A DNA stretch of 63,212 bases, counting the filler, from Octopus bimaculoides (Eukaryota), in NCBI RefSeq assembly GCF_001194135.2. It is 5 parts of 5 records of this genome, joined end to end, with 100 filler letters (N's around TTAATTAATTAA, not from the genome) between each part and the next. Parts side by side here need not be neighbours in the genome. Positions count along the whole stretch, not along the records: positions 1 to 18,566 come from NC_068994.1; 4 more parts are not named here. One strand, 5' to 3'. This document shows positions 1-63,212 of the stretch, in pieces (the stretch's first letter is position 1; every line of letters begins with the position of its first letter). The notes under the pieces were generated by a model. That model had not been told where the DNA came from and ran no database searches. It saw nothing but the letters and a program-made list of their open reading frames with translations. A program made the position numbers and the translations under genes.

Positions 1-703
1 ATTCTTTAAGTATTTCCCCGTAGCTGACGTGTTGCATCGAGATGATTTCCTTAGTGTAGCTTCGTTGGATTGCTTCAAGTTCCTCCATGGATTTTATATT
101 GCGTGGTGGCCATAGTTGGGAGCAATAGCCTAAGCGGCTGAGAACGTATGTTCTCCAAAGGATCATCAATGTCTCCTTTTCTCTTGCTTTGAAAGTTAGG
201 AGGATACATCCAGCCAGCCGTCTGCATTTTATTACCAAATTGGTAATAAGCACTTGGAAAGATGCATCATGGCTCATGTCAATGTCCAGGTCACGCACTG
301 ATTTTGATCCAGGGATTTCAATTCCTCCTGGGCGAGTGTATCCTGTCTGCATGTCGTTTAGTTTTGTGTGCTGGTAGCGTAGGGCCTGGAATTTCTACTT
401 TAAACTGCATGTTGTTGTCCTCACCCCACCTGTATATTGCATCCTGCTCCCGTTACAGATGTACAATATTTCCAGGATTTTGTATTGTCTGAGAGACTTT
501 TGTGTCATCTGCATAGCTAGCAAGGGTGGCTATCTGAGCAGCCGAGGCATGTCTGAGAGGGCCACTGTGAACAGCAGTGGCCCCAAGACAGTGCTCTGTG
601 GAATACCACTTGCTATTTGCGTTTTCTTGGAGGTTACTCCATTGGCCACTACTGCCTGACGTCTATCCTTTAGAAAGTTGTGCAGCCATTCTCCAAATTT
701 TCC
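1..703 (-). mobile_element. Decayed non-LTR retrotransposon reverse transcriptase, CR1/L2-type (partial, frameshifted)
   Basis: The minus strand translates to GIPQSTVLGPLLFTVALSDM, SYADDTKV (YADD at 504-515), YRWGEDNNMQF, VRDLDIDMS and ILWRTYVLSRLGYCSQLWPP...LEAIQRSYTK, the RT core and C-terminal motifs of CR1/L2-clade LINEs. There is one frameshift near 390. Confidence 0.9.
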
Positions 704-782
704 GCATATATATATATATGTGTGTGTGCATGTATATATATATACATATATGCGCGCGCGTGTATGTGTGTGTGTGTTTAAA

Positions 783-846
783 GGTGCATGGCTCAGTGGT
801 TAGAGCATCGAGATTACGATCGTGAGGTTTTGAGTTCGAATCCCGA
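783..846 (+). mobile_element. tRNA-derived SINE head (family C, my label), truncated
   Basis: A-box TGGCTCAGTGG and B-box GTTCGAATCC with no acceptor stem. The same head occurs in reverse at 63138 and 60063. Confidence 0.6.
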
Positions 847-849
847 GTT

Positions 850-2034
850 TTGCACAGAAAATGTGGAACATGTTAACATCGAGTTTCAGAAAAATTATTT
901 GTGACTTAAATAATCATTTTCTCAAAGATTTTCAGATCTTGACAGAATTGAGAATGAAATTCTTTTGCTTGAGAATCCCTTTGGCTGTAATCTTGATAAC
1001 ATGCCAACTGAACTACAACTGGAGCTTATTGACTTGCAAGCTAATACCTTGTTGAAAGAGAAGCACAGAGAATAAAACCTCATTGAATTTTATCGCTGCT
1101 TGCCTGCTGATGAGTTTTCAAAATTGAAAAAATTGCCTCAGGTATGGCATCAGTTTTTGGAACAACTTATGTTTATGAGCAAACCTTTTTCAAAAATGAA
1201 GTGTGTGAAGTTAATACATCGAACAAGGCACATTGATGAAAGCAATTTTTATGGTTGGCTGCAGCAATCATAAAGCAAACGTTTCCACAGAGTGGTTGTT
1301 GATGTGTAATGCAGTGTATAAAGCAAAACGCTAGCTTCACAAATCTCATTAACTTTTGTGCTGCTTACTTTTTATGCGTAGGAGTGGCTGTGTGGTAAGT
1401 AGCTTGCTTACGAGCCACATGGTTCCGGGTTCCCACTGTGTGGCACCTTGGGCAAGTGTCTTCTACTATAGCCTCGGGCCGACCAAAGCCTTGTGAGTGG
1501 ATTTGGTAGACGGAAACTGAAAGAGGTCCGTCGTGTATATGTATATATGTATGTGTGTGTATATGTTTGTGTGTCTGTGTTTGCCCCCCCCCCTTCCAAC
1601 ATCGCTTGAAAAACCGATGCTGGTGTGTTTACGTCCCCGTAACTTAGCGGTTCGGCAAAAGAGACCGATAGAATAAGTACTAGGCTTCCAAAGAATAAGT
1701 CCTGGGGTCGATTTGCTCGACTAGAGGCGGTGCTCCATTATGGCCACAGTCAAATGACTGAAACAAGTAAAGAGAATATGCAATTCAGCTATGTGTGCAC
1801 TTTTTCTAAAAATTCTAACTTGGTAATATTTTGGTATTATTAAAATGTGTTTATTGTTTTTATTTTTTGTGTGTATTTTATGTATTGATAAATAAATAGG
1901 ATGACTGTCTATTTTTTGTGTACATTCAGTGTATTCTATATTGTCCTGAATTGAACAAAATATTCATCCGGCCCGCGCTTGGCATTCTTTAAGTTATATC
2001 TGGTCCACTATGAAAAAAGTTTGGTGACCCCCTG
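850..2034 (+). mobile_element. hAT (Buster/SPIN/Charlie-type) DNA transposon 3' remnant with right TIR, interrupted by a SINE
   Basis: Positions ~930-1250 translate to FSDLDRIENEILLLENPF...ELQLELIDLQANTLLKEKHRE*NLIEFYRCLP...SVFGTTYVYEQTF, the hAT dimerisation region, with a stop and frameshifts. The end AAAAAGTTTGGTGACCCCCTG at 2034 matches the reverse of a CAGGGG-type TIR. The next 8 nt, ATCTACGT, have a central TA as expected for the target site. Confidence 0.8.
1376..1775 (+). mobile_element. SINE family A (my label), full length
   Basis: Head GGAGTGGCTGTGTGGTAAG...GGAAACTGAAAGA, an internal TA/TG microsatellite, and tail ...GGCCACAGTCAAATGACTGAAACAAGTAAA. It recurs more than 15 times in the window. 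Confidence 0.85.
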
Positions 2035-3159
2035 ATCTACGTAAAAACGCATATTTATGAAGTTTAGGAAAATCCTAGCAACAATGGAACAAACATTTAA
2101 ACTCAATGGGGGATTATACTTCATAATTAATATTTCCTTTCTTATTTTTGCATTTATGAATATTAGCATTGTTCTCTATGTAATGTAGTCATTGTTTGAA
2201 ACCACTGTTTTTATTGTGTTATTATAACAATGAGCAGAATGATTAAAGGAATCTTTTACTAGATGATAAACTGAATATGCCCTAAATACTCGAATCTAAA
2301 ATATTTTTACGATCATTAGCTGTCTCATTTTTCTGGATTTATAGATCTAAAGTTGAAGTTGTCAAGAAACACTTTTAAAACTAACGTACGGTTTACGTAG
2401 CGCTAAGATTTCTACTCTATCTTCTATTTTTAGCCTGGTAGCTATTCTTATTATGTCTAAATTAATAGCGTGTTAAATAGTAAAGTTGATTCTCCTACAG
2501 ATATTGATGATATTGTTGAAACAGGGTTGCCAATTTAGTGCTTTTTTTTTTTTAACTATTTTCAGAGCAAAAATTCATTGTGTTATGAGCCTGCGTAATT
2601 TTAGTGCTTTTTTTTTATAATTCAATGCTTTTTCATTAAAGTGAAATCAGAATTTCATTTGGAATTTTCAGTTCAAAAGTAGTGGGGGAGCATCACAGCC
2701 ATGTGTTGAGAGGAATTCTTTGGGGGTTGAATAATTCACCTCTGGAAACATGGTTGTTTTGTTCATCATTCTTAAACAACTCCTATTCGGGGACCTTTTA
2801 AGCGGAATGGGCTACTCAACTTGAAGAAAATTGTAATTGGGCCCCACCTGCAAGATCATGCGCTGTTTTTATATAAGATCACTATGTCGCGCACATATGG
2901 TCGTGATGCATGTGCCCGGTGTACCCTTATCAGACGGGTAGTCAAGATGGGTATATTGGGCTTCGTATATTTGTACCCCGTGCCACTTTGATGGCATGTA
3001 TTGCTCTCTCACTCAATTAGAAAAAGATAACGCGTAAACAACTGATTGGGATAAACAATAAAAGCTATAAAATATAACTATCGCAATCAATTTGAGATCA
3101 TTGTAAGGCGGCAGAATATACAACATTCTTGCTATAAATTATTTATATAGACTTTTGAA

Positions 3160-3325
3160 GGCGTCGAGTTGGCAGAATCGTTAGTACACAGGACGAAATG
3201 CCGCTAAGCATTTCGTCCACCCTTATGTTTTGGGTTCAAATTCAGCCGAAGTCGACTCTGCCTTTCATTGATAAAATATGTACAAATGAAACACTATGGT
3301 CGATTAAAATTGCTGACCTCGTTCC
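3160..3325 (+). mobile_element. SINE family B (my label), diverged
   Basis: GGCAGAATCGTTAG...GAAATGC...GTTCAAATT...GTCGACT..GCCTTTCAT, shared with the copies at 18168 and 21490. Confidence 0.65.
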
Positions 3326-3740
3326 AAACTTATAATGAATTATTTGTATAGATATTTTAATGTTTATTTGAAAAAATTAAGAACTAACGATTGACACAGG
3401 TTTCAGACAGTTTTATTCTGAATTGAAGTATAACTGTATAAAGATTCGACTGGCTAAAATTCATTTGAATATTTGTCTAAGTTAGTTTTAACACTTTTCA
3501 TTTTACCATATACGTATTTCGATGCAGAGAGAATATTTAGCAACATGAATTTTATAAAAATCAAATGAGCATAACCGATTGTGCATAGAAACTCTATGAG
3601 AAATTTTGAACATCAAATATGGACTTAAACGAAGTGCTAAATGCTGCTACCTAGCGAACTGTTACAGAAAATTGGATCCATAGATGCTTATATAAATCAT
3701 GTAAAACTATATCTTCTACCCTGAACTGAAAACATTCAAA

Positions 3741-3925
3741 CTAGTCTTGTGGAACCCACTTCATGATGATGTAAGAGGCAAACGTCGTCACACTTACATC
3801 GAGAACTTGATTGTAGACACTGGCCTGTAATGTATCCAGGACATCGAGGCAGTGATGCTGTTCCAAGGAGTGTGGCGGATAGACCTTGTTGCAGTGGCCC
3901 GGGTTGGAACCCGGCCATAATAATA
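3741..3925 (+). mobile_element. RTE-clade LINE 3' end fragment
   Basis: Translates to LVLWNPLHDDVRGKRRHTYIENLIVDTGL*...VMLFQGVWR, resembling the RTE C-terminus LWEP.HG.R.RGRP..TY.D.L..DTG. It is followed by a short (TAA)n tail. Confidence 0.6.
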
Positions 3926-4270
3926 AAATTACAACAAACGAAATTGATCGAGAAATCTTCGAAAATATAACGGGGTAAAAACAAAAGTAATTAAGTTAAT
4001 TTGATTGTAATTTATCCAGAATTGAAATTTTTAATATAAATCTTTTGATAGTTACACCTTTTTATGTGGTTTTTTGCTTAGGAGTTCTTTTGTCTTGTTT
4101 TGTTTGTTTGTTTGTTTGTTTTTTATTTGGGTTTTTTTTTGTACTTTTTACTTTTAGTGCCTTTTAGCTATCGATTTTTCTTCTTTTTTGTTACTTATGA
4201 TTTGACAATCGTGTATTGAGATGGTGTTCATGTTATGTGCAACAAACAGTTTTGTACGTATTTTTAATCT

Positions 4271-4642
4271 TTTCTTTTACTTGTTTCAGATTGGGGCCAT
4301 GCTGGGGCATCGCCTCGAGGAATTTTTTAGTCGAATGTATCGATTCCATTGCTTATCATTTTTTTTAAAGACTGGTACTTATTTTATTGTCGAACCGCTA
4401 TGTTACGGGGACGTAAACACACCAGCACCCGTTGTCATGCGATGAAGGGAGACAAACACAGACACAAAGACACACACATATATATACAACGGGCTTCTTT
4501 CAGTTTCCGTCTACCAAATCCACTCACAAGGCTTTGGCCGGCCTGAGGCTACAGTTGAAGATACTTGTCCAAGGTATCACGCAATGGGACTGAACCCTGA
4601 ACCATGTGACTGGGAAGCAAAATTTTTACCGCACAGAGACGC
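4271..4642 (-). mobile_element. SINE family A, full length, reverse
   Basis: Reverse complement of the 1376-1775 element, including both head and tail. Confidence 0.8.
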
Positions 4643-5519
4643 TTATGGCTTAATATTTGGATATTTACATTTTTGTCAAATCTTTGTATAAGTCATTAAA
4701 GTTGATGGTCAGTTTTCTCGTAGTGAGAAAATCAAATTCAAAGAGTTCGAGAGCTTCTGGCTAAGGAAGTAATTATGACATCTGAAGTCGATTATTTTCT
4801 TTGGTAGAATTAGTATTCCTTTGAATCAGATAAATGTCTTCTATCTCATTCACTAGTTTAGATTTTGGAACATATGAATTAGACAATCTATTACTGCTTG
4901 GGTGATATCACGACAAACTTCGCAGAAAATTTCAGAGGCTGTGTTACAAAAAGGTTTCTTTCAGTCCAGAGGTTTTATGAGATACCTTAGTAGAAAACTG
5001 CAACAAATAAGGACACGTGTGCTTTTTTTTATTATTATTATTTTTAATGCTGGTACGCTGAAGTTGAACATTTTAGTAGAATAAAAAGATTGATTCCCGG
5101 ACACTGTGTTTCATTACGACAGTTTATTAGGCTAAACACAACAATAATAATTCCTCAGTTTTCACTACTGAACATTAAGAACTTTAGTTGTTGTTATTGT
5201 GATGGTGGAAAAGGTAAAGAATGGTAGGAAAGGAGAAGCAGATAAGAGGGAAGGAAAGGGACAAAGATGAGGAAGTTGTGACAAGTGTAAGTTGAGATGG
5301 GAGCAGTCAAAGACAGGGGAAGGAGGAACAAGAGAAACACCGAAAAATAGATACAGACGTATTATCATACACGTGCACGCATTCATACACACATACATAC
5401 AATACATACATACACACATGCATACATACATACATACGTACATACATTCATACATACATACATACATACATACATACATGCACACATACATACATAAAAA
5501 TCATCATTTCGGTACAACT

Positions 5520-5860
5520 ATAACAAACCTAATATTGTTCTGTGGAACAGAGAACAAAAGTCATGCATTGTTGAAGAGTTCAACTGCCAAGCGGCATGAA
5601 TATACAATCAAAAACCCGGGAAAAAGAGAACGTTTATGGCGAATTAGTGCGGAACTTACAGCTCTTCTACTCTGACTATGAATTCTCATTTGTACCTATC
5701 ATCGGGTGCATTATGTTATGTACCAACGAATTTGCACAAAAGCCTTATAATACTCGGTTTCGCGAAGAAAGAGCAAAAGAAACTGACGCAGATTCTTCAA
5801 ATCCAATCCATTAGTGGCACAGTGATGATTTGTAAGTCGTTCCAAAAATCCTTCATGTGA
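5520..5860 (+). mobile_element. RLE-type (R4/Dong/NeSL-like) LINE endonuclease 3' remnant
   Basis: Joined frames read NKPNIVLWNREQKSCIVEEF...EKENVYGELVRNLQLFYSDYEFSFVPII.GALCYVP...LQIQSISGTVMICKSF, the PD-(D/E)xK restriction-like endonuclease tail. It is homologous to 60778-61092. Confidence 0.75.
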
Positions 5861-7517
5861 GATTCTTATGTGAACACACTTGGGTGTATGCATACACAAT
5901 TCAACCAACATGCCAACTCAACCGCGTATTTCCAGACACTGGAAACTTTCCTAATTCAAAAAGTCTTGGCCTTTTGTTAGCGACCGGCTTGAAATCTTTC
6001 AAGAAGAACTTAAATTAAACTTAAAGAAAAATCATACATTGCTATACTTTCACTGTGTCCACTCCTATCTGAAGTAGACATGACTATTATCAGACACAAA
6101 ATCCCAACCAGATCTATACTCCGCATTACAGAACTCTGTTGTCCTTGTGACTTTGAGGAGATAATCCATGGATATAAAGTCACTTAATCTAATGTGTTAC
6201 ATATAATCAGTACAGACCATTGAAAATGGTTGATCCAGTGTATTTATTGTCTGACTTGTAGACGTCATAGGTTGTTCTTAGGGTCTACAGTTGTGTTACA
6301 GTAATGCCGAAATGCATTGCCTGTTCGAGGAGATTATAAGTTTAATTGACCCCCGCTGAACATCCTAGTATACAGTTTTTGATGTATTTGTTGACTAGGA
6401 ACCCTGCAACATTTATAAGACTGTCCCTTTCCACTAGAGAACAGGCCTTTCTTCGATGTTTTGCCTTTGGTTTCACAAGCCCTGATGATGTAACGGTTAC
6501 CTCTTTCCATCTAAAGTAAGAGATTTGAATCTTCCTTAAAAAAACAACTTTTGTATATGTATGTGTATGTGTGTGTGTGTGTGTGTGCGTGCGTGCGTGC
6601 GCGCAAGTGCTCGTGCGTATCTTATTCACAACAAAGCAAAATCAAAAGAACTAACCTAAGTTTAAATATTACAAAGCCTTATTGTGGGTTAAATAAGAAT
6701 GTAAGCACGTTCTTTCTGTGCTACTGACGTGCGGGAAAAGAGGAAGGGGTCTCCTGACAGACCGTTTTACAATCTGTTTACCACTATTCAGAGAAGACGT
6801 ACCTAGCTTCATTCTCTAAACAACTTCAGAAATATATTAATATTTGAAGCTATTTGTGGTTAGCTTAGTAATGGATTTGCTTATTTGTGATTTTTATGAG
6901 TCACATTAATTTAACAATATATATTTTGTGCAAAACACAGGATAGTTAAGAATTGCAATGAATTTGTGCGTATGTGTAAGTATGTTTAAAAACTAACGCT
7001 TGAGAGAAAGGCAAAGCGGGTTTGTGCGGGCATGCATATTTTCGTGTGTGTATATATGTGTGAGCGTGTATGCATGTATAACCTGTATACTTGGTGTATA
7101 TATACGCTATACAAGATCATTGACACGCACACATGCATACATACATATAGTCATATATATATACACATACATATGTACATAGATTTATGCATATTTGCAG
7201 ACATGCAGACATATATGCATGCATACATATATGCAGACATGCATACATATATGCATGCATACATAGATGTGTATATACATACATGAATACATATGTGTGT
7301 ACGTACACAGATGTATACATAATGATGTGGGTGTATGTATACATACATACATACATACAAAACAATACAAAAATGAAAGCCCAAGCCATGTCATGGAAGC
7401 CGAAATTTCGGTAATGTACTCAACGACGGCAGGCGAAATTACGAGCCCTCTCAGATCGTATAGAAAGCGTTGAAGAAGGGTCACAGGACTTGCACGAGGG
7501 CAGACTACTACTACTAC

Positions 7518-7520
<3 letters not shown>

Positions 7521-7606
<86 letters not shown>
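7521..7606. repeat. (TA)n microsatellite
   Basis: Uninterrupted TA dinucleotide run, one of many TA, CA, GA, TACA and TATC arrays in the window. Confidence 0.95.
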
Positions 7607-7610
<4 letters not shown>

Positions 7611-7715
7611 CATGCATGTATGTATGTATGTATACACACTTGAATACAATATAATTTATAAAGTACATTGTGCAATGAGTTACTAGATACGTTTAGAAAA
7701 TTGACGGATGCAAGT

Positions 7716-10700
7716 CTAGCGTAGCGTCCTGTTAGAACACAAACTAGAAAGATTACTGTAGAAAGTCTTCATGTCTGCATAGAGTTGAGGAAGGTCTACT
7801 ACAAAGATGAAGATAGGAAGTGCAGATAGGAGTATCACAGCAAAAACTCCGATACCTTGAGCCGATCGTCGTTCGTCCGGTGCACTGGTTTTGGCTCGAA
7901 TTGTCTTAGAGAGTTTCTTTTTATCTACGGCAAGCTCTTTTTTTAAGCTAGCTTTAAGAATTTCCAACTCCTTCTTGGTGGCTGGCTGCTGTGTCACATC
8001 TTCACAAATACAAGGACACATAGGCACAGTGGGCGTCACTAAAGTGGCCTGCGTTACTGTAGTGGTTTGTATTATGTCACTGGTTCCTATTGTGGAACTG
8101 GTTCCTATTTTGTCACTGGTTCCCAATGTTGAACTGGTTTCTGTTGTGTCAGTGGTACTTATTGTGGTACTGGACTCTATTGTGTATCTGGTTTCTGTTG
8201 TGGAACTGGTTTCTGTTGTGTCACTGGCTCCTATTGTGGAACTGGTTTCTGTTGAGGAAGTGGCTTCTGTTGTGTTACTGGTTCCTATTGTGTCACCGGT
8301 TCTTATTGTGGAACTGGTTCCTATTGAGGAACTGGTTTCTGTTGTGGAAGCGGTTCCTATCGTGGAACTGGTTTCTGTTATGCCACTGGTTCCTATTATG
8401 GAACTAGTTTCTGTTGTGTCAGTGCTTCCAGTTGTGGAACTGGTTCCTACAGTGGAACTAGTTCCTATTGTGTCAGTAGTTCCAGTTGTGGAACTGGTCC
8501 CTATTGTGGAGCTGGTTTCTATTGTGGAACTGGGTTCTTTTGTGGAACTGGTTTCTGTTGTTGAACTGGGTTCTGTTGTGGAACTGGTTCCTATTGTGAA
8601 ACTGGTCTCTGTTGTATCAGTAGTACCTATTGTGGAACTGGTTCCTATTGTGTCACTGGTTCCTATTGTGTCATTGGTTCCTATTGTGAATCTGGTTTCT
8701 GTTGTGTCAGTGGTACCTGTTGTGTCACTGGTTCCTATTGTGGAACTGGTTCCTAGCGAGGAATTGCTTCTTATTGTGGGACTGGTTTCTATTGTGTCAG
8801 TGGTTCTTATTGTGGAAATGGTTTGTCTTGTGGAGCTGGCTTCTGTTCTGTCACTGGTTCCTATTGTAACACTGGTTCCTATTGTAACACTGGTTCCTAT
8901 TATGGAATTGGTTTCTGTTGATCCCCTGGTTCCTANNNNNNNNNNNNNNNNNNNNNNNNNNNNNNNNNNNNNNNNNNNNNNNNNNNNNNNNNNNNNNNNN
9001 NNNNNNNNNNNNNNNNNNNNNNNNNNNNNNNNNNNNNNNNNNNNNNNNNNNNNNNNNNNNNNNNNNNNNNNNNNNNNNNNNNNNGTTGTAGAACTGGTCC
9101 CTACTGTGGAGCTAGTTTCTATTGTGGAACTGGGTTCGGTTGTGGAACTGGTTTCTGTTGTGGAACTAGTTCCTGCTATAGAACTGGCGTCTGTTCTGTC
9201 ACTGGTTCCTAATGTGGAACTGATTTCTGTTGTATCAGTAGTACCTATTGTGGAACTGGTTCCTACTGTGTCACTGGTTCTTATTGTGGAACTGGTTTCT
9301 GTTGTATCGGTGGTTCCTATGGTGGAACTGGTTTCTATTGTGGAACTGGTGACTGTTGAGGAAGTCGCTTCTGTTGTGGCACCGATTCCTATTGTGTCAC
9401 CGGTTCCTATTGTGGAACCTGTTCCTATTGTGGAACTGGTTCCTATTGTGGAACTGGTTCCTATTGTGGAACTGGTTCCTATTGAGGAACTGGTTTCTGT
9501 TGTGGAACTGGTTTCTGTTATGTCACTGGTTCCTATTGAGGAACTAGTTCCTATTGTGTCAGTAGTTCCAGTTGTGGAACTGGTCCCTATTGTGGAGCTG
9601 GTTTCTATTGTGGAACTGGGTTCTTTTGTGGAACTGGTTTCTGTTGTTGAACTGGGTTCTGTTGTGGAACTGGGTTCTGTTGTGGAACTGGTTCCTATTG
9701 TGAAACTGGTTTCTGTTGTATCAGTAGTACCTATTGTGGAACTGGTTCCTATTGTGTCACTGGTTCCTATTGTGTCACTGGTTCCTATTGTGAATCTGGT
9801 TTCTGTTGTGTCACTGGTACCTGTTGTGTCACTGGTTCCTATTGTAGAACTGGTTCCTAGTGAGGAATTGCTTCTTATTGTGGGACTGGTTTCTATTGTG
9901 TCAGTGGTTCTTATTGTGGAAATGGTTTGTCTTGTGGAGCTGGCTTCTGTTCTGTCACTGGTTCCTATTGTAACACTGGTTCCTATTATGGAATTGGTTT
10001 TTGTTGATCCCCTGGTTCCTATCGTGGAACTGGTTCCTATCGTGGAACTGGTTCCTATTGTGGGACTAGTTCCAATTGTGGAACTAGCTCCAATTATGGA
10101 ACTAGTTCCACTTGTGGGACTGGTTTCAGTTGTGGAACTGGTTCCTATTGTGGAACTGGCTTCTGTTATGTCACTGGTTCCTATTGAGGAACTGGTTTCT
10201 GTTGTGTCAGTGCTTCCAGTTGTAGNNNNNNNNNNNNNNNNNNNNNNNNNNNNNNNNNNNNNNNNNNNNNNNNNNNNNNNNNNNNNNNNNNNNNNNNNNN
10301 NNNNNNNNNNNNNNNNNNNNNNNNNNNNNNNNNNNNNNNNNNNNNNNNNNNNNNNNNNNNNNNNNNNNNNNNNNNNNNNNNNNNNNNNNNNNNNNNNNNN
10401 NNNNNNNNNNNNNNNNNNNNNNNNNNNNNNNNNNNNNNNNNNNNNNNNNNNNNNNNNGAACTGGGTTCGGTTGTGGAACTGGTTTCTGTTGTGGAACTGG
10501 TTTCTGTTGTGGAACTGGTTCCTGCTATAGAACTGGCGTCTGTTCTGTCACTGGTTCCTATTGTGGAACTGATTTCTGTTGTATCAGTAGTACCTATTGT
10601 GGAACTGGTTCCTACTGCGTCACTGGTTCTTATTGTGGAACTGGTTTCTGTTGTATCGGTGGTTCCTATGGTGGAACTGGTTTCTATTGTGGAACTGGTG

Positions 10701-11358
10701 ACTGTTGAGGAAGACGCTTCTGTTGTGTCAATGGTTCCTACTGTGTCACCGGTTCCTATTGTGGAACTGGTTCCTATTGTGGAACTGGTTTCTGTTTTGT
10801 CAGTGGTTCTTATTTTGGAACCGGCTCCTATTGTCTCACTGGTTTCTGTTGTGGAAGCGGTCCCTATTGTGGAACTGGTTTCTGTTATGTCACTGGTTCC
10901 TATTGAGGAACTAGTTTCTGTTGTGTCAGTGCTTCCAGTTGTGGAACTGGTTCCTACAGTGGAACTAGTTCCTATTGTGCCAGTAGTTCCAGTTGTGGAA
11001 CNNNNNNNNNNTCCTATTGTGCCAGTAGTTCCAGTTGTGGAACTGGTCCCTATTGTGGAGCTGGTTTCTATTGTGGAACTGGGTTCTTTTGTGGAACTGG
11101 TTTCTGCTGTGGAACTGGTTTCTGCTGTGGAACTGGTTCCTGTTATAGAACTGGCATCTGTTCTGTCACTGGTTCCTATTGTGGAACTGGTTTCTGTTGT
11201 GTCAGCGGTACCTGTTGTGGAACTGGTTCCTATTGTGGAACTGGTATTTATTATTTCACTGGTTCCAGTTAAATCACCAGAATGAGTCACACCATCATCA
11301 GTAACAACGGATGGTACTCTACTTGTGAGAAAGGTTGATTTAGGAATGTGAAATGGCC
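7716..11358 (-). CDS. Terminal exon of a type I membrane mucin-like protein: Thr/Ser hexapeptide stalk, CPCxC, charged helix, TM helix, short tail
   Basis: Acceptor TTTTCTTCATTTGTAG|GG at 11358 (phase 1). The minus frame is stop-free through all sequenced repeat DNA (TIGTSS/TTETSS units) and ends ...MCPCICEDVT...KKELAVDKKKLSKTIRAKTSAPDERRSAQGIGVFAVILLSALPIFIFVVD...NRTLR*. TM helix at 7797-7856, TAG at 7716-7718. Three N gaps lie inside the repeat. Confidence 0.85.
8090..11255. repeat. Coding minisatellite, 18-bp unit (GGAACTGGTTCCTATTGT and variants) with ~1.1-1.4 kb higher-order period
   Basis: Read directly. The same ordered block of unit variants recurs near 8460, 9548 and 11013. Confidence 0.9.
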
Positions 11359-12408
11359 CTACAAATGAAGAAAACACACAGTCTTAGTCATACAAACAGC
11401 TTAAAATTGAAGCACAGAACATGAAAATATATGACTAGTTTACTTAACCTGAACTCATATGTATGCATGTATGTATGTATGTATAAATTGATATCGATAG
11501 ATAGATAGAGACACAAAAATATACACAAAAACAACAAGCAAGATGACGGAGTGTTATGCAGTGTAAGTGTTCGGTGGTAATTCGTCCATTCTCTAGAAAC
11601 AGACAGCAAGAAGTTCTGATTGCCTTTAGAAATGCAGATCCTAGATGTTCTATTGTTATGTTAGTTATCGATTTGCATAAGTCAATAATGTGGTATATCT
11701 CCATTAAACATAGATTGCAGTGCTTGGAATAATACTGAATAGAAGTAGTTAGTGTCACGATGAACTACGTAACGTCAGTAGCAGTGAAATAAATTTGGAT
11801 ATTAGAAATACTAGCTGTGAGAGAATTATATAATTGTAAACATATGCAAATATGCAAATTGAACTTTCCACTGCTGCGGTAGCCTAACTTATACCTTCTT
11901 TAAATAATAACTGAATATTCTGTACTGTTCTCTGGGGAAGGAAACCGTGTAATGTCTTTAAGCAGCCACCAACAAACTGAGAGATCGTCCATCAGGTGAC
12001 TCTTCTTGTTTTTTTTTGGGGGGGGTCTTTGTTTTTATTCTCTTTTTTGTTTTTTTTTCATGTATCTATGTTTACATTCTTTTCATTTCTCTCACAGCTA
12101 GACGTTCTACTATTTAAATACATTTCACTTGTTCATCCCTTCCAATTTACGCTGTCGTGTGCGTAAAATTTGAATGCATGTGTGCGTGCGTGTGCAGGAG
12201 TGATTTTACATGTGTGTGTGTTTGTATACACACACACTTATATATATATAGAGAGAGAGAGAGACAGAGAAACAGAGAGAGGGAGAGAGAGAGAGAGAGA
12301 GGGAGAGAGAGAGAGTGAGTGAGAGAGAGAGAGTGAGAGAGAGAGAGTGAGAGAGAGAGAGAGAGAGAGATAAACATATGTACGGACATATACAACTGTC
12401 ACATATAC

Positions 12409-12442
<34 letters not shown>

Positions 12443-12737
12443 CACAGAAAGCAGATATCTTGCAGGTGGAAATTATTAGACAGGGAAAACACTTCTAATG
12501 TTAGTTGATAGACAATCTATCACTCAGTTTTACATCTCCACTTGGTCCTTGGATTACCTCAGTGGGCGCCAGTGTTTTGCTAGCATTCTGTCCAAGTCTC
12601 TGATTTTTAGAATAACGTCGTCTGTCCCCAGTGAACAGTCATTAAGACCCTTAACATTATCATAAGCATTACTAACTTTTCTTGTGAAGTCATTAAGAAA
12701 AGCAAGTATATATATTCACATAAAATTAACCATTTAC

Positions 12738-12971
12738 ATGTTATGGGTGTTGTTAGGTCAATATAGTTTCCATCAGTGAGGAGGACTTTGGAGTTCCAGC
12801 AGTCAGTCATGATAAGTAACTGACACTGTCCATTCTTATATGAATAACCACAGCAGTTGAAAGTCGAAGAACAAACTTCTTCACAATATCACACCAAAGA
12901 GCGGAAGGTAATGTTCGGATATTTTACACTGGCATTGATTATTTGGTAAACATTGCTTTTCTCCTGAGTTC
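12738..12971 (-). CDS. PAN/Apple-like Cys module exon 2 of the mucin gene, containing an in-frame TGA
   Basis: Acceptor TCTTTATTGCAG|GA and donor ACAT|GTAAAT; 234 nt, phase 1 at both ends and in frame with both neighbours. It reads TQEKSNVYQIINASVKYPNITFRSLV*YCEEVCSSTFNCCGYSYKNGQCQLL...DLTTPIT, with C-x3-C-x5-C...YSY-x4-C spacing. TGA at 12889-12891. Confidence 0.65.
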
Positions 12972-15148
12972 CTGCAATAAAGATTTGTATACAGAGTAAG
13001 GATCATCAGACAGAAAGGAAAGGCAGGAATGAGAAAAAGAAAGGAAAAGAAGAAAGAAAGAAAGAACAAGAAATAAAATATAAGAAAGAGAAGACAACAG
13101 GGAAAGAAAATGAAAAAGAGAGGAAGAGAAAAGAAATGAAGAAAAGAAGAAAGGAGAAAAGAAAGAGATCGAAAAAAGAAAAAGAAATATATTACACGAC
13201 TTAAATTCCCAAAGACTGGTGAAGGCTGAGAAGTACTTCAGCCCAGATTGTTTACTCACCAATTGCAAACCCGCAGTGGAGAGTGAGATCCATATTTAGA
13301 ATACTGCTGCTACTATACACAAAAACATCAAAAATTACATCCATCCAACTGCAAAACTCGTTACAACCTTTGACCCACTGAGACTCTATCTTCTATCTTC
13401 ACCTTTTCTATGGATACCGCCTTGACTGCTGCTCTTCTAAACAAATTAATGACATTCCAGGAGCCCATCTCACACACTCGTCTCCCTTCCTCACCCCACC
13501 TCTACTATGTTTCACTTTTCTTAGCAACCTCATTAAACATTTTACCTGATTCTTTATCTCTATGACCATCGAGCCTATGGAATTCTCTTCCTACTCATTT
13601 TCTTCAGATAGGATCAGCGTTACACAATGTGTGACAAGGCTGCCTTTGAATTTCCTCTACAGTCCATCTGACGTGTTTTCACATAGATTTCAACCAAACA
13701 GTTTTACTCATAAGTCAGTTGCTCGAGATGTTGCTCAGATGGAACCCAAATGTAGGCGGACTTTTTAAACATTCAGCTTTTACTTTCATAAAGGCAAGAC
13801 GCGAACAACCATCCTCCCAATTCAATATCCTCTACACCATTAAATCATCATCTGCATTCTCAACATAATTTTAAGTATCAATTATAATATATATCAGTTC
13901 AAGAGACTGAATACCTCCCAAAAAAACGAGATGATCACAATGAATATTCTTAATTCAATTTCAGATGTAAAAATATCACTCTGTAAACATGAAAAGTACA
14001 GTGTTAATAGAGATATTCAGTGGCGAAATATATGACTGTTGATTTACTAAGAGATTTACAAAAACTTCTACACTATAAGAATTCTTCAACATCAATTGGA
14101 AAATCGATTGCAATCGTAAAGAAACTGCTACGAATATTGCAGGGGAGGTAAAGTAGAATATTTTAACGCCAGAAAGCAAACGGTTGATTTGGGACTGTTT
14201 CGAGGTTCTTTGAAGGAGCGTCCCTATGTAGCGCATCCAGCTATAGAATTACTCTACAAATTACACTGTTCCATCTGAAATAAAGAACATTTTAGGCATC
14301 GTAGTGTCTCATTTAATACAAGAAGACGAATTGGTCATGGCTGGAAGATCTTTGGCCATAGGTCTGCAGGATCAGAGTTAAAGGATCTGTAATTGTCTCA
14401 ACTACTGACGGCCAGCCCACCATCCATTACTCTGTGCCATCGTCCCGTGTCTATTCTAAAGGAATTCATTTTAAATTCATATGTTGTCACAAGTCCCTTA
14501 AATTGATACGCGTCGACAACTAATCTATATTGTCACATGCATTTGTCGTTATTCCTGTTACCTACTTGAAACCTATCGCAAATTACAAAAAAAAATTTGA
14601 TTTCTTGCAAAATAATACAAAGCCTTATATTATGTTGTTTAGCCGTCACTCTGATTAAACTGACTTGTGACTAAAGGTGTTCCAATTGTAACCATCCAGT
14701 TCTCTATTCTAGGAATACATTCTCCAATGTGTCCTAAGTTGTTTTGAAAGAGATTTGACCGCTGTACTAGCAGATCATTAACGCAACTTTGGTTCGAGGA
14801 GGAAGGAATGTCACATGTCTCTCTCCCTCAGGAAAAAGCTAAGGGAATTTGCTTCGACTGGGAATTAAAACTGAACTGCAGTCTCGACAGACCAACAACT
14901 TAACTTTTTCTCTACAACGTTCACGCTATTCCAGCCTCTCTTTAAAAGGGGAATATTTTGATATTCATATGCTTCCCAATGTACGAGTGACAAAGGTGAA
15001 GTGAAAAATAACTTTAATACAACTTGAAATTTGAGTCGTGTCTCGACTCATCAACAGCTTACTAACAGCTACTCTTCCTCACTTGTAAACCTGGAACATT
15101 TTAATCAGTTAATAAAGAACCATATACATAAATACGCTATTTACTTAC

Positions 15149-15402
15149 TGTTTTGATCTTGAAGAATCATCAGTACTGTCGAAGTATCATGTGTTTCTGG
15201 TAATGTAGAATGCAATGTATTATTACACTCTTTAGAATCCAATATACTGCATAAATTATCAAACAGTTGGAAGTATAAGCAGTCACAATGGACACTATAA
15301 ATGCATCTCAATGCACATTTAGGTAAACAACTTTGTTTACAATTGCTGAAGTACTTTCGTGCAGTAAAGTGTTTATTTAGAACTATTTCATACATTCTGC
15401 CC
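15149..15402 (-). CDS. PAN/Apple-like Cys module exon 1 of the mucin gene
   Basis: Acceptor TTGTTTTTGTTTTTATAG| and perfect donor AACA|GTAAGT (phase 2 to phase 1). It reads GRMYEIVLNKHF...SCLPKCALRCIYSVHCDCLYFQLFDNLCSIL...QDQN, with the same C-x3-C-x5-C spacing as the next exon. Confidence 0.7.
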
Positions 15403-15429
15403 CCTATAAAAACAAAAACAAAATTGTAT

Positions 15430-15622
15430 TAATATTGGTTTCAAATTTTGGCACAAACCCAATAGTTTCGGGGGAAAAGAGGAAGTCGGTTACATTGACC
15501 CACAGTATTCAACGGGTTCTTATTTTATCGACACCAAAAGGGATAAAAGACAAAGTCAACCTCAGAACGTAAAGAACGTAAAGCATTTCGCCCAGAGTGC
15601 CAGCGATTTTGCTGCTTGCCAC
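15430..15622 (-). mobile_element. SINE family B, reverse, intronic
   Basis: AAATTTTGGCACAA...TACATTGACCC.CAGT...AAAGTCAACCTC...GCATTTCGCCC, the reverse of family B. Confidence 0.6.
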
Positions 15623-16254
15623 TTTAAAATGGTATTGATTTGTTTTAACTTAAGTTACTAGAGAACTTTTTCTATTTATCTTTATTTATCTATTTATAAG
15701 TCACTTGTGAAAAACTATCAATTACATGTAATCCAGTATAACTTGTGTTGTCAAATCGTTGTCGACTAAACAAGCAAGCCCGTTTTAGTTGCTTTGTGAA
15801 GAGTGTGAATTTTGACATCCTACACGATTAAAAACATGGCCCGTCAAAATGCGGATGAAATCAAGTGAGTCAATGTCCATCCAATAATGTATATATAGGC
15901 ATGTTAGCAATCTGTGTATGTTTAGAGGCATGTTCACATTTCATTCAAATGATGCGAGGAATAAATAGATAATCTTCATCTCAACATCTTCGAATTTGGC
16001 GGCAACAGGTCAATGGGTGTAACTGACTCAGGTAGCAACTTAACATTATGTCGGGCAAACAGTTGTACTTTGACCTGAACACACACTATGTTTGAAGGTG
16101 TTGTGAGAACTAATGGTTTCACTAGCCATTTTGGCAAGCTTCTGCATTCTACAAGTTCATTTGTCTTGACTTGTCATTGGACATATTGCATAAGAACTAA
16201 AAAGTGAGATTGACGTGTGTGCAGCTGTTTTTCACTATAAAGATAAGCTTGCGT

Positions 16255-16295
<41 letters not shown>

Positions 16296-16525
16296 CTGGG
16301 TCATTTATTACATTTGAATATCGAAATATTAAATAGCAGCAACATGTTACTCTACCAAAAGTTATTCCTGTTGTGTAAAAAACCTGGGAAGGTTTCATTT
16401 AATAATGTAGTGCTAGATATTCCTAAAAAGATGGGGTGATCATGGCTAATTTGGTTTTGTATTCACGTCTGCTGTAAAATCTGTAATATGGCAGCCATAC
16501 TGTTGTAGTGAAACTAACACCTCGA

Positions 16526-16742
16526 TCGCCATTACATACAAAACTACCTCCCGCCATTAGATACAAACTACTATCGCCATTACATACAATCTTCTCATTT
16601 AAATATAAATAAACGCGAGCGTAGTAGAGAACCCATTCCTTGTCATCACGTGACTGATTATTATTCGAATCGGCAACTTCTTCGAACCGTTCCCGCCAGA
16701 ACGCAAACTGACCAATCACAGCCCTTAATAAGGTCACGTGAT
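16526..16742. promoter_or_regulatory. Candidate promoter: two TCACGTGA E-boxes, CCAAT box, E2F-like site, triple CGCCAT repeat
   Basis: TCACGTGA at 16646 and 16734, GACCAATCAC at 16710, TTCCCGCCA at 16690, and a 24-bp unit x2.7 at 16526-16589. The patch is locally CpG-rich and lies ~1.1 kb upstream of the first identified mucin exon. Confidence 0.4.
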
Positions 16743-18167
16743 AGCGTTTTTCTATCNNNNNNNNNNNNNNNNNNNNNNNNNNNNNNNNNNNNNNNNNNNN
16801 NNNNNNNNNNNNNNNNNNNNNNNNNNNNNNNNNNNNNNNNNNNNNNNNNNNNNNNNNNNNNNNNNNNNNNNNNNNNNNNNNNNNNNNNNNNNNNNNNNNN
16901 NNNNNNNNNNNNNNNNNNNNNNNNNNNNNNNNNNNNNNNNNNNNNNNNNNNNNNNNNNNNNNNNNNNNNNNNNNNNNNNNNNNNNNNNNNNNNNNNNNNN
17001 NNNNNNNNNNNNNNNNNNNNNNNNNNNNNNNNNNNNNNNNNNNNNNNNNNNNNNNNNNNNNNNNNNNNNNNNNNNNNNNNNNNNNNNNNNNNNNNNNNNN
17101 NNNNNNNNNNNNNNNNNNNNNNNNNNNNNNNNNNNNNNNNNNNNNNNNNNNNNNNNNNNNNNNNNNNNNNNNNNNNNNNNNNNNNNNNNNNNNNNNNNNN
17201 NNNNNNNNNNNNNNCACATACAGATTCATATTATTGTGTACCCACGAACTGGTATAATTGTTCACGTGTTATTGACTCTCTTTCTATTTGCTGTAATATT
17301 TCACATACACATACATGTATCACTCACATACACACTTTTCTTTGTATGACGGCCTGTCTTTGATTATGTTCTTATATGTCTCATTCACACTCTCACACAG
17401 ACATACATCTTTAACGCTACAATAAATATTTCTGTTATTCATCTTATACGGTTGTGGTCTTTCATTGCTGGTCATCTATGTTATCGTCGTATAACATATA
17501 TTATGTATATCATCATTGATATATATAATTTTGTGTTTGACCGTGTGACACGTTTAAATAAAAGGAGTCCTCTGTTTTTCCATTCGTCACCATTTCTCCT
17601 TTTTGAGTCCGCACGGTCGTACCTTACACTGTAAAGAAAGTAATGTTTTATTTTATAAGTTTATAGCATAGGTATCCAACTTACATTTAATTACTATTTT
17701 GGTCTTAATTTTCAAATGAGTTCTTCCTTCAGATTTTTAGAGATTTTGCTAGTGTGCGATGTCTTTGCCAACGCAGCTGTATAGCGTCAAACTACTTTAT
17801 ATCACAACTGAACAACAGCATTGTTGTTCACTGCATTACTGACGGCGAGAGTGATATGGGAATGTCTATAATTCAATGCAGAACAAATATTTAGAAGGAC
17901 ATCGTTCATAAAGAATCGCTTTTTCCCCCCTTCTATCACCGATATTTGTATCCCTCACCTTTATACGCACAGCTATGGTTTGGGATGCGATTGAGTCAGA
18001 AACCAGGTAGTGGTGTACCTCTGAAGAATCATGATAATGGTATATTAGAAAATATAAAATTATTATTACTGCATATATGTATTCAATAGCTACAATGGCA
18101 TTCCACCTGTACAACGCATGCAATAAATATAACACAAATGATCTTATCATTAGTTTGCTTTCCTTCT

Positions 18168-18388
18168 AAGGCGGTGAGCAAGCAGAATCGTTAGCATATC
18201 GGACAAAATGCTAAGCGGCTTTTCTTCTGGCTTTACGTTCTGACTTCAAATTGTACCGAAGTCGACTTAGCCTTTTACCCTTCAAGTCAATAAAATAAGT
18301 ACTAGTTGAATACTGGAGTTGATGTAATTGACTAGCCCACTCCTTCAAAACTTCAGGCTTTGTGCCTATAGGAAAAAGAATTATTATT
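18168..18388 (+). mobile_element. SINE family B
   Basis: AAGGCGGTGAGC..GCAGAATCGTTAGC...GTCGACTTAGCCTTT...TGTGCCTATAG..AAAGAATTATTATT. Confidence 0.7.
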
Positions 18389-18566
18389 AGAGTGATTCCA
18401 TAAGGTAAGTGTATGACTTCGTAAAAGTTTCTTAATTTTTAAGATAAAAAAAAAAGGGAGAAAAAAATGGACTTACATTCAGAAACGGCATCTATGGGAA
18501 TCTGTATAAAGAGAATTAAATATCTTTATGGATGTGTGTGCGTATGTATGTATACATTATATAAAT

Positions 18567-18666
18567 NNNNNNNNNNNNNNNNNNNNNNNNNNNNNNNNNN
18601 NNNNNNNNNNTTAATTAATTAANNNNNNNNNNNNNNNNNNNNNNNNNNNNNNNNNNNNNNNNNNNN
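18567..18666. other. Artificial scaffold linker (44 N + TTAATTAATTAA + 44 N)
   Basis: Identical 100-nt layout at four places. The 12-mer has stop codons in all six frames. Confidence 0.95.
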
Positions 18667-18820
18667 TACTACCTCATTGAGCAGGAAAAGGGCAAGAAAT
18701 TGAATAGTTGTTTTCTGGTGAAAGAATTTTTTGTCCCCCACCACCATCCCGTTAAATTTTTACTATTACAACCGTCTCATGAGTCGGTTGTAAAGTTGTT
18801 GTTTTTTTTAATCTGAAAGA

Positions 18821-19132
18821 GGTGATCTTACAGTACGAATCCTAAATATCGGCCTTTTCCGTAAAAAGTGTTGGAGAGAAACAGGGAAACTACGTCATAA
18901 AAGCGAAAGACATACAGAGAGCGCGATTTATTTTGAAGGGTTAGGGTTTGGGTTAGGGAATTCCGTCCGTAACCCTAACCCTAAAACCCTAACCCTGACA
19001 CTAAAACCCTAACCCTAACATCGTAGTGAAGATCGTGCGAGTGTTACGGAAAAGGCCGATCTTTGGTAAAGATCGCCGAAGACACTTTTTACGGAAAAGG
19101 CCTATATTTAGGACTCGTATCGTAAGATCGCC
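18821..19132. mobile_element. 312-bp MITE with 51-bp TIRs, 8-bp TSD and internal telomere-like repeats (Merlin-like?)
   Basis: TIRs 18821-18871 and 19082-19132 match at 46/51 positions. CTGAAAGA is duplicated at 18813-18820 and 19133-19140. TTAGGG-type units lie at 18938-18958 and CCCTAA-type units at 18970-19019. Confidence 0.85.
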
Positions 19133-21489
19133 CTGAAAGATGTAGCTTGAAAGATCTAGGACTCCTATATTTGTAAGCATACCAACACAAATGTCCTTCC
19201 CCCCGACTTTATTTCCTCATAACTTTCAGAAAAATGAATATTGTTTAATGACATTTCTACAAATATCTTACAGAGGGTGTAGCATGCGATGTGTATCAGC
19301 ATCAATGTATGTGCACTCACCAATTTTTATTTCCCATATTAAATTCCAATATAATAGTATTCTACACTATCTGAAAGGGAATTGTAGAAAATTTCATCAA
19401 AAAATGACAATGTTTTTGAAAGGCATGAGGAAACAAAGTTCATGGTAGTGGTGATGAAGGCACACTTGTGTCGGCATGCTTCTAATTTGTACTCGGTTCT
19501 CATAAAATATAGCTGAACAACACTTCGTCGCCGTCGTCCATAACTTGAAACATTGAAGCTATGACCTCTTTGATTGATAAGCTTTCATTTATGTTTAGCT
19601 GACGATGTTTTCCTTTAGGCTTGAGAAAACTGCAAAAATTTAATGTTCAGCTGACAAAGACGTTTCTATTTTTAATGTAACCCCGCCTCCCATAAAAAAA
19701 AAATCCTTGCTGAGAACTGATAATATCAGACGATAGATGAATCATTTGAAGCCTTATAACACAAAGACATTCCCGTTGGTTTTTCATCTCATTTCTTTCT
19801 CTCTCTCTCGCTGCGAATTAAACTGTTAGTTGACCGCCTCCTGCTTGTCATTGATTGTATACTAATTTTACCGACATCTATATTTAGTACACCGAAAGCT
19901 TGTTTGACTCCCTAACGTCTTTAAATATCCCACATCGGTCGAAAGAAAGCTGACTTCAGTCACCGTCAACCTATATAAAAACAAAAAATACAAATCAATT
20001 TCTTTTTTATTATTTATATATTATTAATCAATTTAAACGTCCGTGTAAAAGCTGGGACGCCATGACAGATAGCGGAAGGTATATAAAACAACTCTGGTAC
20101 AAAAAGAATAAACTAAAAATATAAAGAGAAAAACTAGAAAGAATAACAACAAAGAGTGGGGAGAAAAAGATAGTCAGACAACGAACAGTTAAACGTTTCT
20201 GTTGTGAATTGTTTTTGTAGCTTTCTTGAATTAGAAAATCTTATTTATGGTCGGTTGTTCCTTGAAAAAAAAAGTTGGTTGAGATAATATTTAAGGGAAG
20301 ATGATTCTCTTTGATACTAACTATTCAAACTGCTTTGTTTCTTGTGTAGAAAAAGTGGGGAAGCTTTAGAAATAAATGGAGTGGTTTGTCTATGTATTTT
20401 GTATATTTTTTGTTTGATGTTTACACCGAAAGGAAGAGCGGTTGAGTTGGTAGCCAGCAAATAGCAACTCTGCGGGAGTCTTTTCGAGGTCACCTAAAAT
20501 TAAAAGGGGCCTGCAATATGTACGAGTGACATGAGGTCAACAGTTTAATGTTAGTAAGTACTTATAGCTGGTAACAGTCGCTTCTAAAACGCGTTTTTTG
20601 TTGTTGTAAGGATGTTACTAAGAGCTATCTATGAAGTAGTGTTAAGTAGGTGAGACAAACCCCCTCTCGGCCAGAACACTAGTCTCTTGAAAGTTAACTG
20701 ACGTTTGTAATTATTTCTTGGATAGATGATAAATTCAACTTGCATGTTTTTTTTTTAGGAATAATGACTAGAATTTTGATAGGGTGTGTAGCACTTGCTT
20801 CGCTCCATCCCGTCGTCTCCTTCACATTCAGATTATAATACTAAAGGAAGTATATACGTTAATCATCCCTCCAACATGGCTACCTTATATACATCACTCC
20901 TCCAATACAGTTACACTGTAGTGTCTCTTTCGGCTTGAGTACATAATAACCCCTCCAACATGGCCGTATATTTTACACTTTCATCCTGTTGTGTTCTTCA
21001 TTGGATTTTAATGCAAGGGATACATACTGGGGCTTCTATGCCGCTCGTTTCCCTTTAGTCCCGTTTCAAGATGGCACCCACTGCCCGATCCAATCATCCT
21101 TAATGTCCTTTCACTGCATAAAAAGCCGCGCAACTGGCACAGGAGTTGTTTCCCCTTGGTCAATTTTTTTGTCTTCTTTTTTCGGCGCAACACCCTTCCC
21201 TCATCATGGATCTATATCCAACAAGGCATTACTGTCTAAAAGGCATGGGAGCACCGGACAGCTTCCTGGGGAGTCGCACAGGTCTAGGGACCCAGTTCTG
21301 ATCTATGTATGTTGTGGTTTGTTATCAATAGTTAAGTACTACAGGGCCCAATGCATTGACTTGCTTGGGGACCTCATGGGTGTAGGGGCCCAGTTCTAAT
21401 CTATACATACTAGGGCTTACTGTCAGTAATTCAGCAAACATTATAGAGCCCAGTACATTGCCTGGAGGCCTCATATTACAAAGACAGAA

Positions 21490-21690
21490 GGCAGAATCGT
21501 TAGTACGCCGGGCGAAATGCTTAGCGGTATTTCGTCTGCCGCTACGTTCTGAGTTCAAATTCCGCCGAGGTTGACTTTGCCTTTGATCCTTTCGGGGTCG
21601 ATCAAATAAGTACCAGTTACGCACTGGGGTCGATGTAATCGACTTAATCCCTTTCTCTGACCTTGTTTGTCCCCCCTCTATGTTTAGCCT
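21490..21690 (+). mobile_element. SINE family B, well preserved
   Basis: GCAGAATCGTTAGTACGCCGGGCGAAATGCTTAGCGGTATTTCG...GAGTTCAAATTCCGCCGAGG...GGGGTCGATGTAATCGACTT. Confidence 0.8.
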
Positions 21691-22684
21691 CCTGTGGGCA
21701 ATAGATAGATATTACAAAGACAGACCCAAACGAATCTCAGTCAACTCGCCCTGCCAACATAGCTTTATATGTCACAGACACCCCTCCAACATGGTTCAGT
21801 CCATAAACATCAAGAAATATCTCCACCAGTGTGAAATACACACTGTTTCAGACTGTGTCTATTCGTCTTCATATGAGCGTTTCATCCAGAGCAGCAACTA
21901 CTGTAAGTATGACAGCTGTCTCACAGCTGTGACAATGTGTTGCCTTGGTTTTTGACACCACTGTTGCTGTCTACTTTTTATATGTTTGAAGTGTAGAGTA
22001 GACAGTCGTGTGTGTTATAGGATACTTGAAAGGGACAGTCGTGGATATTGTTGGACATCTGAAGTAGATAAGGGACAGTCGTGTGTGTTGCGAGATGGCT
22101 GAAGTAGATAGGAAACAAATGAGTGTCGATTCTTTATGTAAAATGGACTACCGTTCTATCCTCTGGCGCATCATGGTGGGTTCACCTGCCGCCCAACACT
22201 GTCATTATACGTATGTGTGTGTGTGTGTGTGTCTTTGCTAAAGTCGAAATTATGTTACGTTTAATCTTTTGCCTGTGCAAAGCATTTCCACAAGTTTGTC
22301 CCTGAACGTCCATGCTTGTTTTTATTCATTTAGTTAATCCTTGTTACACCAATACCCCAAATATGAAATCAATTGGAACAAAAATTGAAAAATGGCTGCC
22401 AAGCAGAAAAAGATGCACTTTCTTTTCATAAGTCCCAAGTTACTCCGGTGACTGGAGGTGGGGGGTTAAAGACGTGTATCATATGATGTATGGACGCCAA
22501 GGAAATACGTCCTGCGTGTCACGTGATTGATATACAGGATAAGCTAAGGGTTAAAGAAGAGAAAGGCTCAAACTCACACCACGCCCTGCTTCTTTATAAT
22601 ACGGTCTACCGATCTACATTAATAGCGTTGACAGACCCTATAAGTTCAATACACAATTTCTGGTTTAATTGTCATTTATATAAC

Positions 22685-22739
<55 letters not shown>

Positions 22740-24574
22740 GAAGTGACTGATAGACCATATGTGTATGTTTCTTCCTTATGAGTCACGATCCAAGTTGAGT
22801 CGCTGATACTAAATCGTTTGCTGTTGAAATATTTCGTAAAATGTAAATAACGTTCCTGAATGTTTTACAGTGAGTCATAAGGCATGAAGACTAACACATC
22901 GTGTTTATGACAAACAGAAAAGGAAAAGACAAAAAAAAAAAAAGAAGGAATATTTCTCCAAGATAAGAAAACTATCAACTAGTTGAGAGGGTGTGGTGTG
23001 GGGGTATTTAAGAACGTAAAAGAGAGGGCACCTTTTTATCATCATTATTATTATTATGTAAGCCCTTGTGGCCAAGAAAAAAAGAATTATTATAAGGGGT
23101 CGATAAAATAAGTTCCAGTCAAGTGCTGGGGCGATATAATCGATTTACCCCCTCCCCTCAAAAGTGGTGGCCGTGTGACAAAATTAAAATTTTTATCAAA
23201 TAAAAGAAATAATTGTTATTATTTTGTAGATATGTAATTATTATTAAATATATAATTATGTAAATATATGATTCTTATCTAAATATGAAATAAAGGGTCG
23301 CTGAAAGCTTAACGATTTACCAAAATGGCTCGCAAAGGTAATAGTTAAGGAACTGCTAGACTAGTAAGTAATGGTCAAAAGATCGGTGGCTTACCTCTGA
23401 TTTAATATCTGTGGTGGCTTGAGTAAAATGTGTCTGGTTGTTAGAAAGTGAAACAGTGACAAGTTTGTACTAATTTCTTCCTGGCCAATATCAGAAGTTT
23501 TCTGTCGCTTGTGTTTGTTTAACATGTATAGAAGCAGTTGTAGAAAATTAAGCATGTTTTTACTCCGAATTTTTGCTTTATTTGGTTTTTTTTCTCTCTA
23601 ACTAGTCCAACTGTATTTACGTAATGAGTTTCACTGTCGATTTAACGACGAGGCCGAGATAAACTGGAGATAAAATAAACCGACTGACTTCTTGTCATTC
23701 ATTAATTTACCATTGTACTCAACAGAAGGGTCACTTCTGGATGACTTCATTTAGAAGGTCGTTTATAGAAAGTTCCAACTTTTTTTTTCTTTTTGAGTAT
23801 TTTTCAATGTTTATGGTATTAATATAATCCCTTTTCCTCTTTGCTGATGATACAATAATTATCATCAAGGCATAATTAAGTAAGGATTATCATATTTATT
23901 CAGCAGATGTGTGTGAGCTGTTCAACTTTTATTATTAAGGTGCAATCTTCCAATCTGTGTTACATTTTTGTCAAACGAAAACTGTTCGCCCGTCTGGAGT
24001 GAAAGAAAGGAAATTTAATTCGGCTGAATTACAAAGTTCTCTTCAACTATTGTCTGCGAAAGGCTAAACTTTAATTCCTCTTTCGCTGTTTTGTTTTGTT
24101 TAAAACAACTATTTTACGGATGGCTGCCACGTTTCACACACTTCTCGCCTGTTTTAGAGCAGATAATTAGCAATTTCAACGGAAATACTTAACTATTTGC
24201 TATTGTTTAATAAACAAAAGGTGACCACCACTATATCATTGGCCGTAAAAGTTATTAAACCACTTTTTTTTTATTATTTAATTTTTGTATATGTACATGT
24301 GTGTTTGTTAATAGTCTTTCTTGGACACCTGAATATCTCTCTCAAACTAGTCATGACGTCCTCACTCTCTCGGAGATAGAATTCCTGGATTCGTCTTCGT
24401 TTAAACCTTATCCTCTCCATTTCCTTAAGAACATGCCTCTTTGTTTGTGTCGTTTTCAATCAAAACGGATGTTACCATCATTGATCGAACTCCTTTGGAT
24501 ATTATAACAAACAATTCTACATGAGGAATTATTCTCCCATGGGTCTATCTTTACCACTTTGTGTCTCCATCCAG

Positions 24575-24748
24575 GCCTCCAATGAAGCCGAAACGAGGAC
24601 GAAGAAATTCGATGATCTTTATGAAGATCTCGAAGACTTTTACAATATTGTCGAAGACCTTGACCAATGGATGGACACAGCTGTTGAGAAGGGACACGGT
24701 ATTAAGGTCTCCCAGCAAGATCTCGAAGTCCAATACGGGATGCTCAAG
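24575..24748 (+). CDS. MACF1: Spectraplakin (MACF1/dystonin/Shot family) spectrin-repeat exon, first in window
   Basis: TCTCCATCCAG|GCC...CTCAAG|GTAAAT, 174 nt, phase 0-0. It reads ASNEAETRTKKFDDLYEDLEDFYNIVEDLDQWMDTAVEK, with the helix-A Trp. The symbol denotes the family; orthology is not resolved. Confidence 0.85.
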
Positions 24749-25818
24749 GTAAATCCTATTTATGTTTTTGATAATTTGTGAATCAATGATTTTTTTTTTC
24801 TTTCAGAATTTAAATGTTTTTTTTTTTAATTGTTTGCGAAAAAATGTTTTGATTTTGCGAATTGTTGAAATACTTGTAGATAAACGTAAGCTTTCTCTTT
24901 AATAGGCCACAGTATTTTAAACTGTGATCGTTTTNNNNNNNNNNNNNNNNNNNNNNNNNNNNNNNNNNNNNNNNNNNNNNNNNNNNNNNNNNNNNNNNNN
25001 NNNNNNNNNNNNNNNNNNNNNNNNNNNNNNNNNNNNNNNNNNNNNNNNNNNNNNNNNNNNNNNNNNNNNNNNNNNNNNNNNNNNNNNNNNNNNNNNNNNN
25101 NNNNNNNNNNNNNNNNNNNNNNNNNNNNNNNNNNNNNNNNNNNNNNNNNNNNNNNNNNNNNNNNNNNNNNNNNNNNNNNNNNNNNNNNNNNNNNNNNNNN
25201 NNNNNNNNNNNNNNNNNNNNNNNNNNNNNNNNNNNNNNNNNNNNNNNNNNNNNNNNNNNNNNNNNNNNNNNNNNNNNNNNNNNNNNNNNNNNNNNNNNNN
25301 NNNNNNNNNNNNNNNNNNNNNNNNNNNNNNNNNNNNNNNNNNNNNNNNNNNNNNNNNNNNNNNNNNNNNNNNNNNNNNNNNNNNNNNNNNNNNNNNNNNN
25401 NNNNNNNNNNNNNNNNNNNNNNNNNNNNNNNNNNNNNNNNNNNNNNNNNNNNNNNNNNNNNNNNNNNNNNNNNNNNNNNNNNNNNNNNNNNNNNNNNNNN
25501 NNNNNNNNNNNNNNNNNNNNNNNNNNNNNNNNNNNNNNNNNNNNNNNNNNNNNNNNNNNNNNNNNNNNNNNNNNNNNNNNNNNNNNNNNNNNNNNNNNNN
25601 NNNNNNNNNNNNNNNNNNNNNNNNNNNNNNNNNNNNNNNNNNNNNNNNNNNNNNNNNNNNNNNNNNNNNNNNNNNNNNNNNNNNNNNNNNNNNNNNNNNN
25701 NNNNNNNNNNNNNNNNNNNNNNNNNNNNNNNNNNNNNNNNNNNNNNNNNNNNNNNNNNNNNNNNNNNNNNNNNNNNNNNNNNNNNNNNNNNNNNNNNNNN
25801 NNNNNNNNGAAATATACA

Positions 25819-26186
25819 ATGGCCCAGTGGTTCGGGCGAGCGGACTCGCGGTCATAGGATCGCAGTTTCGATTCCCAGACCGGGCGTTGTGAGTGTTTAT
25901 TGAGCGAAAACACCTAAAGCTCCACGAGGCTCCGGCAGGGGATGGTGGCGAACCCTGTTGTACTCTTTCACCACAACTTTCTCTTACTCTTACTTCCTGT
26001 TTCTGTTGTGCCTGTAATTCAAAGGGTCAGCCTTGTCACACTGTGTCACGCTGAATATTCCCCGAGAACTACGTGAAGGGAACACGTGTCTGTGGAGTGC
26101 TCAGCCACTTGCACGTTAATTTCACGAGCTGGCTGTTCCGTTGAACTAGAACCCTCGACGTCGTAAGCGACGGAGTGCCAACAACG
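25819..26186 (+). mobile_element. tRNA-headed SINE (family D, my label)
   Basis: A-box TGGCCCAGTGG, B-box GTTTCGATTCC, a distinct body and a CAACAAC tail. Confidence 0.6.
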
Positions 26187-26193
26187 ACATATA

Positions 26194-26225
<32 letters not shown>

Positions 26226-26476
26226 TACATATATATGTGTGTCTTTGTTTGCCCCCCTACCATCACTTCGCAACTGATGTTGGTTTGTTTACGTCCCCGT
26301 AACTTAGCGGCTCGGCAAAATAGACTGATAGAATAAGTACTAGGCTTACAAAAGAATAAGTCCTGGGGTTGATTTATTCGACTAAAGGCGATGCTCCAGC
26401 ATGGCCTCGGTCAAATGACTGAAAAAAGTAAAAGAATAAGGATTGAAACAAGCAGGAAAAAAAGATAAAAAACTTT

Positions 26477-26893
26477 GTAGGCATGTCTCTTTGGTAAGGA
26501 GCTTTCTTCCCAACCACATGGTTCTGGGTTCAGTCACACTGCATGGCACCTTGGTCAAGTCTCTTTTGCTATTCCCTTGGGTCGACCAAAGCCTTGCAAG
26601 TGGATTTGGTAGAGGGAAACTGAAAGAAGCCCATCGTATATATATGTATGTATGTATGTGTGTGTGTGTGTGTATCCTTGTGTCTGTGTTTGTCCCGCAC
26701 CACTGCTTGACAACCAGTGTTGGTGTGTTTACATCCCTGTAACTTTGTGGTTCAGCAAAAAAAGCCTGATAGAATCGGGGCCAGGCTTAACAAAAAAAAA
26801 AAAAAAGGGTCAGTTCATTTGACTAAAAAAAATTGCTCAAGGCAGTGCCCCAGCATGGCCGCAGTCTGATGACTAAAACAAGTGAAAGATAAA
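26477..26893 (+). mobile_element. SINE family A, full length (preceded by a tail-only copy at 26235-26440)
   Basis: Head and tail match 1376-1775. Confidence 0.75.
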
Positions 26894-27678
26894 AGGCTGG
26901 TGGCAGCGGTGGGGATGAGGTTATGTTTTTAATAAGAGGAGAGCCTGGCTCACTAATCAAATGAATGACCTTTGGCAACTTACTGACCTTTGACCTTATT
27001 GAGAGAGAGAGAGAGAAAAGCAGAAACACAATTTCTTGTTGAGCATCCTTGTTGTTTAACCCCAGGTCATCCCTGAAACAGCAGCCAGACCCACATCCGA
27101 AGGTCATTCCAGACATGATCTTACTAACATTTCTTCTGGAATAGTGTAGCTTGGCCTACACTATCCTATGTGTCCTTTTGTAAGATGGTAGCGAGTGGTT
27201 TCAGGGAGATTCAGCTGTTATTTTTAGCAGGGTGAATGACCTGTAGGAGTTTCCTTGTTGTTGTTAGTTAGATCCGGATCATTCTGGATCAAGCCGACAT
27301 ACCATAAAATGCTATTCCAAGTATGACTAACCTTTCTTTTATTACGGCGTAATGTATCTAAGAATACATCATCTGATGTGTTCTTTATTCCTGTTGTTGA
27401 AACCCAAGACAGGGTGTGTGTGTTTGTTTATGTGTGTATTGTAAATAGACACTATAAAGGTGTGTATGTATGTATGTGCATATATATATATATATATATA
27501 TATACATACACATATATACATACACACACATATGCATAGAGAGAGAGTTCAGGTAAAGTTGCGTCTGATGATGTAATGTTATGTAATGGATACAAATTCC
27601 TTGATATAAACTGATACCAGTTAGTTGCCTCTTCATATTTTCATATGACCGCATCTCTCGAGCTGAAACTAGTAAATA

Positions 27679-28069
27679 GGTGCAGGTAGGGCTGTGTGGT
27701 AAGAGGCTTGCTTCCCAACCGCATGGTTCTGGGTTCATGTCCCTCTGCATGGTACGTTGGGCAAGTTTCTTCTACTGTGGCCTAATGTTGACCAAAGCCT
27801 TGTGAGTGGATTTGGTATATGGAAACTGAAAGAAGCCCATCATGTATGTGTGTGTGTTTTGTCCCCCCCCCCATCCACCACTTGATAGCTGGTGTTGGCG
27901 TGCTTACGTCCCTCTAACTTAGCAGTTCAGCAAAAGAGATTGATAGAATAAGTATCAGGCTTAATAGAAAAAAACATTAGTACTAGGGTCAATTCATTTG
28001 ACTAAAAAATATTCTTCTAGGCAGTGCCCCAGCATGGCCACAGTCCAGTGACAGAAACAAGTAAAAGAA
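27679..28069 (+). mobile_element. SINE family A, full length
   Basis: Head and tail match 1376-1775. Confidence 0.75.
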
Positions 28070-28376
28070 TTGTGACCAGTGATGTATAACAAAATCTCAT
28101 AGTCTGGTCAGTCATGTGATCACATGGTATATTTGCTAACATGGTAAAGATGAGGTAAATGCTTAAGAAAACTATTAATAAACCTTTTCAGATAATTTAA
28201 ACATTTAATTTTTTTTTTTGTATGATCACAGTAAAATAGTAACTAATCAGGTGTGAATGGTCACCCACCTGATGTATTCTCAGATATACATAGCCAGTCA
28301 CCTGGTACTACAAACTTTGCTGAATTTATCTTTTGTTCGTATTATGAATATTAAATCTTTATATTTTATTTTACAG

Positions 28377-28460
28377 AAATATGTCGAAGAGCTGAAAGCA
28401 AAAGAGGGTGATATTTCAGCTTTGGTTAAACTTGCTGACAAATTCCGTGATGACACCCAG
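28377..28460 (+). CDS. MACF1: Spectraplakin exon
   Basis: TTTTACAG|AAA...ACCCAG|GTAAGT, 84 nt, phase 0-0, KYVEELKAKEGDISALVKLADKFRDDTQ (helix B). Confidence 0.85.
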
Positions 28461-28574
28461 GTAAGTTATTGGTTAGGGCTAAATGTATGTTGGCGATAAT
28501 TATGAATATGACTAATTAGTAAACAGTGGTCTCTTATTTAATGCATAGTGTTGTGTGAATTAGTGAATTTATTA

Positions 28575-28810
28575 ATACATTCGACAGTGTAACACACCAC
28601 ACTACATTCGACAGTGTAACACATTACACTGTGTTTAAGTGTATCACACTACACTGCATTTGACAGTGTAACACATACACTATGCTGTTTGACAGTGTTA
28701 TACTTACACTGCATTATGCTTGACAGTGTAACATATTACATCTAATAGCATTACACTTCACTTCATCTGGCAGTGTAAACCACACTTACACTACAGTTGA
28801 TAGTGTACCA
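28575..28810. repeat. Degenerate ~27-30 bp minisatellite (GACAGTGTAACAC core)
   Basis: About seven recurrences of TTCGACAGTGTAACAC-like units. Confidence 0.7.
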
Positions 28811-28854
28811 ACATTTTCCTATTACAGGTGACTGTGTAAACCTTACAGTTAGAG

Positions 28855-28995
28855 AAGGTGTGTGGCCTAGTAGTTACAATGTGGCCCTCACAGTTATTAG
28901 ATTGTAGTTCAATTCCTGGACCGGATTGTGCATTGTGTTCTTGAGCAAGACACTTCATTTCATGTTGCTCCACTCTGATCAGCTATAAATGGGTA
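28855..28995 (+). mobile_element. SINE family C, diverged
   Basis: TGTGGCCTAGT...GTTCAATTCC.GGACCGG...TGTGTTCTTGAGCAAGACACTT...TGTTGCTCCA. Confidence 0.6.
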
Positions 28996-29389
28996 ACCAT
29001 GTGGCAGATAGACATACGAAGGTGAGATGGTGACTCAAGAAAGACAGCCAAATGGAGGCCTCATGAGCCACGTTTTGTATTCAGTGATCAAAAGGATGAA
29101 ATGGTACAACCCATTCTCTGAATCCCGATTGGTTAGGATTGGTTGTTTGACCACATTGAAGGACGATGATGAGGTAACACTTAACATTGTGTTACATAAG
29201 ACTCCTGTTTTATATATGATTCGTATATCAGATTGTCTTTTATAATCTTAGAATTACTGACATAGTTACTGCCATTTTAGATTATTGTTGTCTGTTGTTG
29301 GTTGTTAATTAATTAAAGAATTTAATTAGAGCCTCAAGTTATGAACTTATTTCTGCAACACATTCTTTGAATATTTTCTCTATTTGTAG

Positions 29390-30517
29390 GAATTTATGAA
29401 TGGAGTTGACCGGTACCGTAAATGTGTCCACATTCTTCCAACCATCAAAGAAGAAACAGAAGAATCGGCAATGATTGATGATGAAATCGAGGCCCTGGAG
29501 GGCAAATATCGATCGATTGTGCAAGAATCCGAACGTTATTTGGCAAAGTTGGCCTTCGCCCTAAAACATGACAAAAGCTTCCAAGAACTTTCCAACAAAC
29601 TCAATTCCAATTATTCTGATATAAAAGCCAAGTTTGATGGAATCACAGATGGTTCTGATGCCACGAAGGATTCCAGTGAAGCCTACCAACTTGAAAAGGT
29701 GAAGCAGTTGAAAGTTAATGTTTTGAATCAAGAGAAACGAATACGAGACTTGCAGCATGTTGGCACTAAATTGGTCGATGAACTAAATGAGCTGAACATG
29801 ACACCAAAAGCGAACAGTGTGAAAGATGTGATGGAGAATAAGAAAGCTGTTCATAAAGACCTTTACCATGCCATCGAGGGTAAAGAAGGAGTCTTGAATT
29901 CAGCATTGTCTGAATCTAAGAATGCGATAAAGCAGCTTGATAATCTTGGAGTGCAGTTGTCTTCGATTGAAGATGAACTCATGAGGAATCCAGAAATCTG
30001 TCTCGAAAAGCAAGGTTTGGAAGAACAGATCCACGAACAGAGAAGGATTCAAGCTGACCTGAGCACCAACAAAACATTACTGGAGAATCTGTTGAAGGAA
30101 TCCTCAGATGTTAATGGTGCCAGAGAAAAAATCTTGGACTTAAATGAACGCATTGCAAACGTAGAGTCGTTGTCAGAGAGACGCATTTCTGATCTGGAGG
30201 AGGTGATGGGTAACATTGAAGATTTGGAGGACAAAATTGGAGTGATGAAATCTTGGTTGACGTCTTCTATTGGCATGATTCAGCAGAATGGTGAAGGACC
30301 CTCGCAGAACTTACATATGTTTAAATCAAAAATAGATGCTTTGTATGCTGAGAAGAAATCTAAAGAACCTGATATAAATGACATCAAGGAATTGGTAAAA
30401 CACATTGCTGGAAAGGAGAACGTGTCCAATGGATGTCATTTGAAAGAAGCTGCTGCTGATGTACAAGAAGAATGGCATCAACTTACAGAATTATTGGTCC
30501 AGAAAGTTTCAGTCGAG
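29390..30517 (+). CDS. MACF1: Spectraplakin large exon (376 codons, several spectrin-like repeats)
   Basis: TTTGTAG|GAA...GTCGAG|GTAATT, 1128 nt, phase 0-0 and stop-free. It is helical and E/K/L-rich, with the motifs VMKSWL and EEWHQL. Confidence 0.9.
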
Positions 30518-30719
30518 GTAATTTGCTTTCTCTTTTGTTTATTTTGGTACATATGGCTGAGGAGTTAAGAAGCTTGCTTCCCAACCACATGGTTTTGGGT
30601 TCAATCTCACTGTATGGCATCTTGGGTGAATGTCTTCTATGGTAGCGGCTCCCAACCAGCCCAACCATAAATGCATTGTGAGTGACTTTGGTTGACAGTA
30701 ATTATATATAGTGTGTGTG

Positions 30720-30960
30720 TAGGGACATGTGTTAGAATGCGAAAGGAAAGATTCACAAGACAGATTCTTCAAGCCAATCCAACTGGCCAGAGACATGTGT
30801 AGACCAAGAAGGAGATGGTTGGACAATGTCCATAGACTCAGTCGGTCACACTTGGGAATCTGTCGGAGAATGTAATGATGGTGCTTCTGATAGGACCCTA
30901 TGGAAGAGGTTCCTGAAGACTCTACCCCCATGACCCTTTCAAGAATAGTGAATGGGGAAA
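30720..30960 (+). mobile_element. RTE-clade LINE 3' fragment, preceded by a SINE A head at 30550-30715
   Basis: Joined frames read GHVLRMRKERFTRQILQANPTGQR..RPRRRWLDNV...DRTLWKRFL, typical of the RTE C-terminus GHV.RM...R..GRP..RW.D. Confidence 0.7.
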
Positions 30961-31744
30961 AAATGGATGTGTGTGTGTGGAGAGTTGCGTGAATGTTTGT
31001 ATTCTGTGTGCTTTGTTTGAAAAACTGTTGAGCTACAAAAGTGAAATTTGAGTGATTCCTGGTCAACAAATTGTCCTCTGGCCTTTCAAGATGATTATGG
31101 AATGAGGGACCTCTTACTTGAAAAATACAGATCAGAGTTAGTGACAGGAAGAGCATCCAGCAGTAATGCAATGCTGAATTATGTATATTTGTCTAATCCC
31201 TGCTCTTGTGGGAAATTGGACGTAAAATCATGACTGAATTTTTCTCCTGATCAACATCACTTCAAGGTGTTACTCAGATATTCAAACAGTTTTTACATTC
31301 ATCAGGAGGAAGATCAAATTTCTTATCCTATGTTTTTCCTTTTATTCTTGAAACTGTTCTGAGTGGTCAAGAAAATGAACAAAGGATCCTGGTTTTGGCC
31401 AAAAGGCCAGCAATTTCAAGGGGAAGCAGAACAATTCAAAGCAGTGATTTCCAACGTGGGGCATACACACCCACCAGTGGGGCCTGGGAAAATTGTGGTG
31501 TGGCATTGTGCCAGTCACCAAGCACAAGGATCTCACTAAAGTGATTCACTTAGTCAAAAATGTACTTTTTTTTGTACTCTGTACTTGACAAAAGAGTTAC
31601 TGGGTTGATTCTTTTGTATTAAATAATAGTGATAAAATATTAAAAATCAAGTTGTATTTTCCCAACCACTGGTGGGGCATAGATTTTTCTGGAAAGTTAT
31701 GGTGGGGCCTGGGTGGGGAAATAGGTTGGGAGACACTGGTTGAT

Positions 31745-31906
31745 AGTGTTAACTCCAGTACATGACAGGTACTTTGTTTTACCAACTCTGAAAGCATGAA
31801 AGGTAAAGTTGACCTTGGCGGAACTTGAACTCGGAACATAGAGACAGGTGAAATATCGCTAAGCATTCCATCCAGTATGCTAAAGATTCCGCCACCTTGC
31901 TGCCTT
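31745..31906 (-). mobile_element. SINE family B, reverse
   Basis: Reverse complement of family B, lying just upstream of the 31963 acceptor. Confidence 0.65.
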
Positions 31907-31962
31907 CTTTATCATAATAATGATGATGATGATGATGATGATGATGGTAATTTTTGTTTCAG

Positions 31963-32082
31963 GCTTTGACTGAAATTGAAAGTATGTTGAAATACATGGA
32001 TAAAGCTGAGAATGAGATCAACACAGCTGAGTCTGTGAGTTCTGATCCTGACACACTCACTGTTCAACTGAGAGACCACCAG
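31963..32082 (+). CDS. MACF1: Spectraplakin exon
   Basis: TTTGTTTCAG|GCT...CACCAG|GTAAGA, 120 nt, ALTEIESMLKYMDKAENEINTAESVSSDPDTLTVQLRDHQ. Confidence 0.88.
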
Positions 32083-32708
32083 GTAAGAGAAATAATAATA
32101 ATAATAATAATCGTAATAATAATAATAATGGTTTTGAATTTTGGCACGAGGCCTGCAATTTTGTGAGGTTGGGGTTAAGATTGGTTAAGATTGTAAAACT
32201 GTTCCTTAAAGGTAATTACAGTCATTAAATAATGTAAGACACATATCAGGTGTGGGTTATTTTATGCTGGGCAAGGAGATACAACATAATGTGACCTCAA
32301 CATAACTGCCAACGTACCCTAAGCAATTTCTTGTAGATTTGTGCTAACAGACTGATATTTTGGTTTGTTTTCAGTATTTTATTATTAGTAACAATTATTG
32401 TACCTAGAAAACTTATGCTCACACAGTTCCATAGCCCATGACATTTAGTTTCTTATCTCTATTACAGCAACATTAGATGCAGGGCAATTTTTTTTTACAA
32501 AAGCATGTTTTATATGTTGGCAGATATGGTAATTGGTTAAGATTGTAAAACTTCCTTAAAGGTAATTACTGTCATTAAATAATGTAAGACACATATCAGG
32601 TGAGGGTTATTTATGCTGGGGAAGGAAATATGACATAATGTGACCTCAGTTTAGCTGGCAACATACGGTAAGCAAGGAAAGTAAAGAGAACATTTTATTT
32701 ATTTGCAG

Positions 32709-33035
32709 GTGTTCCATGACGATCTCAACATGAAGAGAAACTGCGTGAAAGAGATAATTAATAAATGTAATCTCATGTTGCGAGAGACAACCAACACGCA
32801 AACAGAAGCAATTAAATCACGGCTCGATAGCATCCAGACCCAAGCAGATATCGTTTGTCAACTCAGTTTGGATCGCTTGCAACACCTTGAAAGTGCCTTG
32901 CCCCTAGCGTCCCATTTTAGTGAGAACCAGGCGGAAATATCTGCTTGGCTTGAAGAAATGGAGGCAGAGCTTAAAACTCAAAACACATCTGGTGAAAACT
33001 TGGATCAAGTGAAAAAACAATTGGATAATTTGAAG
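32709..33035 (+). CDS. MACF1: Spectraplakin exon
   Basis: TTTGCAG|GTG...TTGAAG|GTAAGA, 327 nt, VFHDDLNMKR...LESALPLASHFSENQAEISAWLEEMEAEL...QLDNLK. Confidence 0.9.
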
Positions 33036-33174
33036 GTAAGAATGGATAAATTACAGGTATGAATGGTTAATCTAAAAATGAGAATGGGTAAATTAAAAGT
33101 AAGAATAATTAATTGATGGTGAGAATGAAGAATTGTGGAGGTGATAATTTAAGAGTATGAACAAATAATTGTTT

Positions 33175-33607
33175 TCTTATTTTGGTACAAGACCATCAAT
33201 TTTGAGGGGTTGGGAAATCAATTACATTGACTCCAGTGCTTAACTGGTACTTATTTTATTGACCCCAAAAATGATTAAACACAAACTCAACCTCAATAGA
33301 GTTTGAACTCAGAATGTAAAGATGGACAAAATGCGGGTAATCATTTTGCCCTGCACAGTAATCATTCTGACAGCTCCATTGCTTTAAATAGATTTATAAT
33401 TATGGATTTCAAATTTTGGCACCAGGCCAGTAATTCTGGGGGAGGGGATAAATTGATTACATCAAACCCAGTGTTCAACTGGTACTTATTTTATCGATCT
33501 TGAAGGGATGAAAATCAAAGTTGACCATGGCAAAATTTGAACTCAGAACTTGAAGACAGATGAAATGCCGCTAAGCACTCTGCTCGGTGTGTTAACGATT
33601 TTGTCTG
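33175..33607 (-). mobile_element. Two tandem reverse SINE family B copies
   Basis: Family B reverse signature (TTTTGGCAC/TACAAG...ATTACAT...CCAGTG..AACTGGTACTTATTTTAT) at ~33175-33385 and ~33405-33607. Confidence 0.65.
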
Positions 33608-33656
33608 CTTGTCATTTAAATAAGCTTATAATTATGAACAATACATTCATGTATTA

Positions 33657-33966
33657 TTCTATTTTACTTGTTTCACTCATTATTTGACTGCAGCCATGCT
33701 GGAGCACCGCCTTAATTTATCGGTCTCTATTGCTGAACTGCTAAGTTATGGGGACATAAACACACCAACATCAGTTATGAAGCGATGGTAGGGGGGGACA
33801 AACACACACATACATGCATATATATAAACAACAGGTTTCTTTCAGTTTCTGTCTGCCAAATCCACTCTCAAGGCTTTGGTCAGCCTGAGGCTATAGTAGA
33901 AGACACTTGTCCAAGATGCTACATAGTGGGACTGAACCCGGAACCATGTGGTTGGGAAGCAAGCTT
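33657..33966 (-). mobile_element. SINE family A, reverse (left arm of a head-to-head pair)
   Basis: Reverse complement of the family A tail and head. Confidence 0.8.
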
Positions 33967-33989
33967 ATATATATATTTTTTTTTCACAT

Positions 33990-34356
33990 GCACAGGAGTG
34001 GCTGTGTGGTAAATAGCTTGCTTACCAACCACATGGTTCCAAGTTCAGTCCCACTTCATGGCACCTTGGGCAAGTGTCTTCTACTATAGCCTTGGGCCGA
34101 CCAAAGCCTTGTAAGTGGATTTGGTAGACAGAAACTGAAAGAAGCCTGTCTATATGTGTGTGTTTGTGTTTGTCCCCCCACCATCGCTTGACAACTGATG
34201 TTGGTGTGTTTACGTCCTCATAACTTAATGGTTCGGTAAAAGACACCGACGGAATAAGTACTAGGCTTACAAAGAATAAGTCCCAGGGTCGATTTGTTCA
34301 ACTAAAGGCGGTGCTCCAGCATGGCCGCAGTCAAATGACTGACACAAATAAAAGAA
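33990..34356 (+). mobile_element. SINE family A, forward (right arm of the head-to-head pair)
   Basis: Full head, microsatellite and tail. Confidence 0.85.
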
Positions 34357-35177
34357 TGCACACAATGAGGATATCCAGTCGACTGGGAGTTCCAGTTTTG
34401 CTAATTGGCTCACCTCACCGCTTGAACAAGTCTTCAGGTAAAACTTGAATTTCTAGTCACTTTGATATTCTCAATAAATTTGGTTCTTCTCTCAGTAGAA
34501 TCAAACCATAAATGAATGTTTATTTGTTATTGTTTAAAACTGCTTTAAAATGAATATTATTTTAATGTCTAAACATGCAGATATGTACATATATAATAGG
34601 TGGACAGATATTTGTTCATTTGTGTTGGTGCCATGGAAAGAGCAGTTGGTACACTTTGTAGAATTGAGCCAAGACAATGCTGGTTTGCTGCGGACAAGAC
34701 AACTTCTTTAGTGCTGATGCCACGGAAAAAAAAAATTACACTGTACACTCTGTAAAGTGGTTGGCATTAGGAAGGGCATCCAGCCATAGAAACTATAACA
34801 AAACTGAAACATTGGAGTACGGTACAGTCCTCTGACTTGTCAGATTCTGCCAAACTCGTGATTGTATGGAAAGCAAGAGATAAAATCATGAGGGTGATGA
34901 TGATGATCACATCTCAGACATTTAACAACCTTCAGTTAATATAGTTCTTCTGCCTAATTACAAAGTTGACATCAGCTTCACACAGTACCCCACACTCCAT
35001 ATGTTTCTTGGTCCTATTTTTAGTCTAAATCTGGCAATATTCCTTGATTTATTTCCTATTTTAAAAAAATTTTCATTTTATTTTTTTATTTTTACATCTG
35101 TTAATCATAATCGAACTTTGAATATTCTTCAGAACTTCTTTTGTTCTTTTAATTCCATGTTCTTCTTTGTCTCTTAG

Positions 35178-35387
35178 GTTACTCAGAAGATCATCGAGGA
35201 TCACAAGCCATTTGTTGAAGACCTGAAGGATACAGGCATGGAATTAATGGAATTCTGTGGGGACGATGATTCTGATGACCTCCAAAATAAGTTGCTAAAC
35301 ATTATTACAAAATACGACAATTTGAAGTTACAAGCTCGACAAAAAGCCCAGAAACTTATGGAACAACGAAAAGCCATGACACAAGAG
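35178..35387 (+). CDS. MACF1: Spectraplakin exon (absent from the ORF track)
   Basis: TCTCTTAG|GTT...CAAGAG|GTAAGC, 210 nt, VTQKIIEDHKPFVEDLKDTGMELMEFCGDDD...YDNLKLQARQKAQKLMEQRKAMTQE. Confidence 0.9.
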
Positions 35388-37096
35388 GTAAGCAGAGCAC
35401 CATTGTCATAATTAACAGTGCCATTACCATAATCAAGAGTGTCAATTCTATGGTTAAAGGCGCCACTGCCATAATTAAACCATTTCAATTAATCAATGTT
35501 GCATTGTTGGTTTTTTTTGTTGTAAATCTTTTATATAAAGTTCTCATTGTGAAAGAAATAACATTCAGTTGTATTTGGGATTTTATTGAGTCTAAAATAG
35601 GGTGTGGCTGTGAACTGGGTGCTCAATAAAGACCCTAGTATATTAAATATATTGAATCATACATAGTGCCACCAACTCCTGAATAGAGATGGAGGAAGTA
35701 TTCTGTAATTTATACACTAGAGACTCTCTTGTCACTTCGACAACCGAGGGTTTAGAAAGACAGCTGCATGATATCCATGGTTCAGTGTTTTGTTGTCCAC
35801 TGCACTTACGAAGAAACTGTGATAATGTTGGTGTCTTGGTTTCTTGAACAATCTGCATGATGACTGTTCTTATGATGGTGGACATGGTTTGTGCAGTGCC
35901 AGTTCCACCCTCTTGGCATTCAGACTTGTAAATGGCTTGGTGCAACAAGTGCCAAAAGCCTAACAGTTACCAGGGAGGCAGGATTTATATGGTGATATCT
36001 TCTCTTAGATGAGAAGCTAAAGAGCTGAAAGGCCTCATCTGCCTTGGGTCCATTGGTGTGTCTAATTGAACCACAGCTGTGACTCTCACAGGTGCCACTG
36101 CTTTGGGTCTGGGTAGACTTGGGAGCAATAGTCACTAAGAGATGATTCCACACTCTTAAACTAGGGCTCTACTACCGGATGTAGTTTAAAATCGAACCCA
36201 GAACAAGCTGCAATATAAAAGAAGCTAATTAACTAATTAACAATTAGAACATACTTCTAAGGTATTGTTTTTTTTAACCCTGGGTTGACCCTTATCAAGA
36301 AGACTTATGATCAGAGAAATTCCAGTAATGACCATCCTGTCTTTTTTTTTAGGGGTATCTAGACTGCTTTCTTATATGTTCTCCTTTCTGCTAATTTTAT
36401 TAACAAAACATAATTTGACCCAAGCCTTTAATGGAAGCCACTTACCCAAGGTGCTCCACAGTGGATTGAACCTGGAACCATCATCATTTAGTGTCTGTTT
36501 TCAATCCAGGCATGGGCTTAGACAGTTTGACTAGTATTATAAGCTGGAGAGCTGCCCCAAGTTCCGGTCTGATTTGGCTTGGTTTATATGGCTGGATGCC
36601 CACAAAACAAACTCCTTAACAAAATTGCCATCACACATCTGACCCCATTTCACTCATTTTAATATTCCTACCTTTAAATATACTTTCACATAATTAATAT
36701 TAACTGTCAGGTATGGCGATACTTGCAAACCTGGTTTTGTGGTAAGAAGTTTGCTTCCCAATTCTATGATTTCAAGTTTGGTCCCACTGCATGGCACCAA
36801 GGGCAAGTATCTTCTACTATAGCCCTTGGCTGACCAAAGCGTTGTGAGTGGATTTGATAGACGGAAACTGAAAGAAGGCCATTGTTTACTTATATAGTGT
36901 GTGTGTGTTACAAATGTTGTGATATCTGCCTTGGTATCTTTCAATATCCTTATTTCATTGTATGTATTATATATGTTGATATCCTCAATTCATGATCATA
37001 TTTAGTTATCAAATGGCAGAATGTTACGCGCACACGCACACACACACACGCATGCATGCATTTATATATATATATATTTTTTTTTTATTTTTTTAG

Positions 37097-37216
37097 GTTT
37101 CTGATACTCTAGAAAACCTTCTTGAGGATTTAGCTGAAATGGACCAGACCATCAATAATGTTGACCCAATTCCAGCAACTCCAGACAAATTATATGAAGA
37201 AATCGAAGATAATAAA
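37097..37216 (+). CDS. MACF1: Spectraplakin exon (absent from the ORF track)
   Basis: TTTTTTAG|GTT...AATAAA|GTAAGT, 120 nt, VSDTLENLLEDLAEMDQTINNVDPIPATPDKLYEEIEDNK. Confidence 0.88.
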
Positions 37217-37229
37217 GTAAGTTATTATT

Positions 37230-37264
<35 letters not shown>

Positions 37265-37400
37265 TATTAGACTATTAAATTCATTATGAAATGTCATTAG
37301 ATATACAGCAGTGCCCCAGCATGGCCACAACTCACTGGCCAAAATTAGTAAAAGCATACAATGCTGGTGCTGGACTCCTGAAACTATATTTCCATGTGAG

Positions 37401-37436
<36 letters not shown>

Positions 37437-37780
37437 NNNNNNNNNNNNNNNNNNNNNNNNNNNNNNNNNNNNNNNNNNNNNNNNNNNNNNNNNNNNNNNN
37501 NNNNNNNNNNNNNNNNNNNNNNNNNNNNNNNNNNNNNNNNNNNNNNNNNNNNNNNNNNNNNNNNNNNNNNNNNNNNNNNNNNNNNNNNNNNNNNNNNNNN
37601 NNNNNNNNNNNNNNNNNNNNNNNNNNNNNNNNNNNNNNNNNNNNNNNNNNNNNNNNNNNNNNNNNNNNNNNNNNNNNNNNNNNNNNNNNNNNNNNNNNNN
37701 NNNNNNNNNNNNNNNNNNNNNNNNNNNNNNNNNNNNNNNNNNNNNNNNNNNNNNNNNNNNNNNNNNNNNNNNNNNNNNNN

Positions 37781-37813
<33 letters not shown>

Positions 37814-37992
37814 ATTTCTCTTGACCTTCTTTGGAGCAGGGTGAGGAGGGGTGTTTCCACTGCATGGATTGTCTTTTTTCTCTGGCTCAAAGTGATGAAC
37901 TCAACACTCATGAGTGAGTGCCATGTTACTTGACTCATAAGTTATGACTTATTCAAGCAATATAACAATAAATCTGGTTCATATTACTTGCC

Positions 37993-38243
37993 ATGAGTCA
38001 GTGCTGTATTGTTTGAGTCACGAGTCAGCGCTGTATTGTTTGAGTCACGAGTTGGCACTATTGTTTGGGTCACGAGTCGGCGCTATATTGATTGAGTCAT
38101 GAGTCAGTGCTGTATTTGAGTTACGAGTCGGTGCTGTATTTGAGTCACGAGTCAGTGCTGTATTTGAGTCACGAGTCGATGCTGTATTGTTTGAGTCACG
38201 AATCGGTGTTGTATTGTTTGAGTCACGAGTCGGCGCTGTATTG
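37993..38243. repeat. Intronic 24-27 bp minisatellite (TTGTTTGAGTCACGAGTCGGTGCTGTA)
   Basis: About ten tandem units, ending 65 nt before the 38309 acceptor. Confidence 0.85.
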
Positions 38244-38308
38244 TCTTATGCCTTTAGTCATTGTCAGGCAATTCCTCTGAACTCTCCTTTCTGTCTTTCT
38301 CTCTCCAG

Positions 38309-38408
38309 ATGATCATGGAACGTCTCCAAAAACACCAATCTAATGTCGAAAATGCCCAACAGTCTGTCGTCCGACTAATCAACCAAGGAGTGGAAGACCA
38401 AGCAGAAA
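38309..38408 (+). CDS. MACF1: Spectraplakin exon
   Basis: TCTCTCTCCAG|ATG...GCAGAAA|GTAAGG, 100 nt, phase 0 to 1, MIMERLQKHQSNVENAQQSVVRLINQGVEDQAE. Confidence 0.85.
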
Positions 38409-39504
38409 GTAAGGACACTTTGGTTGTTGGTTTGAATGTAGGAATTGACTCTCCCTTGCCACATGTGATATCAACATGTAGCAGTAACCAGAAATCTCAT
38501 TAATGTAGAAAATTCAGAGGAAATGATTAGATAATGCTACCACATGAAACCAGTACAATATGGTGTTAACATCTTATAATGTGGTAACATCTTGTAATGA
38601 GTTCTTGTGGTGGTATTAATAATAACTTCCTGTTAATGCAGGAATTTAATCTGTTGCTACATGTTCATTTTCATGTGCCTGCATCTGTAAATAATTTTGT
38701 GGATTGTAGGAATTAAACGGTCTGTTGGTCACATGTGGTGTTTATGATGTTGGTGTCATGTCATACATTCTACCATGTTGTGTCTCCATTTCTCTGATTT
38801 TCACAGACTTTTTTTTTTTATATTTTCTATAGATATAGGTGTAACTGTAGTAGGAATTTTGCTTCCCAACCATGTGGCCTTGGGTTCAGTCCCACTACGT
38901 GGCACCTTGGGCAAATGTCTTCTACTATAACTCTGGGTTGATTAGTCTTGTGGGTGGATTTGGTAGGCAAAAGCTGAAAGAGGCCCACTATGTGTGTGTG
39001 TGTATGTATGTTTGCATGTATGTATGTATGTATGTCTATGTGTATATATATTTGTGTTTGGCTATGTATGTCTGTGTGTATGCCTGTGTGTGTGTGTCTA
39101 TATGTGTATGTGTGTATTACCATATGTGTGTGTATGTATGTCTATATGCATGTGTCATCTTAACATCACCTAATAGTTGTAAATGAGTGTCACTGTTATA
39201 CAAGCATGCCATTCATTTCCAATATTCTTTGAGAACATATCTAGCAATGGGGGGGGGGGGTTATTAAATTTCCCCAGAAATCGATGAGGGTGAGCAACAG
39301 GAAGAGCATCCAACTGAAGAAAATCTGCCTCAAATAAGCTGTGTCTGATCCATGCAGACATGAAAAAGTGGACATTGAATGATGATGTGAATGAGCTTTG
39401 TTTTCATACCAGTGAGGGTTGGTGACAGAAAGAGCACCCAGCCATAGAAAAATCTTCCTTGGCAAATTTCATTTGACCCATGTGAGCATGGTAAAGTTAA
39501 ATCT

Positions 39505-39820
39505 TATATTCTTTTACTTGTTTCAGTCATTTGACTGTGGCCATGCTGGGGTACTGCTTTGAAAGGTTTTAGTCACACAAATCAACCCCAGGACATTTTT
39601 TCTAAACTGCTAAGTTACAGGGGTATAAACAAACCAACACTGGTTGTTAAGCATTGATGGGGGACAAATACACACACACACATGTACACACAACAGGTTT
39701 CTTTGAGTTTCTGTTTACCAAATCCACTCAAGGCTTTGGTCAGCCTGAAGCTATAGTAGAATACACTTGCCCAAGGTGCCACGCAGTGGGACTGAACCGG
39801 GTACCATGTGGTTGGGAAGT
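39505..39820 (-). mobile_element. SINE family A, reverse (a forward head-only copy lies at ~38845-39000)
   Basis: Reverse complement of the family A tail and head. Confidence 0.75.
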
Positions 39821-39907
39821 AAAGGTTTTAATTTCTCTCAGCTGAAATAGAAATTCCAAAATTCCATCACTGAATTTTACTGTTTTTATTTATTTTTCAT
39901 TGTTTAG

Positions 39908-40140
39908 TTGAAGAAATGAATGCTAAAGTTGGTGAAATAGTAAGATTGGCACAAAGTGTGTCTTCTGCCGCACTGGAACGAGACCGACAGCTAAACCAAG
40001 TGGTTCAGGTGTCCTCGAAGTTCTACGATATGTGTAACGAGGTGAAGACAACAATAAAAGACCTGCGAGATAATCTATATTCTCAAGAGCCACCTGGAAT
40101 TGATCCTCCAACCATAAAAGAGCAACAGAAGGAATTACTG
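39908..40140 (+). CDS. MACF1: Spectraplakin exon, last in window
   Basis: TTGTTTAG|TT...TTACTG|GTATGT, 233 nt, phase 1 to 0, completing the frame of the previous exon. It ends LYSQEPPGIDPPTIKEQQKELL, resembling the PGIDPS.IKQQ / SQEPPA.EP motif I recall from MACF1 and Shot rods. Confidence 0.9.
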
Positions 40141-40436
40141 GTATGTTTTGATATATAAACCTTTTCCTTCCTCATATTCATCCCCGTGGCTCATTCCCCC
40201 ATCTTTAACCACCTCTCGCTCTCCCATACACCCTTACAGCCTCTACCCATCCACATTCCTTGTTCTGTCCCCACCCCACCTTGTACTCACCTTGTATTTT
40301 GTGGGTCCATGTTGGTACCTCATCTTCTCTATTTTTATCCCTTTCCAGTTCCACCCTGGTCATTCACCCACCCTCTCGTCTATAATGTTGCTTTTCTACA
40401 GCAACAAACCTGTTCTATTCTGGCCCCTTTTCTTGC

Positions 40437-40854
40437 CCCTTTAGCATGCAAGTTACCCTGTCAAATGTAATCCTTATATATTGACATTGTTTTGACTTAG
40501 TCTTATAGCTTTGAGATTTCGATGATGTGATGGTTGATTTTTAGAATGGCATTGTAAGGTTCGTGTGAGAGGTCAGATCTTGACAATTTGTGCATAAAAC
40601 AAAATATCTGGGCTGGATATGACTGGTTTAATCCTACGGATTCAGATTACTCTGTCAAATGTAATACTTATTTATTCACATTGCTTTGAATTAATCATGC
40701 ATCATCTCAGAGCGTTGAGATTTCAAAGATGCTATTGTCTGTTTTAAGAATGACACTGTAAGACAGGTGTAAGAGGCCAGCTCTGGCTGGTTTGAACATG
40801 AAACGGATAAAATATTTCAGCCAAATATGATTGGTTTAAATGCTAAAGAGTTAA
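40437..40854. mobile_element. Head-to-tail dimer of a piggyBac-like MITE
   Basis: Left end CCCTTTAGCAT, right end ATGCTAAAGAG followed by TTAA. The ~195-bp unit (TTAC.CTGTCAAATGTAAT.CTTAT.TATT.ACATTG) occurs twice. Confidence 0.5.
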
Positions 40855-40923
40855 CCCCCTCATCTCCTAACATATAGTCACCTCCCCCCAACCCAGTCTA
40901 AAAGGACCTTATTCTTGCAAGCA

Positions 40924-41023
40924 NNNNNNNNNNNNNNNNNNNNNNNNNNNNNNNNNNNNNNNNNNNNTTAATTAATTAANNNNNNNNNNNNNNNNNNNNN
41001 NNNNNNNNNNNNNNNNNNNNNNN
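40924..41023. other. Artificial scaffold linker
   Basis: 44 N + TTAATTAATTAA (40968-40979) + 44 N. Confidence 0.95.
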
Positions 41024-41970
41024 TATATATATATATATATATATATATCTACAGATACCCCTTTATTAGGTTTTAAGTTTAGTTTCTATCCTTTTAGTAT
41101 ATATTGATTTTAATTTTTTTTCTAAATTTAATATAATAAATTTGCTTAGTTATGAATTACTACATCCCGTATCGCTCAATTGTATTTCCGGCCCTTAGAG
41201 CTTATATTTTTCACGTATTTTGTTTTCCAGTATGTTCCCCTTTTATTTTGGTAATCTAAATAAGTATTGGCAAACCCTTCTCTCCTTCTTCTAGTTATTG
41301 CCTCTTCCGCATCAGTCATTCTCTCATTAGCAGCTCTGAGACATATTCTTTAATGTAGATAATGCTAAATATATGGTCCCAGTAAAATAAGTGTCAGGAA
41401 GATAGTCTGACATTAATAGATTTATCACCATCAACTAGAACACAATTGATTTAATTGTAAACGGTTGAGAATACATACGGCATAAAATCTGATAAATAAA
41501 AATAAAAATAAATATAACTATCTCACCACCCTTATATCTTGACCACGCCCCTACACTATTTTTATCTGCTACTCTCCAAATTATACTAAGCTTAATAAGA
41601 TATGCATTATTCTCTAAATTCATTCTGCCACAAATATAACACAAGGAAACAATGTAACTATTTTGCTTTCTAGTACTTATATATATTTGCTTAAAATTGA
41701 TTATCCTTTATGTTGGAAATGTATATGGTCATCTACATTTAAGGAGAGTGATTTCTTTCAAATTAATGTAATAGTTTCGTTCATTGATTAAATGGAGTCG
41801 CTCGAAACGGCCGTAATGCATTGATGTCTGGACATCCTTGTTACTTACTTACATGTTGTTCACTTGACTTCGAGCTGCACGGAGTATACCGAAGTGGCTT
41901 GGTGTCTCAATTGAAGTACCTAATTCAACTGAATTTTAATTATATACATGTGTATATATATATATTAGAG

Positions 41971-42022
<52 letters not shown>

Positions 42023-45000
42023 NNNNNNNNNNAGATATATGTATAGATAGATAACGAAACAGATAGAGCTAGTTATATAAATTTGCACACGCCCACACAT
42101 ATATACATACATTATACAGGTACACATATTCATATATACATACATTAATATGCATCAATCAAGCAGGAAGCTTCTACACTGACATAGAACTTGCTAGACT
42201 GAATAATGATAACCATTACAACCCAAGTGACAGAATATCTCTCTGATCACATGTGAGCTGTTAATCAACATGAACAGCCCGAACAGCCATATAAATCGAA
42301 GACGAATTCCTCGTTAACTGTTCATGTTAGACAGCAATTGTGATATCTAAATACCGAAGTATCAAAACAAGACGATATTTATCGTGTTGATTTATATGTG
42401 ATCTTTCTTGATATAATATTTCTTGCTGTCGCTTGAATATTGTTTTAGTTTTTACATAAGTGGACCACAATCATTTTGGTCCGTGGCCATTGTACACAGC
42501 TACCTATCAAATAACTTTATGCACAGAGAATATAGATCACCATTACTTTTAGCTTTGATTGCAGTAGAAACTGTGATGTAGGTGGTAATGGTGGCGTTGT
42601 TTGTAGTGATGGTGGTGGTGGTTGTGTTGGTGGTGATGGTACTGCTCTGCAGCTGTTCCTGCTGGTATTATAGCTATTTTAAGTAGTTTACACTCTGACT
42701 ATCAATCACGTAGACTGCAGACAATTTATATTTACTGCTGCCAGCCCCCTCTGGACTGTTATGTCATTATTACTATTGTTATTTTTGTTTTGTTTCCGTG
42801 AAAGAAATAATTATTTTGTTATTATTATTTTTATTAACAGATCTACACAAAATTTATTGTCGTTTACATACGTAAAACACAGCCAATTTTCACGAAACAA
42901 AAGCTAAAATAAGCAAATATTTCTTCATTGTTGCAATAAAAAAGTTACGTACTCACAACTTAGTTTGACCTATGGCGTAAACAGAACAGAACGTCAAAAC
43001 TGGCGCCTATTATTTTGTTATTTTTCTTCTAAAAGTCAAGAAACGTACAGAGTCCATAATCTTTTTCAGTTTCTCCTTGATTAGGGATTGATAAACAGCA
43101 GTGGAGTATCTACAAACAAAGCACACTCCAAATAAAATAGTAGTGATTTAAGTGTGCAATTACACTTTTATAAATTTCGAGACACATTCCGTGCAAAGAC
43201 CAACTTCAGAGAAAGAAAGATACTGAAAGCCCTTATGATAGCATTAACTACATTTATATAATATGTGAGTGATAAGAGAGGTAATTTAGAACAACGTTAA
43301 AAGAGCACGATATTGAGTGAAGTTATTGTTATTTGTAACTAGTCAAATATGAACAAAATTCATTCTCACTACACTGTATATATTTGTCACTAATTCACAG
43401 GATAATTTGCTTTAAGGATTTATGGTATGTTTTCGTGGCTATTTAACCTTTAAAACGATCGATTAGGGACAGTATTTTCTGCATGTGGTAGAAAAATAGT
43501 CCATGTATACTCGTCATAGCATTTCACTGCAATGCTGAAATATGAAACTGCAGAGAGAGTTGAGATACAACGATTCCTATTATAGGAAAAGTATTAGAAA
43601 TTTTTGTTTATATTAAATAATATAATATGTTGATACGATGCAGGTTAGCTAAGTGAACGTTGGGTCCATGGATATGTCATAATATCATTTTCTGTGAAAA
43701 CTAGCGAAATTCTAAAGTTATGTTCGTATATTAATTGCTAGTGTCTAATATGTTTAAATTACTTGAAGTTTCTCTCTAGATAGGCAATCGTCAGAAAATA
43801 AATGAACGAAGAAATGTTTTCAGGAGTTACCTTTATTGTTCAGACTAGTAAGACCGCCTTTTTGTAAACTTCTTTTTCATTCCGTCATGTAATGTAACCA
43901 GGCTGTAATTCGCTGGTGCAATTTGACAATGAGAATCTATCTTCGTACGCCATTACGGAAACACCTTTATACTTCTACTTTATCACATGATACTACAATT
44001 TATCGAACTGCCAACAGTATACCGCTCTTTCCACGGTGTCACTTAAATAGTCAATATATTACTTCTTTGAGAGAGGAGAAAATGATTTCCAAAATTGTTC
44101 TCCAAAACAACAAAGAATATTACAATTCGTTCATACATTGCAGCAATTATATAACTTCAATTTGTTGAGAAATAGTTTCAGTAATCAACTGTTTGTTTCA
44201 TAAAGACAGCACTTCTGTTCAAGGAGTAAAAGTCAGAGACATTGTATCGACAGCATATTCAGAATTTTACTGATGTTTTTAATACATTCGATAAGACATT
44301 TGATGCTGACTAATAACAATAATCTGTGATACTTATGGTTTACTGGGAAATATTTGCTTTAATAAAGCTAAGGCATATTTAGTGTTTCGCAAAGTTTACA
44401 TTTCTGATTCTCTATATAGTAGGTATATACTGGTCTTATAGACAATTAAGGTAATGTTGCAAAAGATTAACTTTGGTCGTAATGCCGTTGATTTTCGCGC
44501 ACTATATAAGTATTTACCATATTAATCTAATTTATCACACTCTGGATACACACGCACACACACTTATATGTATGAAAGTGTTTATAAGCATGTATATGCA
44601 TAAATATAGATAAATATAGACACATATATAAATATATATGTATCTATATATATTTGTACCTATACATGTATACACACGAACACATTTAAGTATAAGTGAG
44701 GGTTTATGCGAATGCTCAACGCTTATATGCACGTCACTCTCAACGTGTGCATAAATTCTGAATGTTTGTAGGAAAGTATGTCTTTGTACAACTCACAGTA
44801 TGTGTACACCTGAATACGTGATTGGTGCGTACAATCTTTCATCTTTTTATCTTGCTTCAATCATTTGACTGCGGCCATGATGGGGCACCACCTTGAAAGG
44901 AATTAGTGGAACAAATCGACTCTAAGACTTATTTCCAAGGGGTGTATGAAACATACGGAGACATTGTGGACAAGGGTTAGAAGGGGCTGAATTGGGAAGG

Positions 45001-45047
45001 AGAAGTCGCTGATTTCTCTCCCGTCTCTTGAGTTCAGCTGTTGCAAT

Positions 45048-45121
45048 AGGTTGTATTACACTGATGAGGAAAAAAGGGGTTTCCCCGTAATCCTGAAATC
45101 AATTGATATGTAGTTGAACCT
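45048..45121 (+). ncRNA. Type I hammerhead ribozyme motif
   Basis: AGGTTGTATTACA-CTGATGA-GGA(20 nt)TCCT-GAAA-TCAATTGA-TA^-TGTAGTTGAACCT. Core boxes are intact, helix III is palindromic, the triplet is AUA, and helix I has 6+5 bp around a 2x2 mismatch. Confidence 0.7.
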
Positions 45122-47223
45122 TTTCGTGAATGTTTTTCGTTTACTTGCTCGAGTTATATATATACTCACCAACGCAAAATCAACTGATTTTAAAATGGCT
45201 GTTTTTCTTATTTCATTATAATTTTGCATGGTTTCCTGCTTTGTGTATTTAGTGTAAGTGTCTATTTGCGTATGTGCAATTGATGCGTGTGTTGTGAATA
45301 TAAGAGCGTAAGTGCTTAGTGTAGGTGTATACTATGTATATTAAGTGGGTGTTTTCAAATGTCAGTCGTATATAGTTGAAGATTATCTCTATATGTAATT
45401 GTGTGCAGTTTCATTGTGAATATTGACTCCAGTATCAGGAACGTAGTTGAGTAATTGAACTGTGAGTTGCAAAGATGTTTTATAAAGACAATTCTGATTC
45501 CTTGAGCTGTCAAGTGTAACGTGTTCGGGCGTTCCAAGTAACACTATAATCTATGTGGTATCTGGTAATGTGCTCCCATGAACGAGAATGGCAATAACAA
45601 GCGCCATCTTTGGAGTTAAAATCTCTGAATCGCTCGGTTATTCACTGACAATACTGTGCAATATGTATCGTTAGCATTAGAGGTAGTTTTAAAATAATAT
45701 AATGTATTTGGAACTGTAATTGAAAGAGCGAATTATGTTTGAAGAGGTCGATGCCGTTGATGAATATCGGTCTGCTGTGAAAACGGAAGTGAGAATGTGA
45801 AAGTGATTTGATTTGTGTGAGATGGGGTGGGGAGTATTAAAGGATACTAGACTTTGTAGATTTCGTGTACGCATAAAGAATAGAAAAAGTGATTTGCGAT
45901 GATGTGGAAAGAGTGGGTGTCGGATTTCAAGCATCAGAAATGTTGTCAGATGGAACTTAGGACTGGTACTGTATAAAGATGTGTGCTGCAGAAAACGCAA
46001 AAAGTTCTTAATGGAGAGAATGTCGGGTGACGGTATGTTGGGGCTCAGCTTCGTTGGGTCGTATGTCAAAAGTAGTTTAACAACTGCGTGCAGAGTATAG
46101 AGAGTTGAATTGGCACTAGGGTGGGAGTAAAAAAGTCAATGACTTGGAACATTAGAGATAGTGGGGGAGTGAAATATTAGATGATGTAGGGTGTTTGTTA
46201 GATGGTTGTATGTGGAGTTTGGTATGGGTTTTGGATTAGATACCTGAGTTTGATGGTATGAGTGGTAGGATGAATTCTTAAGTGGTGGAGCAGTTAAATA
46301 CTTAGATTTTTAAGATGATGGATGAAACGAGGGATAAAATGAAGAATAATCGAGTTAAGGGATTAGGTTGAATTCTAGTTAAGTTTGTGGATCTGTGATA
46401 TCAGGTCTATATCACATATATAGGGGAGAAAGGATGTGACAATAAGTTCAGTATTTGGAGATTAAGCCTTCGGGTGCAATAATGATAGAGGCCTTGGACT
46501 TTCAAGAACTGGTAAAAAGAATAGCAAGTAATAAATATCATGTAAACAGAATGATATTCTTTGTTAAAGATGAAGTAGACAATGTATAGGTATGAATGCA
46601 TTCAAAATTGTGGAAGGATGATGAGGAATTGTTTAAGACGCAGATGTAGAGAGCGGAAAATAAGCCTGGGAATCATGACCCTGGTAATACAATAAAGTAA
46701 ACTCGTCAGCGCATGAGGTAAAAAAAATATTGGGGTAAATTGATATTGCGAAGAATGAAAAAATTATATTCCATGTAATTTGTAGAGGAAACTCAGTAGT
46801 TAAAATTGTTGAATGTGCGCAACAATGTCTAATGTGTATTGAAAAGTATAATAGAAGCACACGAGGAAAAAGAACGACATGAAAAAACTAGCAGTGAACT
46901 AAATGGGTTTTTTTTATGAGTGTAAGAGAAACGAGAAAAGAAAGGAAAGGAGAGACAACGGATAAAACAACACAAGGATAAAGTTTTCCCGAATAAAATC
47001 ACGTACAAGATAGCACAATTTTGAAATGTGGCGGAAATAAAAAAAAGAAGCGATAGTAGTGTTCAGCTTAGACAACGACTAAATAGGAGCGTCTACGTGA
47101 CACCAGTAGTGAATGTGCGTGTTTGTTTACTTTCTGTTTATGCATCGAAAAATAAATTGCGAATTATTGTTTCCTTCATTTTTTATGTGTGGGCGACTGT
47201 GTAGGAGTCTTAGTGAATTTTTA

Positions 47224-47293
<70 letters not shown>

Positions 47294-47299
47294 ATATAC

Positions 47300-47334
<35 letters not shown>

Positions 47335-47537
47335 TTCTGAGCGTGGTATAAACAGTAACTGCACGACATCGCGAGATATATTTACCAACTAAATGTGGCT
47401 AACCCTTAAGGGTTGATGCTACTGTATCTTGTAGCCCCAGGAAGACACCTCCTCTAGCTGGCTATTGACACACTTTCTGTGCCCTATCAGTATTTGTAAA
47501 GGGAAGTCATCCTGCCTATCTTCAGCCTGACGTGATA

Positions 47538-47582
47538 CGCACGAACCCAAGTTTCTGGGTATTGACCCGTCAGCAGCGTCTG
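47538..47582 (-). ncRNA. Degenerate hammerhead motif in the left arm
   Basis: The minus strand reads CAGACG-CTGCTGA-CGGGTCAATACCCA-GAAA-CTTGGGTT-CGTGCG, with one core substitution (A6 to C). Confidence 0.5.
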
Positions 47583-47775
47583 ACAACCACCGATTGTCGA
47601 TGTGAAGTGGTTCCCAATGCAAATATATATATATACTTTTTTCAGTGACGAAAAGTCACTAATCTCGAAAAAGTGGAAACAAGCAATAATAAATCTCTGA
47701 GCGAGATATAAACAGTGGGAAAAGTATATATATATTTACATTTGGAACCACTTCACATTGCCAGCCGGTGGTTCT

Positions 47776-47820
47776 CATACGCTGATAACGGATCAATAAC
47801 CAGAAACTCGGGTCCGTGTG
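47776..47820 (+). ncRNA. Degenerate hammerhead motif in the right arm
   Basis: CATACG-CTGATAA-CGGATCAATAACCA-GAAA-CTCGGGTC^-CGTGTG, with a 6-bp helix I, a GUC triplet and one core substitution (G8 to A). Confidence 0.55.
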
Positions 47821-48004
47821 TATCACGTCACGCTGAAGATGAGAAAGATGACTTCCCTTTGCAAATACTGATAGGGCACAGACATTGTGTCAATAGGCAG
47901 CTGAAGGAAATGTCTTCCTGAGATTACAAGCTACAGTAGCATCAACCCTTAAAGGTTAGCCACATTTAAGTGGCAAGTATATTTCACGATATATTCGCTT
48001 TTAC

Positions 48005-48203
48005 TCTTTTACTTGTTTCAGTCATTTGACTGCGGTCATGCTGTAGCACCGCCTTTAGTCGAGCAAATCGACCCCAGAACTTATTATTTGTAAGCCCAGT
48101 ACTTATTCTATCAGTCTCTTTTTCCGAACCGCTAAGTTACGGGGACGTAAACACACCAGCATCGGTTGTCAAGCGATGTTGGGTGGACAAACACAAACAC
48201 ACA

Positions 48204-48234
<31 letters not shown>

Positions 48235-48235
48235 N
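48005..48235 (-). mobile_element. SINE family A tail, reverse
   Basis: TTTTACTTGTTTCAGTCATTTGACTGCGG...GGGGACGTAAACACACCAGCATCGG. Confidence 0.8.
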
Positions 48236-49634
48236 NNNNNNNNNNNNNNNNNNNNNNNNNNNNNNNNNNNNNNNNNNNNNNNNNNNNNNNNNNNNNNNNN
48301 NNNNNNNNNNNNNNNNNNNNNNNNNNNNNNNNNNNNNNNNNNNNNNNNNNNNNNNNNNNNNNNNNNNNNNNNNNNNNNNNNNNNNNNNNNNNNNNNNNNN
48401 NNNNNNNNNNNNNNNNNNNNNNNNNNNNNNNNNNNNNNNNNNNNNNNNNNNNNNNNNNNNNNNNNNNNNNNNNNNNNNNNNNNNNNNNNNNNNNNNNNNN
48501 NNNNNNNNNNNNNNNNNNNNNNNNNNNNNNNNNNNNNNNNNNNNNNNNNNNNNNNNNNNNNNNNNNNNNNNNNNNNNNNNNNNNNNNNNNNNNNNNNNNN
48601 NNNNNNNNNNNNNNNNNNNNNNNNNNNNNNNNNNNNNNNNNNNNNNNNNNNNNNNNNNNNNNNNNNNNNNNNNNNNNNNNNNNNNNNNNNNNNNNNNNNN
48701 NNNNNNNNNNNNNNNNNNNNNNNNNNNNNNNNNNNNNNNNNNNNNNNNNNNNNNNNNNNNNNNNNNNNNNNNNNNNNNNNNNNNNNNNNNNNNNNNNNNN
48801 NNNNNNNNNNNNNNNNNNNNNNNNNNNNNNNNNNNNNNNNNNNNNNNNNNNNNNNNNNNNNNNNNNNNNNNNNNNNNNNNNNNNNNNNNNNNNNNNNNNN
48901 NNNNNNNNNNNNNNNNNNNNNNNNNNNNNNNNNNNNNNNNNNNNNNNNNNNNNNNNNNNNNNNNNNNNNNNNNNNNNNNNNNNNNNNTATATATATATAT
49001 ATAATGAGTATTTATAGACCACAGTCCTATATCAACTCACCAGGTAATGTATGATGGAGAAGAGATGCTAAAATTTTCATAATATTTTAGTCTATGCATA
49101 CGATCGTTTCAAATGGTTTCACCAAAATTTAAGAAACATGGAAGAGATTAAATTAATTATAATTAATTTAATTATATGTTAACATTCTCGTCAGTGCAAA
49201 AAAAAAAGAAGGAAGCATCAGAAATGTTGTAACAGAAGAAGAAACATGTTGTTACAGAATCCTGCATTTAGTCCGTGTCGAATAACTCATTCGGGTATTA
49301 ATAAAAAAAAAAAAGAATGTGACAAATGAAATACAAACTATAAAAACGTGCTTATGTAGAGTTGAGTCTAGTGGTGTAAGGACTTAAACTGGTTTGGCTA
49401 ACGGATATTTAGAATTATAAGTATGAAAAGTTAAAGAAGCATTCTCTCTATATGAGTATAGGTAATTTACCATATAAAAATATATCATGACGAATAAATT
49501 ACATTGTACAAATATCAATAAACACGAACAGATATAATCACATATACACACAAAATATATACATATACACACATACATACGCTCATACATATACGCATAT
49601 CCATAGAAATATATACACGCACATATACATATAC

Positions 49635-49673
<39 letters not shown>

Positions 49674-50373
49674 CAAGAAAAGCAAAATGTGCACACACAT
49701 ATATTAGAAGCTTACATACATGAACACACAATAAAACGAGCATACATATGCACATAAACATAATCGTATACATATATGTATAAATATAAAAAATAAGCAT
49801 CCAAGGAGACAAATTTATATGTGGATTGACAGCTGCGAGTCGTGTACGATGAAAAAAATATTTGAAATTAAAAATGGTTACAAATTAAAAAAGGAACAGT
49901 TTACAAATAGAAAAATACCTGGAATAGGAAGTGTAGGTAGATTAGATTTATTTATATAAGTAGATAGAAGATAGTGGCAGAGAAGGAAATTAATTGGAGT
50001 TATATAATAGTGAAATAATACTAACAAAGATGGTTAGATAGTGTTATATTCGATTGTAAGAAAGAGGGGAAAGTTGTTAAAATTACAGAATTTAGAGAGT
50101 GAAAACGATACTAGCTCCTGTTTAGATATAGAAAAAAATATTAATGGTGAGAAAAAATTTAATCTAAAATTTGTAGATTAGAGAAATTAGTTGACAGGAG
50201 ATAATGGTAAGTTGATTTGCAGGAAAAATACTTTTTAAGGGATGTACGAACTATATTTAATTGTAAAAATACTCTGCTATGTATGTATGCTAAAATACAG
50301 AAACGAATAAAGAAACTGGATATGGACAAAATGGATATTATAGAGTAGTGATATATATATATATATATATATA

Positions 50374-50473
50374 NNNNNNNNNNNNNNNNNNNNNNNNNNN
50401 NNNNNNNNNNNNNNNNNTTAATTAATTAANNNNNNNNNNNNNNNNNNNNNNNNNNNNNNNNNNNNNNNNNNNN
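50374..50473. other. Artificial scaffold linker
   Basis: 44 N + TTAATTAATTAA (50418-50429) + 44 N. Confidence 0.95.
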
Positions 50474-50844
50474 ATGATGATGATGATGACGACGACGATG
50501 ACAATACTTTCTGCTATAGGCACAAGGCCTGACATTTGAAGGTAGGAGACCAATCGATTACATCGATCCCAGTGTTCGACTTACTATTTTTATTATTTTT
50601 ATATCCCCCCCCCCCCAAAAAAAAAACGTGATGAAAGGCAAAGTCGCCCTCAGCAGCATTTGGACACAGAACACAGGGCCTGTGGGAATTCCCACAGAAA
50701 CGTGTAACCAATAACAACAACAACAACTTCTAACAAACAAATTTTCCAGCAGAGATGAAACGCCATCGAATGGCATGGAACTCCGCAGGTCCCAAGCCAC
50801 CCTTCTCAAATAACCATTTTCCTCGTTTATAATCACGTCAGCGT

Positions 50845-51263
50845 CATCACCATCATCATTGTCATCGTTGCCATCGTCGTCGCTGCGCACGTCGTCATCG
50901 TCATCATCGTCATCATCATCTTCAACTTCATCGCCACCGCCATCAAGTGTTCGTAATCATCATCGTCATCACCATCATCATCATCATCATCATCATCACC
51001 ATCATTATCATCATCATTTTACCATCATCATGTCATCATCATCATCATCGTCATTATCTCCATCTTCATCACGACCACCACGTCCACCATCACCATCATC
51101 ACCATCATCATCATCATCAACACCACCACCATCATCATCGTCATCATCATCGTCATCATCATCGTCATCGTCATCATCATCGTCATCATCATGATCATCA
51201 TCATCATCATCATCATCATCATCTACAACTTCATCACCACCACCACCATCATCATTACTATTA
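50845..51263. repeat. Imperfect (CAT/CAC/CGT)n trinucleotide low-complexity tract
   Basis: Read directly; it produces the poly-His, poly-Ser, poly-Asp and poly-Met ORFs in the track. Confidence 0.9.
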
Positions 51264-51539
51264 TGAATCTTTCTTCCAATTTTCTGTCTATTTTTTCTTC
51301 CGAGTGTCTTCCCGACACCTAGAAGACTAAAAAAACTCAGTGTATACATTATTTGACCGTTGACTTAAACAGAGTGTTCATTTTCAAAATCAAATGAAGT
51401 TATGTGAAGAAGGAAAGAAAAAGAAAAACAAAAGTTTACATGGATAGTAATCGTTCTCACTACGAGAACGATTACCACCCATACAAAACTTTCAGGTGAC
51501 CTACCAGTTAAAACGATCATCCGCATTTCTTGCAAATAC

Positions 51540-51860
51540 TAATCTAAGGATCATTTCCAAATAATTTCCAGTTCCTGTTTTGATCATTGCAAGTGCTCCA
51601 ATACCTACTGGTATTGTAACCGCCTCGGGATGCCATATTGTTTTCGATTTCGAAGAGCAAATCTTTATATTTTATGAGCTTGTCAAATTCTTTTGCTCAG
51701 GTATTACGATCACAAGAAATGCTCATGTCGATCAATAAGCAGACTTTATTGTTTTGGTCTTTTACAGCAATAACCGGTTTATTAGCTTTGATGGTTCTGT
51801 CTGTATGTACCGGAAAGTCACAAAGAATCGTTACATTGTCTATGTCAGGCTGAAAATGTA
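51540..51860 (-). mobile_element. RLE-type (R4/Dong/NeSL-like) LINE endonuclease remnant, second family
   Basis: The minus strand reads VTILCDFPVHTDRTIKANKPVIAVKDQNNKVCLLIDMSISCDRNT*AKEFDKLIKYKDLLFEI...PVGIGALAMIK, matching ILWDF.IQTD..I.ANRPDIV...C.LID...K.SKYKDL..E. Confidence 0.8.
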
Positions 51861-51906
51861 ACGATAATAATATTGTTTGAAGCTAGTATTTTTTAAGAGT
51901 GATATA

Positions 51907-52190
51907 CATGGTCTTATCAATAAATATCTAGACGGTTGCCGTAGTAACGAAACTAAAGGATGCAGAGTAGAGCCGCTTAGCACAGATTGACCCTGGGCTC
52001 TGTTGTGCAGGTGCACTAAGTTTTAACGTCCTAGCTCACTTACACTGTTTACAGCAGTGCTTGGAAGGAAGGTGTGTAGCGTGTGATCGTCGCATTGATC
52101 ATAACAGAGAAAGTTAAGCAGAGAATCTGCATCAAATTTTGCCAAAAGCTTGGCGATGCCTGCTCAGAAGCCTACGCAAAGTTTTCAAAC
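51907..52190 (+). mobile_element. Tc1/mariner 5' fragment
   Basis: Starts after a TA with CATGGTCTTATCAATAAATAT. Positions ~52108-52190 encode EKVKQRICIKFCQKLGDACSEAYAK, the mariner N-terminal QR..IKFC..LG motif. Confidence 0.65.
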
Positions 52191-52194
52191 GGAT

Positions 52195-52311
52195 TAAGTC
52201 GATCATATCGACCCAGTGCATAACTGGTACTTATTTAATCGACTCCGAAAGGATGAAAGGCAAAGTCGACCTCGGCGGAATTTGAACTCAGAACGTAGCG
52301 GCAGACGAAAT
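52195..52311 (-). mobile_element. SINE family B, reverse, running into a gap
   Basis: Near-exact reverse complement of 21530-21650. Confidence 0.8.
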
Positions 52312-52483
52312 NNNNNNNNNNNNNNNNNNNNNNNNNNNNNNNNNNNNNNNNNNNNNNNNNNNNNNNNNNNNNNNNNNNNNNNNNNNNNNNNNNNNNNNNN
52401 NNNNNNNNNNNNNNNNNNNNNNNNNNNNNNNNNNNNNNNNNNNNNNNNNNNNNNNNNNNNNNNNNNNNNNNNNNNNNNNNNNN

Positions 52484-52900
52484 CACGATTCACTGGGTAC
52501 CCTCTGGCCAGACGGTGAACAAGGTGTAGATTTTGTGGAGGTTTTGAGGTCGCTTAAGAAAAGGTCTCGTAGTAAAAACGCGAGAGAACCTACACCAGGA
52601 CAGTACACCAGTAACTGCTTGACCGAGATTGGCATCAAAACTGTCCATCCGCCCTGCAGTCCAGATTTTGGCCCCCTGTGTCTTGTCGTTTACTTCCCAA
52701 GCAAAACGAAACGATTAAGGAGCTTCTGATTATGATTTTGAACATCCTCACTTTGGAGAGACTTCCACAGGGCCCCCACGAAGGGGCTGGAGTGCTTCAG
52801 TAAGTGAATTGAAGTCAGAGGTTTCTACTTTGCAGGAGATTAGAGTTTTGTAGTTCTTTGAAATTAATAAATGTTTCACCTGAAAAAACTTCTGGAATGT
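52484..52900 (+). mobile_element. mariner transposase catalytic-domain remnant
   Basis: Joined frames read IHWVPSGQTVNK...VEVLR...LHQDSTP...CLTEIGIKTVHPPCSPD.APC (YSPDLAP.D motif) and end ...KCIEVRG.YFAGD*. It is frameshifted and may not be the same family as 51907-52190. Confidence 0.75.
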
Positions 52901-52984
52901 TCCTTCTATGCGTACATATATGTAATATGTAATAGACGTATGAATGAATGCGTGTGTAATAATTCACAGGATCAGACACGCACG

Positions 52985-53046
<62 letters not shown>

Positions 53047-53090
53047 CATACATACACACGTGTGAATGTATACATACATAGTTACATACA

Positions 53091-53139
<49 letters not shown>

Positions 53140-53677
53140 NNNNNNNNNNNNNNNNNNNNNNNNNNNNNNNNNNNNNNNNNNNNNNNNNNNNNNNNNNNNN
53201 NNNNNNNNNNNNNNNNNNNNNNNNNNNNNNNNNNNNNNNNNNNNNNNNNNNNNNNNNNNNNNNNNNNNNNNNNNNNNNNNNNNNNNNNNNNNNNNNNNNN
53301 NNNNNNNNNNNNNNNNNNNNNNNNNNNNNNNNNNNNNNNNNNNNNNNNNNNNNNNNNNNNNNNNNNNNNNNNNNNNNNNNNNNNNNNNNNNNNNNNNNNN
53401 NNNNNNNNNNNNNNNNNNNNNNNNNNNNNNNNNNNNNNNNNNNNNNNNNNNNNNNNNNNNNNNNNNNNNNNNNNNNNNNNNNNNNNNNNNNNNNNNNNNN
53501 NNNNNNNNNNNNNNNNNNNNNNNNNNNNNNNNNNNNNNNNNNNNNNNNNNNNNNNNNNNNNNNNNNNNNNNNNNNNNNNNNNNNNNNNNNNNNNNNNNNN
53601 NNNNNNNNNNNNNNNNNNNNNNNNNNNNNNNNNNNNNNNNNNNNNNNNNNNNNNNNNNNNNNNNNNNNNNNNNNNNN

Positions 53678-53745
<68 letters not shown>

Positions 53746-53915
53746 CTCTCTCTCTGAAAATTAATCCAGTAAAACCACATCTGGTTTATGTATTGATTAT
53801 TCTAAAATGTTGTTTGCTCTTCCGCCCCTGACTCCGCCCCCACCACTACCTTTCACATTTACATCCCCGCAACTCCCCCCTCTCTACCCATCTCTCTCTT
53901 TCTCTTTCTTTCTTC

Positions 53916-53956
<41 letters not shown>

Positions 53957-54090
53957 TTCCTTTCTTTCACTTTCTCTGCCTCTCTGTCTATCTACCTCTC
54001 TCTCCCACTACACCTTCCTTTCTCTTTATATCTCTCTCTATATTCATTGCGTATATTTCTTCGTTTCACATAAGCATGCTTTTAATCATA

Positions 54091-54141
<51 letters not shown>

Positions 54142-55013
54142 CATCTATCTATCTATCTATCTAACTAACTATTTATCTGTCTAACTAGAGATAGATAGGT
54201 AGATAGATATAAAATGCATTAAATACTAAAAAAACATACACATAGGACAGACACAAAAAGAAGGTAAAGTTCGATCCCCTGCTCGTCTAAAAATATTTTC
54301 GGCATTTTTTTTTTTTAATGAAAAAGCTTTTCCCTTCGTTTTTAAGTGCATGGTGCCAAAAAAAAAAAAAAAAAAGAAATAGACATTGGCCAAAATCAGC
54401 CCAGAAAAAGAGGTGGGCGAAAAAAAAAATGGGAAGATCCCTCTCAAAACAGAGTAAGTCCAACATATGTGGGCGTCCTGATCCGAAACTCCGCCAGTGA
54501 TTGTATCTAGAATATTGGACACAGGCTGTGCGGTTAACCAATTGGAGAAGATGTTCTCCTGGGGTATAAAAAATTGTAATAACGTAGTTCCGTACAGAAC
54601 TGCCATGTTGGAGTGGCAACAAACATTACGTGTCAGTATTGCGCATAAGGAGCTTACATCTCTTATAGAGATTTTAGTGCTAACTACTTTGCTTCCTCTT
54701 TTACTTGTTTCAGTCATTTGACTGCGGCCATGCTGGAGCACCGCCTTTAGTCGAGCAAATCGACCCCAGGACTTATTCTTTGGAAGCCTAGTACTTATTC
54801 TATCGTTCTCTTTTGCCTAACAGCTAAGTTACGGGGACGTAAGCACACCAACATCAGTTGTCAAGCGATTGTGAGGGGGGACAAACACAGACACACAAAC
54901 ATAGACACACACACACATATATATATATATCTATTCCCGAGCGTTAAACTAATACATCCTTTTGTTGTTTACACCACCTGTCCTCGTTTGTTGTTTTTTT
55001 CGTAAATTCTCCC

Positions 55014-55044
<31 letters not shown>

Positions 55045-55431
55045 GGCGTAGGAGTGGCTGTGTGGTAAGTAGCTTGCTTACAACCACATGGTCCCGGGTT
55101 CAGTCCCACTGCGTGGCATCTTGGGCAAGTGTCTTCTACTATAGCCTCGGGCCGACCAAAGCCTTGTGAGTGGAATTGGTAGACGGAAACTGAAAGAAGC
55201 CCGTCGTATATATGTATATATATATGTATGTATGTGCGTATGTGTTTGTGTGTTTGCGNNNNNNNNNNACCGATGCTGGTGTGTTTATGTCCCCGTAACT
55301 TAACGGTTCGGCAAAAGAGACCGATAGAATAAGTACTAGGCTTCTAAAGAATAAGTCCTGGGGTCGATTTGCTCGACTAAAGGCGGTGCTCCAGCATGGC
55401 CACAGTCAAAAGATTGAAACAAATAAAAGAG

Positions 55432-55433
<2 letters not shown>
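55045..55433 (+). mobile_element. SINE family A, young full-length copy between (TA)n runs
   Basis: Closest to the family consensus. It is flanked by a reverse tail (54690-54915) and a reverse head (55463-55600). Confidence 0.85.
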
Positions 55434-55464
<31 letters not shown>

Positions 55465-55715
55465 AAATCCACTCACAAGGCTTTAGTCGGTCCGAGGCTA
55501 TAGTAGAAGACACTTGCCCAAGGTGCCACGCAGTGGGACTGAACCCAGAACCATGTGGTTGGTAAGCAAGCTACTTACCACAAAGCCACACCTGCGCCTG
55601 CTTGTTAACAAAAAAAAAAGAAACATAACTTGCAGGGAATTAGATAAGAGAACGTTAGCATGCTTTATGTATAAAAGTGCCGCGTGCGGTCACTCACCTA
55701 CATACGTATGCGTGT

Positions 55716-55748
<33 letters not shown>

Positions 55749-56289
55749 AGCTAACTGCTTAAATATATCCCTTGACTTACGTATTCAATTTCACAGACAA
55801 AAAAGATGCATAAAAAAATAATTTTTTTAAAAATTCATCAACCAAGGGAGGCAACTGTATGCAAGAAAGTTTCTAGTTATCTCCCTTGTAGTTATCTCCG
55901 ATGCTAGTCAATTTTTTCCATTGTGACGTTATAAACATGTTGCTAGGTTACCAAATTATACCGGAAGACCATAACTTCTCCGTAAAGGTATTATTTTAAG
56001 CTATACTACGGCTATTACTGATTCGCTTTTTGTTAGTAAAGGGTGAGACATTCCGGAGACCCGTCATTCGAATTCACTCACAGCAGTGTACGGCTGTTCA
56101 GTGTTCTGTTACCAGAGGAGATTTTTTTATATGTGTGACGATGGTAATGTAGTCAACGAAGGAAAGATAATGGATCGTAAGTTTTGTTGACAAATATTAT
56201 TTAAACGGGGAATTGTTTTTGTTTGCCTGTGTCCCGCCACTTCACCGATTAGAAGAGACACGTTCGTCTCAGAAGTGAAAAGTTGACGA

Positions 56290-56323
<34 letters not shown>

Positions 56324-56556
56324 GGTGGTGGTGGTGGTGGTNNNNNNNNNNNNNNNNNNNNNNNNNNNNNNNNNNNNNNNNNNNNNNNNNNNNNNNNNNN
56401 NNNNNNNNNNNNNNNNNNNNNNNNNNNNNNNNNNNNNNNNNNNNNNNNNNNNNNNNNNNNNNNNNNNNNNTGTTGTGTGTATGTGTATGTGAGTGATGTA
56501 TGTGTGCTTGTGTGTGCATGTCGAAGTGCGTGTATGTATATGTGTGTGTGTGTGTG

Positions 56557-56601
<45 letters not shown>

Positions 56602-56731
56602 GTCTGTCTGTCTATCTGTCTGTGTGTCTGTCTGTCTGTCTATATATTCATGCATATATAAAAATTTAAATAAAACCTAGATATGTTTCGACCTAAGATG
56701 GATCCAGGCCATGTCTAACTTAAAAGCACCA

Positions 56732-56812
<81 letters not shown>

Positions 56813-57028
56813 ATGTATGTATGTATGTATGTACGTATGTATGCATGTATGTATGTATGTATGTATATAAAATATAAAAATGGGGACAACAAAATATCCT
56901 GACAGACGATACAAGGAAAACAAGGACGGGTCATTCGGAGTTTTCTGTCCTCAGTCGACTTCTAGATGATCGTTGGAATTTCGGATATATGTATATATAT
57001 GTGTGTGTGTGTGNNNNNNNNNNATATG

Positions 57029-57084
<56 letters not shown>

Positions 57085-58046
57085 TAATGTCTCTGTTTGA
57101 CAACCAATATTGGTGTGTTTACGTCGCCGTACACGTAGCGGCTCGACCAAAGAACCGATAGAATAAGTGCTAGCTAGGCTTACATAGAGTACGTCCTGGA
57201 AGTCGATTTGTTCGGCTAAAGGTGGTGCTCCAGTATGGCCGCAGTCAAATGACTGAAACAATTAAAAGAATAAAAGAATAAATGTAGATTTTTCTTTTCC
57301 TGAAAAAATGTGTATACATTTTTTTTTTTTTTTTTTTTTTTTGTTGGACCCTAAAGAAACCCTATCAATCAAGTTATACTTTCAACTTTCGTCCGTCTTC
57401 TGCTTCAAACCCTGCGAACCTGCAGTGGGAGTGAAGAGCAGTCTGAGAGAAGGAATGTCAGAAATCCCTTGGTAATGGACAAGTCTCAGAGAGATGGCAG
57501 CCATCTTAGTAGATAGAGCAGTCACTATGTACTCATACGTAGTCCTTTTGTTTAGCAAACCCCTTGCCTTCAGTCCCAACAGACGCCCACTGTCCAATTT
57601 GTAGCAGAGCCTTACAATCAGGTATCACTCTGATTGGCCGCAGCCGGACACTCCGCGGCCCCTTCTCCTCCCTTGTATGTGATGTTCTTGGTCATCGTCG
57701 ACAACGACGGAAGAACTAAAATGACATAGCGTAGCCCTGATGGAACAGAATCCGAGGCTGTGCTCGTTTATATTTCTATTCAGAGACTATATATTGAAAA
57801 CCTCCTCATATTCGCACTTCTGATTAGCTACTATTTCTAGCAAGTTGAACGGTGTGTTTGGACAAAGAAGCCCGTAACTTCGTGGATGTTTTAAAACTCA
57901 ATTTCAAGTTATTTCCCTTACATCTGGAACATTTGATTGTTAGAGTTATCTCCCTTAGGTATAGTTTACCATTTGAATCATTGAAGTTTTATTTCACTCA
58001 CAATGCACACACACACACACACACATTGTTTTATTTTTTAATTCAT

Positions 58047-58457
58047 TTTTACTTGTTTCAGTCGTTTGACTGCGGCCATGCTGGAGCACCACTTTGAAGG
58101 TTCTTAGTCAAACAAATCGACCCCAGGACTTAATTTTTAAAGTGTAATGCTTATTCTATCGATTTCTGTTCTGAACCGCTAAGCTGCGGAGACGTAAACA
58201 TACCAACACCGGCTATCAAGCGATGATGGGGGGGTATAAATACACACACACACATGTACACACACACACACACACACACACACAAATATATATATATGAT
58301 GGGCTTCTTTCAGTTTCCGTCTACCAAATCCCCTCACAAGCTTTTATTCGTTCGGCCCGAAGCTATAGTAAAAGACACTTGCACAAGGTGCCACGCAGTG
58401 GGACTGAACACAAAACCATGCGGTTAAGAAGCAAGCTTCTTACCACAGAGTCACGCA
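58047..58457 (-). mobile_element. SINE family A, full length, reverse
   Basis: Reverse complement of head and tail. Confidence 0.8.
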
Positions 58458-58534
58458 TGAGTTAATACCTTCTTATATGTAAAGTTATATACACAACATG
58501 TCAAGCATTAAATTGTAGGATCACATATTCTTTT

Positions 58535-58830
58535 CTACTCTAAGCACAAGGCCCGAAATTTTGGGGGAGGGGGCCAATCGATTACATCGACCGCAGTGCA
58601 TAACTGGTACTTAAATTATCGAAAGGACGAAAGGCAAAGTCGACCTGGGGGGAATTTGAACTTAGAACGTAGTGGCAGACGAAATACCGCTAAGCATCAT
58701 CGTAACTTAACGGTTCGGCAAAAGAGAACGATAGGATAAGTACTAGACTTGCAAAGAATAAGACCTGGGGTCGATTTACTCGACTAAAGGTGGTGCTCCA
58801 GCATGGCCACAGTCAAATGACTGAAGCAAG
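58535..58830. mobile_element. Reverse SINE B fused to a forward SINE A tail
   Basis: Family B reverse sequence to ~58697 switches abruptly to GTAACTTAACGGTTCGGCAAAAGAG, the family A tail. Confidence 0.65.
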
Positions 58831-58832
58831 TA

Positions 58833-58867
<35 letters not shown>

Positions 58868-59027
58868 TATATTTATAATTATAAATATATAGGGATTGAC
58901 AGTAACCTGCTTCTCCAACATACTGAGAATTCAGAAATAGCAGTCAAAGAACTGAGCTACCCGGCAAAATTGTTGATTATTAATTTTATTACTAATTGAC
59001 GATTCCCTGCCCTGCATATCTATATAT

Positions 59028-59127
59028 NNNNNNNNNNNNNNNNNNNNNNNNNNNNNNNNNNNNNNNNNNNNTTAATTAATTAANNNNNNNNNNNNNNNNN
59101 NNNNNNNNNNNNNNNNNNNNNNNNNNN
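59028..59127. other. Artificial scaffold linker
   Basis: 44 N + TTAATTAATTAA (59072-59083) + 44 N. Confidence 0.95.
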
Positions 59128-59449
59128 TATATATGGGAGTATTTACGAAAAAAACAACATACAAAGACAGGTGGTGTAAACAACAAATAGAAGAAAGCTC
59201 GGGAATAGAGAAAGTCTTTGACGTTTCGTGCTACGCTCTTCAACTGAAAGGAACACAGAAAGAAATAAGGAGAGAAACAAGGAGAAACACAATATAAATG
59301 TAGTGGTCAGCGATCTATCATGTATGTATGTATGTATGTATGTATGTATGTATGTATGTATGTATGTATATATGTATGTATGTATGTATACACAGACACA
59401 GACACACACACATATATACATATATATATAAACCCCTATTTAGTTCCTT

Positions 59450-60115
59450 GACAATGAATTTAGTGTTTGTATCGATCGGGAGAGTCTATAAGTTTCTGGT
59501 TTATCCGACAGAGCAAAAAAGTGCAAATGCAGTGCAGTTTTTTAAACCTAGAAATAATCCTGGAGGGGCCCTGTTCGATTGAGCCCGTTTTGTTGAAGTA
59601 TTTAATGTGCCTAATCCTTTGAAGAAGATCCCTTTCAAATTTAGCCAGTGAGGGTTTGGGAGTATGATTTTTATAGAGTTTTAAGTTGTAATAATCCTTA
59701 TCCTCGGCTTTGCGAGAAGTATTTGATCTGCTGTTGTAGAAGAAAGCCTTCTGACTCATCCGTACAATGAAGTCATTAGTTTTCTGTGATAATAGTTCTG
59801 TAGTTACATGTAAAGATAGGAGAATAGAGTTACCTTCTCGAGCCATACCGGATATCCGGTCTCCATTGCGTATATATTCCCCACCTGGATGGGACACCGG
59901 ACCGTGGCAGGATTACTCACTTTTTGCAGTTGAGTGGAGTGGTGTAACGTGAAATTAAATGTTTTGCTCAAGAACACAACGCGTCATCCTTTCCAGGAAT
60001 CGAAACCACAATTTTATGATCATGAGTTCAACACCCTAACCGCTAAGTCATGGGCCTCCACTCCATGTAAAGATCCTTGGATAGAATTGGTATACCCTTA
60101 GTAGAAGTGCCTGAA
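59450..60115 (-). mobile_element. Penelope-like retroelement ORF 5' remnant, split by a SINE
   Basis: After removing the SINE, the minus strand reads STKGIPILSKDLY..TELLSQKTNDFIVRMSQKAFF...YNLK...FERDLLQRIRHIKY...FALSDKPETYRL. This resembles the PLE pre-RT pattern KNIPIPS...F..RMRWKA.F...FE.DL..MI..I.F...ADKT. Confidence 0.6.
59818..60063 (-). mobile_element. SINE family C with an 11-bp target-site duplication
   Basis: CATGTAAAGAT at 59807-59817 and again at 60064-60074; tRNA-like head at the right end. Confidence 0.8.
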
Positions 60116-60582
60116 AATTGCTTATCGATGTTAAGGGTAGTCTATAAGTTGCGCTCAGTTGAGCAGAGACAATTGGTGAGACAATAGTATGCTCAGTTTT
60201 GAAAACGTATAATAGTGCTCAAAAAGAACTGCGCTTAAATTCCGGATTCTTCGTCTAGGGCAAGGCCCGCAGCATCAAGTATGGCTGTAGGAGAAATTTA
60301 AATGGAGCTGATATGACGTTAAAAATGTTAAATATGAAGTCCCAAAAATACAAAATAAAATACGAAGGAAATATATAATCTCTAAATTCGACTGCTGTTT
60401 CAGGAAGCCCTGACTTACGTAATAATCATGATAATCATAATTTGCAGATGAAATATGCAAATTATCACGAAGTCATGGGTAATCAGTTACGTAAAAATAT
60501 TCCAGTAAATCAGGCTTCCCTTATCAGGAGAAGATTGCTGTATCTGTATGTGTGTGCATGTGTGTGCGCGCGTGTGTGTGGT

Positions 60583-60635
<53 letters not shown>

Positions 60636-60777
60636 CACATTCACATACATAAATACACACATACGTACATAAAAACACACACACACACACACNNNNNNNN
60701 NNNNNNNNNNNNNNNNNNNNNNNNNNNNNNNNNNNNNNNNNNNNNNNNNNNNNTATATATATATATATATATATATA

Positions 60778-61092
60778 TCCAAGAGAAACTGTACAGTTGT
60801 GGAAATTAGCTGCCCACCGGATGTTAATATAAAGCTGAAGATCAGTGAAAAAGAAAACACCTATGCTGAACTATTGAGAAATCTGCAGTTACTCTATCCA
60901 GATTATAAGTTAGAGGTTTATACCTGTAATTATTGGACCCCCTAAGATATGTAACACACTGTCTAAATACCAATCTTGAGAAATTAGGCTTCTCAAAACC
61001 AGAAAGGGGACAGCTAATTCGAAGACTACAGAGCCAATCCATCAATGGAACTGTAATAATCTGCAAAGATTTCCAGAAGTTATTCATTTAAA
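60778..61092 (+). mobile_element. RLE-type LINE 3' end with (TACA)n downstream
   Basis: RNCTVVEISCPPDVNIKLKISEKENTYAELLRNLQLLYPDYK..FIPVIIGPLRYV...LQSQSINGTVIICKDFQK, with two frameshifts; homologous to 5520-5860. Confidence 0.8.
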
Positions 61093-61304
61093 TATATGAG
61101 CATGTCTAGATATATAACTGAGAATACATACATAAAACATACAAATCAGCACATACATACATACATACATACATACATACATACCCTGTCGTTGGTGTTG
61201 AAATTACAATGAAGGAACCTGGGATCTAGGTTAGAAACCGGTTCTTTCTCTATTGGCAATAAATCTTGAAATAAACTGGATAATGGCATACATACATATA
61301 CGTG

Positions 61305-61592
61305 GACGGACCAAAGCCTTGTGAGTGCATTTGGTAGACGGAAATTGAAAGAAGCCCGTCGTATATATATATATATATACGTGTGTATATATTTGTGTGT
61401 GTGTCCCCCCCCCCACCATCGCTTGACAACCGATGTTGGTGTGTTTACGATCCCGTCACTTAACGGTTCGGCAAAAGTCCCCGATAGAACAAGTACTAGG
61501 CTTAGAAAGAATAAGTCCTGGGGGCGATTTGATCAACTAAAGGCGGTGCTCCAGCATGGCTGAAGTCAAATGACTGAAACAAGTAAAAGAAT
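61305..61592 (+). mobile_element. SINE family A, 5' truncated
   Basis: Begins at GACCAAAGCCTTGTGAGTG and has a full tail. Confidence 0.8.
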
Positions 61593-62397
61593 AAAAGAAT
61601 ATATACATACATACACACATATATACATACAAAGATACATACACATATATACATACACACATACATACACACATGCATACATACATGCATGCATACATAC
61701 ATACATACATACATACATACATACATGCATGCATACATACATACATACATACATGCATACATACATACGTACATATCCTGTTCTTTATATTCAGTTACAA
61801 TATAAAGACGGAACTATGAAAGAAGTGATTTCAGCCAAAACAATCCCTTCATTGTTTGTGTCTCTCTTTACCAACTCCTCCTCTTCCTCCTCCTTGTTAC
61901 TCCCCACTCGCACGATCCCTCCCACCACCCTTAATCTCTTTTTTTTTTCTTTCAATTACCACGCCTTTTCCATAATATTCGCATTATTTATTATATATCA
62001 CATTTCTTGAAGAGAAAAACGTAGCCGGAGAATTCTACAAGCCCAACCACTTGTACATTGCCTTTATGAGAGTGACACTGCAACTGACAAAGGACTGTGT
62101 GTGCAACTCGGGCGGAGTAGATATCACAGGGGACTTCGTTCCAGAGCAACTGTTTATCAGGTTTCGTGCCCTTCTAATGTTTACATCTTTCTACCGAAAG
62201 ATACATAAACACACACACGCATACACACTTAGCCTCTCTTTCTCTCACACACACTTAATCTCTCTTTCTCACGCAAACACGCACACATATACACACATAC
62301 AAATACATACATGCATGCACATCACCTACCCCACAAACTTACATATATATATTCTTTTATTTTTTATTCATTTACTTTTATTCATTCACACACACAC

Positions 62398-62437
<40 letters not shown>

Positions 62438-62889
62438 GGCGGGCTTCTTTCAGTTTTCGTCTACAAAATCCACTCACAAGGCTTTGGTCAGTTCGAGGAT
62501 ATAGTAGCAGATATTTGCCTAAGGTGCCACGCAATAGGAGAGAACCCGGAACCATGTATTTCGGGAGCAAACTTCTTAGCACAAAGCAACATAGATTATT
62601 TCTCTTTTCGTTTTAACTTTTTACTATTCTTTTCCTTCTCCCTGGATCTTTCCTCGTTACTCTCTCTGACGAAGAACCATGCTCGAAACGTCACACTCTC
62701 CACTTTTCCCTATCTTAATCAAAGCGTTACCCTAATACATTTACTATGCATGTCCTTTTGATTTTTGTTGTTTTTGCCCGGACTTGTGCCTCGGATGGGG
62801 AACGTTCTAGGGAATCCTATGGTCATTCATAACCGAAGGGGATCTCTCTCTTTCTCTGTTTACCTATCTGTCTGTCTGTCTCTCTCTCT

Positions 62890-63138
62890 TTCCAGCAGTC
62901 ACCCATGCATACCAGTCTGCCCTCTCCACCCCACCGATGTTATCCAAGGGAAAGGCAAAAACTGATACAGCTTGGCACCAGTGACTTCGCAACACTTTTC
63001 TACGGCTGAGTGAACTGGAGCAACGTGAAGTGAAGTGTCTTGCTCAAGAACGCAACACGCAGCCCGGTTAGGGAATCGAGCTCACTAACTTATGGTTGTG
63101 AACCCGACGCTCTGACCACTGAGCCATGCGGCTTCACG
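62890..63138 (-). mobile_element. SINE family C, reverse
   Basis: The minus strand begins GCCGCATGGCTCAGTGG...GAGCTCGATTCC...TGTTGCGTTCTTGAGCAAGACACTT. Confidence 0.8.
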
Positions 63139-63170
63139 TTTTATATATGTGGTTGAGTCAAGGTATTTGC

Positions 63171-63212
<42 letters not shown>

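What the first reader, a model, noticed from the sequence alone, without database searches (positions are those of the whole stretch)
12738..12971. In-frame TGA in an otherwise intact, symmetric PAN-like cassette exon
Seen: strong splice sites, 234 nt, phase 1-1, Cys spacing conserved with the upstream module, and a single TGA (12889-12891) two codons before the first Cys. Skipping the exon leaves the rest of the protein in frame. Known: coleoids recode mRNA extensively by A-to-I editing and UGA to UIG-type changes read as Trp, but ADARs disfavour a 5' G, which this A has. The context UGA-UAU is not the UGA-CUAG readthrough motif. Inferred options: an editing-rescued stop, a poison or secreted-isoform switch (one-PAN soluble form versus membrane form), a dead cassette that is skipped, a null allele, or a consensus error. 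A weaker phase-1 acceptor (GTGAAG| near 12880) would also bypass the stop.
Basis: partly seen in the sequence, partly recalled or inferred. Interest (0 to 1): 0.72.

Follow-up and report, generated by a model that had tools for sequence, protein, structure and literature searches.

The report
Young stop codon in octopus exon
A real protein-coding exon of a badly annotated octopus membrane-mucin gene has recently gained a stop codon in place of a conserved tryptophan and also lost a key splice-site base, so it most likely marks an exon or gene copy being lost, not an RNA-editing trick.

Summary
On the minus strand, 12971..12738 is a 234-nt phase 1-1 exon with one in-frame TGA (12891..12889).

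It is a genuine exon. The Octopus vulgaris orthologue is intact and reads TGG (Trp). Four of five other family copies read TGG and one reads AGG.

- module 1: 15403..15149
- module 2: the finding
- last exon: 11358..7716, about 3.6 kb, holding a Ser/Thr-rich 18-nt-repeat mucin stalk, a transmembrane helix and a short tail

Skipping module 2 stays in frame (A|GG = Arg).

The TGA is derived (G to A). So is a second G-to-A change, at donor position +5: GTAAAT here against GTAAG in five relatives, with a non-G at -1.

The rest of the gene looks alive. The tail has dN/dS 0.16, and the stalk frame is open wherever it was sequenced.

Nothing supports editing rescue. The A has a 5' G, the fold z-scores are -0.3 and -0.5, no complementary arm covers the site, and Rfam finds no SECIS.

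Best reading: a young nonsense lesion in an exon that is skipped, or a null allele. This is ordinary.

"PAN-like" is plausible but below threshold. Reads and RNA-seq were not available, so an assembly error or heterozygosity cannot be excluded.

The parts
12738..12971 (-). Module-2 exon. 234 nt, phase 1-1, a Cys-rich PAN/Apple-like module that carries the in-frame TGA.
   Evidence: Sequence and translation. The O. vulgaris orthologue is 93% identical and intact. Family tblastn reaches E to 4e-28.
12889..12891 (-). In-frame TGA, written tca on the + strand. It replaces a family-conserved Trp codon (TGG), so it is a derived G-to-A change at codon position 3. It lies 151 nt upstream of the exon's 3' end.
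   Evidence: The DNA alignment of six module-2 exons shows TGG in four, AGG in one and TGA only here. Polarised as window-derived. Protein alignments agree.
12732..12737 (-). 5' splice site of the module-2 exon, ACAT|gtaaat. The +5 base is A, where all five relatives have G (gtaagt or gtaagc). The -1 base is T.
   Evidence: Alignment, sequence.
12972..12992 (-). 3' splice site of the module-2 exon (ctttattgcag|). It is conserved in the relatives.
15149..15403 (-). Module-1 exon. 255 nt, phase 1-1, eight Cys, intact. Acceptor tttttatag|, donor AACA|gtaagt.
   Evidence: All Cys are conserved in O. vulgaris. Module-1-type modules get a sub-threshold PAN_1 match and weak PDB matches that include PAN/apple proteins.
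7716..11358 (-). Last coding exon. It starts at a strong acceptor (tgtgtgttttcttcatttgtag|GG). It then holds a Ser/Thr-rich mucin-like stalk, a juxtamembrane Cys motif (PMCPCICED, 8024..7998), the TM helix, a 24-aa tail and the TAG stop at 7718..7716.
   Evidence: tblastn of O. sinensis P0002 gives 75% identity over 129 aa. The frame is open in every sequenced segment. Acceptor, coordinates. The O. vulgaris counterpart is one uninterrupted ORF of about 1020 aa.
8063..11277 (-). Tandem array with an 18-nt (6-codon) period that encodes the S/T-rich stalk. Three assembly gaps interrupt it (8936-9084, 10226-10457, 11002-11011) and break the frame artificially.
   Evidence: TRF, translations, N runs.
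7791..7856 (-). Predicted transmembrane helix GIGVFAVILLSALPIFIFVVDL.
   Evidence: It is conserved in the O. sinensis and O. bimaculoides paralogues. The region from PMC... to the stop has dN/dS 0.16 against O. vulgaris.

Best explanation
The TGA is a real, evolutionarily young nonsense substitution. A TGG Trp codon changed to TGA by a G-to-A transition in this lineage.

It sits in a genuine coding exon, the second Cys-rich PAN/Apple-like module of an octopus-specific, tandemly duplicated gene. That gene encodes a mucin-like type I membrane protein: module 1, module 2, a stalk of more than 1000 aa rich in Ser and Thr, a TM helix and a short tail.

The same exon has also lost the +5 G of its 5' splice site, in a donor that already lacks G at -1. 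That change is expected to lower inclusion of the exon.

Because the exon is phase 1-1, skipping it yields an in-frame, membrane-anchored protein with one module. Including it yields a stop 151 nt before the last junction. The product would then be truncated and the transcript possibly degraded.

So this is an exon, or an allele or gene copy, at an early stage of being lost from a fast-evolving family. No recoding is involved.

Shown: the exon is real, the stop is derived, the donor change is derived, skipping stays in frame, and the rest of the gene is intact. Inferred: that the exon is actually skipped, and that the TGA is present in the animal rather than only in the assembly.
For: 1. The exon is real. 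The orthologous O. vulgaris exon is intact and sits inside an annotated protein, P0001. Paralogous module-2 exons are included in O. sinensis RefSeq proteins.
2. The stop is derived. TGG is found in O. vulgaris and in three O. sinensis paralogous exons, AGG in one O. bimaculoides paralogue, and TGA only here.
3. There is a second derived lesion. The donor is GTAAAT here and GTAAG(T/C) in all five relatives, with -1 = T throughout.
4. Of the twelve family module exons examined (six of each type), this one alone carries a stop.
5. The lesion is young. Only three unambiguous window-lineage changes fall in the exon, against seven on the O. vulgaris lineage. All Cys codons are kept.
6. The gene is otherwise alive.
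   - The module-1 reading frame is intact.
   - The mucin frame is open across 544, 1141 and about 1215 nt of sequenced repeat.
   - The juxtamembrane, TM and tail region has dN/dS 0.16 (4 nonsynonymous, 7 synonymous; binomial p = 0.005) and 95.9% nucleotide identity, against about 92% in introns.
7. Skipping is in frame, and the flanking sites are good: module-1 donor ACA|gtaagt and a long pyrimidine tract at the last-exon acceptor.
8. Module number varies naturally in the family, from one to four modules. A one-module product is therefore structurally plausible.
Against: - No reads or RNA-seq could be examined. Whether the A is real, fixed or heterozygous, and whether the exon is skipped, is untested.
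- Octopus donor-site requirements are assumed from general metazoan U1 pairing rules.
- The module exons evolve about as fast as the introns (6.8-7.8% against 5-6.7% mismatches). Their dN/dS of 0.45-0.68 is not significantly below 1 (p = 0.12-0.32). Constraint on the modules in this particular copy is therefore not shown.
- No signal-peptide or first exon was found in the window, or in 10 kb upstream in O. vulgaris. The full gene model is incomplete.
- No protein from this locus exists in the protein collections for the window's own genome.
Confidence: 0.62

Rival explanations
1. Assembly or consensus error, or a heterozygous variant picked as the consensus. The animal, or its other haplotype, actually carries TGG and the exon is normal.
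For: The window comes from a gap-rich draft-style assembly, with N runs of 149, 232, 10 and 458 nt. A single base separates TGA from the conserved TGG. The rest of the exon and the gene are intact, which is what an error or a rare allele would look like.
Against: The exon lies 1.7 kb from the nearest gap, in unique sequence. The closest paralogues seen are only about 75% identical, so a collapse of copies is unlikely. A second derived G-to-A change, at donor +5, lies 156 nt away in the same exon unit. That would need a second error or a linked variant.
Confidence: 0.15
2. Restorative A-to-I editing. ADAR converts UGA to UGI, which is read as UGG (Trp). The ancestral residue is restored, and this let the G-to-A substitution be tolerated ('harm-permitting' editing).
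For: The ancestral codon is TGG, so editing of this A would be exactly restorative. The harm-permitting model for coleoids predicts tolerated G-to-A substitutions at edited sites (PMC6881472). In the minimum-free-energy fold the A pairs with U in a local imperfect helix of about 15 bp. Premature stops corrected by editing are documented in fungi (PMC10776026).
Against: - The A has a 5' G, the neighbour ADARs disfavour most (established ADAR preference).
- The exon fold is no better than shuffles: z = -0.34, and -0.50 with 100-nt flanks.
- No inverted-repeat arm within about 1.5 kb covers 12860-12920.
- O. vulgaris has a disrupting change in the local helix.
- Typical restorative editing levels in coleoids are low, with a median under 2.5%. 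That would not rescue a stop.
- Expression in neural tissue is unknown.
Confidence: 0.05
3. Regulated isoform switch or poison exon. Inclusion deliberately yields a truncated, secreted one-module protein or an NMD target. Skipping yields the membrane form.
For: The architecture allows it. The stop lies 151 nt before the last junction, skipping stays in frame, and a long CU-rich tract lies 40-220 nt upstream of the acceptor.
Against: The stop is not conserved. The orthologue and four of the five other copies encode Trp. This is therefore not an evolved switch but at most an accidental by-product. The product would end 26 residues into a Cys-rich module.
Confidence: 0.08
4. The whole gene copy is already a pseudogene in this species. 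The TGA is just its first visible lesion, in a redundant tandem family.
For: There is no annotated protein from this locus in the collections. The module exons diverge at about the intron rate. No 5' exon was found. Paralogues that could compensate exist.
Against: The last exon of 3.6 kb keeps an open frame in all sequenced parts, and its tail shows purifying selection. There are no frameshifts or further stops in either module exon.
Confidence: 0.1

Closest known systems
PAN/Apple domain modules (Pfam PAN_1 PF00024; examples are Toxoplasma MIC4 apple domains and the Sarcocystis SML-2 lectin)
   Same: - The Cys core has the form C-x3-C-x5-C(C)-x-Y-x-Y-...-C-x-L-L-...-C.
- The modules sit on phase 1-1 exons, typical of shuffled extracellular modules.
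- Module-1-type sequences get sub-threshold PAN_1 matches (E = 0.006 and 0.02).
- The module-1 profile's weak PDB matches include MIC4 apple domains, a fungal Kelch-domain protein and saratin (E = 0.015-2.3). That the last two carry PAN-type modules is my recollection, not a tool result.
- The module-2 core aligns to PAN-positive repeats of a Physella lectin-like protein.
- UniRef names paralogue P0012 'Apple domain-containing protein'.
- The top Foldseek hit is the SML-2 lectin, a PAN/apple protein from my own knowledge.
   Different: - No module-2 sequence reaches any Pfam PAN threshold.
- The module-2 profile finds no PAN protein in the PDB.
- The AlphaFold models are low confidence (pLDDT 52) and the Foldseek match is not significant (E = 2.1).
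C. elegans LET-653-type PAN + mucin luminal matrix glycoproteins (PMC4970718, seen)
   Same: N-terminal PAN/Apple modules are followed by a long Ser/Thr-rich mucin-like region.
   Different: From my own recollection of that paper (only its title and abstract were seen here), LET-653 ends in a ZP domain and is secreted. The octopus protein ends in a TM helix and a short tail. No sequence homology beyond the module type was shown. The octopus family was found only in Octopus species.
Exon loss by a nonsense mutation plus 5' splice-site +5 G>A (classic exon-skipping lesions; unitary pseudo-exons)
   Same: A derived in-frame stop and a derived loss of +5 G, in a donor without G at -1. The exon is symmetric, so skipping preserves the frame.
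   Different: Skipping itself was not observed here. Splice-site dependencies are inferred from other metazoans.
Restorative ('harm-permitting') A-to-I editing in coleoids, and correction of premature stops by editing in Fusarium (PMC6881472, PMC10776026)
   Same: The genomic A descends from an ancestral G. Editing would restore the ancestral Trp.
   Different: There is no RNA evidence. The sequence context is disfavoured (5' G). No dsRNA partner was found. Rescue of a premature stop by ADAR editing did not come up for cephalopods in the literature searches run here.

Membership tests
PAN/Apple domain (Pfam PAN_1/2/3/4) | Profile-HMM match at or above the gathering score | tested here: not met
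   Module 2 from the window, from O. vulgaris and from four paralogues gives no PAN hit at E <= 10. Module-1-type sequences score PAN_1 at 16.8 and 15.2 bits, below the 21.4-bit cut-off.
PAN/Apple domain (Pfam PAN_1/2/3/4) | Conserved disulphide framework (core C-x3-C ... C ... C-x-L) within a module of about 70-80 aa | tested here: met
   The Cys columns are invariant in the alignments of six module-2 and eight module-1 sequences. Module 1 and module 2 align in register on these Cys (hhalign E = 0.041).
PAN/Apple domain (Pfam PAN_1/2/3/4) | Alpha/beta apple fold | tested here: inconclusive
   The AF2 models have pLDDT 52.0 and 52.5, with a beta-alpha-beta-beta-beta order of elements. The best Foldseek PDB hit is the SML-2 lectin 2yil_A, a PAN/apple protein from my own knowledge, but at E = 2.1 and probability 0.35.
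ADAR recoding site (A-to-I, UGA to UGG) | Target A embedded in a stable dsRNA with a complementary partner | tested here: not met
   The fold z-scores are -0.34 (exon) and -0.50 (exon with 100-nt flanks). No inverted-repeat arm covers the site in 11400-14400. Only a local imperfect helix of about 15 bp is predicted.
ADAR recoding site (A-to-I, UGA to UGG) | Favourable 5' neighbour (not G) | tested here: not met
   The context is U-G-A-U, so the 5' neighbour is G.
ADAR recoding site (A-to-I, UGA to UGG) | A in DNA and G in cDNA from the same individual | not testable with these tools
   No reads or transcriptomes are accessible. No transcript-derived protein covering this exon was found in the collections.
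Selenocysteine UGA | SECIS element in the 3' UTR, and Cys or Sec at the homologous position | tested here: not met
   Rfam at gathering thresholds gives 0 hits across 1-18566. The homologues have Trp or Arg there, not Cys.
Conserved poison / PTC cassette exon | The stop codon is conserved in orthologues | tested here: not met
   The O. vulgaris orthologue has TGG and an open exon.
Decaying pseudo-exon / pseudogene | Several disabling lesions and neutral evolution on the affected lineage | tested here: inconclusive
   There are two derived lesions (the stop and donor +5). There are no frameshifts, no excess of window-lineage changes (3 against 7), an intact Cys framework and a constrained tail.
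Mucin-like type I membrane protein | Long Ser/Thr-rich tandem-repeat region followed by one TM helix and a short tail; an N-terminal signal peptide | tested here: inconclusive
   The stalk and the TM helix are shown. In the O. vulgaris last exon the composition is 23% Ser and 28% Thr. No signal-peptide exon was found.

The most novel reading that the evidence does not exclude
The genomic UGA, and possibly also the donor +5 A, which is likewise an ancestral G, is converted back to a G-equivalent by ADAR editing of the pre-mRNA. A coleoid would then keep a 'broken' exon usable only where editing is high. That would be a restorative, harm-permitting rescue of a premature stop codon in an animal.
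Probability: 0.05. Interest if true: 0.75.

Novelty: new member of a known kind. Interest (0 to 1): 0.27.

Why it matters
As a stop codon, it matters little. A recent nonsense change in one copy of a fast-evolving tandem family is routine genome turnover.

Two by-products are useful.

1. The locus encodes a large octopus-specific membrane protein, made of PAN/Apple-like modules and a mucin stalk, that current annotations miss or break up. O. vulgaris has a 90-aa fragment plus a gene called on the strand opposite to the mucin reading frame. The O. sinensis and O. bimaculoides models all start at an internal Met.

2. The site is a clean, cheap test of whether coleoid editing ever rescues a premature stop. 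The ancestral state is known, the stop is a single base change, and three read-outs are enough: the DNA base, the RNA base and the junction counts.

Tried and rejected
- Pfam scans of the window exons, and of six module-2 sequences, gave no PAN hit.
- The module-2 profile against PDB sequences gave only noise.
- A single-sequence AF2 model and its Foldseek search were meaningless. The 6-row alignment model was no better in confidence.
- P0003, P0006 and P0007 from phmmer are repetitive, low-complexity look-alikes and not family members.
- I looked for a first or signal-peptide exon in three ways and found nothing convincing.
  - A crude PWM exon scan.
  - ATG-plus-hydrophobicity scans of 15404-18566 and of 10 kb upstream in O. 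vulgaris.
  - An alignment of a candidate block at 18165-17959 with the paralogues. The reading frame is not preserved there.
- Conservation between paralogues does not mark exons, because the introns align too at 70-80%.
- Selenocysteine and programmed readthrough were rejected. Rfam finds no SECIS, the homologues have Trp, and the context is UGA-U.
- The alternative acceptor at 12878 was rejected, because it has no pyrimidine tract and would delete the first Cys.
- A literature search for this octopus family found nothing.

Full report
**1. The observation**

The feature lies on the minus strand. Positions 12971..12738 form a 234-nt segment bounded by ttattgcag| and |gtaaat. In phase 1 it reads TQEKSNVYQIINASVKYPNITFRSLV*YCEEVCSSTFNCCGYSYKNGQCQLLIMTDCWNSKVLLTDGNYIDLTTPIT. 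The only stop is TGA at 12891..12889, in the context TGA-TAT.

The coordinates, length, phases and stop are all as described.

Two details are overstated.
- The donor ACAT|GTAAAT lacks G at both -1 and +5. By a crude weight-matrix score, both splice sites of this exon are mediocre.
- The two modules share a Cys pattern but are only marginally similar: BLASTP E = 2.1 and profile-profile E = 0.041.

**2. It is a real exon of a real gene family**

A word-indexed search found one relative, a 90-aa 'hypothetical predicted protein' of Octopus vulgaris (P0001). It covers this exon at 86% identity and has Trp where the window has the stop.

Its locus (L001) is collinear with the window in reverse, at about 92% nucleotide identity.

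An exhaustive phmmer search then found the family.
- O. sinensis LOC118765931, isoforms X1 and X2. Their layout is alternating module-1 and module-2 units, then a Ser/Thr stalk, a TM helix and a tail.
- O. bimaculoides A0A0L8FY39 (P0004).

A profile search added two more.
- O. bimaculoides LOC106880439 (P0012), named 'Apple domain-containing protein' by UniRef.
- O. sinensis LOC118765932 (P0011).

All real members are from Octopus.

**3. The whole gene in the window**

tblastn of the O. sinensis protein showed the rest of the gene on the minus strand. A strong acceptor at 11358 (tgtgtgttttcttcatttgtag|GG) opens the last exon.

That exon runs through an 18-nt tandem array at 8063-11277. Read on the minus strand, the array is a Ser/Thr-rich mucin-like stalk. 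It is followed by:
- a PMCPCICED motif
- a TM helix (7856..7791)
- a 24-aa tail
- TAG at 7718..7716

The stalk frame is open in every sequenced segment. Three N gaps shift it artificially. In O. vulgaris, whose assembly has no gaps here, the same exon is one ORF of about 1020 aa with 23% Ser and 28% Thr.

Module 2 joins the last exon as T|GG = Trp. Skipping module 2 joins module 1 as A|GG = Arg, in frame.

No first or signal-peptide exon was found.

**4. What happened at the stop**

I aligned the six available module-2 exons as DNA: the window, O. vulgaris, three from O. sinensis and one from O. bimaculoides. The codon is TGG in four, AGG in one, and TGA only in the window. The stop is therefore a derived G-to-A transition.

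The same alignment shows a second derived G-to-A change. Every relative has |GTAAG(T/C) and the window has |GTAAAT. The -1 base is T throughout. By general U1-pairing rules (established knowledge, not tested in octopus), losing +5 G in a donor without -1 G favours exon skipping.

Of the twelve family module exons examined (six of each type), only this one carries a stop.

**5. Age and constraint**

In module 2, three changes polarise unambiguously to the window lineage and seven to the O. vulgaris lineage. There is therefore no sign of long decay in the window.

| Region (window against O. vulgaris) | dN/dS | Substitutions | Binomial p |
|---|---|---|---|
| Module 2 | 0.45 | 9 nonsynonymous, 5 synonymous | 0.15 |
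| Module 1 | 0.68 | 15 nonsynonymous, 5 synonymous | 0.32 |
| Both modules | 0.57 | 24 nonsynonymous, 10 synonymous | 0.12 |
| PMC... to stop (juxtamembrane, TM, tail) | 0.16 | 4 nonsynonymous, 7 synonymous | 0.005 |

Neither module is significantly below 1. The exon divergence of 6.8-7.8% is at or above the intron mismatch rate of 5-6.7%. The tail region is 95.9% identical at the nucleotide level.

The gene as a whole has therefore been maintained, its modules evolve fast, and the stop is recent.

**6. Tests of the exotic options**

Editing:
- The A has a 5' G.
- The exon folds no better than shuffled sequence, with z = -0.34, and -0.50 with flanks.
- The A sits in a local imperfect helix of about 15 bp, and O. 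vulgaris has a disrupting change in it.
- No inverted-repeat arm in 11400-14400 covers the site.
- The one supporting point is that editing would be restorative, as in the harm-permitting model (PMC6881472). The levels reported there are mostly low.

Selenocysteine: Rfam finds nothing in the window, and the homologues have Trp.

Conserved poison exon: contradicted by the intact orthologue.

Alternative acceptor at 12878: it has no pyrimidine tract.

**7. Is it PAN/Apple?**

- Module 2 gets no Pfam or PDB-sequence support.
- Module-1-type sequences get sub-threshold PAN_1 matches.
- The module-1 profile gives weak PDB matches (E = 0.015-2.3) to a fungal Kelch-domain protein, Toxoplasma MIC4 apple domains and saratin. 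That the first and last of these carry PAN-type modules is my recollection, not a tool result.
- The module-2 core aligns to PAN-positive repeats of a Physella protein.
- The AF2 models are poor (pLDDT 52). Their best PDB match is the Sarcocystis SML-2 lectin, a PAN/apple protein from my own knowledge, and the match is not significant.

The verdict is PAN/Apple-like in framework, with membership not demonstrated for module 2.

**8. Source of the window**

Orthologous O. bimaculoides and O. sinensis segments differ by 8-10%. That matches the difference between the window and O. vulgaris. The O. bimaculoides assembly is also full of N runs, like the window. The window is therefore probably O. 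bimaculoides, or a species equally distant from O. vulgaris. This is an inference.

The fetched O. bimaculoides locus (L003) is a paralogue and not this locus.

**9. Conclusion**

The most likely account (about 0.6) is a genuine, young nonsense mutation. It is accompanied by a weakened donor, in a symmetric module exon of a fast-evolving, tandemly duplicated membrane-mucin gene. The exon is either skipped, leaving an in-frame one-module protein, or the allele is null.

| Alternative | Probability |
|---|---|
| Assembly error or heterozygous consensus | about 0.15 |
| Whole-copy pseudogene | about 0.10 |
| Accidental truncated or NMD isoform with some use | about 0.08 |
| Editing rescue | about 0.05 |

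Reads and RNA-seq would settle it in an afternoon. The finding is ordinary. The mis-annotated gene family is the more useful by-product.

Noticed in passing
L001 12463-15141 (O. vulgaris), which corresponds to window 8063-11277 + strand: The O. vulgaris annotation calls an 892-aa gene on the strand opposite to the mucin stalk. That frame is Cys/Gly-rich (GTGSYCGTGFCC...). The annotation leaves the real gene as a 90-aa fragment with a dubious 'WTDEF' terminal exon. In the window, two + strand frames stay open over stretches of the repeat. The Ser/Thr frame on the other strand continues into a TM helix and tail that are conserved in relatives.
   Followed up: partly
L002 10001-61774 (O. sinensis): Two family genes lie in tandem. 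Gene A is module 1, module 2, tail at about 9.9-20.1 kb. Gene B is module 1, module 2, module 1, module 2, tail at about 44.9-61.8 kb. RefSeq isoform X1 joins gene A's module-1 exon to gene B's exons across about 35 kb. All the octopus models start at an internal Met at the 3' end of a module-1 exon, so the true 5' ends are unknown.
   Followed up: partly
window 13010-13190 (a CU-rich tract on the minus strand): A pyrimidine-rich (CTT/CTTT) tract of about 180 nt lies 40-220 nt upstream of the module-2 acceptor, and it is conserved in O. vulgaris. Tracts like this can bind splicing repressors of cassette exons. This is untested.
   Followed up: no
window 2-799, minus strand: Open frames here carry a motif that looks like reverse transcriptase (…GIPQSTVLGPLLF…), which suggests a non-LTR retroelement fragment. 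Pfam gave no hit at E <= 0.01, so the call rests on my own recognition of the motif.
   Followed up: partly
window 1377-1779 and 4387-4642: Two copies of an interspersed repeat in opposite orientation. Both match L001 2763-3163, at 81% and 75% identity.
   Followed up: no
window 8936-9084, 10226-10457, 11002-11011, 16757-17214: Assembly gaps. Three lie inside the coding mucin array, so its true length and frame continuity are unknown. One lies upstream of module 1, where a 5' exon could be hidden.
   Followed up: no
L003 14758-14994 (O. bimaculoides LOC106880439): This paralogue has Arg (AGG) at the Trp position and Thr instead of Tyr or Phe before the first Cys. It also has CY instead of CC in the core, so the Trp is not strictly invariant in the family.
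   Followed up: partly
L004 (Logan SRR11869385 contig, 1041 nt): This contig holds a further module-1-like exon (P0013) from an unidentified sequencing run. The ORF reads through into what looks like intron sequence.
   Followed up: no
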